Assembly: GCA_011364975.1 (NCBI GenBank)
Contig: RDOE01000020.1
Coordinates: 1-45,456 of the forward strand
DNA length: 45,456 bases
Direction: 5' to 3'
DNA from: Promethearchaeota archaeon
GTDB taxonomy: Archaea > Asgardarchaeota > Lokiarchaeia > Sigyniarchaeales > SOKP01
Shown: positions 1 to 45,456 of the stretch, piece by piece
How the letters are laid out: each line of letters opens with the position of its first letter
How positions within the stretch are numbered: the stretch's first letter is position 1
Program-made: the position numbers and the translations under genes
The notes under the pieces: model-generated
The model's input: only the letters and a program-made list of their open reading frames with translations
The model's database searches: none
Told to the model about the DNA's origin: nothing

Positions 1-363
1 GATTCTTTTATCATTTATTTTGTTAACTTTTTTGTAACTTTTAAGCTCCTCTTCAGATATATTCTCAATAATCGTTCTTATCATTTTTCCTAATTCTGAA
101 ACTAACAATTCTTCGTCAGAGGGGTAGTATTGGTCCAGATCAGCACCAATTGCTACATTACCCTTCCTTATCTCTCCTGGATGCTTTCTAACTTCTTTTT
201 TATATCGATTAAAATAAATTAAAATTCTGTTCAAATTTTTAAGATCTGGTTCTTTTATTTCAGATAGGATTTGGAATACAAAGCTCGATCGTTTTAAATA
301 GTCTTGAAGCGTATCTGGGGTTCTTTTGGGTTCATAATCGGGAAATAAATCTTTTTCACTCAA
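1..363 (-). CDS. Hypothetical protein, partial (runs off the window start)
   Basis: Manually translated open frame from TTG at 363: (M)SEKDLFPDYEPKRTPDTLQDYLKR...HPGEIRKGNVAIGADLDQYYPSDEELLVSELGK...; no stop before position 1; absent from the ORF track. Confidence 0.7.
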   Translation of the reverse strand, partial: MSEKDLFPDYEPKRTPDTLQDYLKRSSFVFQILSEIKEPDLKNLNRILIYFNRYKKEVRKHPGEIRKGNVAIGADLDQYYPSDEELLVSELGKMIRTIIENISEEELKSYKKVNKINDKRI

Positions 364-482
364 AATTACAACGACTAAAACAATTTTTTATTACTTAAAA
401 TTAATTAAAACAACATAAAGATTTAAAATTGAATGAAATAATTATTTCTAGAAAGGATTATTTCTAAAAGTAACTCAAAAAT

Positions 483-1070
483 TTGTGTGAAATTATGGAA
501 ACCGAAGGCAAAAAACCATATTATATTTTTAAGTTATGCTTACTTGGTCATGCTGGTGTAGGGAAAACATGTATTGCACGGCGATTATGTTTTGATACTT
601 TTGATGCGAACACCTCATTAACAATAGGGATTGATTTTTATACTTATGATTTACCGATGATTGTTGATGGAGACAAAACATTTCTAAGACTATCTATTTG
701 GGATTTTGGGGGTCAAGAGCAATTTAAAAAGATGTTTAGTTATTACATTCACGGAGCAAACGGTATATTTATGGTTTTTAGTCTCTTTAATCTTAATGAT
801 ACTCTTTTAGGACTAGATTGGTGGTATGACAATCTATTCAAACACAATTATCAAGAAACTCCTAAATTATTAGTTGGATGTAAACTTGATTTAGTTAAGG
901 ACTTAGAAAGAGTAAATGAGTTGGTTATAGAAAGATTTAGAAATAAACATGATGATGTGCCGTTCTATAAAACTTCTGCAAAAAATAATGTTAATGTTAG
1001 AGAAATTTTTGTAGATATGTCAAAACAGATTTTAGATGCTCATAATTTTAATTATGATAAGCTTCTCTAA
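483..1070 (+). CDS. Rab/Ras-superfamily small GTPase
   Basis: G1 GHAGVGKT, G2 TIGIDF, G3 WDFGGQE, G4 GCKLD, G5 TSAK; no C-terminal CaaX; the start may be the downstream ATG (METEGKK). Confidence 0.92.
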   Translation: MCEIMETEGKKPYYIFKLCLLGHAGVGKTCIARRLCFDTFDANTSLTIGIDFYTYDLPMIVDGDKTFLRLSIWDFGGQEQFKKMFSYYIHGANGIFMVFSLFNLNDTLLGLDWWYDNLFKHNYQETPKLLVGCKLDLVKDLERVNELVIERFRNKHDDVPFYKTSAKNNVNVREIFVDMSKQILDAHNFNYDKLL

Positions 1071-1122
1071 TTTGAATATTATAAATATTCATAACTTTTT
1101 CTTTAGTAATTTATAAATACCA

Positions 1123-2217
1123 GTGGTGCTGAATATGGTTGAGATATATCATGAGGATGATGGTAGGTTAGATTATATAAAAAATAAAACGATAGGAATT
1201 ATTGGTTACGGGAATCAAGGAAGAGCACAAGCATTAAATTTAAGAGATAGTGGATTAAGAGTAATTATTGGTAATATTGAAGATGATTTCAAAAAAATAG
1301 CTAAAAATGACGGCTTTGATGTTTTTGCAATTGAGGAAGCAGTATCCCAGTCAGACATCATATTTATACTTATCCCTGATGAATCAATCAAAGAAATATT
1401 TGATCAAAAAGTTAAACCATATCTCAAATCTTCATCAACTCTAAATTTTGCTAGTGGATACAATGTGGGGTTCAAATTGTTAGAATTACCCTCAAATATT
1501 GACATTATCATGATTGCTCCGAGGATGATTGGTGTAGGGGTACGAGAAAATTATCTTAATGGAAAAGGATTCTTTAGTTTTATAGCTATCGAACAAAATG
1601 TCACGGGAAAAGCTAAAAATACCTTACTTGCTTTAGCAAAAGGTCTGGGAACCCTTAAAAAAGGGGCTGTGATGATGTCAACGAAAGAGGAAGCTATCTT
1701 AGATTTATTTAACGAACAAGCATTTGGTCCAGCTTTTGGAAGGGTTTTATTAACAAGCATTAATGTGCTATTAGAAGCAGGATATCCTGCTGAAGCTGTA
1801 TTAATAGAAATGTATATGAGTGGTGAAATGTCCTATACTTATAAAAAAATGGCTGATATAGGATTAATAAAGCAAACAGATTTTCATTCATACACTAGCC
1901 AATACGGAGCAATGAGTCGGGGTATTCGATATTTTAAGCTTCCCATAAAACCAATTATGCAAAGAACTTTAGAAGAAATCGAAAATGGAGTTTTTACTCA
2001 AGAATGGGAGAAAAAAATTACCAAATTGAAATTTAAGTTTATCAAATTTTTTGCTACTCGTCAAAAGATAAATAAACTTGAGAAACAAGTACGAAAAAGT
2101 ATGAAAATGAAATTGTTCGATATTTATGAAGAGCAACCGCCTACTGCCGAAGACATAGAAAAAGCCAAAGAAATTACTAACGAGCTCAAAATGTTTGAAA
2201 AATATTATGAAACCTGA
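1123..2217 (+). CDS. ilvC: Ketol-acid reductoisomerase (IlvC family), divergent
   Basis: IGYGNQGRAQALNLRDSG, LIPDE, MIAPR, DLFNEQ motifs; start may be ATG at 1135. Confidence 0.85.
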   Translation: MVLNMVEIYHEDDGRLDYIKNKTIGIIGYGNQGRAQALNLRDSGLRVIIGNIEDDFKKIAKNDGFDVFAIEEAVSQSDIIFILIPDESIKEIFDQKVKPYLKSSSTLNFASGYNVGFKLLELPSNIDIIMIAPRMIGVGVRENYLNGKGFFSFIAIEQNVTGKAKNTLLALAKGLGTLKKGAVMMSTKEEAILDLFNEQAFGPAFGRVLLTSINVLLEAGYPAEAVLIEMYMSGEMSYTYKKMADIGLIKQTDFHSYTSQYGAMSRGIRYFKLPIKPIMQRTLEEIENGVFTQEWEKKITKLKFKFIKFFATRQKINKLEKQVRKSMKMKLFDIYEEQPPTAEDIEKAKEITNELKMFEKYYET

Positions 2218-2262
2218 ATTATAAATAAAAGAGTATCTCCGAATAGTATTTTTAAATGAAGA

Positions 2263-3240
2263 TTATACTAGAATTATTACAACTCCCAGTATAGTCAAAA
2301 TCACACCTATAAATCCTTGTTTTGATACTTTTTCCTTATTTACAAAATAAGTTAAAGGAAGAGCAAATAATGGGCTTGCTGTGGCTATTAAAGACATAAT
2401 GTTTGCTCCTGCAACTCTCGCAGCTTCAGTATACAAAAAAGCTCCTAAGGATGTCCCTATGAGGGATCCAAGGAGGAGCAAAATATAAGTTTTTAAGCTT
2501 CTTCTTTTATTAATAGACGTCTTTAACTTCTTTTTTTTAATGTGATTTTCTCTACCTGCCATAACACATAAAATTAGAACTGCAAAAGGAAATCGTATTA
2601 CATTTCCGATGATACTACTTTGTTCATTTATATGTAAAATAGTATCAATTATATTTGTCGTATAGTCTATTATAACTAATCCAACAGCCCAACCTAAGGA
2701 GGCAATTAAGCCTGCGATAATTGCTTTGATAGAAGTATTTGCTAATAAATCTCTTAATTTAGTTTGCGGTATAGCACCATTCTTCTTCAACCCATCTTGG
2801 TTATTATGTGAATTAATTTTATTTTTTCCAATGATTATTATTCCTATCCCTACTAAGAGCAACGATAGCAGCATACGTAATTCAAAGGGACGCTGAAGAA
2901 AAACTAATGAGAGAATAAAAGTAAAAATCGGAAATGTCATTGAAACGGCCAAAGCTATAGTAGTTCCAAGTTCTTTTTGGGCAGTAAAATAAGCAGTGTC
3001 CCCAATAACCTGTCCAAAAAGAAAACTTGTGAATAATAAAATCCAAATTTCAAAAGGTAGTAGAAAAATATAGCCAAAAATGTTCAAAAAAAGCGAAATT
3101 AAAATGAATGTTAATGTTCCAATAAGGGTACGAAATAAGTTAATAAATAAAGGGCTTGATTCAAATTCTGTCTGTCGAAATATTACATTAGATCCTACAA
3201 AAGTTAACACAGCAAATATCGCGATTATCTCTCCTAGCAT
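2263..3240 (-). CDS. DMT/EamA family transporter
   Basis: About 10 hydrophobic segments in two repeats; GDTAYF...LGTTIA and SPLFALPL...KEKVS...GVILTILG motifs. Confidence 0.85.
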   Translation of the reverse strand: MLGEIIAIFAVLTFVGSNVIFRQTEFESSPLFINLFRTLIGTLTFILISLFLNIFGYIFLLPFEIWILLFTSFLFGQVIGDTAYFTAQKELGTTIALAVSMTFPIFTFILSLVFLQRPFELRMLLSLLLVGIGIIIIGKNKINSHNNQDGLKKNGAIPQTKLRDLLANTSIKAIIAGLIASLGWAVGLVIIDYTTNIIDTILHINEQSSIIGNVIRFPFAVLILCVMAGRENHIKKKKLKTSINKRRSLKTYILLLLGSLIGTSLGAFLYTEAARVAGANIMSLIATASPLFALPLTYFVNKEKVSKQGFIGVILTILGVVIILV

Positions 3241-3254
3241 AAGGATGATTATTT

Positions 3255-4754
3255 TTATGTTGATTTTCTATGAATTTTATTTATTTGTTTACCATAATTA
3301 TGTAATGCTAAAAAAGCTAAGGCGGCTCTTCTCAAATCGGAATAAACTAAAAAGCCATCCTTAATTAAAAGCTCAAAATATTCATTTCTTATCTTTAGGG
3401 GTGTTTCAGTTAATATCAATATCAAAAGCTTATTCTGTGCTTCAATATGCTCTTTAATTAACTTTAGGTTATGATAATATGATTCAAATCGTTCTTTATC
3501 CCCCATACTCCAAGCATTAGTATGCATAACAACAAAATCAATCTCCTCCGTTATGGCAGCTTTACATACTTCAACATATTTATCAGAACGAGAAAGCCAG
3601 GGTAAATCCAATGGATTTGAAAGGGAACCGATTTTAATTGGATATACATCTCGTAAGCGTTTTACTGTATCTTCTTTAAATAAGGGAAGATTAATTCCTA
3701 TTTGAGTTAATCTATCTGTATCAATAATTCCTAAACCACCTGACCAAAGAATTACTAATGCATTTTTACCTTTTGGGAAATATTTAAGTCGTTCTTCAAA
3801 AGGAAACTTACCAAACTTTTTATAAAAATAATTAAAGATGAAAAGGTAATCAATTAGTTCATTAAGTGAACTTCCTACCTCAATTAAAGGAGTTTGTTTG
3901 CAAATCGCATTCCAAATCCTTTCACTTGTTCCAAGAGAGCCTGTGTGAGACAAAACGGCTGTTTGACCTCGTTTTGTTTTTCCTCCTCTTAAAATCAAAA
4001 CTGGCTTTTTAATTTCTTTTAAAATATTAAATAGAAATCTACCTTCCTTTTTTTGATATTTAGAAAATCCCTCAAAATAGACCGTTATAATTTCCGATTC
4101 AGGGTCTTTTTCGTAATATTTTAGAAAATCACTTACTTGAAGACTTACACAGTTACCTAAACTCACCCCTTTAGAAAAAGTAAGATTATACCTACTATGT
4201 CCATCCATTATTGTTCTAGAATGGAGATCTCCGGAATGGAAAATTAAACTTATATTACCTGCTTCAGCAGGAAACATAGGAAGATAAGCAATATGCCCTT
4301 TAGGACAATACACACCCATGCAATTAGGTCCAATAGCTAATGTATCTGCTTGCTTATCTAAAAAAATCTTTAATTCTTGTTCAATTTTTATTCCAATTTC
4401 ATCGAATTCTCCTGTTCCTGCTGTAAAAATATGAATAAAATTAATTTTTTTTTTTTCTAATAGTCTCTTTAAAGACTCAAGTAATTTTTCCCTTCTTACT
4501 GCTAAAATGAGAAGATCAATGGTATCCTCAGAAACATCTTCTATAGATTCATATGTTTTAATACCAAAAATTTCGTTTTTTGTAGGAGATATTAAATATA
4601 AATTGTTGAGATCAAATCCCTGTGATTTAAACCCAAAGATAAAATAAGACAGTTTTTCTGTTGCTTCATAAATCGCCACGTTTTTTGGCATAAATAACTT
4701 ATCTAGTTCTTCTCTTTGTTCTGTTGATTTTGGTTTCATTTTTTTCCCACCCAT
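3255..4754 (-). CDS. Acyl-CoA synthetase (NDP-forming) alpha-subunit-like CoA-binding protein
   Basis: LFMPKNVAI, IGPNCMG, SLGN, phospho-His motif AVLSHTGSL, SNPLD. Confidence 0.85.
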   Translation of the reverse strand: MGGKKMKPKSTEQREELDKLFMPKNVAIYEATEKLSYFIFGFKSQGFDLNNLYLISPTKNEIFGIKTYESIEDVSEDTIDLLILAVRREKLLESLKRLLEKKKINFIHIFTAGTGEFDEIGIKIEQELKIFLDKQADTLAIGPNCMGVYCPKGHIAYLPMFPAEAGNISLIFHSGDLHSRTIMDGHSRYNLTFSKGVSLGNCVSLQVSDFLKYYEKDPESEIITVYFEGFSKYQKKEGRFLFNILKEIKKPVLILRGGKTKRGQTAVLSHTGSLGTSERIWNAICKQTPLIEVGSSLNELIDYLFIFNYFYKKFGKFPFEERLKYFPKGKNALVILWSGGLGIIDTDRLTQIGINLPLFKEDTVKRLRDVYPIKIGSLSNPLDLPWLSRSDKYVEVCKAAITEEIDFVVMHTNAWSMGDKERFESYYHNLKLIKEHIEAQNKLLILILTETPLKIRNEYFELLIKDGFLVYSDLRRAALAFLALHNYGKQINKIHRKST

Positions 4755-4880
4755 AATTATATTCCTTAGAATGCAACTTCAAAAATATATGTACGAGCTT
4801 AATTTTTAATTAAAATATCATGTGAATTATAAGATTAAGATTTTTAGATTTTAATAAATTAAGATATTACTATATATAAA

Positions 4881-6911
4881 TTAGTAATTTCCTTTCTTAG
4901 CATCTAACTTTCTGCCATATTCATATAATTTTAGAAATGATTTTGCCGCACTTTCCATTGTAGGATATACAATAAAATCGTTCTTAATTAACATGTCATA
5001 AAATATTGCCCTTGATTCACTTGGATATTCATGGAGAATAATAACAAACACTTTATTCTGAGATTCAATATAATCTTTAATCCCAAGTAAATTACTAAAA
5101 TACCCTTTAAACCTCTCGCTTTCTAAATCCTTCCAAGCGTCAGATTCAACAATTATAAAATCAATATTTTCATCAATCGCAGCCTTGCATACATCAAGAA
5201 ATACCTTGTTAGATGTAACCCATGGTAAATCAAATGGATTAGCTAAACTACCAATATTGATGTCGTAGATTTTTTTAAATTTTTCTAAGACTTCTCCTTC
5301 AAAATAGGGTATTTCAAGGCCTAATTCCATTAATGTATCTGTTGCCAAGATACCAAAGCCCCCTGACCAAAGTGCGATTAACGTGCGTTTGCCTTCAGGA
5401 AAAATTATTTCTTTACTATATTTTTTATTCCGAGCTATATATTGAGAAAACATATATATATAATCAATAAGTTCTTCTAATGATGGAGGAACTTCAATTA
5501 TATTGGTCTGCTTAAAAATTGCGTTCCAAATGCGCTTATTACCCGCTAGCGTGCCTGTATGTGAAATTACTGCTTTTTGACCTCGTTTAGTTCTTCCGCC
5601 TCTCATAAATAAAACAGGTTTCTTCATATTCTTTAAAGTTCTAAATAATCGTTTTCCCTCATCCTTTGAATAACCAGGTAATCCTTCAAAATAAACACAT
5701 ATAACATCAGTTTTATTGTCATAATTGAAATAATCTAACATTTCAGAGATTTGGATATCGATACAATTACCAATACTAACTCCAAGTGAGAATCTTAAGT
5801 TATACTTTCGAGAACCAAATTTTATCATCTTAGAATGTAAATCTCCTGATTGAAAAACCAATGCGATGTTTCCGGACTCAATAGGAAAAGAAGAATAATA
5901 TGCGGTTTTTCCTCTTGGACTATATAAGCCCATACAATTAGGACCTATTGCCCGTGTATCTGGATATGATTGCAGAAGTATTCTAACATCCTTCTCAATT
6001 TGTTCTCCTATCTCATCAAATTCTCCTGTACCCGCTGTGAAAATATGAATAAATTTTACTTTCTTTTTCGATAAGATATCTTTCAAATTACTCAGTAATA
6101 TCTCTCTTCTAATCGATAAAATGAGTAAATCAATATCATCAATAGGGATTTCGTCAAAATTTTTATAACATTTTAATCCCATAAATTCATCATCTTTGGA
6201 CGAAATTAGATACAGATTTTCCAAATTGAAACCTTGTCGTTTAAATCCTTCAATGAAAAAGCCTACATTTGGTTTTGCCTGATAAATTACTACCGTTGTT
6301 GGATTAAATAATATATCAAATGAATTAGAATTATTCGTAATTTCCATTATTATCCATTTATAACAATAAATCGGAATGGAATTAAATTCAGTCCCGCAAT
6401 ATGGGCACTTCGATTTTGTTTGTTTTTCAATAATTGAAATATCTTTCATTATAACATCTTTTCTAAAATTTTTTATAAACTTTAAAAATAATGCTAATAG
6501 AAATGAAAATAAAATGATTACCAAGCCAAGAAGAAGTGTTTTTAAGAAAAGAAAAGTGCCATAATGTTCAAAATATAATGGAGAATACTTTGATATGAAT
6601 ATATAAAAAAAGAAGTTAGGGAAAAAGAAAGTAATTGTATTCATGATAATTACTCGCTTGATCTTTTGTAACGCTATGACTGGAATTAATGATACTAACA
6701 TCCAGATAAAATATAGAAAAATCAACCCTATATCGAATTCATACATAATATAATTTGAAAGAAATTGAATTACAACTTGTCTCTCTTCTATTATGTTACC
6801 ATCAAATTCAATATGAAAACTATACCGGAACGTAACAATAAAAATTGTTAAAATCAGAAATTGAATACTGAAAAGTGCTAATTTACTTTTATAGAGAAAT
6901 GCTATCTTCAT
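4881..6911 (-). CDS. Membrane/Zn-ribbon protein fused in frame to a second acyl-CoA synthetase alpha-like CoA-binding protein (possibly two genes; second start ATG 6347)
   Basis: N-terminal TM helices plus KCPYCG...CYK, then MEITNN...IGPNCMG...SHTGTL...ANPFD, paralogous to 3255-4754. Confidence 0.75.
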   Translation of the reverse strand: MKIAFLYKSKLALFSIQFLILTIFIVTFRYSFHIEFDGNIIEERQVVIQFLSNYIMYEFDIGLIFLYFIWMLVSLIPVIALQKIKRVIIMNTITFFFPNFFFYIFISKYSPLYFEHYGTFLFLKTLLLGLVIILFSFLLALFLKFIKNFRKDVIMKDISIIEKQTKSKCPYCGTEFNSIPIYCYKWIIMEITNNSNSFDILFNPTTVVIYQAKPNVGFFIEGFKRQGFNLENLYLISSKDDEFMGLKCYKNFDEIPIDDIDLLILSIRREILLSNLKDILSKKKVKFIHIFTAGTGEFDEIGEQIEKDVRILLQSYPDTRAIGPNCMGLYSPRGKTAYYSSFPIESGNIALVFQSGDLHSKMIKFGSRKYNLRFSLGVSIGNCIDIQISEMLDYFNYDNKTDVICVYFEGLPGYSKDEGKRLFRTLKNMKKPVLFMRGGRTKRGQKAVISHTGTLAGNKRIWNAIFKQTNIIEVPPSLEELIDYIYMFSQYIARNKKYSKEIIFPEGKRTLIALWSGGFGILATDTLMELGLEIPYFEGEVLEKFKKIYDINIGSLANPFDLPWVTSNKVFLDVCKAAIDENIDFIIVESDAWKDLESERFKGYFSNLLGIKDYIESQNKVFVIILHEYPSESRAIFYDMLIKNDFIVYPTMESAAKSFLKLYEYGRKLDAKKGNY

Positions 6912-7100
6912 TATTAAAATTTTAAATAAATCAAAAAATAAAACTCTTTGAAATAAAATAATAAGAGAAAAGATTTAAAAATGCTTAAAACGTAAAATTT
7001 TTAATATTTGCTTGCTTCAATTACTTACAGTGCTGAGTTTATTATCTCATTCTTTAATGTTTATTATTATTAATCTAAAAACAAAGGATGTTTTGGGTTT

Positions 7101-10025
7101 ATGAGCTATTCTTTTAGCCGTACAAAAATGGTTGAAAAAATCAAGTTTGGGCTTCTGAGCCCAGATGAGATTAGGAAAATGTCTGCAGCAAGAATTATAA
7201 CTGCGGACACATATGATGAAGATGGTCTACCGATTCCCAGTGGATTGATGGATCAGAGATTAGGGACTATAGAACCGGGACAAAGATGTCAAACTTGTGG
7301 AAATCTTGTAAGTAATTGCATGGGACACTTTGGTCATATTGAATTAGCCCGACCAGTGATTCATGTAGGGTATGCCAAAAAAGTTCTAAAAGTTTTAAGG
7401 TCTATATGTCCGCAATGTTCACGATTAATGTTAACTGAAGAGGAAATAGAACGTTTTCGAGAAGAACAAGCTAAGTTTGAAAAAGTTTCTTTTGAAGGTG
7501 ACGAAGATCCTTCAAGGGTAGTATTTAAACGAGCTAGGAAAAGTAAGATGTGCCCTTATTGCGGAGCAAAGAAGAAAAAAATCATTATTGAAAAACCCAC
7601 TACTTTTTATGAGGAAGAAGAAAATAAAGGTTCTCGTCGTCTTACTCCCATTGAAATTTTAGAACGCCTCAAAAAGATGACTGATAATGATTTGAGGGTA
7701 TTAGGGATATCTCCTGAGAATGCGAGACTTGAATGGGTTATTTTCACCGTATTACCAATTCCACCGGTATGTGCTCGACCTTCAATTACCCTAGATAGCG
7801 GTATCCGATCTGAAGATGATCTTACTCATAAATTAGTGGATGTAATTCGAATTAACCAAAGATTAAGGGAAAATATTGATGCAGGTGCGCCTCATCTAAT
7901 TGTTGAAGATCTTTGGGAATTATTACAATATCATATAACTACTTATTTTGATAATCAAGTGTCTGGTATCCCCCCAGCACGTCATAGATCAGGAAGGGCT
8001 CTTAGAACACTTACACAAAGGTTAAAAGGTAAAGAAGGGCGTTTTAGGAGCAATTTGAGTGGAAAGCGAGTAGATTTTTCAGCAAGAAGCGTAGTATCTC
8101 CCAATCCCTATATAAGTATCAATGAGGTCGGAGTTCCAATAGAAATTGCGAAAATCCTTACAATCCCTACAAATGTAAATGACTGGAATATTGAGGAGAT
8201 GAAGCAAATGGTAATTAATGGACCATCTAGACATCCAGGTGCAAATTATATTATTAGAAACGATCGTAGAAGGATAGATTTAAGATATGTTAAAAATCGC
8301 CAAATTATAGCTGATATGTTAGCACCTGGTTTTACAGTTGAGCGTCATTTAAGTAATGGTGATTTAGTCTTATTTAATCGACAACCATCACTTCATAGAA
8401 TGTCTATAATGGCTCATGAAGTTAAAATAATGGATGGTAGAACCTTTCGTCTAAATCTTACAGTTTGCCCTCCTTATAATGCGGATTTTGATGGAGATGA
8501 AATGAATTTACATGTACCTCAAAGTGAAGAAGCTCGAACTGAAGCAGAATTGCTACTTAAAGTCCAAGAACATATTTTATCACCTCGTTTTGGAGGGCCA
8601 ATCCTAGGAGGTATCCAAGATTTTATCTCATCTGTGTTTCAATTTACCAGTAAAGATGCGTTATTTAATAAAATGGATACTTTTAAGTTGTTATTTATGG
8701 GGAATATTTTTAAAGATAATCCTGAATTTGATTTAACTGATTTGACACCTATCGTGACAGAACCTGAAGAAAAGTTTTCTGGAAAACAGATATTCAGTAC
8801 TCTATTTCCAGATGATCTTAATATTAAAGTAAAATCAAAATTTTGTAAAAAATGTGAAGTTTGTGAAGAAGAGAATTGTGCTTATGATGCATATGTAGTG
8901 ATTAAAAATGGAGAATTAATAACAGGAACAATTGATGAGAACTCCTTCGGGGCTATGCAATCCAATAGTATTCTACAAAGAATTATTAAAGATCATGGAA
9001 ATGCAAGAGGGAGGCAATTTTTAGATGATGCAACAAGAATGCTATTATATGTTATAAGAAAGAACGGAATGACGATGGGACTTGATGAGGTATATGTATA
9101 TGGTCATGCATATGAAGAAATACAAAAAATACTTGATGCTGCAAATAAAGAATCAGATAGATTAATTAATGCATTCTATGATAATGATACAACAATTTTA
9201 AGGAGAGCCCCAGGAAGATCGATGCGAGAAACTTTAGAATTGAGAATAAGACAAGTGCTTGCTGAAGCGCGTAAAAAGGCAGAAGAAACTGCTGCTAATT
9301 TTATTGGTGATGAAGCTCATTCTGTCATTATGACTAAATCTGGAGCGCGGGGAAACATCTTAAATTTAGGTCAGATGTCTGCTGTTGTAGGGCAACAAGC
9401 AATCAGAGGAGAGAGAATTAACCGAGGATATAGTTTAAGAACGCTACCTCATTTTAAAATAAATGATCTTACTCCGAAATCTCGAGGGTTTGTTGAATCA
9501 TCTTATAGAAACGGTTTAAAACCAGAAGAATTTTTCTTTCATGCCATGGGGGGCAGGGAAGGACTAGTTGATACCGCAGTAAGAACTTCTACTAGCGGAT
9601 ATATGCAACGTCGATTAGTTAATGCACTTCAAGATATGGTAATTGAAAATGATGGTACAGTTAGAAATAGCGATAAAAATATTATACAATTTAATTACGG
9701 AGATGATGGAATTGACCCAATGCATACTGACCATTCTGACGCAGTAAATCTCAATGTATTGCTATTAAAAGCGAAAGCACTTGATTTAGAAGAAATTCGA
9801 GATGAATTAAAACATGTTCCATCAAAAAAGAAATCAGCACCAGAGGAAACTGAAAAAATAAAAGAAGTACCAAGTGAACCCTCCAAACCTAAAAAGAAGG
9901 CACAATCAACAGATGAAGATACATTAATAAAAGAGTATGAAAAAGAAACAGGAAAAAATGCCATTTGGAGAGGTAATACCACGAAAGGTTATTTAGAATG
10001 GAAAAAGGAAAAGTATGGGTCCTAA
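7101..10025 (+). CDS. rpoA1: DNA-directed RNA polymerase subunit A' (Rpo1N)
   Basis: CxGHFGHIEL, catalytic YNADFDGDEMN, GGREGLVDTAVRTSTSGYMQRRL. Confidence 0.99.
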   Translation: MSYSFSRTKMVEKIKFGLLSPDEIRKMSAARIITADTYDEDGLPIPSGLMDQRLGTIEPGQRCQTCGNLVSNCMGHFGHIELARPVIHVGYAKKVLKVLRSICPQCSRLMLTEEEIERFREEQAKFEKVSFEGDEDPSRVVFKRARKSKMCPYCGAKKKKIIIEKPTTFYEEEENKGSRRLTPIEILERLKKMTDNDLRVLGISPENARLEWVIFTVLPIPPVCARPSITLDSGIRSEDDLTHKLVDVIRINQRLRENIDAGAPHLIVEDLWELLQYHITTYFDNQVSGIPPARHRSGRALRTLTQRLKGKEGRFRSNLSGKRVDFSARSVVSPNPYISINEVGVPIEIAKILTIPTNVNDWNIEEMKQMVINGPSRHPGANYIIRNDRRRIDLRYVKNRQIIADMLAPGFTVERHLSNGDLVLFNRQPSLHRMSIMAHEVKIMDGRTFRLNLTVCPPYNADFDGDEMNLHVPQSEEARTEAELLLKVQEHILSPRFGGPILGGIQDFISSVFQFTSKDALFNKMDTFKLLFMGNIFKDNPEFDLTDLTPIVTEPEEKFSGKQIFSTLFPDDLNIKVKSKFCKKCEVCEEENCAYDAYVVIKNGELITGTIDENSFGAMQSNSILQRIIKDHGNARGRQFLDDATRMLLYVIRKNGMTMGLDEVYVYGHAYEEIQKILDAANKESDRLINAFYDNDTTILRRAPGRSMRETLELRIRQVLAEARKKAEETAANFIGDEAHSVIMTKSGARGNILNLGQMSAVVGQQAIRGERINRGYSLRTLPHFKINDLTPKSRGFVESSYRNGLKPEEFFFHAMGGREGLVDTAVRTSTSGYMQRRLVNALQDMVIENDGTVRNSDKNIIQFNYGDDGIDPMHTDHSDAVNLNVLLLKAKALDLEEIRDELKHVPSKKKSAPEETEKIKEVPSEPSKPKKKAQSTDEDTLIKEYEKETGKNAIWRGNTTKGYLEWKKEKYGS

Positions 10026-10046
10026 ATAAAATAAGAGGAATATAAT

Positions 10047-11240
10047 ATGGCAAAAGTTACACCTAAAATTTTAGATGAAAAACTTGCTGAACTACAAGAA
10101 GATGGTATCCCAGAAGACTTAATTGAAAAAATAAAAACAAAAGTAAAAAATGAAATCTTAGAAGAAGAACAATTGGAATACCTTCTAAATAAGGTTTATA
10201 TTAACTTCAATAATGCTATAGTAGAGACTAGTGAACCAGTTGGTACGGTAGCGGCTCAATCAATTGGTGAACCAGGAACACAAATGACTCTTCGAACATT
10301 CCATTATGCAGGGGTAGAAGAGTTTAGTGTGACTCAGGGATTGCCGCGGTTAATTGAAATAGTTGATGCTAGGCGATTTCCTTCAACTCCGATGATGACA
10401 GTGTTTCTTGAAAAACCTTATAATGAAAGCGAGAAAAATGCTATTAAAGTACATAATCGTATTGAACAGATTCGCATAGAACAAATTACACACGATGTGG
10501 ACTTAGATTTCGTGAATTGGAATATTATTATCAATGTTATCCCAGAAATTTGTGAAAGCAAGGGTATTGACATAGAACTGATTCCCGAAATTTTGAAAAG
10601 GTATAAGAAAAAAGGGACAATAAAACGTGAAGGTAATTCAATAATAATAGATCCGGGAATTGAGGATCTTCAAAGCCTACAGAAATTGCGGGAAAAAATC
10701 CTAAAGAAAGTAGTAAAAGGAATTAGGGGCGTAAAAAGAGGATTACTTACACCTTCAGATGATAATAAAGAATGGTTAATTAAAACCGAGGGAACTAACT
10801 TACAATCCGTCGTTCAAATTGACGGTGTGGATACAACCCGTTCAGTTTCAAATCATATTCATGAAATTGAAAAATTATATGGTATTGAAGCAGCAAGGAA
10901 TATGATCATTAAAGAATCGCAGAAGGTTTTAGAACAACAAGGATTAGATGTTGATTTACGACACTTATTAATATTATCTGACCTAATGTGTGTTGGAGGA
11001 GTCATTCAATCAATTGGTAGACATGGGATCTCGGGATCAAAATCTAGTGTATTTGCGAGAGCTGCTTTTGAAGTGACTGTTAATCAGTTATTGGACGCGG
11101 GGCTTTATGGTGAGGAGGAAAAATTACTTGGAATCCCTGAAAATGTCATTATTGGGCAAGTAAGTCCCATAGGCACAGGAAGGGTTTCGATCATGTTTGA
11201 TTTAGATGCGAATTTAGAAATCCTTAAAAGTAAGAAATAG
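10047..11240 (+). CDS. rpoA2: DNA-directed RNA polymerase subunit A'' (Rpo1C)
   Basis: [46 protein letters not shown]. Confidence 0.99.
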
Positions 11241-11329
11241 GCGAATTAGCGTTAAAAATTTAAATTATTATGTATTTAATTTTATTACTATATTTTTAAG
11301 ATTTAAAAAGGAAATTCGTAGTAAGGACT

Positions 11330-11704
11330 ATGGCAAGAAAAAGCAAAAAAATCGATGAATCTATCGATTTATCTCGGAAGAAAGTAAAAGAATTTGACAT
11401 TGATACTAACATAAAAGTAGCTTATAAGACTGGAAAAATTTTATATGGCAGAAGTCAAGTTCTCAAACAAATCAGACAATCTCCTTTTAAAATGATAATC
11501 ATTGCCAATAACTGTCCCAAAGAATTAGAGACTCAAATCAAATATTATAATACTCTAATTGAAAATAGTGTATTTATTCATACTTATAAAGGTTCATCAT
11601 GGGATTTAGGATTAGCCATGGGAAAACCTTATATGATTTCTGTTATTGGTATAAATGATTTTGGAGACTCTGATTTATTATCCTTAAAAACTAAGAGAAA
11701 TTAA
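11330..11704 (+). CDS. rpl30e: 50S ribosomal protein L30e (eL30)
   Basis: KTGK..YG, IIIANNCP, YKGSSWDLG..MGKPY, GDSDL; canonical position after rpoA2. Confidence 0.93.
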   Translation: MARKSKKIDESIDLSRKKVKEFDIDTNIKVAYKTGKILYGRSQVLKQIRQSPFKMIIIANNCPKELETQIKYYNTLIENSVFIHTYKGSSWDLGLAMGKPYMISVIGINDFGDSDLLSLKTKRN

Positions 11705-11711
11705 AGAGTAA

Positions 11712-12200
11712 GTGAATTACTTCAGCATGTTACGTAAAAATATCAGAATTGATAGAAAATCAATGGAACTTATTTCGCTGTTTAATAACATCACTGGAGC
11801 TATAATAAAAGATTGCTTTATTTTCGAATCACCTGAAAATGACTCTGAGATAATAATCTTTCTTGTTAAGAAAGAAGACGTTGGAAAAGCAATTGGAAAA
11901 GCAGGAGAACATGTTAAAGACTTAATGGCGAAATTACAGAAAAAGATAGATGTTATTCCTTGGTCTGAAAATCTGGAAGAATTTATTCAATATATATTAA
12001 ACACGACTAAAACTACAATAAAAGTTCAAACTATTGAAATTAAAGAAAGTAAAAACTTAAAAAAAACGGTAATCATATCAGTTCGCCCTCAAGATCGTGG
12101 TAAAGCAATAGGCAAAGAGGGCTCTATGATACGAAAAGTAAAAGAGCTTGTTTTACGACATTATGAAGTAGATAATGTAATTATCAACACAAAAAATTAA
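11712..12200 (+). CDS. nusA: Archaeal NusA (two KH domains)
   Basis: Two GKAIGK.G KH motifs; synteny; start may be ATG at 11727. Confidence 0.93.
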   Translation: MNYFSMLRKNIRIDRKSMELISLFNNITGAIIKDCFIFESPENDSEIIIFLVKKEDVGKAIGKAGEHVKDLMAKLQKKIDVIPWSENLEEFIQYILNTTKTTIKVQTIEIKESKNLKKTVIISVRPQDRGKAIGKEGSMIRKVKELVLRHYEVDNVIINTKN

Positions 12201-12294
12201 ATACTTTACTTTCTAAATTCAAAAATTTTAAGTTTAAGGAAATAATTTATAATCTATATCAAATTCTTTCAAAGTTTTATTAAGGTATAAAAGA

Positions 12295-12729
12295 ATGTCG
12301 AAGCCTAAAGGTTTGTACGCTGCACGAAAGTTAAGAAACAATAGGAAAAAGTTGCGATGGAGCAAAACTAAATTTAAAAGGAAGAAATTAAAGTTAAAAC
12401 AGAAAGTAGATCCACTTGAAGGTGCTCCTCAAGCACTGGGTATTGTACTACAAAAAGTAGGACGAGAAAGTAAACAACCAAATTCAGCAATTCGAAAATG
12501 TGTACGTGTCCAACTTAAGAAGAATGGAAAAGGAGTCACGGCTTTTCTTCCCGGTGATGGTGCGCTTAACTTCATAGAAGAACATGATCGAGTAATTGTA
12601 GAAGGTATTGGGGGTGCTAAAGGTAGATCGATTGGTGATCTTCCTGGTGTAAGATGGAAGGTGGTAAAAGTCAATGGTGTTTCTTTAGATGCATTAATAA
12701 AAGGTATAAAAGAGAAACCAATGAGGTAA
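12295..12729 (+). CDS. rps12: 30S ribosomal protein S12 (uS12)
   Basis: [28 protein letters not shown]. Confidence 0.98.
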
Positions 12730-12733
12730 AATC

Positions 12734-13351
12734 ATGAGTAAGGAAAAAACAGAGATTAAACTTTTTGATAAATGGTCTTTTGAAGGCGTTGAAATTAGCG
12801 ATTGGACTTTAGCGAGTTATATTAATTTGAAACCAATAATTGTTCCTCATTCAGCAGGAAGACACGAACACCGCCGATTTTGGAAATCAAGCAAGGTATC
12901 TATAATCGAGCGTTTTGTAAATCGGTTATTAGCACCCGGTTTTATTGGAAGTAAAATTAAAGGTCATAAAAGTTCCTATAATTCTGGTAAAAAAATGAAA
13001 CTTCTAAGAAGTATAGAAAATGCTTTCACTTTAATGGAGATTAACACTGGTGAAAATCCAATCCAGGTTTTAATTGATGCCATCTGCAATACCGCTCCCA
13101 GAGAAGAAACTACACGAATTGCTTTAGGAGGGATAAGTTATGCGTCAGCAGTGGATATCTCACCACAGCGAAGAGTTGACCTCGCAATCAAATATCTTGT
13201 TCAAGCTATAGGTGGTAGATCTCATTCTAATGAAAGACAATTTGAATTAAATTTAGCTCAAGAATTAATCCAAGCTGCTCAGAATAGCCAAGAATCAAGA
13301 GCAGTGAAAAGAAAGGATGAAATTGAGAGAATAGCTGTATCGGCGCGTTAA
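12734..13351 (+). CDS. rps7: 30S ribosomal protein S7 (uS7)
   Basis: PHSAGRH, NPIQVL..AI.N..PREETTRI, VDISPQRRVD. Confidence 0.97.
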   Translation: MSKEKTEIKLFDKWSFEGVEISDWTLASYINLKPIIVPHSAGRHEHRRFWKSSKVSIIERFVNRLLAPGFIGSKIKGHKSSYNSGKKMKLLRSIENAFTLMEINTGENPIQVLIDAICNTAPREETTRIALGGISYASAVDISPQRRVDLAIKYLVQAIGGRSHSNERQFELNLAQELIQAAQNSQESRAVKRKDEIERIAVSAR

Positions 13352-13455
13352 AATATTCTCTTTCAAACAATTTTTTAACTGCTTATACAATTATAGTAAA
13401 TTCTTTATTAAATTCTAACTTGAGATAGGTAAAATAGTAATTATCATTTTTTAAA

Positions 13456-14412
13456 ATGCTAAATATTAAAGTCGATCTCTTTAATGATGCAATCGATCTA
13501 AGAGAACTGGCTGCTTTAAGTTACGATATTAAGAAAAAAGTTGGCATTTTACATAAAATGGATACTTTTGATGATATTCAGCAAGAATTAGAAGAACTTA
13601 GAAAGAAATATAGATTTTTTCTCTTTAGAGCTTATTGCGAGTCTCAATTAACAGGTTTTCTTTTATTATTAGTGAATACCCCTAAGTTTGGTATTCCATG
13701 GGATTGGCATCCACTTGTTTTACCTAATACTAAAGAAAATTACATAGCAGACGAATTAATAAAAAAACTTATTGAATTCTCAAAAAAAGAAGATATTAAC
13801 CGATTAGAAGTAGGTTTTACAATTGAAAACAAGGTTCATGAATCTCTTTTTTTAAAACAAGTAAACTGGTATCAGAAACAAGGTTTTTACAAGTTAGCTG
13901 AAGAAGCAACTTTGGAGTTGTTACTTGATAAATATAAACTTGAACCGATAACTTTACCTCATAATTACGAAGTAAAAACTCTAGATCAAGTAAATCGGAA
14001 AAAATTGCCTCAAATTGCATATGAGGTATTTGATAATAGCGAAGATTTGATGTTCTTGAACTTAGGAGAAGAGGAAAAAAAGATTATGTGTAAGAAATAT
14101 TTCGATTTATCAGAGCCAATACTCGAGGATGCATCCTATATTTTATTTTTAGAAAAAAATATTATTGGATTTTCAGTAATAAAGGCTCATAATGATGAAA
14201 CAATACTTAATTCTATTGGAATCATTCCTGAATACCGAAATAAAGGATTAGCTAAATTATTATTGTTATATAGCCTAAATAGGTTGAAAGAAAAGGGAGT
14301 TAAGAAAATCTTATTAGATGTTACTATCGAAAATACATCTGCATATAATCTTTATTCAGGAATAGGTTTTAAAAAATCATTTTCAACGATTATCTATGCA
14401 TATATCTGTTAA
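13456..14412 (+). CDS. Tandem GNAT family N-acetyltransferase
   Basis: C-terminal IGIIPEYRNKGLA and N..AYNLY...GF motifs; degenerate N-terminal GNAT repeat. Confidence 0.85.
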   Translation: MLNIKVDLFNDAIDLRELAALSYDIKKKVGILHKMDTFDDIQQELEELRKKYRFFLFRAYCESQLTGFLLLLVNTPKFGIPWDWHPLVLPNTKENYIADELIKKLIEFSKKEDINRLEVGFTIENKVHESLFLKQVNWYQKQGFYKLAEEATLELLLDKYKLEPITLPHNYEVKTLDQVNRKKLPQIAYEVFDNSEDLMFLNLGEEEKKIMCKKYFDLSEPILEDASYILFLEKNIIGFSVIKAHNDETILNSIGIIPEYRNKGLAKLLLLYSLNRLKEKGVKKILLDVTIENTSAYNLYSGIGFKKSFSTIIYAYIC

Positions 14413-14455
14413 AAATTAAAAAAAAAATGAATGGGTATTATTTTTTACTATTTTA

Positions 14456-15658
14456 TTATACTGATGATGCAAAAGAATACAATAAAATTATAAGTGCAAC
14501 ATATGCAACGAAAAGAAAGGCAGTATATAAGATACGTTCTCTCAGATTCTTTATTTGGTCAATCTTATACCATCTTACTCCAACTGGGATCGTCAAAGCC
14601 CAGGGGACTAATAAATCGAGTATTTCACTAAAATTAAATCCATTACTAATTGCATAATGAGTACCCCAAAAGGGAACCATCATTCCTAACGCTAAGATTT
14701 GTATCAATAATATATGATATGTTGATTTTCCAATCGTAGAAATATTCTTTGCTAATCTTCCCTCTGGATTTTTTGGTAAGTAGCGTAATGCGAGGAGTAC
14801 TAAAAAGGCAGAATAGGGAAATACAAGAAAGTGATAGTCTCCTCTTAATAGTGGGAATCCATCTATCCTAATTCGAAAACCAAAAAACTGGTATCCTACA
14901 AGATAAGCTAAACTTAGTGGAAATAAAATCCACATAAAAAAATTATGCTTACTTTGAAGCTTATGATCTTGAGAAAACCAAAATCCTAATCCAATTCCAG
15001 ATAGGTAAAATAGTACACTTGTCATAAACAGATTTAAAATATGACGTTCTTCCCATGATGTGATTTCTCCAATAAAGAAAAATACTATTAATTGCAGGGC
15101 AATTTCAATAATAAACGTTAAAATCAATGTTAATTTTGGTTTTTTAGTAAATCCATAGTAGATCAATGGAGCGATGAGAATCGATTGTAAGATAACTGGA
15201 ATAAACCAATTACCTGGACCCCAAAAAGGTAATATGCCCGTAAAAAGGTTTATAATCCCCCAAGTAGGATAAGTTTGAGTGTTATACATTTCAATAATAT
15301 TAAAATTATAGAGAATCCATCCTGTAATCGTAGATACTAGATATAACACAAGAAAAGGTATGATGTACCTTAGAACTTTTTTCTTTAAATATTGGCGTGA
15401 ATATAGCTCCCGCAATGTTTTTGCTCCACTCCTTCTGAATGAATTTCCTAAATTGAAACCCATTATTACTAAAAACACTGGTATGGATATTCTTTCCCAG
15501 AGAGCTACCCCAATTAAACTCTTTATATCCCAGTAGACTATATGATCATATATTACAAGAAAAATCATAATAGCTTTTAGAAAATCAATTTGAAAGTAAT
15601 TATATTCACGATTCTCTTGCTCACTCTCTTCGGACTTTAATATAAGTTCTTCTTTCAT
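14456..15658 (-). CDS. Acyltransferase-3 (OafA-like) membrane acyltransferase
   Basis: QIDFLKAIMIFLVIYDH, SIPVFLVIMGF, GNWFI, IGKSTYHILLIQ; multi-TM; start placed at ATG 15658 (track starts at 15724). Confidence 0.8.
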   Translation of the reverse strand: MKEELILKSEESEQENREYNYFQIDFLKAIMIFLVIYDHIVYWDIKSLIGVALWERISIPVFLVIMGFNLGNSFRRSGAKTLRELYSRQYLKKKVLRYIIPFLVLYLVSTITGWILYNFNIIEMYNTQTYPTWGIINLFTGILPFWGPGNWFIPVILQSILIAPLIYYGFTKKPKLTLILTFIIEIALQLIVFFFIGEITSWEERHILNLFMTSVLFYLSGIGLGFWFSQDHKLQSKHNFFMWILFPLSLAYLVGYQFFGFRIRIDGFPLLRGDYHFLVFPYSAFLVLLALRYLPKNPEGRLAKNISTIGKSTYHILLIQILALGMMVPFWGTHYAISNGFNFSEILDLLVPWALTIPVGVRWYKIDQIKNLRERILYTAFLFVAYVALIILLYSFASSV

Positions 15659-15933
15659 GATAATCCATTTGAATTTTAACTTTTTTGCGTTAAATTTATT
15701 GCTAATGAAGTAATCTAAAAACATTTAATTTATATTGAATTTGGAGTCCAATGGTTATTTGTCAATCAAAAATTAAAAATTATTCTTCCCATATACATCA
15801 AATCTTTTAAAATATCACCTAGATATTACGTAACTATCTTTAAAAGACGAAAAATTCCTAATTCTTATATATTGCTTCAGTCTAATATTAAGTTAAGCAA
15901 CTGAGTTAAAAATTAACAGGGTTAAGGCCTAAC

Positions 15934-17901
15934 ATGAATCCCGACAAAAATTATGATATTTTAGGAAAACAATTAAAAACGTTAGGTCAGAAAATCAGAA
16001 TAGACATATTAACGAAATTAGATAACTATAATGAGCCAATACCTTACTCCACGCTTCAAAAAGAAGTTTTAGGGTCAAATGCAAATTCGTCAAATTTTTC
16101 ATTTCATTTAAAAATGTTAAAAAATAATGATTTAATTGATTCTACCGATTATGGATATTCTTTAAGTGAATTAGGAAGACAAATTCTGAAGAGAATTCTC
16201 TCAATTGAAGAGATTTTGAATAATCAAAATAAAACCATAATGATAAGAACCTCTAAATATTCGAAAGAACCCTTTAACATTAACAAAATTGAAGAATATT
16301 TGATTAAAGAAGGAAAAATGGAAAATATTTCAGCCAAACAGATAGCTCGTGAGGTTGAAGAACGGCTTTCTAAAACTAAAATTAGCTATTTAACAGCACC
16401 ACTGATGAGAGAATACATTAATGCTATTCTTCTGGAAAATGGATTAGAAGAGGTTAGACATCGATTAACTAGATTAGGAACGCCTCCCTTCGAAGTTGAA
16501 CAATATTTTAAGAATGAATCCTTGAATCCTGAACAACTTATAAACAAGCTTGGTTCGGAGTCATCAGAACAATATCTTTTATTGAATTTGCTTCCCAAAA
16601 GTCTAGCAGATCTATATTTATCGGGGGAGATCTTGCTCCTCAATTTGAATTATTGGAGTTTAAGACCACTAAGCTTCTATATAAACACAGAGTCGATTTT
16701 AGAAAATATTAGAGATAATAGGAATGACCTAAAAAATCTTTCAATACAATTTCTTGAAATTTTAAAGAACTTATCTCCTTTTATTTCAGGAGATTTAGTA
16801 CTTGGCAACTTTAATTCTGCATATCTCTCGCAATTTAATAACTTAACAGACCTATCCAATATATTAACTCTTCTTTATCCGTTATTTTTAGAAATCAATC
16901 TCAAATCGAATGATTTCAGATCCCATTTAACTTTAGAATTTTCCTCATCTAATCAAAATCAAATAAATGATTCAAAAATCTCAATAGAAGATATTTTCAA
17001 GGTATACTTAAATTTAAAAACTCAATATATCAAAGGAGATACTAATCAGATTAGTCCCACCATTTTATTTGACTATACTTGCCGTGATTTTACAGAAAAA
17101 GAAAACTATAACATGTTGAGCACAATATCATCAAATTTAAACTCAGATCTCATATTCTTTAATGGGAAAACTCCACAACTACTAGATTCTCATTGTGTGA
17201 ATATAAAAGGGCTTAATGAAGAAAAAAAATATAATAACAAAATAGTTTTAGATAAAATTTTGATAAATCTTCATAGAATTTCCTTAGATTCACGAAAAGT
17301 CGATGATCTCTTCAATGATATCTTAAAAGAAAAACTGAGTCAAGTTTTTGATTTATTTAGATTAAAAAAACAATTGGTATGTAAGAGATTAGAATCTTTA
17401 AATCAATGGAAGAATATAAAATCAAGATATATTAATTTTAATGATCCAAAGTTATTTGATAATGCCGTAAAATCTATAAGCTTCTTTGGCTTAAATGAGG
17501 CTGTAGGGTATCATTGTGGAATTGAGCTTGATAGAATTGACACGAGTGAGAAATTCGCACTAAATATTTTAAGTAACATGAAGAAGATAATTGAGGAAAG
17601 AAATAATGATGAAAATGAGTTTTTTTCATTATCTCAGCCTCACAATTGTAACTATGTTTACGAATCTTGCGAAAAAAATCAATTTCCGGATAACTATAAG
17701 CCGTTCCTTTATACCTCAAATATAATACGGGAAGATTGTAATTTACCATTAGATGAAAAAATTCAAATTTTTAAGAAATTTGAAAAATTTTTAGATGGAG
17801 GCTCTTTATTTCAGGTAAAGAACGAAAATGGTAAGAATAATTTTATTAAGCTTTTTAAATCCATATCCAACTCTAGGTTAAACGCATTCTTAATAAATTA
17901 A
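15934..17901 (+). CDS. Winged-HTH + ATP-cone + degenerate class III ribonucleotide reductase (NrdD)-like protein; probable regulator
   Basis: ArsR-like HTH (RIDIL...SSNFSFHLKML...YSLSELG), ATP-cone (IRTS...EPFNINKI...LTAPLMREYIN..L), NrdD remnants (INLHRI, SISFFGLNEAV, YTSN, GGSL); no glycyl-radical C-terminus. Confidence 0.75.
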   Translation: MNPDKNYDILGKQLKTLGQKIRIDILTKLDNYNEPIPYSTLQKEVLGSNANSSNFSFHLKMLKNNDLIDSTDYGYSLSELGRQILKRILSIEEILNNQNKTIMIRTSKYSKEPFNINKIEEYLIKEGKMENISAKQIAREVEERLSKTKISYLTAPLMREYINAILLENGLEEVRHRLTRLGTPPFEVEQYFKNESLNPEQLINKLGSESSEQYLLLNLLPKSLADLYLSGEILLLNLNYWSLRPLSFYINTESILENIRDNRNDLKNLSIQFLEILKNLSPFISGDLVLGNFNSAYLSQFNNLTDLSNILTLLYPLFLEINLKSNDFRSHLTLEFSSSNQNQINDSKISIEDIFKVYLNLKTQYIKGDTNQISPTILFDYTCRDFTEKENYNMLSTISSNLNSDLIFFNGKTPQLLDSHCVNIKGLNEEKKYNNKIVLDKILINLHRISLDSRKVDDLFNDILKEKLSQVFDLFRLKKQLVCKRLESLNQWKNIKSRYINFNDPKLFDNAVKSISFFGLNEAVGYHCGIELDRIDTSEKFALNILSNMKKIIEERNNDENEFFSLSQPHNCNYVYESCEKNQFPDNYKPFLYTSNIIREDCNLPLDEKIQIFKKFEKFLDGGSLFQVKNENGKNNFIKLFKSISNSRLNAFLIN

Positions 17902-17930
17902 AGGGAATAGAAAATTAAGCAAATAAAACC

Positions 17931-18854
17931 TTAATCAGATAACAATTCTGATAAAACAGCTTTTCTCGTTGGTATTCCATAATAAGCTTGTTTAAAGAAT
18001 ATCGATTTTGGTGAATTATCAATTTCAGGGGATATTTCATCCACTCTCGGTAATGGATGCATTAGTTTAAAATGATCTTTAGTTTCCTTTAGATCATCTT
18101 TAGTGAATATATAAAACCCTTTTACTCTATCATACTCTTCAATATCAGCAAATCTCTCCTTTTGAATACGTGTTACATATAAAACATCAAGAACATTTAA
18201 AATATCTCGATATTTCTCAATTTCTTTGTATTTTACTTCTTTTTGACGCAAATAGTCTTTGTCTCTATTCCTTAACATTAACTCTTTTGGGCTTATAAAA
18301 TAAATGTTCACATCAAAATTTGAAAGTAAGATACTTAATGAATGAACAGTCCTTCCATACTTTAAATCACCCATAATGCCAATGTTTAGTCCATCCAACT
18401 TTAAACCTTCATGAACCATCGTAAATAAATCCAAAAGTGCTTGAGTAGGATGTTCCCCACTACCAGAACCCGCATTTATAACAGGAACTTTAGAAAATTT
18501 AGCTGCTAATAAGGCTGAACCTTCAAGGCTATGCCGAATAACGATTCCATCGCAATAATTTTCAACGGTTCGAATGGTATCTGCCAATGTTTCTCCTTTT
18601 TTGATTGAGGAAACATCACCAGAGTGAAATCCAATTATCTGACCCCCTAATCTAATCATTGCGGATTCAAAACTTAATCGTGTGCGAGTAGACGGTTCAA
18701 AAAATAAGGTTGCTAAAATCTTTCCTTTTAGTAAATCTCGATATTTTTTATCATCTCTCATTTCATTTGCTCGCTTTAAAATGTACTCAATATCTTCACG
18801 ATTAAAATCCTTAGCTGATATTATCCCCTCTTTAAATTTCTCCTTGAAGTTCAT
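17931..18854 (-). CDS. pyrB: Aspartate carbamoyltransferase catalytic subunit
   Basis: FFEPSTRTRLSF, HPTQALLD, GDLKYGRTVHSL, MHPLPR. Confidence 0.98.
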   Translation of the reverse strand: MNFKEKFKEGIISAKDFNREDIEYILKRANEMRDDKKYRDLLKGKILATLFFEPSTRTRLSFESAMIRLGGQIIGFHSGDVSSIKKGETLADTIRTVENYCDGIVIRHSLEGSALLAAKFSKVPVINAGSGSGEHPTQALLDLFTMVHEGLKLDGLNIGIMGDLKYGRTVHSLSILLSNFDVNIYFISPKELMLRNRDKDYLRQKEVKYKEIEKYRDILNVLDVLYVTRIQKERFADIEEYDRVKGFYIFTKDDLKETKDHFKLMHPLPRVDEISPEIDNSPKSIFFKQAYYGIPTRKAVLSELLSD

Positions 18855-19012
18855 AATTAATACCCAATGTTTTATTAAAAGTATAGAAGTACTCCTTATA
18901 TTGTTTTGTATAAAATTTTCCTTATCTATTAAGGAAATTAAACAGAACTAATAAAATTTAAAATTTATCAATAATTAAATTAGTTATTCTTACATCAAAA
19001 GGTTGCTATAAC

Positions 19013-19294
19013 TTGAGATACCCAAAAACAATGAACCGGTACTGTCCGTACTGTAGGAAACATACTAAACACAATGTAACAATCTATAAGAAAGGAAAAG
19101 AGCGTATGTTGAATCATGGACGTCGAAGGTTAGAAAGGAAAAAACGTGGTTATGGAAGCTTCCCAAAGGAAATATTTCATAAGAATGCTAAGCTAAATAA
19201 GAGAACATTACCAATGTTAGAATGTTCGGAATGCAATAAAAAACACTACGCTAAATCTTATCGAGTAAAGCGCCTAGAATTACAAGAAGCTTAA
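19013..19294 (+). CDS. rpl44e: 50S ribosomal protein L44e (eL42)
   Basis: YCPYCRKHTKH, GYGSFPK, LECSEC; TTG start. Confidence 0.95.
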   Translation: MRYPKTMNRYCPYCRKHTKHNVTIYKKGKERMLNHGRRRLERKKRGYGSFPKEIFHKNAKLNKRTLPMLECSECNKKHYAKSYRVKRLELQEA

Positions 19295-19307
19295 AAGGTG
19301 ATAAAAA

Positions 19308-19514
19308 ATACCAAGAAAAGCAAGACCAAAACCATTAATACCTCAACCAAATAGTAGATTCTTAAGAGTTAAATGCTTAAATTGTGGAAATCAACAGATT
19401 ATTTTTGGATGTTCTGCTACTGATGTTGCCTGTTTAGTATGCGGTAAAACATTGTTACAATCCACTGGTGGAAAAGCAAGGATTTTAACAAAAATTTTAG
19501 AAGTTTTATCATAA
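19308..19514 (+). CDS. rps27e: 30S ribosomal protein S27e (eS27), ATA start, missed by the ORF track
   Basis: (M)[67 protein letters not shown]; SD GGTGA at 19297-19301; in-frame TAA at 19302-19304. Confidence 0.95.
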
Positions 19515-19573
19515 TTCCTTTTATAAATATTAAACAATATTCAAATCTAATTGTTTATTTTGTCCATGTAAAT

Positions 19574-19595
19574 TCGTGAAACCACACTTTCACGA
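19574..19595. repeat. Perfect 8-bp inverted repeat (TCGTGAAA-6nt-TTTCACGA) in intergenic DNA
   Basis: Seen directly between rps27e and the P-type ATPase; function unknown. Confidence 0.5.
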
Positions 19596-19750
19596 TCATT
19601 GTTATATATAGTAGTATAATTAAGGTATTTTTAGGGTTATACTTAAAAGTGCTAAATAACTAATTTTAGATTATCCTTTTTTTTAAAATTTAAACGAAAT
19701 TTAAATAAACTTCAAATAATTCATGCATCAGAAATAAAAAAAAAAACTAC

Positions 19751-22567
19751 GTGATGATAATGTTTGAGGCTCATGATAAACCTATTGAAGAGTTATATGA
19801 AATTTTAAATGCAAATAAAGAAGGGTTAACATCGATAGAGGTAGAGCAACGTCTATCAAAATATGGAAGAAACGAATTAGTTACAGAAGAAAAAATTCAT
19901 CCATTGAGAATTTTTCTTAACCAATTCAGAGATTTATTGGTAATAATATTAATTGTTGCGGGCTTGATTACAGCTATCCTTGGAATTCTTGAAAATGATG
20001 AAAGTGTAATTATTGAAGTCATCAGTATAACTATTGTTATCATTTTAAATGCAGGACTAGGATTTTATCAAGAATTTTCTGCTGAAAAAGCTATTGAAGC
20101 TCTTAGAACATTATCAAAGAGTGAGGTTATCGTTTTTCGAGATAATGAAAAAGTAAGATTGAAAGCAGAATTTCTAGTACCGGGGGATATTATTTTATTA
20201 GAAGCAGGAAATGTTATTCCCGCGGATATAAGATTAATAAAGAGCTATGAAATCAATGTTAATGAAGCAATATTAACAGGAGAATCGTTATCTATAAGGA
20301 AGGACATAAAAACTTTACCTCAAGAGACTTCTTTAGCAGAAAGGAAAAATATGCTTTTTAAAGGAACAACTGTAACAAGTGGATCAGGAAGGGGATTAGT
20401 TACATCGACAGGACTTGGTACAGAATTAGGAAAAATAGCATCTTCATTATCTGAAATTGAAAGGGAAGATACACCTATTCAGAAGAAGTTGAAACTCTTA
20501 GCTAAACAACTTACAATATTTATAGTTATTATTGCTGCATCTATTTTCCTTATTCAAATAATCTTTATTGGTTTAGAACAGTTTACAGAGTTATTAATTT
20601 TTGCAATCGGGCTTGCAGTTGCAGTTGTACCTGAAGGCCTCCCTGCTGTTATGACTCTTTCTTTAGCGATTGGTATTACTCGAATGGCAAGGCAAAATGC
20701 CCTTATACGAAGATTACCCGTGGTGGAAGTACTTGGGTCCAGTACTGTGATTTCAACAGATAAAACGGGTACGTTGACTAAAAATGAAATGACTGTTACT
20801 CTCGTATGGACTATAAATCATCAATATAGTGTAACTGGAACTGGATATACAAATGTTGGTCAGATCCTCAAAGTAGAAACTGCCAAACAAGTTACACCTG
20901 ATTATAAACCAGAGTTAGAATCTCTGATCGAAATTGGAACTCTTGCAAATGAAGCATCTATAGAATTTCAAGGTGATTCAAGACCCTATAAAACATTTGG
21001 AGATCCCACTGAAATTGCATTATTGATCTTAGCAGAAAAAGGACAAAAGATCGGAAATATAATGCAGAATTGGGATATTGAGTACTTATTTCCCTTTGAT
21101 AGTAATCGTAAAAGAATGAGCACAATCTCTAAACATAAAATCACAGATCAATATCGGATCATGGTTAAAGGTGCGCTGGATTTAATGCTTGATATCTGTA
21201 TCAATTATTTAGAAGATGGAAAAAGTATTCCTTTAACTCAAGAAATAAAAGAAAAGATAATAAAAGTGAGTGAGCGATTTTCTGCAAATTTTGCCTATCG
21301 AATATTAGGATTTGCCTTAAAAGATATTACAACTGAGGAAGCGAAAAGACTACTTGAGGAAAAAAAATCCAATTTAGTTGAGGATAACCTTACCTTTGTA
21401 GGTTTTGTAGGGATGATCGATCCACCTAGAGAATCTTCAAGACCCGCAGTTCTAAAGGCAAAGGATGCAGGAATTAAAGTAATTATGATCACTGGAGATC
21501 ATGTAGAGACTGCTAAAGCAATTGGTAAGGAAATAGGAATTTATGGAAACATGGAGCCTATTACTGGAAAAATGCTTGAAAAAATGGTAGATCAAGAATT
21601 AGAAGAGGTTATCGAGGAAGTTGAGATATTTGCCAGAGTAGATCCCTCACATAAATTACGTATCATCAATGCATTAAAAAAACATGATGAGGTAGTAATC
21701 ATGACTGGGGATGGAGTCAATGATGCACCTGCCCTCAAAAGAGCAGATATCGGGGTTGCTATGGGAATTACGGGGACAGATGTGGCTAAAGAAGCTAGTG
21801 ATATGATATTAGTTGACGATAATTTTGCAAACATTATTGAAGCTATATATGAAGGACGAAGAATCTATGACAACATTAAAAAATTCATAAATTATTTATT
21901 ATCTGCTAATGCTGGTGAAGTTTTATCGGTATTAGCAATTGTTATATTAGGACTTATATTCTTCAATCATCTAATACTACCCATTGTAGCGATACAATTA
22001 TTGTATATAAATCTAGTTACAGATACTTTTCCTGCTCTGGCATTAGGTATGAGTCCAGCTGAGGAAGATGTAATGAAACGAAAACCAAGAGACCCAAAAG
22101 AGCCTCTTCTAACTAAAAATATGGTAATCTTTATTCTCTTATTTGGGGTCTTAAACGCCATAGGTTGCGTTTTTTTGTTTCTTTGGAGTATTGAGTTTAA
22201 TTTAACTATTGATATTGAAATTGTTGACTTAACAAGACAAAGAACCATTATATTTGCGGCATTAGTAGTATATCAAATGATACAATGCCTTTCGGTGAGT
22301 CAAAACACCACCATTTTTTCAAAAAAGACATTAGAAAATAAGATATTAATCGGTGCAATATTATTAGGTCTTATTTTGCTTCTCTTTGCGATCTACATTC
22401 CATTGTTGCAGCCATTCATTAAAACATATCCTCTTGAAGCAATGGATTGGATCATGATTTTAATAACAGCAATCCCGATCCTTATCATTGAAGAATTATA
22501 TGAAAAAATTATTTTCAAACCAGGAAGAGATCGTTTACAAATTCCGGTTGATGGTTCTCTCATATAA
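19751..22567 (+). CDS. P-type cation-transporting ATPase (type II, Ca2+-like)
   Basis: LTGES, VPEGLP, DKTGTLT, MITGD, TGDGVNDAPAL, INLVTD. Confidence 0.96.
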   Translation: MMIMFEAHDKPIEELYEILNANKEGLTSIEVEQRLSKYGRNELVTEEKIHPLRIFLNQFRDLLVIILIVAGLITAILGILENDESVIIEVISITIVIILNAGLGFYQEFSAEKAIEALRTLSKSEVIVFRDNEKVRLKAEFLVPGDIILLEAGNVIPADIRLIKSYEINVNEAILTGESLSIRKDIKTLPQETSLAERKNMLFKGTTVTSGSGRGLVTSTGLGTELGKIASSLSEIEREDTPIQKKLKLLAKQLTIFIVIIAASIFLIQIIFIGLEQFTELLIFAIGLAVAVVPEGLPAVMTLSLAIGITRMARQNALIRRLPVVEVLGSSTVISTDKTGTLTKNEMTVTLVWTINHQYSVTGTGYTNVGQILKVETAKQVTPDYKPELESLIEIGTLANEASIEFQGDSRPYKTFGDPTEIALLILAEKGQKIGNIMQNWDIEYLFPFDSNRKRMSTISKHKITDQYRIMVKGALDLMLDICINYLEDGKSIPLTQEIKEKIIKVSERFSANFAYRILGFALKDITTEEAKRLLEEKKSNLVEDNLTFVGFVGMIDPPRESSRPAVLKAKDAGIKVIMITGDHVETAKAIGKEIGIYGNMEPITGKMLEKMVDQELEEVIEEVEIFARVDPSHKLRIINALKKHDEVVIMTGDGVNDAPALKRADIGVAMGITGTDVAKEASDMILVDDNFANIIEAIYEGRRIYDNIKKFINYLLSANAGEVLSVLAIVILGLIFFNHLILPIVAIQLLYINLVTDTFPALALGMSPAEEDVMKRKPRDPKEPLLTKNMVIFILLFGVLNAIGCVFLFLWSIEFNLTIDIEIVDLTRQRTIIFAALVVYQMIQCLSVSQNTTIFSKKTLENKILIGAILLGLILLLFAIYIPLLQPFIKTYPLEAMDWIMILITAIPILIIEELYEKIIFKPGRDRLQIPVDGSLI

Positions 22568-22579
22568 AATGAAAAAGAT

Positions 22580-23386
22580 TTAGGTTAAACCTTTTACATG
22601 CTTGAAAGATCGAGGAGGAGTACGATAAAAGGTAACATCTGGATATCCAATAGTAAAGGCTCCCAACTTTTTTGCTCGGAATCCCGCTAATTTCATAATT
22701 TTAGGGTCAATTTCTATTGCTGCTTGAGTCCAACCATTCCAGCACGTACCCAAACCCAGACTATGAGCTGCTAATCTTCCATAGGTGATTATATTAGCAA
22801 TATTTTGAATTCCGATATCGGTAAATAATTGTGAATACACAATTATGAGATGCGGTGCATCAAAATAAACGGGAGATCTGAACTCTTTAGCTAAATTCGC
22901 TAATCGTTCTCCATATAACCAACCCCATGATTTATCCTCTGTGAGTGTTTTTTGAATCGCATCGGATAAGGTTTTTAATTGTTCTTCATCAGAGATAATA
23001 ATAAAAGATTCGGATCTCATATTTCTTCCTGTCGGAGCCCATTGCATGGCTTTGAATACTTTTTGTAATAATTCTTCTGATACTTTTTCCTTTTTGTATC
23101 GCCTAATAGAACGATGTGCTTGCAAGAATTTAAAAAGATTCTCATATGAAAGTATCCTTTCAGGATGGTTAACATCACTAAATTCATAACTTTCTCCCAT
23201 ATCTTCATATATTATAGCATCTTCAGGACATCGAGCTACACAATGTCCACATCTAATACACATTGACTTAGGATCCCCATATTCTACTTTTTCTCCGTTA
23301 ATCTCATTGAATAATCGTCTGGGGCATACTCTAATGCAGGTTCCACAGAAAGTGCATTTCTCATAATCAATTTCTACAATTGGCAT
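22580..23386 (-). CDS. Nitroreductase family protein with N-terminal 2x[4Fe-4S] ferredoxin domain
   Basis: CTFCGTCIRVCP and CIRCGHCVARCP; HRSIRRY, APTGRN, LGLGTCW. Confidence 0.92.
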   Translation of the reverse strand: MPIVEIDYEKCTFCGTCIRVCPRRLFNEINGEKVEYGDPKSMCIRCGHCVARCPEDAIIYEDMGESYEFSDVNHPERILSYENLFKFLQAHRSIRRYKKEKVSEELLQKVFKAMQWAPTGRNMRSESFIIISDEEQLKTLSDAIQKTLTEDKSWGWLYGERLANLAKEFRSPVYFDAPHLIIVYSQLFTDIGIQNIANIITYGRLAAHSLGLGTCWNGWTQAAIEIDPKIMKLAGFRAKKLGAFTIGYPDVTFYRTPPRSFKHVKGLT

Positions 23387-23523
23387 TTTAACTTCACAAT
23401 AAAAATTGTATTTGTAATCATTAATATATTAAGTTGTTTAAAAATCTAATTTAAATAGGTACTCTAGAAGTAAATTTGAGAGGTAATTAACAATAAAGTA
23501 AAAAAGTCCACTTTTTATTTTGT

Positions 23524-23862
23524 TCAATATTCACGCCAGGTAAATTTACAATTGGTACATCTAAAAAAAGAAGTACTTGGTTCGTCAGCACCTCTTGTCT
23601 GTTCCTGCCAAGCCTCTGCTTCAAGGTGACCACATTTAGAACATTCTTTCTTGACTACGGGGTGAACTAATATTTTATCTTCTTCTGATAAGATAATCAG
23701 ATTCTTCTTTAAAGCACTCATTTTTTGATCTACAGTTTCATTCAATGTACTATTATTATTTTCGAGCTCTTCTTCATACCCACATCTACAAACTAAGGAA
23801 ACTTTTCCATTTATATTTTTTCTACGCAAGAGACCTGAACACTCTGGACAAAAATTTACCAT
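23524..23862 (-). CDS. tfs: Transcription factor S (TFS/RpoM)
   Basis: FCPEC...CRCGY and CSKCG...QTRGADEPST.FFRCTNC. Confidence 0.95.
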   Translation of the reverse strand: MVNFCPECSGLLRRKNINGKVSLVCRCGYEEELENNNSTLNETVDQKMSALKKNLIILSEEDKILVHPVVKKECSKCGHLEAEAWQEQTRGADEPSTSFFRCTNCKFTWREY

Positions 23863-23972
23863 TTTAAAAACGCGAACTTTAGATATTAAAATATAACGAA
23901 TAAAAAGTATTATGAGAGATATAATTTACGAAAAATACATTAGAACTACAAATTTGTTAGAAAAGGATTATT

Positions 23973-24287
23973 TTACAACTCTTTTTTTATTTGATATAAT
24001 TTCTGATAATATTCGAAATTTAATTTATTCATATCTTGGATAATATCTGCCTGTAGCTCTTTTTCTCCTTCCATATTTATGTTTAAATCGCCAATCACGT
24101 TTACTAAATCATTTTTCTTTGCCTTGAATTCAATTTTCCCTATAATCACTTTCAGAGTTCCTGTTTTATCATCTAATATAAAGTATTGATCATCGATGAT
24201 TTCCTTAATATAACCGGTGACTTGAATTCTAATGTCATCGTTCTTAATATCTTCAATTATTCTTTGATATGCAGCTGAAGGTTCCAT
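23973..24287 (-). CDS. Single OB-fold protein (RPA small-subunit-like)
   Basis: IQVTGYI...FILDDKTGTLKV...LVNVIG...LQADII OB-fold pattern. Confidence 0.7.
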   Translation of the reverse strand: MEPSAAYQRIIEDIKNDDIRIQVTGYIKEIIDDQYFILDDKTGTLKVIIGKIEFKAKKNDLVNVIGDLNINMEGEKELQADIIQDMNKLNFEYYQKLYQIKKEL

Positions 24288-24468
24288 ATTTTTTATGAAA
24301 ATTTTTTGTGTATATACTTTTAAAAATTACCGGAGACTATAAATAATTAATTCAAAAATTACAAATGGTTATTATTAAAGGTCTAATACTGAATTTTATA
24401 AACTTTGACAATAACCCAATATTAATATAAAAGGATTTAAACTAAGAAAAGAAAGGTACAAATATAAT

Positions 24469-25272
24469 ATGTCGTTCAGATTAAAGTTAGAAAATAGTCG
24501 GATTTTAAAGGGTATCGTAGAGACACTTTCAAGTATCATTGATGAGACTGAATTTAAAATTTCTCCAAAGGAATTCGTTATTAGTGCAATGGATCCCAGT
24601 AGAATTTGTCTTCTAAAACTTACAATCAAAAAGGAAAACTTTGATGAGTATGAATGTGATAATACTTATAAGGTTGGCTTAAACTTAGACGATTTAGATA
24701 AGATTTTGAAGAGAACCGCATCAAATGATCATATTGAATTGGAATTTAAAGAAAAAGAACAAAAAATTAAAATAAAAATGCAGCGAGAAGGTATAAGCAG
24801 AGCAAGAACATTTAGTTTAGCATTGCTTGATATCGATACTGAAGAAATTCCTATGGATAACTTGCTAAAGATAGAATATCCTGCAAAATGGGTTATTGAT
24901 TCCGAATTCCTAGTAGAAGCAATCAAAGACGCAGAAATTTATTCTGAAATTCTTAATATCAAAGCAAATGAAAATGAAGGATTACTTTTCAGTTCCACAG
25001 GACAAATCGGTGAGATGGAATATAATTTAAGTATAGAAGATTTAATTAATAGCGAAATAACAGAAACATGCAGCGGTGCATATAGTCTCACTTTTTTGAA
25101 AGCAATATTAAAAATCGCTTCCATCACTGAAAAGTTAGAAATTTCTCTGAAAACAGATCATCCTCTTAAAATGATCTTCAATCTTCTTGAAGGGGGAGAA
25201 TTAAGCTACTTTTTAGCACCACGCGTAGAAGAAGCTGAATTTGAAGATGATGATGACATGGATGAATTTTAA
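24469..25272 (+). CDS. pcn: PCNA sliding clamp
   Basis: AMDPSRICL, YSLTFLK, PLKM.F, YFLAPRVE; acidic tail. Confidence 0.96.
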   Translation: MSFRLKLENSRILKGIVETLSSIIDETEFKISPKEFVISAMDPSRICLLKLTIKKENFDEYECDNTYKVGLNLDDLDKILKRTASNDHIELEFKEKEQKIKIKMQREGISRARTFSLALLDIDTEEIPMDNLLKIEYPAKWVIDSEFLVEAIKDAEIYSEILNIKANENEGLLFSSTGQIGEMEYNLSIEDLINSEITETCSGAYSLTFLKAILKIASITEKLEISLKTDHPLKMIFNLLEGGELSYFLAPRVEEAEFEDDDDMDEF

Positions 25273-25374
25273 TTGATTTAATATTAATTATTAAACCTAC
25301 TAACTCTATGCTAATTTAGGTTTCGTAATTTTAATTATCATCAAGGATTCAAAAATAATGGAGTTTTTTAAAAT

Positions 25375-26568
25375 TTGAATATTTCAATAGAATTACTCAG
25401 GCGTTATCCATGGTTACCTTCTTTAAAAAACTTCTATGCTGATTTTGCATCAAAAGATCCCATAGAATTCATAGATGATGTGTTTTCAAAATCTTCTAAT
25501 GAGGAAATAGGAAGAAGGCTTCTCAAAATTTTTTCTACAGCATTTGATAGATTGGAAGAAATCCAAGATTTCAAAACTGATGAGTTAAATATCTATATCT
25601 ATCTCATTATTAAGATTCTCCTATATATAATTGATAATAAAATAATTACAAATAGAGTTGCAAATTTGTATTCCAAGCAAGCTTATAATGATCTCTTGAA
25701 CGAGAGGGATGATGCAAATATATATGATATTTGTGAAGATTTGGCTTTGAATTTTAAATACAGTGATCCTCCTTATCAATACGGCCTAATTTATAATAAA
25801 GATCAAATTGAGATTTTACAAACTAATTTTAAAATTCATTTTATTGATTATTTAAGATTAGCAGCAAATTTGCATGATGATTATCGAAAATTGGTCCATA
25901 ATGCGTTAGCAGAAGGTTATGTATTCATTGATAAAAAAGATTTAATGCGATTAATACAGGAATATGTTCGCAAAAAGTTAACTATAGAAGATAATCGAAC
26001 GGATTTAGATATTCAAAACTTTAGAAATCTCATTTTTAAAAATTCTGAGTTTAAAGCATTATACGATAGGATTCTGGAAACTTGGGAAGTTAAAAAAGAA
26101 GAATTCGAATATTCATTTGAATTCAAATATGACGATAAAATAGATATCTCAGAATCCTTTCCACCTTGCATTAAAGAAATTCTACGAAGAATTGAAGAAG
26201 GGCAAAATATCATTCATATCGAACGATTATTTTTAGTCTTTTTTTTGCACGCCCTCGATTATCCAAGAGAAAATATTTTAGAATTATTTTCGCGATTACC
26301 TGATTTCGATAGTAAAATAGCAGAATATCAAATTGATTTTGCTAAAAAGAAAGAATATACGCCCCACTCTTGTCAAACACTAAAGTCTCTGAATCTATGT
26401 ATGGCTCAAAAATATAAAGATGAAATATGTCTCGAAGGCTATTATTCTAAAAAACTTGACACAAAACGAGTTCTTAGTCATCCACTGTTTTATTTCCAAT
26501 TTAAGCAATTTAAAAAATCTTTTAAACCAAAGGAAAATATGAGCATAGAACGGAATAAAAATGAGTGA
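25375..26568 (+). CDS. priL: DNA primase large subunit
   Basis: KLVHNALAEGYV, FPPCI, H.ER, YQI, four Fe-S Cys (PPC, HSC, NLC, EIC), HPL.Y. Confidence 0.92.
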   Translation: MNISIELLRRYPWLPSLKNFYADFASKDPIEFIDDVFSKSSNEEIGRRLLKIFSTAFDRLEEIQDFKTDELNIYIYLIIKILLYIIDNKIITNRVANLYSKQAYNDLLNERDDANIYDICEDLALNFKYSDPPYQYGLIYNKDQIEILQTNFKIHFIDYLRLAANLHDDYRKLVHNALAEGYVFIDKKDLMRLIQEYVRKKLTIEDNRTDLDIQNFRNLIFKNSEFKALYDRILETWEVKKEEFEYSFEFKYDDKIDISESFPPCIKEILRRIEEGQNIIHIERLFLVFFLHALDYPRENILELFSRLPDFDSKIAEYQIDFAKKKEYTPHSCQTLKSLNLCMAQKYKDEICLEGYYSKKLDTKRVLSHPLFYFQFKQFKKSFKPKENMSIERNKNE

Positions 26569-27841
26569 TACCAAATTCCTTGAAAGACTTTTTCAGGCAT
26601 ATTATCAAGAGAAGAGTAATGAAATTCCGTTAGTCTCTTCATTTGGAAATAGAGAATTCGGTTTTATTCCATGGCAAAAATCAATTATGATACGACATAT
26701 AGGATTTAAAACTAAAGAGGGATTAGAAGACTACTTTATTAATAATCCACCGAAACATGCTTACGCTAGCGGGTCACTTTATGAGACGCCAGATGCTCCA
26801 GACATGGATAAAAAACATTATATAGGATGTGATTTGATCATCGATATTGACGTCGATCACTTTTATACTCCTTGCAAAGATCGCCATGATTTATGGTATT
26901 GTAAAGAATGTGGAACTAATGGAACAGGAATGCCCGAAAAATGTCCCAAATGTGGCAAGGTTAAATTCTCCAAATTAAATTGGGTGTGTGATAATTGTTT
27001 AAAAATAGCTAAAAAGCAAATTCAAAATTTAGTATATAATTTTTTAATACCCGATTTCAATCTTAAGGAAGAACAAATGCAAATAGCTTTTTCAGGTCAT
27101 AGAGGATATCATTTAAAAGTAGAAAATGATGAAATTAGAACTCTATCTAGTGAAGAAAGACGAGAAATTGTTGATTATCTTACGGGTGAAAATATATCAT
27201 TTGAAATCCTCGGCTTAAGAGAAAAGTCTGAGGGAATATATGGGCTTTCTAAAACCAATATTGGCTGGTCAAAGAAAATCGTTCAACAAATAGAAGGATT
27301 AGTAAGTAAACACAATCTCGAAATAGAAAACATATTATTAGATAAAAAAACATTTGATATGAATCCTAAGCAAATTAAAAGTTTTTTGAATTATAAAGAT
27401 GATTTCCATCAACAAATCTTGAATAAACAGAGAAATATATGGGCAATAGAAGGATTTGGTTTAGCATTATGGAAGAAATTTTTACGCGGTATTGTTCAAC
27501 AGATTAGTATTGAATTGGATGAACCTGTATCAATTGATATTCACAGATTAATCCGATACCCCGGATCATTACATGGAAAAACAGGTTTTAAAGTTCAAGA
27601 ACTAAAATTAGCAGATCTCGATGATTATTCCCCTCTTAATGAACAAAATGTAGCCCTTGATCCAATAGTATTTATTAGCAAAAAGCATGTAAAGCAGAAA
27701 TTAGAGATAACTGAACAAAAAGTTCCATCAACCACCTTTAAAGGAGAAACTTATGGGCCGTATGAGAAAGGAGATAAAATAGAAGTCCCACATCATTTCG
27801 CAGTATTCTTTTTATGTAAAGAGGTGGCAAAAACACTTTAA
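26561..27841 (+). CDS. priS: DNA primase small (catalytic) subunit
   Basis: REFGF, DLIIDIDVD, FSGHRGYH, LDEPVSIDIHRLIRYPGSLHGKTG; Cys-rich Zn insertion. Confidence 0.96.
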   Translation: MSDTKFLERLFQAYYQEKSNEIPLVSSFGNREFGFIPWQKSIMIRHIGFKTKEGLEDYFINNPPKHAYASGSLYETPDAPDMDKKHYIGCDLIIDIDVDHFYTPCKDRHDLWYCKECGTNGTGMPEKCPKCGKVKFSKLNWVCDNCLKIAKKQIQNLVYNFLIPDFNLKEEQMQIAFSGHRGYHLKVENDEIRTLSSEERREIVDYLTGENISFEILGLREKSEGIYGLSKTNIGWSKKIVQQIEGLVSKHNLEIENILLDKKTFDMNPKQIKSFLNYKDDFHQQILNKQRNIWAIEGFGLALWKKFLRGIVQQISIELDEPVSIDIHRLIRYPGSLHGKTGFKVQELKLADLDDYSPLNEQNVALDPIVFISKKHVKQKLEITEQKVPSTTFKGETYGPYEKGDKIEVPHHFAVFFLCKEVAKTL

Positions 27842-27892
27842 GTTAAAATTTTATTTTGAATTATCCTTCATTATATTAATATTGTATCAACC

Positions 27893-28591
27893 TTGATTTT
27901 TATGAATCTAAAAAAGGATTACCAAAAAATCTATGAACAATGGCTCCAGGAATTTGAACAATCAGAATTAACTTCTTTAACTGAGGATTTATTCAATTTT
28001 TATAAAGAGGTGATTTCTACTGCTGCTAAGGTCGAGTTGAAAAAGGATAATACTATTCAAAATGATTTATTAAATACTTATAAAAAGAATTTAGAATTCC
28101 TTTTTGAGGATTTATTAAAAATTAGAGAAATTAAAATCATGAATTCTGCTTTAGCTCTAAAAGAAATTAATCTGGATCATTTAATTGAAGCTGAAAGATT
28201 ACTCTTCCAAAATCTAGTTGCCACAATTAAAGGCTATAAAAAAGTTAAAGCACTTTCATTTCTTAATGAAGAATATAAAATAAATGAACAAATAACTATT
28301 AAAGCTAATGAAAAATCTTTAGAAAAAGTAGTTTTAAATGAAATTACCCCTCATATATCGGAGGAAGATTTAACTTCAGAAGTAAAATTACCACAAACTG
28401 AAATTGAGAATGAGATTAAAACAGATTATAACTACATTCTAATTAGATTTATTAAAAAAACTCCTCCATTGGTAGGCATAGATTTAAAAGATTATGGACC
28501 CTTTGAAGAAAATGATATTGCAAACCTGCCCAATCAGAATGCTACTATTTTATTGAATGAAAAATTTGCGGAAAAAATAGATATCGATTAA
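27893..28591 (+). CDS. GINS complex subunit (Gins51/Gins15 type)
   Basis: Helical A-domain (R..KI, E..L) followed by B-domain LIRF....PPLVGIDLKDYGPF..NDIANLP..NA..L; synteny with priS. Confidence 0.85.
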   Translation: MIFMNLKKDYQKIYEQWLQEFEQSELTSLTEDLFNFYKEVISTAAKVELKKDNTIQNDLLNTYKKNLEFLFEDLLKIREIKIMNSALALKEINLDHLIEAERLLFQNLVATIKGYKKVKALSFLNEEYKINEQITIKANEKSLEKVVLNEITPHISEEDLTSEVKLPQTEIENEIKTDYNYILIRFIKKTPPLVGIDLKDYGPFEENDIANLPNQNATILLNEKFAEKIDID

Positions 28592-28779
28592 TTTTTCTCT
28601 GATTCATTTTTGAACTGCTCTTTAAAATACTGAATTCTATATTTAGCATATTTATCAACCATAGAAAACCTTGGAGGTTTAGGATTTATTAATTGTCCTC
28701 CACAGAATCGACATTTATATTCGGGATTAAATAAACCGTACTCTCCACATTCTTTGCATTTAAGAAGATATTTAGTCAA
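28588..28779 (-). CDS. nop10: H/ACA RNP protein Nop10
   Basis: KCKECG.Y...CRFCGG....PPRFS..DKYAKYR; follows aIF2a. Confidence 0.9.
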   Translation of the reverse strand: MTKYLLKCKECGEYGLFNPEYKCRFCGGQLINPKPPRFSMVDKYAKYRIQYFKEQFKNESEKN

Positions 28780-28801
28780 ACTTTTTCCAACCCTGAATTA
28801 A

Positions 28802-29626
28802 TTAATCCCTGATAAATTCCATCGAACCTTCAAATTCTTTTGTTTTTCGTTCAAGAATACTTAATGATTCTGATAAGATACTTTCTGCATCAATATAATC
28901 TTTTGAAATCACTTCTAATCTATAAAATGGTGCTCCTAAATATGAAAAACTTAATTTACGGGTTTCTTTCGGAGTTTTTATTACTTTGGAAGCTTCAGAT
29001 ATAGAATCCTTAATCTTGTCTATACCATCTCCACTTGTATTGATAAGTTTTAACTTTCCAACAATACTTACAGTAGAAATCTCAACATTTTCATCTATAA
29101 TTTTCAAAAATAACTCTTTTATATTATCAGGTACATTGTTAAGCTCATTCATTAGTTCTCTACCGTCTTCTTTTAATGCTTCTACAGCTTCTTGATAATC
29201 AGTATATTGATCTTTAATAGGCCATCCTATCATTTCATAGGCTTGATCAAGAGTCAAATTAACACCTTCTACCTCAGTCAAAAATTGCAAAAGATTTTCA
29301 AATTTATTCGCATATTTATTCTCTTTTAAGACTTTGTCTTTTTGAGCTGAATTTACACGTCTAAGCGATAAATCTACTTGACCTTTATCGTATACAACTT
29401 TAATGACTCTTAATACAAGTTTTTGATTTATCCGTACGACACTCCTAATATTTTTAACCCAACGACTAGAAATTTCGCTAATATGAATCATACCACGAGC
29501 AGTTTCTTCTGAAGGTAATCCTTCATAATCAGGTAAATCCACATAAATATATTGGGATTGAATGTCAACCACTCGAGCAATAACAAAATCGCCTTCTTTT
29601 GGAAAGGGTGTTTTATTTTTAACCAA
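28802..29626 (-). CDS. eif2a: Translation initiation factor aIF-2 alpha
   Basis: S1 domain PKEGDFV...GMIHISEISSRW...VDLSLRRV; YLGAPFY; SD GGTGA with TTG start. Confidence 0.96.
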   Translation of the reverse strand: MVKNKTPFPKEGDFVIARVVDIQSQYIYVDLPDYEGLPSEETARGMIHISEISSRWVKNIRSVVRINQKLVLRVIKVVYDKGQVDLSLRRVNSAQKDKVLKENKYANKFENLLQFLTEVEGVNLTLDQAYEMIGWPIKDQYTDYQEAVEALKEDGRELMNELNNVPDNIKELFLKIIDENVEISTVSIVGKLKLINTSGDGIDKIKDSISEASKVIKTPKETRKLSFSYLGAPFYRLEVISKDYIDAESILSESLSILERKTKEFEGSMEFIRD

Positions 29627-29780
29627 TTATATCACCAGAAAGTATCAAAAATTCGTTTCGTATATTAGTAATTTAACAATCTATTGTTTTTTACTTTTAT
29701 TATCTTTTTATAAGAAAACTATTTTTTACCTCATTTATTTTTTCATTTATATAAATCCTTGAAATTAATAGTGATATCAT

Positions 29781-30218
29781 ATACCAAATTGGCAAATTCA
29801 CAATAAGTGGGCTCTGAAAGCGGGAATTGATGATTTAGTCGCAACTTTTGTTAATCAAAATATTGATTACGGGACTTCCTGGGCTTTTAATAACGAAGGG
29901 AAAGCTAAGGAAGGGGAAGAGAAAGTTGTTGACATGCAATTAAAATTTTTTCTTAAAAAGGATAAAGAAAAAACCTTTAGTTCAGAATTTCAATACGTAA
30001 AAGCCTACTATTTACACCATCTTTTAGACTTTTTCAAGGAAACGCGATATAACATCAATGATCTTGAATTAATCTTTTCTAAATTTATTCAGGAAAAAGT
30101 AAAAACAACACTAATAAATGATGATGGAACTGAAGTAAGTTTTTTAAATGAAATAAATCACATTTTTGAGATAATAAGACTCTTTAAAGAAGATTTTTTT
30201 TCTGATCTTCAACGCTAG
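29781..30218 (+). CDS. Hypothetical protein, 145 aa, probable ATA start (track reports only 29934-30218)
   Basis: Open frame (M)PNWQIHNKWALKAGI...VNQNIDYG...YYLHHLLD; in-frame TGA at 29772-29774; SD-like AGTGAT at 29770-29775. Confidence 0.65.
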   Translation: MPNWQIHNKWALKAGIDDLVATFVNQNIDYGTSWAFNNEGKAKEGEEKVVDMQLKFFLKKDKEKTFSSEFQYVKAYYLHHLLDFFKETRYNINDLELIFSKFIQEKVKTTLINDDGTEVSFLNEINHIFEIIRLFKEDFFSDLQR

Positions 30219-30352
30219 ACCTTTTTCTGTTTTAAATCGTAAAAATCTTTAAGATTCCTAATCCAATACTTTTAATTTAGGTCAATTTACTAGAGTTTTT
30301 ACTATAAGTTTAGTAGTTCTTTAATGAGTTACTTAATAATTTTCCCTTACAT

Positions 30353-30643
30353 ATGGATAGAAAAAGAGTCTATTTAGAGGTGTATCGCGACACCTATCAC
30401 TTTCTCAAAGAAATTGTTAGTACTAAGGAGAGATTACAAATTTTAGTCAATAGGTTTCCTAAAGCTTGGTTAGCTAAATATTAGGGCGTAAATGAGAAAA
30501 CATTGTATAATCTATGTGTAGAGTAGGAGATTAAATTATCTGGTCATTGGACATTAGGAAGGCTTAAAGAAGCTCGTCTAAAGTTTAAATCGTTTAAAGA
30601 AGATTTTTAGAAATATATTAGAAAAAATTATAAGTTTGGATAA
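30353..30643 (+). pseudogene. HTH-like ORF remnant interrupted by TAG codons
   Basis: MDRKRVY...KAWLAKY*GVNEKTLYNLCVE*EIKLSGHW...EDF*KYIRKNYKFG*; TAG at 30482, 30524 and 30608; TAA at 30641. Confidence 0.5.
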
Positions 30644-30695
30644 ATTAAAATTCTAATATTAGTAATCTAAATACAAATAAAAATAGAAATAAGAA

Positions 30696-32041
30696 GTGAT
30701 AAAAATTAGTTCAAAACCAAAACCTCATTTGAATCTCGTCATCATAGGCCATATCGATCATGGAATGAGTTAATTTAAATAAAATTATCTCCCATAAAAT
30801 CGACTATGATGGGTGCTCTTCTTATCAAGACGGGAGCAGTCACCGATCGAGAAGCACGAGAGTTAGAAAAAATTGCTAAAGAATACGATCGTGAATCATG
30901 GTCCTATGCATACGTTTTTGACCGTTTAAAAGAAGAACGACAAAGAGGAATCACGATTGATTTAGCTTTTCGAAAATTCGAAACAAAATCAAAATACTTT
31001 ACTATCATCGATGCACCAGGTCACGCTGACTTCGTTAAGAATATGATTACCGGTGCTTCACAAGCAGATGCTGCAATTTTAGTCGTATCCGGTAAGAAAG
31101 GCGAAATGGAAGTTGGTGTTGCTGCGAACGGTCAGACTCGTGAACATGCCTATTTAGCCCAGACTTTAGGAGTAAAGCAATTAGCAGTTGCCATTAACAA
31201 AGCGGATAATTATGAGTACAGTGAAGAACGATTTAATGAATGTAAAGAAGCAGTATCTGATCTCTTACGAAATATAGGATTTCCCGTCAAGAAAATTCCA
31301 TTCGTTCCCACTTCAGGAATTACTGGTGATAATTTAACCGTAAAATCTGAGAAAATGCCATGGTATGATGGTCCTACTTTAATTGATGCAATTGACCAAT
31401 TTGAGATCCCCCCAAAACCAACTAACAAACCCTTACGAGTACCAATTCAAGATGCATATAGAATTAAAGGTACTGGGGTAGTACCTGTTGGTCGAGTAGA
31501 GACTGGTGTTTTAAAGAAAGGAGATAAGATAATTATAATGCCCACTGGATTCCAGGGTGAATTAAGAAGCATAGAAATGCATCATGAAGAAATCCCGCAA
31601 GCTGAACCTGGTGATAACATTGGAATGAGTATTAGAGGTCTCGAAATGAAAGATGTAAGTCGAGGAGATTGCTTGGGTCATCTAACTAGTATTCCCACAG
31701 TAGTCACTCCAAATGGATCATGGACCGGTCAAATAATAGTAATTTGGCATCCTACCGCAATTGCTCAGGGATATACTCCAGTAATTCATACTCATACGGC
31801 CCAAGTAGCTGCCAAGTTTGTAGAATTAAGTAAGAAATTAGATCAAAAAACTGGTGCTGTAATTGAAGATTCCCCTAAATTCATAAAACGAAATGAATCT
31901 GCAATCATTAAATTAAAACCAATTAAGAAGCTTTGTATTGAAAAATATGAAGACATTGCTGAAATGGGACGATTTGCAGTAAGAGATATGGGAAGGACGG
32001 TCGCAGTTGGGATTGTTAGGGACCTTGAGACAGGAGCTTAA
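30696..32041 (+). CDS. tuf: Elongation factor 1-alpha; exon 1 30696(or 30705)-30765, exon 2 30798-32041
   Basis: Exon 1 encodes KPHLNLVIIGHIDHG; exon 2 continues KSTMMG...ERQRGITID...DAPGHADFVKNMITGASQAD...NKAD...GRFAVRDMGRTVAVG; start is GTG 30696 or ATT 30705. Confidence 0.95.
30766..30797 (+). other. Candidate 32-nt bulge-helix-bulge-type intron in EF-1alpha mRNA
   Basis: Central helix ATGG(30760-63)/CCAT(30792-95), 3-nt bulges AAT and AAA, intron hairpin GAG-T-TAATTT/AAATTA-T-CTC, exon helix TCGAT/ATCGA; removal restores GHIDHGKST. Confidence 0.85.
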
Positions 32042-32056
32042 AGCCTAAAGTATTCG

Positions 32057-32112
32057 AATTTTTTTCTTAAACTTTTAACTATAATTTATTTTTTAATTTT
32101 CATTTTTCTTCT
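32057..32112 (+). terminator. Oligo-T tracts downstream of tuf (probable archaeal terminator)
   Basis: Several T5-T7 runs directly after the tuf stop codon. Confidence 0.4.
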
Positions 32113-32236
32113 TATCTTATTCATTTTAGATTTTGAATTAATTAACTTTAATAAGATATTCTTAAGATACTGGATATTAGAAAAATTAAAATGAAGAGGA
32201 ATTTCGAGTGTTGTTAAAAATAGAGATTTGAAAATC

Positions 32237-35098
32237 CTAATTCTTAACATTTATTGACACTTTTACAAGTGCATCGTTGATCTTAAACTCCTTATGATTT
32301 TGTACGCTCCTAGTATTTTCAATTAAAAAATCAGATTGAGTCATATCCATGACTTCATCTTTGTGGTTTCTAACAGAGCTCATTATTTCCTCATCTGTGG
32401 TTTCTAAATGGAGGATTATTCGATCACTTATTGATAAACCCATCTCTTTCCTGTAATTGTTTATATGACGAATTAAATTCCTAGCTATTCCTTCTAATTT
32501 TAAATCAATGGTGATTTCGGTATCTAATTCGATAGAAATATGTTCTTCATCTTGACTTTCGAGTTTTATATTTCTCACGTTAACAGCATCCGCGATTATA
32601 TCTAAGAATCCCTTATCTAAACTCGTACCCTTTATGATAAGGCGTCCTAAAACTTGCCGAACTGGAATTTTAGCATTATCACGCGATTCTAAAGCTTTTT
32701 TGACAATATCTCTTGTTAATTCCATCTTATTTTGTAAATCAACATTTATTAATCCGTCATTACAATTAGGCCATGACTCTAAATGGACTGATTCTAACTT
32801 CACGAGTTTTTTTTCTTTAAGGGTTTGATAAATCATTTCAGAAATAAACGGGGTTAAAGGAGCTAATAATCGTGATGTGATGGTAAGTACATATGATAAT
32901 GTTTTCATTGCTTCTCGTTTTTCAATCTCATTATTACTCTTAAACCTACTTCTGCTATTTCTAAGATACCATGTAGAAAGGTCCTCTACAAAATTAAATA
33001 ATAATCTGCTAACTTCGGCTGTATTATAGTCATCCATCCCTTTAGATACATCGTGAATTAGAAGATTTAACACGCTTATTATCCATTTATCTAAGATGTT
33101 GGTTGATTCGGGATTGTCATTATCAGAATTGTTAATTTCGAAAAGACGATAAAATTTGATCACGTTAACAAGTAATAAATTAAACCTTCGATAGACTTGT
33201 TGTATTATTTCTTCTCTTAAGTTTAAATCTTGAGCTCTCATTAATTGGGATGATAAGAGATACATTCTTAATGCGTCTGCTCCATATTTCTCTATTATTA
33301 AATTTGGATCGGGGTAATTTCTTTTAGACTTAGCCATTTTGGTTCCATCCTCCGCAAGAATATTTCCATTTACAACCACATTTTTAAAGGGGATCTCATT
33401 AAATAGCAATACAGCAATCACATGCATATAATAAAACCATGCTCTAACTTGTCCCACATACTCAGATATGAAATCACTAGGAAAGTAGGAGCAAAACTCT
33501 TCAGCATTCTCGAAAGGATAATGTCTTGAAGCATATGGCATTGATCCCGATTCTAACCAGCAATCAAAAACTTCAGGTATTCGATCCATTTTTTCTCCGC
33601 AGATAAGACACCTTAGATGTATTCTATCAATTATATGCCTATGAAGATCGACATCATCAGGAACTTTTTCTAGTGCAAGTGCCTGTAATTCTCTAATAGA
33701 GCCGATTACTACAATATTAGCACACTGTTTACACTCCCAAACTGGTATTGCTGTAGCCCAAAATCGATTTCGAGAGATACACCAATCAGGAGCTGTTGAT
33801 ATGATATTTTTATACCTTTTAGAGACTTCTTCGGGATACCAATTGATTTTCTCGTTAGTTTCAAGAAGCATCGGTTTAATTTCTTGTATTTTTATGAACC
33901 ATGCATCAATTGCATTGTATATTAGGGGGGTTTCACATCTATAACAAAATGGATAGGAATGTAAATGTTCTTCTGTACTGAATAAAAGGTTTTGCCTTCT
34001 TAAATCATCTGATACCAGTTTATCAAGGTCTTTAAACCATGTTCCGATCCATTCTTTTGGGCCATCAATCAAAACTCCCCTTTCATCAATATGTTGAATG
34101 ATTGGTAATTCGTATTTCTCTATTATTTCATAATCAAATTCGCCATATATCGCTATGTGAATGATTCCAGTCCCTTCGTCCGATAAAACATTTTTACCTC
34201 CATCAATTATGAGATATCCTCTCCTTTCGGTATCCGGATAAATTCGATATAACGGTTTATACTCTTTTAACAACAACCTATTTCCTTCAAATTCTTCTAT
34301 CAATTGAAATTCTTCCTTAATGGTTATTAATCTTGATTTCATCAAAATTAAGAATTCATCAGTACCCGTGATCTGAATTTTTGAGTAAATCTCCTCACCA
34401 TTTACAGCTAAGGCTACATTTCCAATCAAGGTCCATGGGGTGGTAGTCCAAGCAAGGAGATATGTATTCGGTTCTGACATCAGTTTAAACTTTACTGTTA
34501 TTGCATGTTCATATACATCTCTATAACTGTTATCCATAGATATTTCAGAATTTGAAAGGGGTGTTTCGCATCTTGGGCAATAAAGTAAGACTTTTTTGCT
34601 CTTGTAAACATACCCTTCGTTATATATTCTTTTAAATATATACCAAATTGTTTCCATATATGAATTATCCATTGTTTTATATGAATTATCGAATTCTATC
34701 CATTTACCCATTCGCTCAACTGTTGTTTTCCATTCATTAGTATACCATAGAACTTTTGAACGGCAATATTCGTTAAATATATCAATCCCCATCTCATGAA
34801 TTTCACTTTTTTGTCTCAGATTTAATGCATTCTCGCATATAGTTTCTATGGGTAGGCCATGGCAGTCCCAACCCCAACGTCTATCGCAACGGTAACCTTT
34901 CATTGTCCAATATCTTGGGAACACATCCTTTGTAACAATACTTAGAATATGACCATAATGAGGTAATCCCGTGGCAAAAGGAGGGCCATCATAGAAAATA
35001 TATGATTTCTCTTTAGGGCGTTGTTCTACACTCTTTTCAAATATATCATTTTCCTTCCAAAATTTAATAAATTCTTTCTCTTTTTCTATATACGATAA
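32237..35098 (-). CDS. ileS: Isoleucyl-tRNA synthetase; N-terminus extends beyond the track call, start codon non-canonical
   Basis: Upstream in-frame extension SYIEKEKEFIKFWKENDIFEKS...FYDGPPFATGLPHYGH; GWDCHGLPIE, WTTTPWTL, DWCISRNRFW, KMAKS; SD GAGGTG at 35111-35106; in-frame TAA at 35116-35114; exact start uncertain. Confidence 0.93.
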   Translation of the reverse strand, partial: LSYIEKEKEFIKFWKENDIFEKSVEQRPKEKSYIFYDGPPFATGLPHYGHILSIVTKDVFPRYWTMKGYRCDRRWGWDCHGLPIETICENALNLRQKSEIHEMGIDIFNEYCRSKVLWYTNEWKTTVERMGKWIEFDNSYKTMDNSYMETIWYIFKRIYNEGYVYKSKKVLLYCPRCETPLSNSEISMDNSYRDVYEHAITVKFKLMSEPNTYLLAWTTTPWTLIGNVALAVNGEEIYSKIQITGTDEFLILMKSRLITIKEEFQLIEEFEGNRLLLKEYKPLYRIYPDTERRGYLIIDGGKNVLSDEGTGIIHIAIYGEFDYEIIEKYELPIIQHIDERGVLIDGPKEWIGTWFKDLDKLVSDDLRRQNLLFSTEEHLHSYPFCYRCETPLIYNAIDAWFIKIQEIKPMLLETNEKINWYPEEVSKRYKNIISTAPDWCISRNRFWATAIPVWECKQCANIVVIGSIRELQALALEKVPDDVDLHRHIIDRIHLRCLICGEKMDRIPEVFDCWLESGSMPYASRHYPFENAEEFCSYFPSDFISEYVGQVRAWFYYMHVIAVLLFNEIPFKNVVVNGNILAEDGTKMAKSKRNYPDPNLIIEKYGADALRMYLLSSQLMRAQDLNLREEIIQQVYRRFNLLLVNVIKFYRLFEINNSDNDNPESTNILDKWIISVLNLLIHDVSKGMDDYNTAEVSRLLFNFVEDLSTWYLRNSRSRFKSNNEIEKREAMKTLSYVLTITSRLLAPLTPFISEMIYQTLKEKKLVKLESVHLESWPNCNDGLINVDLQNKMELTRDIVKKALESRDNAKIPVRQVLGRLIIKGTSLDKGFLDIIADAVNVRNIKLESQDEEHISIELDTEITIDLKLEGIARNLIRHINNYRKEMGLSISDRIILHLETTDEEIMSSVRNHKDEVMDMTQSDFLIENTRSVQNHKEFKINDALVKVSINVKN

Positions 35099-35186
35099 TA
35101 AAATACACCTCTTTTAGATGATCTTTCTTAGTTTTTTCCTAAATTTAATTAATGCTAAATTAAAAAATTATTTTTGAAACTATGAG

Positions 35187-35207
35187 TTATTTAATCATAA
35201 TAATCAC
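35187..35207 (-). other. Second Ile-rich mini-uORF in the ileS leader (GTG ATT ATT ATG ATT AAA TAA)
   Basis: Repeats the ATTATTATGATTA tract of the main leader ORF. Confidence 0.35.
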
Positions 35208-35263
35208 TATTTGAAGCCAGATGTGGAAACAAAGCTATGAAATGTCGCTTCAAACGATAGCGT

Positions 35264-35338
35264 TTATTCAATAATAATCTTAGATGGGATAATCATAATA
35301 ATAAGTGCTAAAACTTCAAACAATACTTGTTTATTCAT
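35264..35338 (-). CDS. Ile-rich leader peptide upstream of ileS (MNKQVLFEVLALIIMIIPSKIIIE)
   Basis: 24 codons, 7 of the last 12 are Ile; same strand as ileS and about 165 nt upstream of it. Confidence 0.7.
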   Translation of the reverse strand: MNKQVLFEVLALIIMIIPSKIIIE

Positions 35339-35509
35339 AGCATCCACATCTAATGTTATATATTAAAAAAGGATACCCAGTTTTATAAGTTTAACTTAGT
35401 CATTATAACAAGATGATTTGATGATTTTACTCCCTTAGACAATATATTTATTCTAAAAAAGCCATATTATCCATAGAACGTATTATATAACATATCATGC
35501 AAAATTTCT

Positions 35510-36982
35510 ATGGAACCTCGAAACATCCTTAAAACATTAGCTCATTTTGCTGAGCGTGAATACAAAGAAAAGCGTCCAAAATCTGTAAAAATCTATCGAG
35601 TAAAAAGTAAAAGTGTTCTAACAAGAGGAGTTTTACCATCGCTTCAAATCAAACAGGTGGGGCCCATTGCATTTCTCGTTATTGCCGATTATGGAGAACA
35701 CTACAGATGTTACAATTTCTCTCGTCAAGGCATACTTATATCAGGAGACAATGTAGAACCGAGTCCAAAATTTCTCAAAGATTTAGAAAAATCCACAAAA
35801 CTAGAATTCCAGTTACCTAAAAAAGAACCTATCACTCATCCTAAAGACATTTCAGCACAAATTCAGGATATTTTCAAACGCCATATCAATCGTCTTAACT
35901 CATTGATAGGTATAAATATAATTATCCCCCCATTCAGATTGCGAGAAATTTTTATAACCTTAATTACGCAATATACTACGTTAAATCAAGAAGAACTCGA
36001 AATAATAATAGTATCTGAGATCTTCACGCATTATCTTAAAAATGTAATCAATCTTCCTCAGATATTACCAAAAATCGTTTCTCATAATTTAATTTCTATG
36101 ATATTAACACATATTTATTTCAATTTTAAATATAGCCTTCAAATTGGACACCAATTTTCTCTTTCTGAAAAATTATTAAAACAACAAACTGATATACCTT
36201 TTGATAATGCAATTACCTTATACAACCTCTCTAAAGAATTTGTAATAAATCGAATAGCAAGTCTTTCTAAAAATCATCTTACACTTTTGATAAAATCAAT
36301 TCATAATATCTTATCTTTTATCCCCCTCTATCAAATTGAGTTATCATCAAGCGAAATTGTCAATTTGCACAGAGAGTTGTACAAATACCTTAATTGCTTT
36401 CTTGAGAAAAAAGAAGAAAATAAGAAATATCAGATTTCCTTCTCTGAAATCGCGACTCTTTATTATAACATAAGTACAACAGAATTCTCCAAGCAAATCT
36501 TTGGGATAAATGCAATTATTCCAATCAATCAAGATCAACAAATGAGCTTTACTGAGTTACTTTCATTAATCAATTCCTATTTAAATGACCCAAAGATAAA
36601 AAATATTATTGGTAAATTATCAGAATTTATCTCAGACAGCATAAATCAATACATATCGGATAAGATCATTAAAATAGCGTTGGAATCCATGATTCAAGAC
36701 GATATGTACACTCTTATCCTTATTATCACTAACAAGAGTGAATTTATGTTTAAAAATTTTGTTAGTAAAGTAAAGTGGAAACCTAAAAAACGTTTAGAAT
36801 TAGTGGGAGGGAAAAATAATGAGGAACAAGCTGAATTACCTAAAGAATATGAATATAATCTTAAATTTTTAATTAAAAGCAAAGGACCCTGCACAATTTT
36901 CTCTACTTTCTCGTTTCAAAACCCTATCTTTCCATCCCAAGAACTTAAGATAAAAAAGAAACTCGGGAAACTCTCCATTTAA
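35510..36982 (+). CDS. Hypothetical protein
   Basis: 490-aa ORF with no recognisable motif; possibly a beta-rich C-terminal domain. Confidence 0.7.
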   Translation: MEPRNILKTLAHFAEREYKEKRPKSVKIYRVKSKSVLTRGVLPSLQIKQVGPIAFLVIADYGEHYRCYNFSRQGILISGDNVEPSPKFLKDLEKSTKLEFQLPKKEPITHPKDISAQIQDIFKRHINRLNSLIGINIIIPPFRLREIFITLITQYTTLNQEELEIIIVSEIFTHYLKNVINLPQILPKIVSHNLISMILTHIYFNFKYSLQIGHQFSLSEKLLKQQTDIPFDNAITLYNLSKEFVINRIASLSKNHLTLLIKSIHNILSFIPLYQIELSSSEIVNLHRELYKYLNCFLEKKEENKKYQISFSEIATLYYNISTTEFSKQIFGINAIIPINQDQQMSFTELLSLINSYLNDPKIKNIIGKLSEFISDSINQYISDKIIKIALESMIQDDMYTLILIITNKSEFMFKNFVSKVKWKPKKRLELVGGKNNEEQAELPKEYEYNLKFLIKSKGPCTIFSTFSFQNPIFPSQELKIKKKLGKLSI

Positions 36983-37077
36983 AAAGCACTCTCTTTTGTT
37001 AAAATACAAAAATAAATAATAACTAGGCTGTTTTCAATTCAAAAAAAAAAATAGAATGTATATTTTTAATACAATTT

Positions 37078-37260
37078 TTAATCATCAAGAAGTTCTTCTT
37101 TTCCTTCTTCAAAAGTTTTTTTTACTCCTTTAGTTAAGCTTCCTTTTTTGACTCCTTTTTTAACACCTTTCCCTACTGCTTCACTTCCGGTGATTTCTTC
37201 AGCAAGACCACCAGCAACTTTTGCGAAACCTTTCTTTAAATTTTTACCAAAACTACCCAT
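37078..37260 (-). CDS. Small Gly/Lys-rich protein
   Basis: 60 aa, strong SD (GGAGTGAGGT) before ATG, three KGVKK repeats. Confidence 0.7.
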   Translation of the reverse strand: MGSFGKNLKKGFAKVAGGLAEEITGSEAVGKGVKKGVKKGSLTKGVKKTFEEGKEELLDD

Positions 37261-37479
37261 AATACCTCACTCCTTTTTTTTAAGTCGAGATTTATTAAAT
37301 TACTAGAAATGTAATAAAATAAGATCTATTTATATATCTGCATTTATTCAACCTTTAAGGTCTCATTGATGAAAAATAGGATAATTTTCTCAAATTTCCA
37401 TATCATGCAAATATTATTTTGATTTTTGAGTAATTATTCTCCTTTTCTAATTAATCAAATTTGTAATTAGAAAGGGTTC

Positions 37480-37959
37480 TTGTTGTTTACTTCAAAACAA
37501 AAGATTTGCTTAATTGGAGAAGGAGGCGTAGGAAAGACTTCATTGCTCTCTTTATTGCAGGGAAGAGATCTTCCTAAAGATCGCACTCCAACAGTAGGGT
37601 TAGAGGTTGAGGATTCAGTCCTTAACGGTAAAAATTGTGCCATATGGGACTTAGGTGGTCAAGAGCGCTTTAAGTTCATGTGGAATGATTTTGTTAGGGG
37701 CGCGGGATTAGCTATACTTGTTTGTGATTCTACAGAACAGAATGTGAAAAAAACAAAAGCAATATATGATAGATTTGAGCGTAGCTTTGGAACTAAAATT
37801 ATTGCTATAGCGAATAAGCAAGATTTACCAGGTGCTTTAAGTGCACATGAGATACAAAAAAGATTAGGGGGATTGAAGACTTACGGAATGACTGCAATAA
37901 GACCCGAACTACAACAAAGGATGAAAGAAATCTTAGAATATGAAATAGCTACGTATTAA
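37480..37959 (+). CDS. Arf/Rab-like small GTPase
   Basis: GEGGVGKT, PTVG, WDLGGQERFKFMW, ANKQD. Confidence 0.92.
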   Translation: MLFTSKQKICLIGEGGVGKTSLLSLLQGRDLPKDRTPTVGLEVEDSVLNGKNCAIWDLGGQERFKFMWNDFVRGAGLAILVCDSTEQNVKKTKAIYDRFERSFGTKIIAIANKQDLPGALSAHEIQKRLGGLKTYGMTAIRPELQQRMKEILEYEIATY

Positions 37960-37975
37960 TGTTAAAAAATTTTTC

Positions 37976-38536
37976 TTAGAACATTTTTCCTATAACATGA
38001 GCAAGTCTTAGAGGCTCTGGCAATTTAGAGTCGATACATAACTTTTGAAATAATTTTTCAACTTCTTGGGTTGTCATTCCAATCATATGAAAATATATTG
38101 TTGAGTTTCCCCCAGCAGTTGCTATTTTAGTTTCATAGAGATATCCTGCTTTAATGATTTTTTCTAATTTTGAGGTGTAATTAGATGGGAATTGTTTAAG
38201 CAGAGCCTCTTTCACAGAATCTAAAGCTACTGGTCTTTCAGTAACTGCAATGATTGGTTTGTTGGTATTCTTATAAATTTCCTGTAAATCAATTATGTTA
38301 AAACCACCAAATGTGATTGTATCGGTTAAGACATATTGCAGGTGTTTATCATTTTGTTGGATAAGCCTTATAACTGCATCTGTAGCGTTATCTCCATCAA
38401 TATATATATTCGTTTTTACAACTCTTACAACCCTTGTTCCTTGACATACCACTCCAATCAAGTATGTTGTTCTTAAGTCTGATTTAAGCTCAAATTTAGC
38501 ATCATCTATCCCAATTGTGATTGGAAATTCTTTCAT
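37976..38536 (-). CDS. DUF99 family (endonuclease V-like) protein
   Basis: IGIDDA, IDGDNAT, ITFGGFNIID, KLPEPLRLAH. Confidence 0.88.
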   Translation of the reverse strand: MKEFPITIGIDDAKFELKSDLRTTYLIGVVCQGTRVVRVVKTNIYIDGDNATDAVIRLIQQNDKHLQYVLTDTITFGGFNIIDLQEIYKNTNKPIIAVTERPVALDSVKEALLKQFPSNYTSKLEKIIKAGYLYETKIATAGGNSTIYFHMIGMTTQEVEKLFQKLCIDSKLPEPLRLAHVIGKMF

Positions 38537-38538
38537 TT

Positions 38539-38991
38539 TCAGCAGATAGGGAGATATTGTTTGATATGATTCAATAATTTGGTAAATGCAACTCTTGCGC
38601 TATTAATCTCTTCTGTTCGGTTATTCAGATTTCCGATAAGATGCTCTAGTAAAAAAACAATCAGCTGTTTTATAGTTATATCACCATTTAACCAAACATA
38701 TGCGATAATCGCTTCAACAGTATCAGCAAGATCGTGAGCATCTGCACGAGATCGAGAAAAAGGCTTCATATTTGCTTCCTTTAAAGCCTCAGCAAGGATA
38801 GTTTTACTTACATTTTTTCCCGTTCTTATTATAACCTTGCTATTTGTTGTCTTTGTTAAATGCATAGATTTTGCAACCGAATAAACTAAATTAACAACGC
38901 CATCCCCAATCTTTGCTAACCCTTTATCGGTCCCTATTGCTTTTTGGGTCAAATTAGATTGGAGATCTTTTAATAAAAAATCATATGCCAT
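38539..38991 (-). CDS. Archaeal RNase III-like domain protein
   Basis: DKGLAKIGDGVVNLVYS...G..VS..ILA.A...AD.VEAIIAY.W. Confidence 0.8.
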   Translation of the reverse strand: MAYDFLLKDLQSNLTQKAIGTDKGLAKIGDGVVNLVYSVAKSMHLTKTTNSKVIIRTGKNVSKTILAEALKEANMKPFSRSRADAHDLADTVEAIIAYVWLNGDITIKQLIVFLLEHLIGNLNNRTEEINSARVAFTKLLNHIKQYLPIC

Positions 38992-39050
38992 TAAGAATAG
39001 TTGTTTAGCAAATTCTTATTAAGTTTTTTATAAAAAGGTAATATAATTGA

Positions 39051-39560
39051 CTAAGATACTTTTTTAAATGCTTTCTGAACTTCAGAAATTTCATTACGTA
39101 AAGAGTCAATTCCCTTATGAAGTATATCTTTTATCTTATATCCTTTTTCTAATCTGATGAAAAGTTCTGGTGGGTCTATTTGGGTAACTTTATATGCTGC
39201 AGTATTTACCCCTTCAATATTTAAGAGATGCTTTACAAAGATATTTAATAATCCATGAGATTGACCCTCAACTTTTAAACTGTAATCATTTTCAGTTACA
39301 CCACGATTTATGATTAAGTTGAGGTATTTATATGTAATTTCAGGTTCAGTTTCCATAATAGTGAAATCTTCATCAAGAAATTCTTCTTCATCTAAGGCTT
39401 GTGTGTCTTCAGCGAGGTCAGAAGATGGCTTTTTTAGAGAATCAGGTTTGCTCTTTCCCACATCGGGATAATGGCTTTCAATATCTTCATCATCAAATAA
39501 ATCGTCATCAAGATCTTCTACTTCATCCTTTTCTTTCAAATCAACTTTTTTTTTTGCCAC
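39051..39560 (-). CDS. rpoL: RNA polymerase subunit L (Rpo11) with long acidic N-terminal extension
   Basis: C-terminal LKVEGQSHGLLN....L....GV..AAYKV...DPPELFI; synteny with csl4. Confidence 0.8.
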   Translation of the reverse strand: MAKKKVDLKEKDEVEDLDDDLFDDEDIESHYPDVGKSKPDSLKKPSSDLAEDTQALDEEEFLDEDFTIMETEPEITYKYLNLIINRGVTENDYSLKVEGQSHGLLNIFVKHLLNIEGVNTAAYKVTQIDPPELFIRLEKGYKIKDILHKGIDSLRNEISEVQKAFKKVS

Positions 39561-39645
39561 TAAATTTGCACCAGATACTTAGCTTTAATTTGTCTAGTTT
39601 ATAATAAAATAAATGTTTTTTGGTTTTTCTCTTAAATTATTGAAT

Positions 39646-39873
39646 TTAAGAGTCTAAATATCGATTAGCTAACTCTCTTAGGCGTTCAGTAGCTAAAGAT
39701 TGAATGTCTCTTGGACCAAAAATAGTAATTTTAACAAAATTTCCATCAACAGTACAATTTAAATTGATATAATTAACTTTTTTTTGAACATCTTCAAGAA
39801 ATTTCACAATATTTTCTAATTCGCCACTCGAATTATAAAAATGAAATACTTTTCTTCCACCACGACTGCCCAA
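39646..39873 (-). CDS. Small conserved protein (resembles the DUF2067 N-terminal domain)
   Basis: 75 aa; GNFVKITIFGP motif; lies between csl4 and rpoL; SD AGGT. Confidence 0.55.
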   Translation of the reverse strand: MGSRGGRKVFHFYNSSGELENIVKFLEDVQKKVNYINLNCTVDGNFVKITIFGPRDIQSLATERLRELANRYLDS

Positions 39874-39952
39874 TTATCCTACCTTTATATTATAATTATA
39901 AAGTTATAATAAATCTAATAATAATTTATTTAAAAAAATAATTTGGAATTGG

Positions 39953-40561
39953 TTAATATCTAAGATTTTGATTAACATTTCTGTAATCTGAAGCTAACAC
40001 TCTTGATTCCACATTTCCACATCTGGAACATCTTAGTTTATTTAAGCCAACTTTATCTAACGGAGTTCCACATATACTGCAATCGGCGTGAATTACTCCT
40101 AAATCTTTACCAACCGTGCTTAATATATATTCATTTTCTTTTTGTCCTATAACCTTAAACCGAACAATATCAGTTATTTGAAATGCATCAGAAATCTTTT
40201 CAATATATTTATGTGAAATTTGTGAAACATGGATATTTCCAAAATATGAACTGTTAAAATGAATTTTATTATTGATAGTTTGAAAATCAATCCCCACAGA
40301 ATATTGCCGCAGAAACAAAACTGTTCCTACAACGATATCACCTGTTTGAACAGTCTTCCGATCTTCTTCATGGTGGCCTTTAATTGAAATTACACGTTTA
40401 TTATCATCTATTGTAAGAATACCTGCTTTAGTAGCATAAATTTCTCCATCCTTTATATAAGTTGATTGTTTATCCGGTAAATATTCTTCTACTACTCCTA
40501 AATATTGTCCGGTAAGTACTATATCTTTATCCTTAACTGATTGTTTCATCGAATTCAACAA
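39953..40561 (-). CDS. csl4: Exosome complex RNA-binding protein Csl4
   Basis: VLTGQYLG..EEY.P, S1 domain IHVSQIS, C-terminal CSICG...CSRCGNVESR. Confidence 0.93.
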   Translation of the reverse strand: MLNSMKQSVKDKDIVLTGQYLGVVEEYLPDKQSTYIKDGEIYATKAGILTIDDNKRVISIKGHHEEDRKTVQTGDIVVGTVLFLRQYSVGIDFQTINNKIHFNSSYFGNIHVSQISHKYIEKISDAFQITDIVRFKVIGQKENEYILSTVGKDLGVIHADCSICGTPLDKVGLNKLRCSRCGNVESRVLASDYRNVNQNLRY

Positions 40562-40665
40562 AAATCTTTTAATTTCCCTACTAAATTAATATATATTAAA
40601 TCTATTAAATTTATTGATAATAATTGATAAAAAAAATAACTCTAGCTAATCATTAGGCGATAATT

Positions 40666-41319
40666 ATTAATAAAAGGGATTTAATCTCACTTATTCAAAA
40701 CACCGATGCCTTCTCATCTCCAAAAGTTAATTTAGAGCAATATTGTATCGATGCTGAAAGTGCGGTGGATATATTATATTTTGCAGGGGTTGAATTCAAT
40801 GATATTGAGAATAGACTAGTGATTGATCTTGGTGCAGGAACTGGAAGATTATCAATTGCTTCCGCTTTTCTAAAAGCAAGATATATCTTGAGTATTGATA
40901 TCGATTTAGATGCAATTAATATCTTAAAAAGAAATATCAATAGATTAGATCTAGATCATCTTATCTTTCCAATATGTGCTGATATTAAAAACTTTAATAT
41001 CTCAGATTTCTTATTTTCTCAAAATATGCATATTACAACGATAATGAATCCGCCTTTCGGAGTTCAAAGAAAAGCTGCTGATAGAAAGTTTTTACAAACT
41101 GCCTTTTCTTTTTCTAACGTGGTATATTCCATACATTTAGCCAATGAGGGTGTTCAAAAATTTATATCACGTTATTCTAATAAATTTAATTGGAAAGTCA
41201 ATTACATTTTTCCTTATCAATTAATTTTAGAAAAATCTTATGATTTTCATAAGCAAAAAAAAAAACTTATAGATGTAGATATATATAGATTTGAAAGAAG
41301 AAAAATAACTGCCTATTAA
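40666..41319 (+). CDS. METTL5-family RNA m6A methyltransferase; N-terminus extends beyond the track call, probable ATT start
   Basis: Extension NKRDLISLIQ...FSSPKVNLEQY; DLGAGTG, NPPFG, VVYSIH; in-frame TAG at 40654-40656. Confidence 0.88.
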   Translation: MNKRDLISLIQNTDAFSSPKVNLEQYCIDAESAVDILYFAGVEFNDIENRLVIDLGAGTGRLSIASAFLKARYILSIDIDLDAINILKRNINRLDLDHLIFPICADIKNFNISDFLFSQNMHITTIMNPPFGVQRKAADRKFLQTAFSFSNVVYSIHLANEGVQKFISRYSNKFNWKVNYIFPYQLILEKSYDFHKQKKKLIDVDIYRFERRKITAY

Positions 41320-41322
41320 TTA

Positions 41323-42630
41323 TTATTGATACTTTTTCCAAGAATTTAATTTATCTGGGTAATGACTATTTGGCCTTAAAAACTCTTCAATGCGTAAAAG
41401 CTGATTATATTTACAGGTTCTATCACTCCTACAAGTAGCACCACTCTTTATCTGCCCAGTACATAGTCCTACGGATAAATCAGCAATAAAAGTATCCTCT
41501 GTTTCTCCTGAACGATGTGAAACCATCACATTATAATTGTTTTTAAAAGCCAATTTACATGCATCAATTGCTTCTGACAAACTGCCGATTTGATTCACTT
41601 TTAATAACAATGCATTTCCAGCATTTTCTTTTATAGCTTTTTCAAGGATTTTCATATTGGTAACAGTAATATCATCATCTACTATCTGAACTTCATTTTT
41701 AATCTTCTGAGTAAGTTCTTTAAAACTTTCAAATGCTTGTTGCTCAAAAGGATCTTCAATTGATTTAATAAATGAATATTTTTTACATAAATCAAGGTAA
41801 TAATCTAACAGTTCTCCGGCATTGAAAACCTTATCGTCAATGTAATAATTACCATCTTTAAAGAATTCACTTGCAGCAGCATCCATACCTAAATAAAAAT
41901 CATGATTCATTGAGAATCCTGCTTCTTCAATACCCTTAACAATAACATCTAACGCTTCTGTAGTGAAACTTAAATTAGGTGCGAAACCTCCTTCATCTCC
42001 TACATTCACAGCAGTCTTTCCATAATTTTTTAATAAAATCTTTTTAAGCGTTTGATATACTTCTGCCACATTTTTTATGGCATCTGAAAATGAAGTAGCC
42101 CCTATTGGAAGAACCATAAATTCTTGAATTGCTAAGTTATTTCCAGCATGTTCTCCTCCATTAAGTATATTACAGCAAGGTAAAGGCATTAAATAATCTT
42201 TTCTTGATGTATCATGGGAAAGTTCGTAAATATGTTTAAATAATGGATGCTCTAATAAAATCGATGCCAATTTAGCGACTGCTAATGATACTGAAAGAAT
42301 AGCATTTGCTCCTAAATTCTTTTTATTATTTGAGCCATCAATTGAAATCATTTCATTATCTATTTTTCGCTGTTCTCGAACGTCAAAACCTATTAACTTT
42401 TTAGCTATAATGTTATTAACGTTAGAAACAGCTTTAGTAACATGTTTTCCAAGGAAATCTTTCCCTCCGTCTCTTAATTCCAGAGCCTCCAATAGACCAG
42501 TTGATGCTCCTGAAGGTACAGATGCTCTAGCAAATATTTTTCCGGAAAATACATCCGTTTCTACAGTAGGATTCCCACGAGAATCTAGAATCCACCGTGA
42601 ATGTATTTTTGTGATTTTAAAATCTGTCAT
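41323..42630 (-). CDS. eno: Enolase
   Basis: DSRGNPTVE, VPSGASTG, GDEGGFAP, LLKVNQIG, SHRSGETED. Confidence 0.98.
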   Translation of the reverse strand: MTDFKITKIHSRWILDSRGNPTVETDVFSGKIFARASVPSGASTGLLEALELRDGGKDFLGKHVTKAVSNVNNIIAKKLIGFDVREQRKIDNEMISIDGSNNKKNLGANAILSVSLAVAKLASILLEHPLFKHIYELSHDTSRKDYLMPLPCCNILNGGEHAGNNLAIQEFMVLPIGATSFSDAIKNVAEVYQTLKKILLKNYGKTAVNVGDEGGFAPNLSFTTEALDVIVKGIEEAGFSMNHDFYLGMDAAASEFFKDGNYYIDDKVFNAGELLDYYLDLCKKYSFIKSIEDPFEQQAFESFKELTQKIKNEVQIVDDDITVTNMKILEKAIKENAGNALLLKVNQIGSLSEAIDACKLAFKNNYNVMVSHRSGETEDTFIADLSVGLCTGQIKSGATCRSDRTCKYNQLLRIEEFLRPNSHYPDKLNSWKKYQ

Positions 42631-42746
42631 AATTTTATTTTCCCAATTTTATTAATCTAATAAGTTAATAATGAATAAAGAAATTTTAATTCTTAATAGT
42701 ATTTCTTTATATTATACTAACCCTTTAAAATAGGTTAATCATAAAA

Positions 42747-43718
42747 ATGTCAATCGATAATAGACCTTGGGTAGAAAAATACAGACCTCGTGACTTAGAT
42801 GAAATTGTAAATCAAAAGGGAATAATAAAGCGTTTAAAGCAATTTATTAAAGATAAGTCTATGCCTCATCTGATTTTTGCAGGTCCCGCAGGGACAGGAA
42901 AAACAACATCTGCTTTAGCAATAGTGAGAGAGCTTTATGGGAGGCAAATGGCAGTTAATACCACCTATTTAGAATTAAATGCTAGCGATGCAAGAGGCAT
43001 TGATGTTATACGTACCTATATCAAGGATTTTGCAAAAGCAAGACCCCCAGTGGACATTCCATTCAAAATATTGATATTAGATGAAGCTGATAATATGACC
43101 TCTCCAGCACAACAAGCTCTAAGAAGAACAATGGAAAATTATACTAAAAATTGTCGAATGATCTTAATTTGCAATTACTCTAATAAAATTATTCCTCCAA
43201 TCCAATCTAGATGTGTGGTATTCCGATTCTCATCTTTAAATAACGAAGACATAAAAGAACGCGTTAAATTTATAGCTAAAGAAGAAAATATTACTATCTC
43301 TCCCGACGGTTTAAACGCTTTAGTAGAGGTATCTAAGGGAGATTGTAGAAGAGCTATTAATTATTTACAATCTTGTGGTACTATTTCAAAAAAAATAGAT
43401 CAAGAACTTATTTTCCGGGTTGCAGGTGAAGTACCACCTGATAAAATTAAAGAAATTCTCAATACTGCTTTAGAAGGACAACTTAATTTCTCTTTAAAGT
43501 TATTGGAAGATACTGTAAAGGATTATGGATTAGCGGGTATTAACATCATAAAGAATATTCATCGAGAAATTTATGATTTAAACATATCAGAATATTTAAA
43601 AATTGAACTTTCCAAATTGTTAGCCGAATTTGAATATAGATTAAGTCAAGGTGGCACTGAAGAGATTCAACTTCAAGCTTTGCTAGCTAATATTGTTATG
43701 TTGCATGATACTAAATAA
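42747..43718 (+). CDS. rfcS: Replication factor C small subunit
   Basis: PWVEKYRP, GPAGTGKT, ELNASDARG, LDEAD, IQSRC. Confidence 0.97.
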   Translation: MSIDNRPWVEKYRPRDLDEIVNQKGIIKRLKQFIKDKSMPHLIFAGPAGTGKTTSALAIVRELYGRQMAVNTTYLELNASDARGIDVIRTYIKDFAKARPPVDIPFKILILDEADNMTSPAQQALRRTMENYTKNCRMILICNYSNKIIPPIQSRCVVFRFSSLNNEDIKERVKFIAKEENITISPDGLNALVEVSKGDCRRAINYLQSCGTISKKIDQELIFRVAGEVPPDKIKEILNTALEGQLNFSLKLLEDTVKDYGLAGINIIKNIHREIYDLNISEYLKIELSKLLAEFEYRLSQGGTEEIQLQALLANIVMLHDTK

Positions 43719-44543
43719 TTTGTTTTTATAGCTATACTTAATTTCTTGTTCTAAAAAAAACGCATTCATCCGCTCAATTGATTTTGTATCATTTATAAAT
43801 CTGATAGTCTCATCATATTTGACATCCCATAATATCAGCCCTCGAGGATCGGCTGGTTGGTAAGAAACGGTAATACTAGGATTAAACAAATTTAAATACT
43901 CAGCATAATCGATTTTTCCCCTACCCATTTCTAATATAATTGCTATCATCCTACGAATTTGCTGGCGCAAAAAAGCTCGACTTTTAAAATCAAATATAAT
44001 AAAGTTATTTTCTTTCCTTAATGATGCGAGAAGAATATCTCTAACTGTTTTAACCTCTTCTTTACCTTTCTTATAAAAATTTGTAAAGTCATGCCTACCT
44101 TCTAGTTCTCTACATGCTTTTTTCATCAACTTAAAATTCAATTTCTCATCTTTATAAGATCCCCCTTTCCTTATAGGGAGAAAATATTTGTAATGCCGAT
44201 ATATGGCATTATATCGTGAAAGGAAATCATTTTGTACTAAAGCATGAGCCCATAATCCAATTTCTCTTGGTAATGCTGAATTAATCTCCATAAGGATAGG
44301 CTTTTTTAAACTTACAAATGATAATGCTGCCCCTCGAGCAGAAACAAATCGATCTGTTCTACTAGCCACTTCAAACTTAGAACTTTCAGCATCCTTTATA
44401 TAATTCTTATTAATTAAAGTGTCAATTAAACACTCTTCAATGGTTATATTAACCTTTTGTCGTTGAGAGCCAAAGAATTGCTTAGAAGCGATATAATAAA
44501 GCTTAAAGAGATATTTCTTTGCGTACATGCTTTTAAATTGCAC
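43683..44543 (-). CDS. truA: tRNA pseudouridine(38-40) synthase TruA family
   Basis: FFGSQRQ, ASRTDRFVSA, GRHDFTNF, AFLRQQIRRM; start may be ATG at 44528. Confidence 0.9.
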   Translation of the reverse strand: MQFKSMYAKKYLFKLYYIASKQFFGSQRQKVNITIEECLIDTLINKNYIKDAESSKFEVASRTDRFVSARGAALSFVSLKKPILMEINSALPREIGLWAHALVQNDFLSRYNAIYRHYKYFLPIRKGGSYKDEKLNFKLMKKACRELEGRHDFTNFYKKGKEEVKTVRDILLASLRKENNFIIFDFKSRAFLRQQIRRMIAIILEMGRGKIDYAEYLNLFNPSITVSYQPADPRGLILWDVKYDETIRFINDTKSIERMNAFFLEQEIKYSYKNKLFSIMQHNNIS

Positions 44544-44721
44544 CGTATTTAATTTTCGAATTTAATAATATTTTTGACAATCTAATAATATTAATTAATG
44601 TCGTGTTATAATATTAAGACCAAATAAAATCCCAAAAAATAATATTTTAATGAAAAGAAGTTTTTTATATTGCAAATTTCATAAGAAAAATTAAGATTTT
44701 TAAAAAATCTGAAGATAAAAA

Positions 44722-45456
44722 ATGTCAAAGATTTACTCCTCATTAAGAGACCTACGTGATCGAATAAGAGCGTCTATTACGGTTAAAACCAAAAATGTTT
44801 TATTCTTTACAGCATTGTTTTTAGTCATTTTTTTGGCAATTGTGATAAGAATTAGCCCAATTATTGAAGGTAACCTATTAATCAAAGCATTTGATCCTTG
44901 GATACAATATTATAATGCGGAATATTTATCTACGCATACCATTTTCGAATATTTCAATTGGCATGATATAAAAAGCTGGTTTCCAGAAGGGTATACTCGT
45001 GGAGGTTTACGACCGGGGCTTACATTCACGGTAGTAATAATATATTACATTATCAATTCTTTTGGAATTCCCGTGTCCCTTTATTCTATATGCTTTTTCT
45101 TTCCTGCATTCATGGGGGGAGCTTCTGTTTATGCGGCGTATTTAGTTGGAAAAGAAGCTTTAGATCGAAAATGTGGATTATTCGCGGCTTTTTTCTTAGC
45201 TTTAAACACAGGCTTTATGCAAAGGACTACTGCAGGATTCTTTGATAATGAAACTATCGGAGTTTTTGCAACGTTAATGACTTTCTATTTCTTTTTAAAA
45301 ACACTAAGAACGGGTAAAATTACACATTCCGTTCTAGGAGGGGTGTTCTTAGGATATCTATCACTTAGTTGGGGTGGATTTAATTTCGTCTACCTCATTT
45401 TACCCTTGGTTTGTGTAATTTTAATTATTGGAAAGAAATATAATCCAAATATAATG
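44722..45456 (+). CDS. aglB: STT3/AglB oligosaccharyltransferase, partial (runs off the window end)
   Basis: Manual translation: AFDPWIQY, WHDIKSWFPEG, RPGL, FFPAFMGG, RTTAGFFDNE, SWGG. Confidence 0.92.
   Translation, partial: MSKIYSSLRDLRDRIRASITVKTKNVLFFTALFLVIFLAIVIRISPIIEGNLLIKAFDPWIQYYNAEYLSTHTIFEYFNWHDIKSWFPEGYTRGGLRPGLTFTVVIIYYIINSFGIPVSLYSICFFFPAFMGGASVYAAYLVGKEALDRKCGLFAAFFLALNTGFMQRTTAGFFDNETIGVFATLMTFYFFLKTLRTGKITHSVLGGVFLGYLSLSWGGFNFVYLILPLVCVILIIGKKYNPNIM

Follow-up and report, generated by a model that had tools for sequence, protein, structure and literature searches.

Attenuation by leader peptides, a textbook mechanism of bacteria, relies on the reading of nascent RNA by ribosomes. 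The region upstream of the isoleucyl-tRNA synthetase (IleRS) gene, ileS, in the genome of an Asgard archaeon raises the question whether an archaeal mRNA can carry a device of this kind, with a short open reading frame (ORF) that ends in a run of isoleucine codons and is flanked by mutually complementary segments. The window analyzed here is a stretch of 45,456 nucleotides (contig RDOE01000020.1, assembly GCA_011364975.1). A sequence-only reading of this DNA had proposed that the position of the ribosome on the leader ORF selects between competing RNA folds, and all the segments that it named are located on the minus strand at the positions it gave, including the T6 tract at 35167-35162. On the comparative evidence presented below, we consider it fairly probable that the ileS mRNA carries, in its 5′ leader, a cis-acting gauge of isoleucine that is read by the ribosome. 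Such amino-acid gauges have so far been described only in bacteria, and the ileS leader looks like them; the literature searched, in which coupling and Asgard IleRS were included, yielded no archaeal leader-peptide or ribosome-mediated attenuation.

The host genome and its isoleucyl-tRNA synthetase

The gene content of the window is archaeal, with the split RNA polymerase A′/A″, eukaryote-type primase subunits and aIF2-alpha; an aEF1A-like GTPase and Arf/Roc small GTPases are also encoded, and the GC content is about 30%. The records of the orthologous loci carry Promethearchaeota titles, with Hodarchaeota or Hermodarchaeota titles on three of them. The ileS product is assigned to TIGR00392 with a score of 820 bits (cut-off 621) and is the sole IleRS found in its own assembly, which is 99.25% complete; a query of the usual type recovered the same gene as its best match (32% identity). 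The 954-aa type of IleRS is present in only 4 of 41 related genomes, the others having a longer enzyme (about 1050 aa; 31-37% identity). A tree of 77 proteins was built by a quick method (FastTree), with the usual Asgard IleRS as the root. In this tree, all 28 proteins of the 954-aa type from Asgard archaea form one clade (support 100), in which the protein of the window branches first. This clade is a sister group to 21 DPANN-type sequences, and both are nested within sequences from bacteria of the candidate phyla radiation (CPR).

A conserved leader ORF that ends in isoleucine codons

Alignment A1 comprises 30 leaders, namely that of the window and those of 29 orthologous Asgard (Promethearchaeota) loci from the genome collection, at which the IleRS proteins are 64-71% identical to that of the window. 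All 30 loci have, ahead of the IleRS gene, the hallmark of a synthetase attenuator: a short ORF in which the codon for the amino acid that the enzyme uses is repeated (the features of the window are listed in Table 1). The AUG, the reading frame and the stop codon are kept throughout, and every ORF ends in AUU-AUU-AUU-X-stop; the three ATT codons are invariant, whereas the leader peptides are otherwise variable. The ORF is 24 codons long in 26 leaders, and the length changes in the remaining four (−12, −6, +3 and −3 nt) are all in frame. At each of the 30 loci, segment A lies 4-5 nt 5′ of the leader ATG and segment A′ lies downstream. Judged by these patterns of sequence conservation, the leader ORF looks translated.

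Table 1. Features of the ileS leader region in the window, in the 5′ to 3′ order of the transcript
Feature	Coordinates	Strand	Remarks
Candidate TATA box (distal AT box)	35381..35389	-	Aligned with a box in relatives, ~35 nt upstream of A
Segment A	35343..35353	-	5′ strand, rich in G and Shine-Dalgarno-like, 4-5 nt upstream of the leader AUG; common to A:A″ and A:A′
Start-codon helix, 5′ strand	35334..35341	-	Includes the leader AUG; 8/8 perfect pairs in the window
Leader ORF	35264..35338	-	24 codons and stop; peptide ends I-I-I-E
Segment A″	35280..35289	-	Partner of A inside the leader ORF; ends 2 nt before the Ile1 codon
Sensor codons AUU AUU AUU	35270..35278	-	Nucleotides invariant in 30/30 leaders
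Segment B	35246..35262	-	5′ strand of the B:B′ hairpin; begins 2 nt past the leader stop
Start-codon helix, 3′ strand	35234..35241	-	Pairs with 35341-34
Segment A′	35219..35227	-	Downstream partner of A; within the B:B′ loop, abuts B′
Segment B′	35205..35218	-	3′ strand of the B:B′ hairpin
Weak AU hairpin	35180..35200	-	Probably not a feature
T6 tract	35162..35167	-	Archaeal terminator-type signal between leader and ileS
ileS Shine-Dalgarno, GAGGUG	35106..35111	-	Motif aligned in relatives
ileS	32237..35104	-	DPANN-type IleRS, ~954 aa; start codon putative

The distribution of the leader is narrow. Its motifs are absent from 23 further loci, of which 21 are archaeal (mostly DPANN-titled) and two are from CPR bacteria. 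One of these motif-less loci, L063, has a 10-codon ORF ending in III-A-stop. A covariance model built on the 30 leader sequences finds one copy in the genome of the window and single matches per genome in 25 of the 121 genomes of the class, all within two genera of one family; each of the 25 matches adjoins an ileS gene of the 954-aa type.

Three covarying helices, two of which share a strand

In a search for inverted repeats between positions 35090 and 35420, two perfect repeats were detected, 35343-35351/35219-35227 (9 nt, 100%) and 35334-35341/35234-35241 (8 nt, 100%), along with the less regular pairs B/B′ (13 nt, 85%) and B′/ORF (18 nt, 72%). The fate of these complementarities in the alignment differs. 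The helix A:A′ (35351-43 with 35227-19), which the sequence-only reading had placed at the start of the leader, has 9 of 9 pairs in the window, and 99.3% of its cells are paired across the 30 leaders, with two pairs changed on both sides. The pairing of B′ with the segment just after the leader stop, also proposed there, holds as well: B:B′ (35262-46 with 35218-05) is 91.1% paired and has seven pairs changed on both sides. Slid controls for these two helices together are 39-51% paired. Segment A has another partner, A″ (35289-80), inside the leader ORF; A:A″ is 95.6% paired, with three pairs changed on both sides, compared with 24-47% in slid controls. This pairing, in which A″ shares strand A with A′, had been missed. 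A column-pair scan that assumed no structure returned exactly A:A′, B:B′ and A:A″ as the longest conserved helices, with B:B′ at the top.

The remaining complementarities fare less well. The extension of A:A′ over the start codon (35341-34 with 35241-34), which together with A:A′ had been suggested to mask the leader AUG, forms 8 of 8 pairs in the window and is partly conserved: 77% of the cells are paired, compared with 42-54% in slid controls, and two pairs are changed on both sides; five sequences have U-A in place of C-G. The alternative pairing of B′ with a segment of the ORF (35325-12), the competitor in the proposed switch, is 44.3% paired with five changes on both sides, within the 34-48% of slid controls, and is specific to the window. 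The further hairpin at 35200-35180 did not survive either (−2.8 kcal/mol; z = −1.16; 26 of 200 shuffles fold as well): a column scan of the 16 clade-A sequences, for helices of at least six pairs at 85% or more, revealed no conserved helix at this site or elsewhere in the interval from B′ to ileS. A candidate local hairpin past the stop codon (A1 columns 97-105 with 113-121) is 86% paired (33-67% in slid controls), with one compensatory pair only.

The substitutions in A are informative as to the nature of the pairing. The core of A, GAUGUGG (A1 columns 7-13), is invariant in all 30 leaders. The first base of A is A in the window and G in the other 29 sequences, and the change is compensated by C-to-U in both A″ and A′. 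Further changes in A:A′ are a U-A pair in L034, where the others have A-U, and one G.U pair each in L045 and L075. Given that the relatives are kin, these amount to few independent events in A:A′, namely two compensatory changes and one G.U; five extra leaders recovered among the covariance matches brought no new covariation in this helix. Two positions of A:A″ carry G.U pairs, one in 22 and the other in 28 of the 30 sequences. The G.U pairs and the triple covariation argue that A is part of the RNA and not a mere DNA site.

Comparison with shuffled sequences, a check proposed in the sequence-only reading, bears out these helices only in part. The 154-nt core (−34.5 kcal/mol) is modestly unusual, with z = −2.29 and 2 of 200 shuffles folding as well, and the A:A″ hairpin region has z = −2.06, whereas the whole 306-nt leader (z = −1.33; 15 of 100 shuffles as good), the B:B′ hairpin region (z = −1.36; 25 of 200) and the small hairpin mentioned above span only −1.16 to −1.36. 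Because the single-sequence z-scores are modest, the shuffle criterion alone makes a weak case, and it is conservation that decides. The claim that complementarity backs the leader independently of its codon content is sustained by this conservation, with compensatory changes, in the 30 leaders.

Two AT-rich boxes are located 5′ of A, the proximal one directly upstream of it. If the proximal box were the TATA element, the transcription start would fall close to the leader AUG, and A would lie outside the transcript. The tRNA-Val gene of this genome is preceded, at −47 to −32, by a box near-identical to the distal one; there, the proximal reading would put the start inside the tRNA. Based on the G.U pairs, the covariation and the tRNA-Val analogue, the distal box is taken as the promoter; by this one clear analogy, it is probably the leader promoter, with transcription starting about 10 nt upstream of A. 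The upstream regions of tRNA genes number 10, too few for a consensus. As for a leaderless arrangement, a crude survey of start codons in the same genome showed no TATA peak at about −27.

Geometry of the leader and a proposed mechanism

From 5′ to 3′, the elements follow one another in the RNA as A, AUG, A″, AUU x3, X, stop, B, spacer, A′, B′, with A′ about 125 nt downstream of A. In this interleaved arrangement (A...B...A′...B′), A:A′ and B:B′ must form a pseudoknot or be mutually exclusive and are not simply nested. In 27 of the 30 loci, A″ lies 4 nt from the first isoleucine codon, measured from the nucleotide opposite the first base of A. A footprint reaching from −12 to +15 relative to the P site was assumed for the ribosome. 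When Ile1 occupies the P site, the footprint on the window RNA spans 35290-35263, which includes all of A″ and none of B; at the stop codon, it spans 35281-35254, so that A″ is freed and the 5′ half of B is covered. The leader contains mutually exclusive helices between which the position of the ribosome could choose, strand A being common to both covarying partners. The switch envisaged in the sequence-only reading was right in kind, but its competitor was wrong: the conserved competition is that of A″ and A′ for strand A, rather than that of ORF segment 35325-12 and B for B′.

Folding predictions fit a switch that depends on the order of synthesis. In transcripts cut just before A′, the probability of A:A″ is at least 0.5 in 27 of the 30 loci (median 0.92). 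The A:A′ duplex, including its extension, is the stronger one (median −16.5 vs −12.8 kcal/mol for A:A″), and the free RNA at equilibrium is predicted to be mostly in A:A′ (median probability 0.85 over the 30 loci). Since equilibrium favors A:A′ in most loci, the switch could work only kinetically. Constrained folding with the footprint on the isoleucine codons, another of the checks that had been suggested, gave a probability of A:A′ of at least 0.77 in 27 of the 30 loci; the accessibility of the Shine-Dalgarno sequence and start codon of ileS was hardly affected.

Starting from the ORF, the three covarying helices, the common strand and the fixed geometry, we propose the following mechanism, in which translation, stalling, the order of folding and the output are the conjectural steps. 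Transcription would start about 10 nt upstream of A, and the 24-codon ORF, with AUU-AUU-AUU-X as its last sense codons, would be translated. Segment A, which overlaps the ribosome-binding site of the leader, could pair either with A″, before the isoleucine codons, or with A′, in a helix that extends over the AUG; the B:B′ hairpin, which begins right after the stop codon, has A′ within its loop. With Ile-tRNA in ample supply, the ribosome would reach the stop codon and leave, A″ would be bare, the local A:A″ hairpin would form first, and A′ would remain unpaired within the loop of B:B′. Under a shortage of Ile-tRNA, the ribosome would stall on the AUU run and hide A″ but not B, and the free A would pair with A′ once the latter is made, to yield a pseudoknot-like fold of A:A′ and B:B′. 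The two folds would then set the expression of ileS, most likely via polymerase read-through of the oligo-U terminator-type tract, at which termination could be intrinsic or assisted by FttA/aCPSF1. The sensor half of this scheme is well supported by the comparison of the leader sequences, and the effector half is surmised. The full version, in which a ribosome stalled at AUU switches an RNA of three partners and an interleaved hairpin and thereby tunes read-through of an oligo-U or FttA-type terminator into ileS, is put forward tentatively, at rather less than even confidence.

The output step and alternative explanations

The sequence-only reading rightly held that the choice between termination and control of translation cannot be fixed from the sequence alone. 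We rank control of read-through at the T tract first and a post-transcriptional output second. No terminator site of the bacterial type is present in the leader, and no hairpin abuts the U tract; in the window, about 38 nt separate B′ from the start of the T run, and the terminator hairpin of classical attenuators is missing. To our knowledge, hairpin terminators of the bacterial type are not expected in archaea, so that the archaeal nature of the host makes a hairpin followed by a U tract an unlikely element of this leader. A run of at least five T residues is present between B′ and ileS in 24 of the 30 loci and a run of at least six in 19, against a background in upstream regions of the window's own genome of 47-57% and 24-31%, respectively; the T run is below T5 in six loci, five of which belong to one clade. 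Across that genome, T6 runs are enriched approximately fourfold in the 40 nt that follow stop codons and are flat upstream of genes. This enrichment fits the oligo-U terminators reported for other archaea (PMC8716108, PMC7515710, PMC13681488).

The first alternative retains the same sensor and assigns it a post-transcriptional output, the folds altering the translation of ileS or the stability of its mRNA on the finished transcript, for example through exposed A′ or B acting on the ileS initiation region or through a compact pseudoknot protecting the mRNA. We regard this as a possible but rather unlikely explanation. It needs no coupling of transcription and translation and therefore fits the reported distance of 50-280 nm between ribosome and DNA signals in cells of Loki- and Heimdallarchaeota (Avci et al., 2021, PMC8776820); if general, the separation reported there counts against co-transcriptional reading of the leader. 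The six loci that lack a run of five or more T residues are also in line with such an output, as is A′ itself, which by its sequence resembles an anti-Shine-Dalgarno strand. So is the weak or unusual start of ileS in many loci, ATT or ATA being found at the aligned start position in 15 of the 29 relatives. The Shine-Dalgarno assignment for ileS is empirical: within this genome, the frequency of GGUG-type motifs is highest at −12 to −9 relative to start codons, and the genomic peaks of GAGG, AGGT and GGTG served as the reference. As for a comparison of segment A with the anti-Shine-Dalgarno sequence, the 16S rRNA of the genome is truncated at model position 828, and a search for the 16S 3′ end in two relatives found no match. 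Against an effect on ileS initiation, the accessibility of its Shine-Dalgarno sequence and start codon barely varies with the modeled position of the ribosome in constrained folds of the 30 loci, which ignore pseudoknots and kinetics: the difference between the stalled and the stop states exceeds 0.2 for the Shine-Dalgarno sequence in one locus and for the start in two (for the window, the start value reads the codon after the start). With a model blind to pseudoknots and kinetics, this evidence against masking of the ileS ribosome-binding site is weak. In addition, the scan of the 16 clade-A sequences revealed no conserved helix between the leader and the ileS initiation region, the best candidate having seven pairs, three of them G.U.

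A second alternative severs the isoleucine run from the regulation of ileS altogether: the helices would only close the ribosome-binding site of the leader or stabilize the 5′ end, and ileS would be expressed mainly from a promoter of its own at the T-rich box 3′ of B′. That A″ and A′ both sequester one Shine-Dalgarno-like strand speaks for this explanation. Moreover, within the largest clade, conservation of the T-rich box that precedes ileS goes beyond its T content to its sequence, and the box resembles the one 5′ of the leader; it may act as a terminator, as a second promoter, or in both roles. We nevertheless consider this explanation improbable. Regulation by the isoleucine run is favored by the invariance of the three AUU codons at a distance of 4 nt from A″, by the stop one codon past the run in all 30 loci, and by the recurrence of the match between codon run and enzyme in a leucine leader before leuS (see below), and T6 runs in this genome behave as terminator rather than promoter signals.

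Under a third alternative, A and A′ are the half-sites of a DNA operator for a transcription factor, an inverted repeat with a spacing of about 115 bp. Both segments have near-invariant 8-nt cores, an unusual property in a plain helix, and A is situated between an AT-rich box and the leader AUG. The G.U pairs between A″ and A in 22 and 28 of the 30 sequences would be mismatches on DNA, as would those in A:A′ in two sequences, and B:B′, interleaved with A:A′, covaries strongly; we deem an operator very improbable. Finally, chance complementarity in AT-rich intergenic DNA, for which the single-sequence z-scores of just −1.2 to −2.3 could be cited, has a negligible probability: the pairings persist in all 30 loci, compensatory changes included, although the IleRS proteins share only 64-71% identity with that of the window, and all 25 covariance matches are confined to the vicinity of ileS. 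Chance is refuted as the origin of A:A′, A:A″ and B:B′ and stands for the B′/ORF pairing and the 35200-35180 hairpin.

Relationship to known regulatory leaders

The closest analogues of the isoleucine gauge proposed here are the leader-peptide attenuators of bacterial synthetase genes, such as pheM-pheST of E. coli and trpRS1 of Streptomyces coelicolor. The shared features are a short ORF with codons for the enzyme's amino acid, helices that depend on the position of the ribosome, and the logic whereby low charging should raise the output of the synthetase. The ileS leader differs from them in its archaeal host, in the lack of a GC-rich hairpin abutting the U tract, in that its competing helices share the leader's own ribosome-binding strand A, in the second hairpin that interleaves with A:A′ as a pseudoknot, and in the location of the sensor run at the extreme end of the ORF (III-X-stop). 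The leader peptides ilvL and ivbL of the enterobacterial ilv biosynthetic operons likewise employ isoleucine codons as a sensor; unlike the ileS leader, which precedes a synthetase gene, they belong to biosynthetic operons, contain mixed Ile, Val and Leu codons and follow the classical 1:2 / 2:3 / 3:4 terminator scheme. The T-box leaders of ileS in Firmicutes and Actinobacteria respond to the same signal, the charging of tRNA-Ile, ahead of the same gene, and they bind the tRNA directly, without an ORF. A T-box riboswitch was considered for the present leader and rejected, there being no match to the Rfam model: a cmscan search of positions 34900-35600 against Rfam at E <= 10 produced only two chance-level matches, to unrelated families.

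The Rho-dependent leaders tnaC and mgtL exemplify factor-dependent leader control in bacteria. By pure analogy, a leader ORF close to U-rich unstructured RNA could gate the access of a termination factor; in contrast to tnaC and mgtL, the ileS leader has no defined factor site. A possible archaeal counterpart of such control is FttA/aCPSF1 (PMC13681488, PMC8716108, PMC7515710). Among bacterial systems, predicted attenuators of leuS and trpS are reported for Actinobacteria (PMC1262725). Short poly-Cys ORFs of mycobacteria are described as leaderless, cysteine-responsive attenuators (bioRxiv 10.1101/834739). Their resemblance to the ileS leader lies in a tiny ORF, with one type of codon in a run, that stands at the head of the mRNA and would adjust the downstream genes to the supply of the amino acid. 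They differ in being leaderless and bacterial, and folding of the ileS leader gives no sign of the masking of a downstream Shine-Dalgarno sequence.

A leucine leader in the same genome and implications

The genome that contains the window also encodes a leader with a leucine run ahead of leuS. A screen of this genome for short ORFs that end in a run of a single amino acid and precede long ORFs yielded 64 candidates, 20 of which were submitted to Pfam; one of these, the leuS leader, precedes a synthetase gene. The other 19 look like chance occurrences and were discarded. The presence of a leucine version before leuS points to a family of such gauges rather than to a one-off.

The window's member is the earliest-branching one of its clade and carries the compensatory change that is common to all three partners A, A″ and A′. 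If the proposed reading is true, the ileS leader would be the first leader-peptide attenuator in Archaea, and it would provide functional evidence that translation closely trails transcription in these organisms, despite the reported separation of ribosomes and DNA. Should the leader work as proposed, it would be a first example of conditional termination built without the bacterial hairpin terminator and would offer a direct, mutable test of transcription-translation coupling in Asgard archaea.

Apparent replacement of IleRS and the start of ileS

The usual Asgard IleRS (~1050 aa) was not found in the genome to which the window belongs, a 99.25% complete assembly, and this enzyme appears to have been replaced there by the DPANN-type IleRS encoded in the window (32237-35104). 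Both types of IleRS are present together in two relatives (G008 and G024).

For this ileS, the only IleRS gene found in the assembly, no plausible start codon is evident (35090-35111, minus strand). In the orthologous loci of 29 Promethearchaeota relatives, the sequence at the ileS start reads GGTG, 6 nt, then ATG (14 loci), ATT (12) or ATA (3), followed by TCN-TAT; inspection of the aligned listing by eye reveals an in-frame GTG 9 nt upstream in all 15 relatives with ATT or ATA. The window contains one additional base (35096) after the ATT homologous to the start in the relatives, and accordingly both this ATT and the upstream GTG are out of frame. The only in-frame candidates are ATT at 35104-35102, which is located 1 nt past the Shine-Dalgarno site of ileS, and ATA at 35089-35087. 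No indel was detected at this start in contigs from two other runs.

Variation and surroundings of the ileS leader

A second strain, represented by one contig in run X2 (depth 3.9), shows six differing positions and one inserted base within 35214-35351. The change at 35261 converts a G.U pair in the outer stem of the leader helix B:B' (35262-35246 with 35218-35205) to A-U. For the neighboring 490-aa ORF, no Pfam match was found.

Coordinates and orientation of features near ileS and leuS genes
Feature	Position	Strand	Remark
490-aa ORF	window 35510-36982	plus	divergently transcribed; adjoins the leader promoter
Leu-run short ORF	locus L124 3030-3119 = contig C47 (same genome) 4296-4385	minus	upstream of the LeuRS gene
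tRNA-Ile(UAU) gene	~1250-1485 of each of 11 DPANN-type loci	same as ileS	

Short ORFs upstream of other synthetase genes

In the same genome, the gene for the archaeal LeuRS (TIGR00395, 956 bits) is preceded, at a distance of 137 nt, by a 29-codon ORF whose last five codons before the stop all encode Leu. As judged by eye, this ORF is followed by a 14-bp hairpin, the loop of which can pair further downstream. Of the 18 orthologous leuS loci of the family, 15 carry a short ORF with a Leu run.

Among the DPANN-type ileS loci, which lack the leader motif, a tRNA-Ile(UAU) gene is found directly upstream of ileS in all 11 tested (L056, L057, L058, L061, L062, L064, L068, L069, L071, L072 and L077); these loci form a single clade in the IleRS tree. 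Locus L063, titled Nanoarchaeia, encompasses a 10-codon ORF that ends in III-A-stop and occupies the stretch from 131 to 101 nt ahead of ileS, and a long hairpin, identified by eye, starts just past its stop codon. The idea of an Ile-run leader therefore extends beyond the Asgard clade.

Follow-up and report, generated by a model that had tools for sequence, protein, structure and literature searches.

A conserved isoleucine-rich leader upstream of type-2 ileS in Lokiarchaeia, a probable sensor of isoleucyl-tRNA supply

The gene for a type-2 isoleucyl-tRNA synthetase (IleRS) in an archaeon of the Lokiarchaeia is preceded by a 24-codon open reading frame (ORF) with a run of isoleucine codons at its end. 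This leader probably acts in cis as a sensor of Ile-tRNA(Ile) supply, a reading to which we assign a probability of roughly 70%. Comparison of related sequences supports its description as an Ile-sensing leader that is conserved, is specific to its lineage and contains a novel RNA switch with two clamps. It also supports the view that these Asgard archaea have a minimum of two cognate leaders, one carrying Ile codons upstream of ileS and the other carrying Leu codons upstream of leuS.

Leader-peptide attenuation is a textbook bacterial mechanism which depends on a ribosome closely trailing the polymerase. The leader considered here came to attention in the window, that is, the whole stretch of 45,456 nucleotides that was analysed, where an original prediction made from the letters alone held that ribosome stalling on the Ile codons controls expression of ileS.

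Organization of the ileS upstream region

The sequence, coordinates, strand and translation of the leader ORF are correct in every detail as first described. Seven of its last 12 codons are Ile codons, its stop codon (35264) lies about 165 nt from the N-terminus of ileS, and the TATA-like elements that had been placed 5' of it are present as two separate boxes, all in agreement with the earlier account. The features of the region are listed below from 5' to 3' on the minus strand.

35381..35388, minus strand: TATA-like box 1 (TTATAAAA), which aligns with a conserved T-rich box of relatives (TTTTTTAGA / TTTTAAAA)
35356..35370, minus strand: TATA-like box 2 (TTTTTTAATATATAA), whose TTTAATAT begins 30 nt 5' of the leader ATG, as it would in a leaderless mRNA
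35341..35353, minus strand: box A (TTAGATGTGGATG; in most relatives GTGGATGTGGATG), 2 nt 5' of the ATG and complementary to B and D
35338..35264, minus strand: leader ORF of 24 codons plus TAA (MNKQVLFEVLALIIMIIPSKIIIE), reading ATG AAT AAA ... ATT ATT ATT GAA TAA
35280..35290, minus strand: box B (ATCCCATCTAA), within the ORF and ending 2 nt 5' of the Ile run; alternative partner of A
35270..35278, minus strand: Ile run ATT ATT ATT, followed by GAA and then TAA (35266-35264); columns invariant in 39/39 sequences
35246..35262, minus strand: local hairpin C':C, beginning 1 nt past the stop codon, CGCU (35262-35259) with AGCG (35249-35246)
35247..35254, minus strand: arm C (TTTGAAGC), partner of E, with a U-rich stretch 3' of it
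35219..35226, minus strand: box D (CCACATCT; in relatives CCACATCC), a perfect complement of A, in the loop of the C:E hairpin
35210..35217, minus strand: arm E (GCTTCAAA), directly 3' of D; partner of C
35162..35167, minus strand: T6 run in an AT-rich box about 60-70 nt 5' of ileS, a candidate oligo-T terminator and/or ileS TATA box
35106..35111, minus strand: Shine-Dalgarno-like GAGGTG of ileS; relatives have GGTG or GGAG 6-8 nt 5' of the start
35098-35087, minus strand: first conserved ileS codons, with the GGTG Shine-Dalgarno-like box at 35109-35106
32237..35098, minus strand: ileS, predicted type-2 (eukaryote-like) isoleucyl-tRNA synthetase (TIGR00392, 819.6 bits, cut-off 621.4)

Box 1 falls in columns that hardly vary, at the 5' end of the leader alignment. 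In relatives, the hairpin C':C is formed by AAUUCAUUU with AAGUGAAUU and is followed by U3-5, the window using a shifted register. The start codon of ileS is anomalous in the window. No tRNA or tmRNA gene was found in the window.

A patchily distributed type-2 synthetase

The best matches of the window IleRS among PDB chains are annotated as 'cytoplasmic' isoleucine--tRNA ligase (E 3e-207), and a second group of chains follows at about 1e-84 to 1e-89. Because the cytoplasmic chains rank ahead of the second group, and on what we take to be the correct assignment of these chains to type 1 or type 2 IleRS, the window gene appears to encode a type-2, eukaryote-like enzyme, unlike the usual archaeal ileS. 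Against models of MupA and MupB it scores 653-679 bits, below the cut-off of 1900. The gene is the sole IleRS found in its genome, where tblastn revealed no second one. Nine of the 42 genomes in the genus have type-2 ileS; most of the 42 carry instead an IleS of 1050 aa that is 31-33% identical to that of the window; both kinds occur together in two same-genus genomes (G008 and G024).

Conservation of the leader reading frame

Within the genome to which the window belongs (G000; 3.74 Mb, GC 0.306) the ORF by itself is weak evidence, and the earlier caveat that ATT codons are common in AT-rich DNA was justified. Among its 9272 ATG-initiated ORFs of 20-30 codons, 22 contain at least seven Ile in 12 codons, and three consecutive Ile stand inside the last six residues of 57 of 6581 intergenic small ORFs. 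The leader region, folded as a single sequence, is no better than its shuffles (z = 0.27). Taken alone, this genome leaves room for a chance ORF in AT-rich intergenic DNA, a reading that both the III-ending ORFs and the low z-score would favour. It is comparison with relatives that refutes it. The absence of a conserved Ile-rich upstream ORF in relatives had been set beforehand as grounds for abandoning the prediction, and such an ORF is present: it is kept at every Asgard locus with type-2 ileS, across protein identities of 75-84%, together with invariant boxes and compensatory changes among those relatives. The leader ORF is more than chance because of this conservation, which makes the chance reading virtually untenable.

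The ORF ending in ATT ATT ATT, with its flanking boxes, occurs in 9/9 same-genus genomes that have type-2 ileS. A wider scan for this gene, taking one genome per species, gave 80 loci, of which 38 are Asgard-labelled by their record titles (Promethearchaeota, with a few Hermod-, Hod- and Thorarchaeota) and 42 are not. The Asgard-labelled loci are 77-84% identical over the first 230 residues, and the leader ORF is found at 38/38 of them. The element is absent from 39/39 non-Asgard loci examined, mostly with DPANN labels and 62-73% identical (3 more had only a short upstream region); two of these 39 have much shorter ORFs that end III-X-stop.

Counts out of 39 refer to the window plus the 38 Asgard-labelled loci. 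The leader starts with ATG in 38/39 and GTG in 1/39; it is 24 codons long in 33/39 and 20-25 codons in the remaining six, with the frame intact in 39/39. The terminal run comprises three Ile codons at 15 loci, four at 23 and five at one, and the stop codon follows the run immediately at 23 loci and one codon later at 16. Between 5 and 10 Ile are found per leader ORF. ATT ATT ATT is invariant at the nucleotide level (39/39), and the 142 codons of the runs are made up of ATT (121), ATC (20) and ATA (1), the last of which accounts for 33% of Ile codons in the long ORFs of G000. The N-terminal halves of the peptide diverge, with start, stop and frame kept in 39/39, and the core of box A, GATGTGG, is likewise invariant (39/39).

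A covariance model of the leader (R1) gives a single strong match per genome in 38 of the 151 genomes of the order. The matches are confined to two genera of one family (8/41 plus G000 in g1, 29/53 in g12; none in 22 other genera), and those in g1 coincide with the 9 genomes that carry type-2 ileS. Among 80 metagenome loci, R1 matches 32, which are all those with at least 75% N-terminal identity save L253 and L254. The element is single-copy. Further candidates were rejected: the other R1 matches in G000 are weak (E 0.5-10) and spurious, and a second match in G107 (E 0.006) was judged spurious because it lies antisense within a 377-aa Cys-rich ORF. Upstream of the archaeal-type ileS of relatives, an ORF ending in III was found at 0/23 loci (2 of 25 had too little upstream sequence), and a seemingly conserved 24-aa ORF there overlaps an upstream CxxC gene.

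Short Ile-rich ORFs were also seen at a few DPANN-labelled loci. In L085 the ORF MQQSFLSVKIIIQ-stop has a GC-rich hairpin and then a U6 run on its 3' side, 45 nt 5' of ileS; L098 and L174 have MKFIINKIIIE and MKLIINIIIA, respectively, plus a hairpin. This type of leader is lacking in 0/9 relatives of L085 and in 3/5 loci of the order of L098 (L098 counted). These short ORFs are treated here as leads.

Competing RNA helices

Box A is complementary to both B and D, arm C to both C' and E, and D and E are contiguous. The helices A:B and A:D, and likewise C':C and C:E, are mutually exclusive. Given the size of a ribosome footprint, they are predicted to be sited where a paused ribosome would decide between them.

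RNAalifold, working from sequences alone, returns A:B (8 pairs) together with C:E (10 pairs), 6 of these 18 pairs being compensatory. Over the 39 sequences, 99.7% of cells are paired in A:D, 96.3% in C:E, 94.8% in A:B and 86.0% in C':C, and the pairs changed on both sides number 1, 4, 3 and 1, respectively; covariation in C':C is weak. In a larger alignment (A8; 70 sequences, 62 distinct), A:B plus C:E is paired in 97.7% of cells, a figure that is generous and favours these two helices since the alignment was fitted to the model structure; slid controls pair 28.5-50.5%. Both-side changes affect 8 pairs of A:B plus C:E, against 4.4 +/- 0.7 in shuffles (0/500), a control that overstates significance because the sequences are related. 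Taken separately in the larger alignment, A:B is 98.2% paired with 2 covarying pairs, C:E 97.2% with 6, A:D 99.4% and C':C 86.0%.

Changes within single lineages carry more weight than these totals. In that of the window, the A core begins with A rather than G, and the matching site in both B and D carries U rather than C. In A:B, a C-G pair replaces U-A in the L054 clade and in the divergent L251, and in L251 one G-C pair of C:E has become A-U. Between the window and a metagenome strain that is 99% identical (L221), there is a compensatory swap of C-G to U-A in C:E. One-sided changes in B and D are mostly wobble-compatible (in A:B, UG 9 and GU 2; in A:D, UG 3 and GU 3). A:D is almost invariant, and it is therefore backed by complementarity and one compensatory lineage only.

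Duplex energies make the two partners of A nearly iso-energetic: -12.4 kcal/mol for A:B and -13.6 for A:D in the window, -15.9 and -15.1 in L051. C:E (-11.1 in the window, -9.8 in L051) is stronger than C':C (-5.4 and -5.9 kcal/mol). Since A:D crosses C:E with L3 = 0, the predicted pseudoknot has an unusual geometry.

Covarying helices could also belong to a cis-regulatory RNA that works without translation, binding for example IleRS or a tRNA, with the ORF incidental to the helices. Conservation of nucleotides is strong even at the synonymous sites of the Ile run and extends to boxes A, B and D, and ATT ATT ATT might be a sequence or specifier motif instead of codons. The ORF, however, behaves as a translated frame: start and stop are conserved, every length variant is in frame, and the N-terminal half is free in sequence yet fixed in frame. 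The same trinucleotide repeat, moreover, stands in the Ile frame at ileS and in the Leu frame at leuS (see below), and no Rfam family matches the leader, T-box included. We consider an RNA of this kind unlikely.

Proposed mechanism

On the reading we prefer, in which the leader senses Ile-tRNA(Ile), the 24-codon ORF would be translated, with three to five AUU or AUC as its last sense codons. When charged tRNA-Ile is scarce, the ribosome would pause on the Ile run, its footprint hiding B and C'. A and C, thus freed, could clamp D-E as these are released by the polymerase, and A:D and C:E together would stack into a helix of about 17 bp resembling a pseudoknot. With ample Ile-tRNA, the ribosome would terminate and depart; A:B (with C':C) would then form first, leaving D single-stranded inside a U-rich loop. 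In its kinetics the scheme follows bacterial attenuation, but it is wired differently. The two conformations are proposed to result in different amounts of ileS mRNA or protein. The preferred output is a choice between read-through and termination or cleavage at the U-rich region and the oligo-T box about 60 nt 5' of ileS, followed in order of preference by differing transcript stability and by an effect on ileS translation. A sister element with a Leu run would control leuS.

Of the original proposal that ribosome stalling on Ile codons controls ileS, the sensing half has held up: it is well supported at the level of sequence comparison by the conserved frame, the invariant run, the helices and the parallel at leuS. 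The other half has not fared as well, in that no bacterial-type terminator is present and Shine-Dalgarno sequestration is unsupported. 'Attenuation', in the sense of regulated termination, is an inference.

Promoters and the route to ileS expression

By the rule that relates the position of a TATA box to the transcription start site (TSS), box 1, if it is the promoter, would place the TSS about 5-8 nt 5' of box A, so that A would be in the RNA. If transcription instead begins at the ATG, with box 2 at -30, A would lie outside the RNA and half of the switch would fall. The geometry of box 2, a TATA element at -30 to the ATG, recurs before the leuS leader. A genome-wide calibration of TATA-to-start distances gave peaks too weak to choose between the two boxes. 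That A covaries with B is an argument for the inclusion of A in at least some transcripts. Shine-Dalgarno motifs are enriched genome-wide at -15..-6. A public RNA run yielded a single 174-nt contig, inside ileS (34643-34816), and none over the leader, which is covered by the DNA contigs of one public run only.

The position of A relative to box 2 also admits a reading at the level of DNA, whereby A, B and D are sites for a transcription factor (GGATG-type, one forward and two reversed), the mRNA is leaderless, and C:E alone acts as RNA. With TTTAATAT starting 30 nt 5' of the ATG, A occupies -16..-4, a region around which archaeal repressors often bind; the leuS leader shares the TATA-to-ATG geometry and has no A-like box, and A, B and D change together in the lineage of the window. 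DNA sites would not, however, be expected to change in B and D mostly in ways compatible with wobble pairing, nor to form helices of 8-10 bp that are iso-energetic and set in AT-rich surroundings, and they leave unexplained why B should be so placed that a ribosome pausing on the run can reach it. This reading is distinctly unlikely.

With respect to the output of the proposed sensor, a scan for bacterial promoters and terminators gave nothing of relevance in the leader, and no hairpin-plus-U terminator there on the minus strand. An A-rich stretch lies 3' of the C:E helix. A terminator-like site at 35555-35540 (minus strand) was set aside as lying inside the divergent neighbouring gene. A T run of at least 5 is situated 50-70 nt 5' of ileS in 32/39 loci, and one of at least 6 in 25/39, against a median shuffle fraction of 0.095. 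The oligo-T box about 60 nt 5' of ileS lacks a hairpin. Oligo-T acts as a terminator in archaea. The run could be such a terminator, which would make the leader a case of true attenuation. Alternatively, it may be a promoter of ileS itself, since the archaeal-type ileS too has T-rich boxes of this sort 5' of it, which look like promoter elements; the leader would then be a separate transcript.

An effect on the ribosome-binding site (RBS) of ileS finds no clear support in the sequences. As anti-Shine-Dalgarno elements, D and D-E form duplexes that do not surpass those of shuffled sequences (mean z 0.17 and 0.11), and the D-E junction is pairable with the Shine-Dalgarno region in 80.8% of cells compared with 80.0% in shuffles (67/500). 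When the ribosome footprint was masked in silico, in nested folding without the pseudoknot, accessibility of the RBS was unchanged (0.436, 0.439, 0.434; free 0.436, masked 0.439; Wilcoxon p = 0.18).

A sister leader upstream of leuS

In G000, leuS (TIGR00395, 955.8 bits) is preceded by the ORF MMIINTAYKQVICKNFLLGDLLAVLLLLL at G000:C47:4385..4296, 137 nt 5' of the gene, which ends TTA TTA TTA TTA TTG TAA. A close leuS orthologue was found in 49 of 101 genomes in a family-wide search, and among the best 30 loci examined (29 distinct) the leader is present in 30/30. There it is about 28 codons long, has the form M-I-S-N-K-T-A-L-...-D-L-L-A-V-L-L-L-(S/L) with TTA TTA TTA, and contains 5-9 Leu in the last 12 codons. 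Directly 3' of its stop codon is a covarying hairpin of 10 predicted pairs, 4 of them compensatory; there is no A-like box at this leader.

The string TTATTATTATCT is common to both leaders and supplies Ile codons at ileS but Leu codons at leuS. Translation of one (TTA/ATT)n repeat as Ile or as Leu, according to the gene that follows, fits sensing based on translation. It also hints at a common origin for the two leaders, which may go back to a single ancestral element whose (TTA)n repeat came to be read in another frame.

The residue at the tail bears in addition on whether the peptide itself is what matters, either as a small hydrophobic protein with a separate function or as a TnaC-like arrest peptide that senses free isoleucine at termination. 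Residues outside the run do recur (M-N-x-N-T-K-F-L, and I-I-S/T before the run), and the Ile run stands directly at the stop codon, as arrest runs do in termination-arrest peptides. Yet the tail residue follows the downstream synthetase, being Ile or Leu accordingly, apart from an Ile-rich tail there is little in common among the peptides of the window, L060, L054 and L251, and the ORF overlaps covarying RNA helices. Sensing a high level of free Ile would, besides, make little sense for an IleRS gene. A role for the peptide as such is very unlikely.

No further leaders came to light in G000. Inspection by eye found no upstream ORF with a cognate run before 13 other synthetase genes (2 class-I-like and 11 class-II or class-Ib genes detected by a Pfam screen that left out PF00749, PF00750, PF01406, PF01409 and PF01411). 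Of 15 small ORFs whose last residues form a run of a rarer amino acid (R, H, C, T, A, V, D, E or Q), six have a downstream ORF of at least 100 residues, none of which looks like a synthetase or biosynthesis gene by its first 60 residues.

Relation to known systems

Bacterial leader-peptide attenuators occur before synthetase genes, as with pheM-pheST in gamma-proteobacteria and, by prediction, leuS and trpS in Streptomyces (PMC1262725). The ileS leader resembles these in having a short ORF with tandem cognate codons and helices that a paused ribosome would select. It departs from them in several respects. The bacterial attenuators have a GC-rich terminator hairpin with a U run and a 1:2 / 2:3 / 3:4 layout, whereas the ileS leader is without such a terminator; its regulatory codons come last of all and are flanked by the helices A:B and C':C; the distal D-E captures an arm from either side, so that its helices cross; and the host is an archaeon. 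Archaeal polymerase terminates differently from its bacterial counterpart. The intrinsic terminator that defines the bacterial class was searched for and is absent, and for this reason the leader is placed outside it. It is filed here as working like a leader-peptide attenuator, without membership of the terminator-defined bacterial class.

Another parallel is the mycobacterial 'ribulon' of leaderless poly-Cys small ORFs (sORFs), in which ribosome pausing opens an RBS-sequestering structure (10.1101/834739). The two have in common a possibly leaderless sensory sORF, a run of a single codon, several loci under one logic, and a tract-paused ribosome that blocks an mRNA structure. RBS sequestration of the mycobacterial kind is unsupported for the ileS leader, and the start of ileS lies about 165 nt away.

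Among bacterial biosynthetic operons, ilv and leu have the leaders ilvL, ivbL and leuL. Here too, runs of Ile or Leu codons sense branched-chain aminoacyl-tRNA; the target of these leaders is a biosynthetic operon, whereas that of the ileS leader is a synthetase.

T-box leaders of ileS are described for Firmicutes and Actinobacteria (PMC1262725). They share with the present leader both the gene and the signal (uncharged versus charged tRNA-Ile), but a T-box binds the tRNA directly and has no ORF, while the archaeal leader has a conserved, apparently translated frame and no T-box match. A search of 4227 Rfam families at E up to 10 gave three unrelated matches (15-17 bits against gathering thresholds of 44-51) and no T-box.

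A full-text literature search, which did not extend to subscription journals and supplements, found no description of leader-peptide attenuation in archaea among the papers it listed, so that an earlier report is possible; in PMC4833913 and PMC2965389, archaea appear in the reference lists only. We think the odds slightly favour this being the first amino-acid-sensing, ribosome-dependent leader-peptide control in Archaea: a 'ribulon' of Lokiarchaeia that would pair an Ile leader with type-2 ileS and a Leu leader with leuS, and would use a two-clamp, pseudoknot-like switch without a hairpin terminator.

Significance

The leader also draws attention to a patchy, eukaryote-like IleRS which has taken the place of the archaeal enzyme in some genomes and bears a probable sensor of its own. 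If the proposed mechanism is true, translation would be kinetically coupled to transcription or to the fate of nascent RNA in the closest prokaryotic relatives of eukaryotes. The leaders can be tested by changes to their sequence, and they bear on whether Asgard ribosomes act on nascent transcripts, on regulated termination or RNA decay without bacterial terminators, and on the way in which Asgard archaea may sense their amino-acid supply.

Association of the leader with ileS

35510-36982, plus strand: divergent neighbour, an ORF of 490 aa

The divergent neighbour of the ileS leader, the Ile-run ORF upstream of ileS, gave no match in an NCBIfam search. The gene upstream of the leader varies among genomes, being co-directional in three of the loci fetched from relatives (L054, L066 and L070), and, since this neighbour changes, it is with ileS rather than with the adjacent gene that the leader, as judged from gene order, travels.

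The helix 3' of the leader stop (C:E) differs between the window and L221, a metagenome strain 99% identical to it, by a compensatory pair. The pair formed by window positions 35247 and 35217 is C-G, whereas in L221 (533-572) it is U-A. As this exchange separates two such closely related strains, it indicates, at the level of sequence, that selection on the helix is ongoing.

A Leu-run leader before leuS

G000:C47:4385-4296 (a contig of the window's own genome), minus strand: Leu-run leader ORF upstream of leuS; other loci, L179-L208

In the window's genome the product of this ORF is MMIINTAYKQVICKNFLLGDLLAVLLLLL, and leuS begins 137 nt after it. The leuS and ileS leaders open alike, with ATG ... 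AAT AAR ... ACT, and have in common a string at their 3' ends, TTATTATTATCT (window 35270-35281), which is read in different frames, as Ile in the ileS leader and as Leu in the leuS leader.

The Leu-run leader is kept in all of the best 30 leuS loci fetched (30/30). Its stop directly precedes a covarying hairpin of 10-13 bp, downstream of which lies a conserved box, GAAAGAGATCATAGG, the complement of a segment in the hairpin loop. The two leaders may be paralogous elements, retargeted through a frame shift.

The start codon of ileS

32237-35098, minus strand: ileS, type-2 eukaryote-like IleRS

The ileS start is anomalous both in the window (35111-35087, minus strand) and in L221 (680-705). The codon found 6-8 nt past the GGTG box in relatives is ATG in 18 of 39, ATT in 16, ATA in three and TTG in one. 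ATT seems to be a genuine start codon in these relatives, because in L046 and L049 the sole alternative, the GTG inside the box, is shut by TAA. In the window, one extra base places the ATT at 35099-35097 out of frame, and the in-frame codon is TTA. This is not a one-off assembly error, since the same sequence recurs both in the metagenome contig that is 99% identical and in run X2 of the public reads, on a DNA contig.

Upstream regions and origin of ileS

In relatives, the region upstream of archaeal-type ileS, the other IleRS type, is AT-rich and conserved (alignment A6; L010, L012, L013, L017 and others); AAAATTTTTTTAC lies some 50 nt upstream of the ATG, and TTTTATAA 29 nt upstream of it. 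Its box layout is similar to that of the two boxes preceding the ileS leader. No SD-like motif was found upstream of the gene in the A6 loci, and the mRNA is for this reason possibly leaderless.

In two DPANN-labelled lineages, short uORFs ending in ATT ATT ATT NNN stop lie upstream of orthologous ileS:

L085, 1390-1500: uORF site
L098 and L174, about 125-150 nt upstream of ileS: uORF sites

Downstream of the L085 uORF lie a GC-rich hairpin and U6, resembling a bacterial-type terminator; uORFs of this type are absent from the close relatives of L085 (0/9).

Type-2 ileS is patchily distributed: of the 42 genomes in the genus 9 have it, as do many in a sister genus. The window's genome has no other IleRS, but two others (G008 and G024) carry the archaeal type alongside it. 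Outside the Asgard archaea, the relatives closest to it (62-73% over 230 residues) are labelled DPANN. Together, these observations suggest a history of transfer and displacement.
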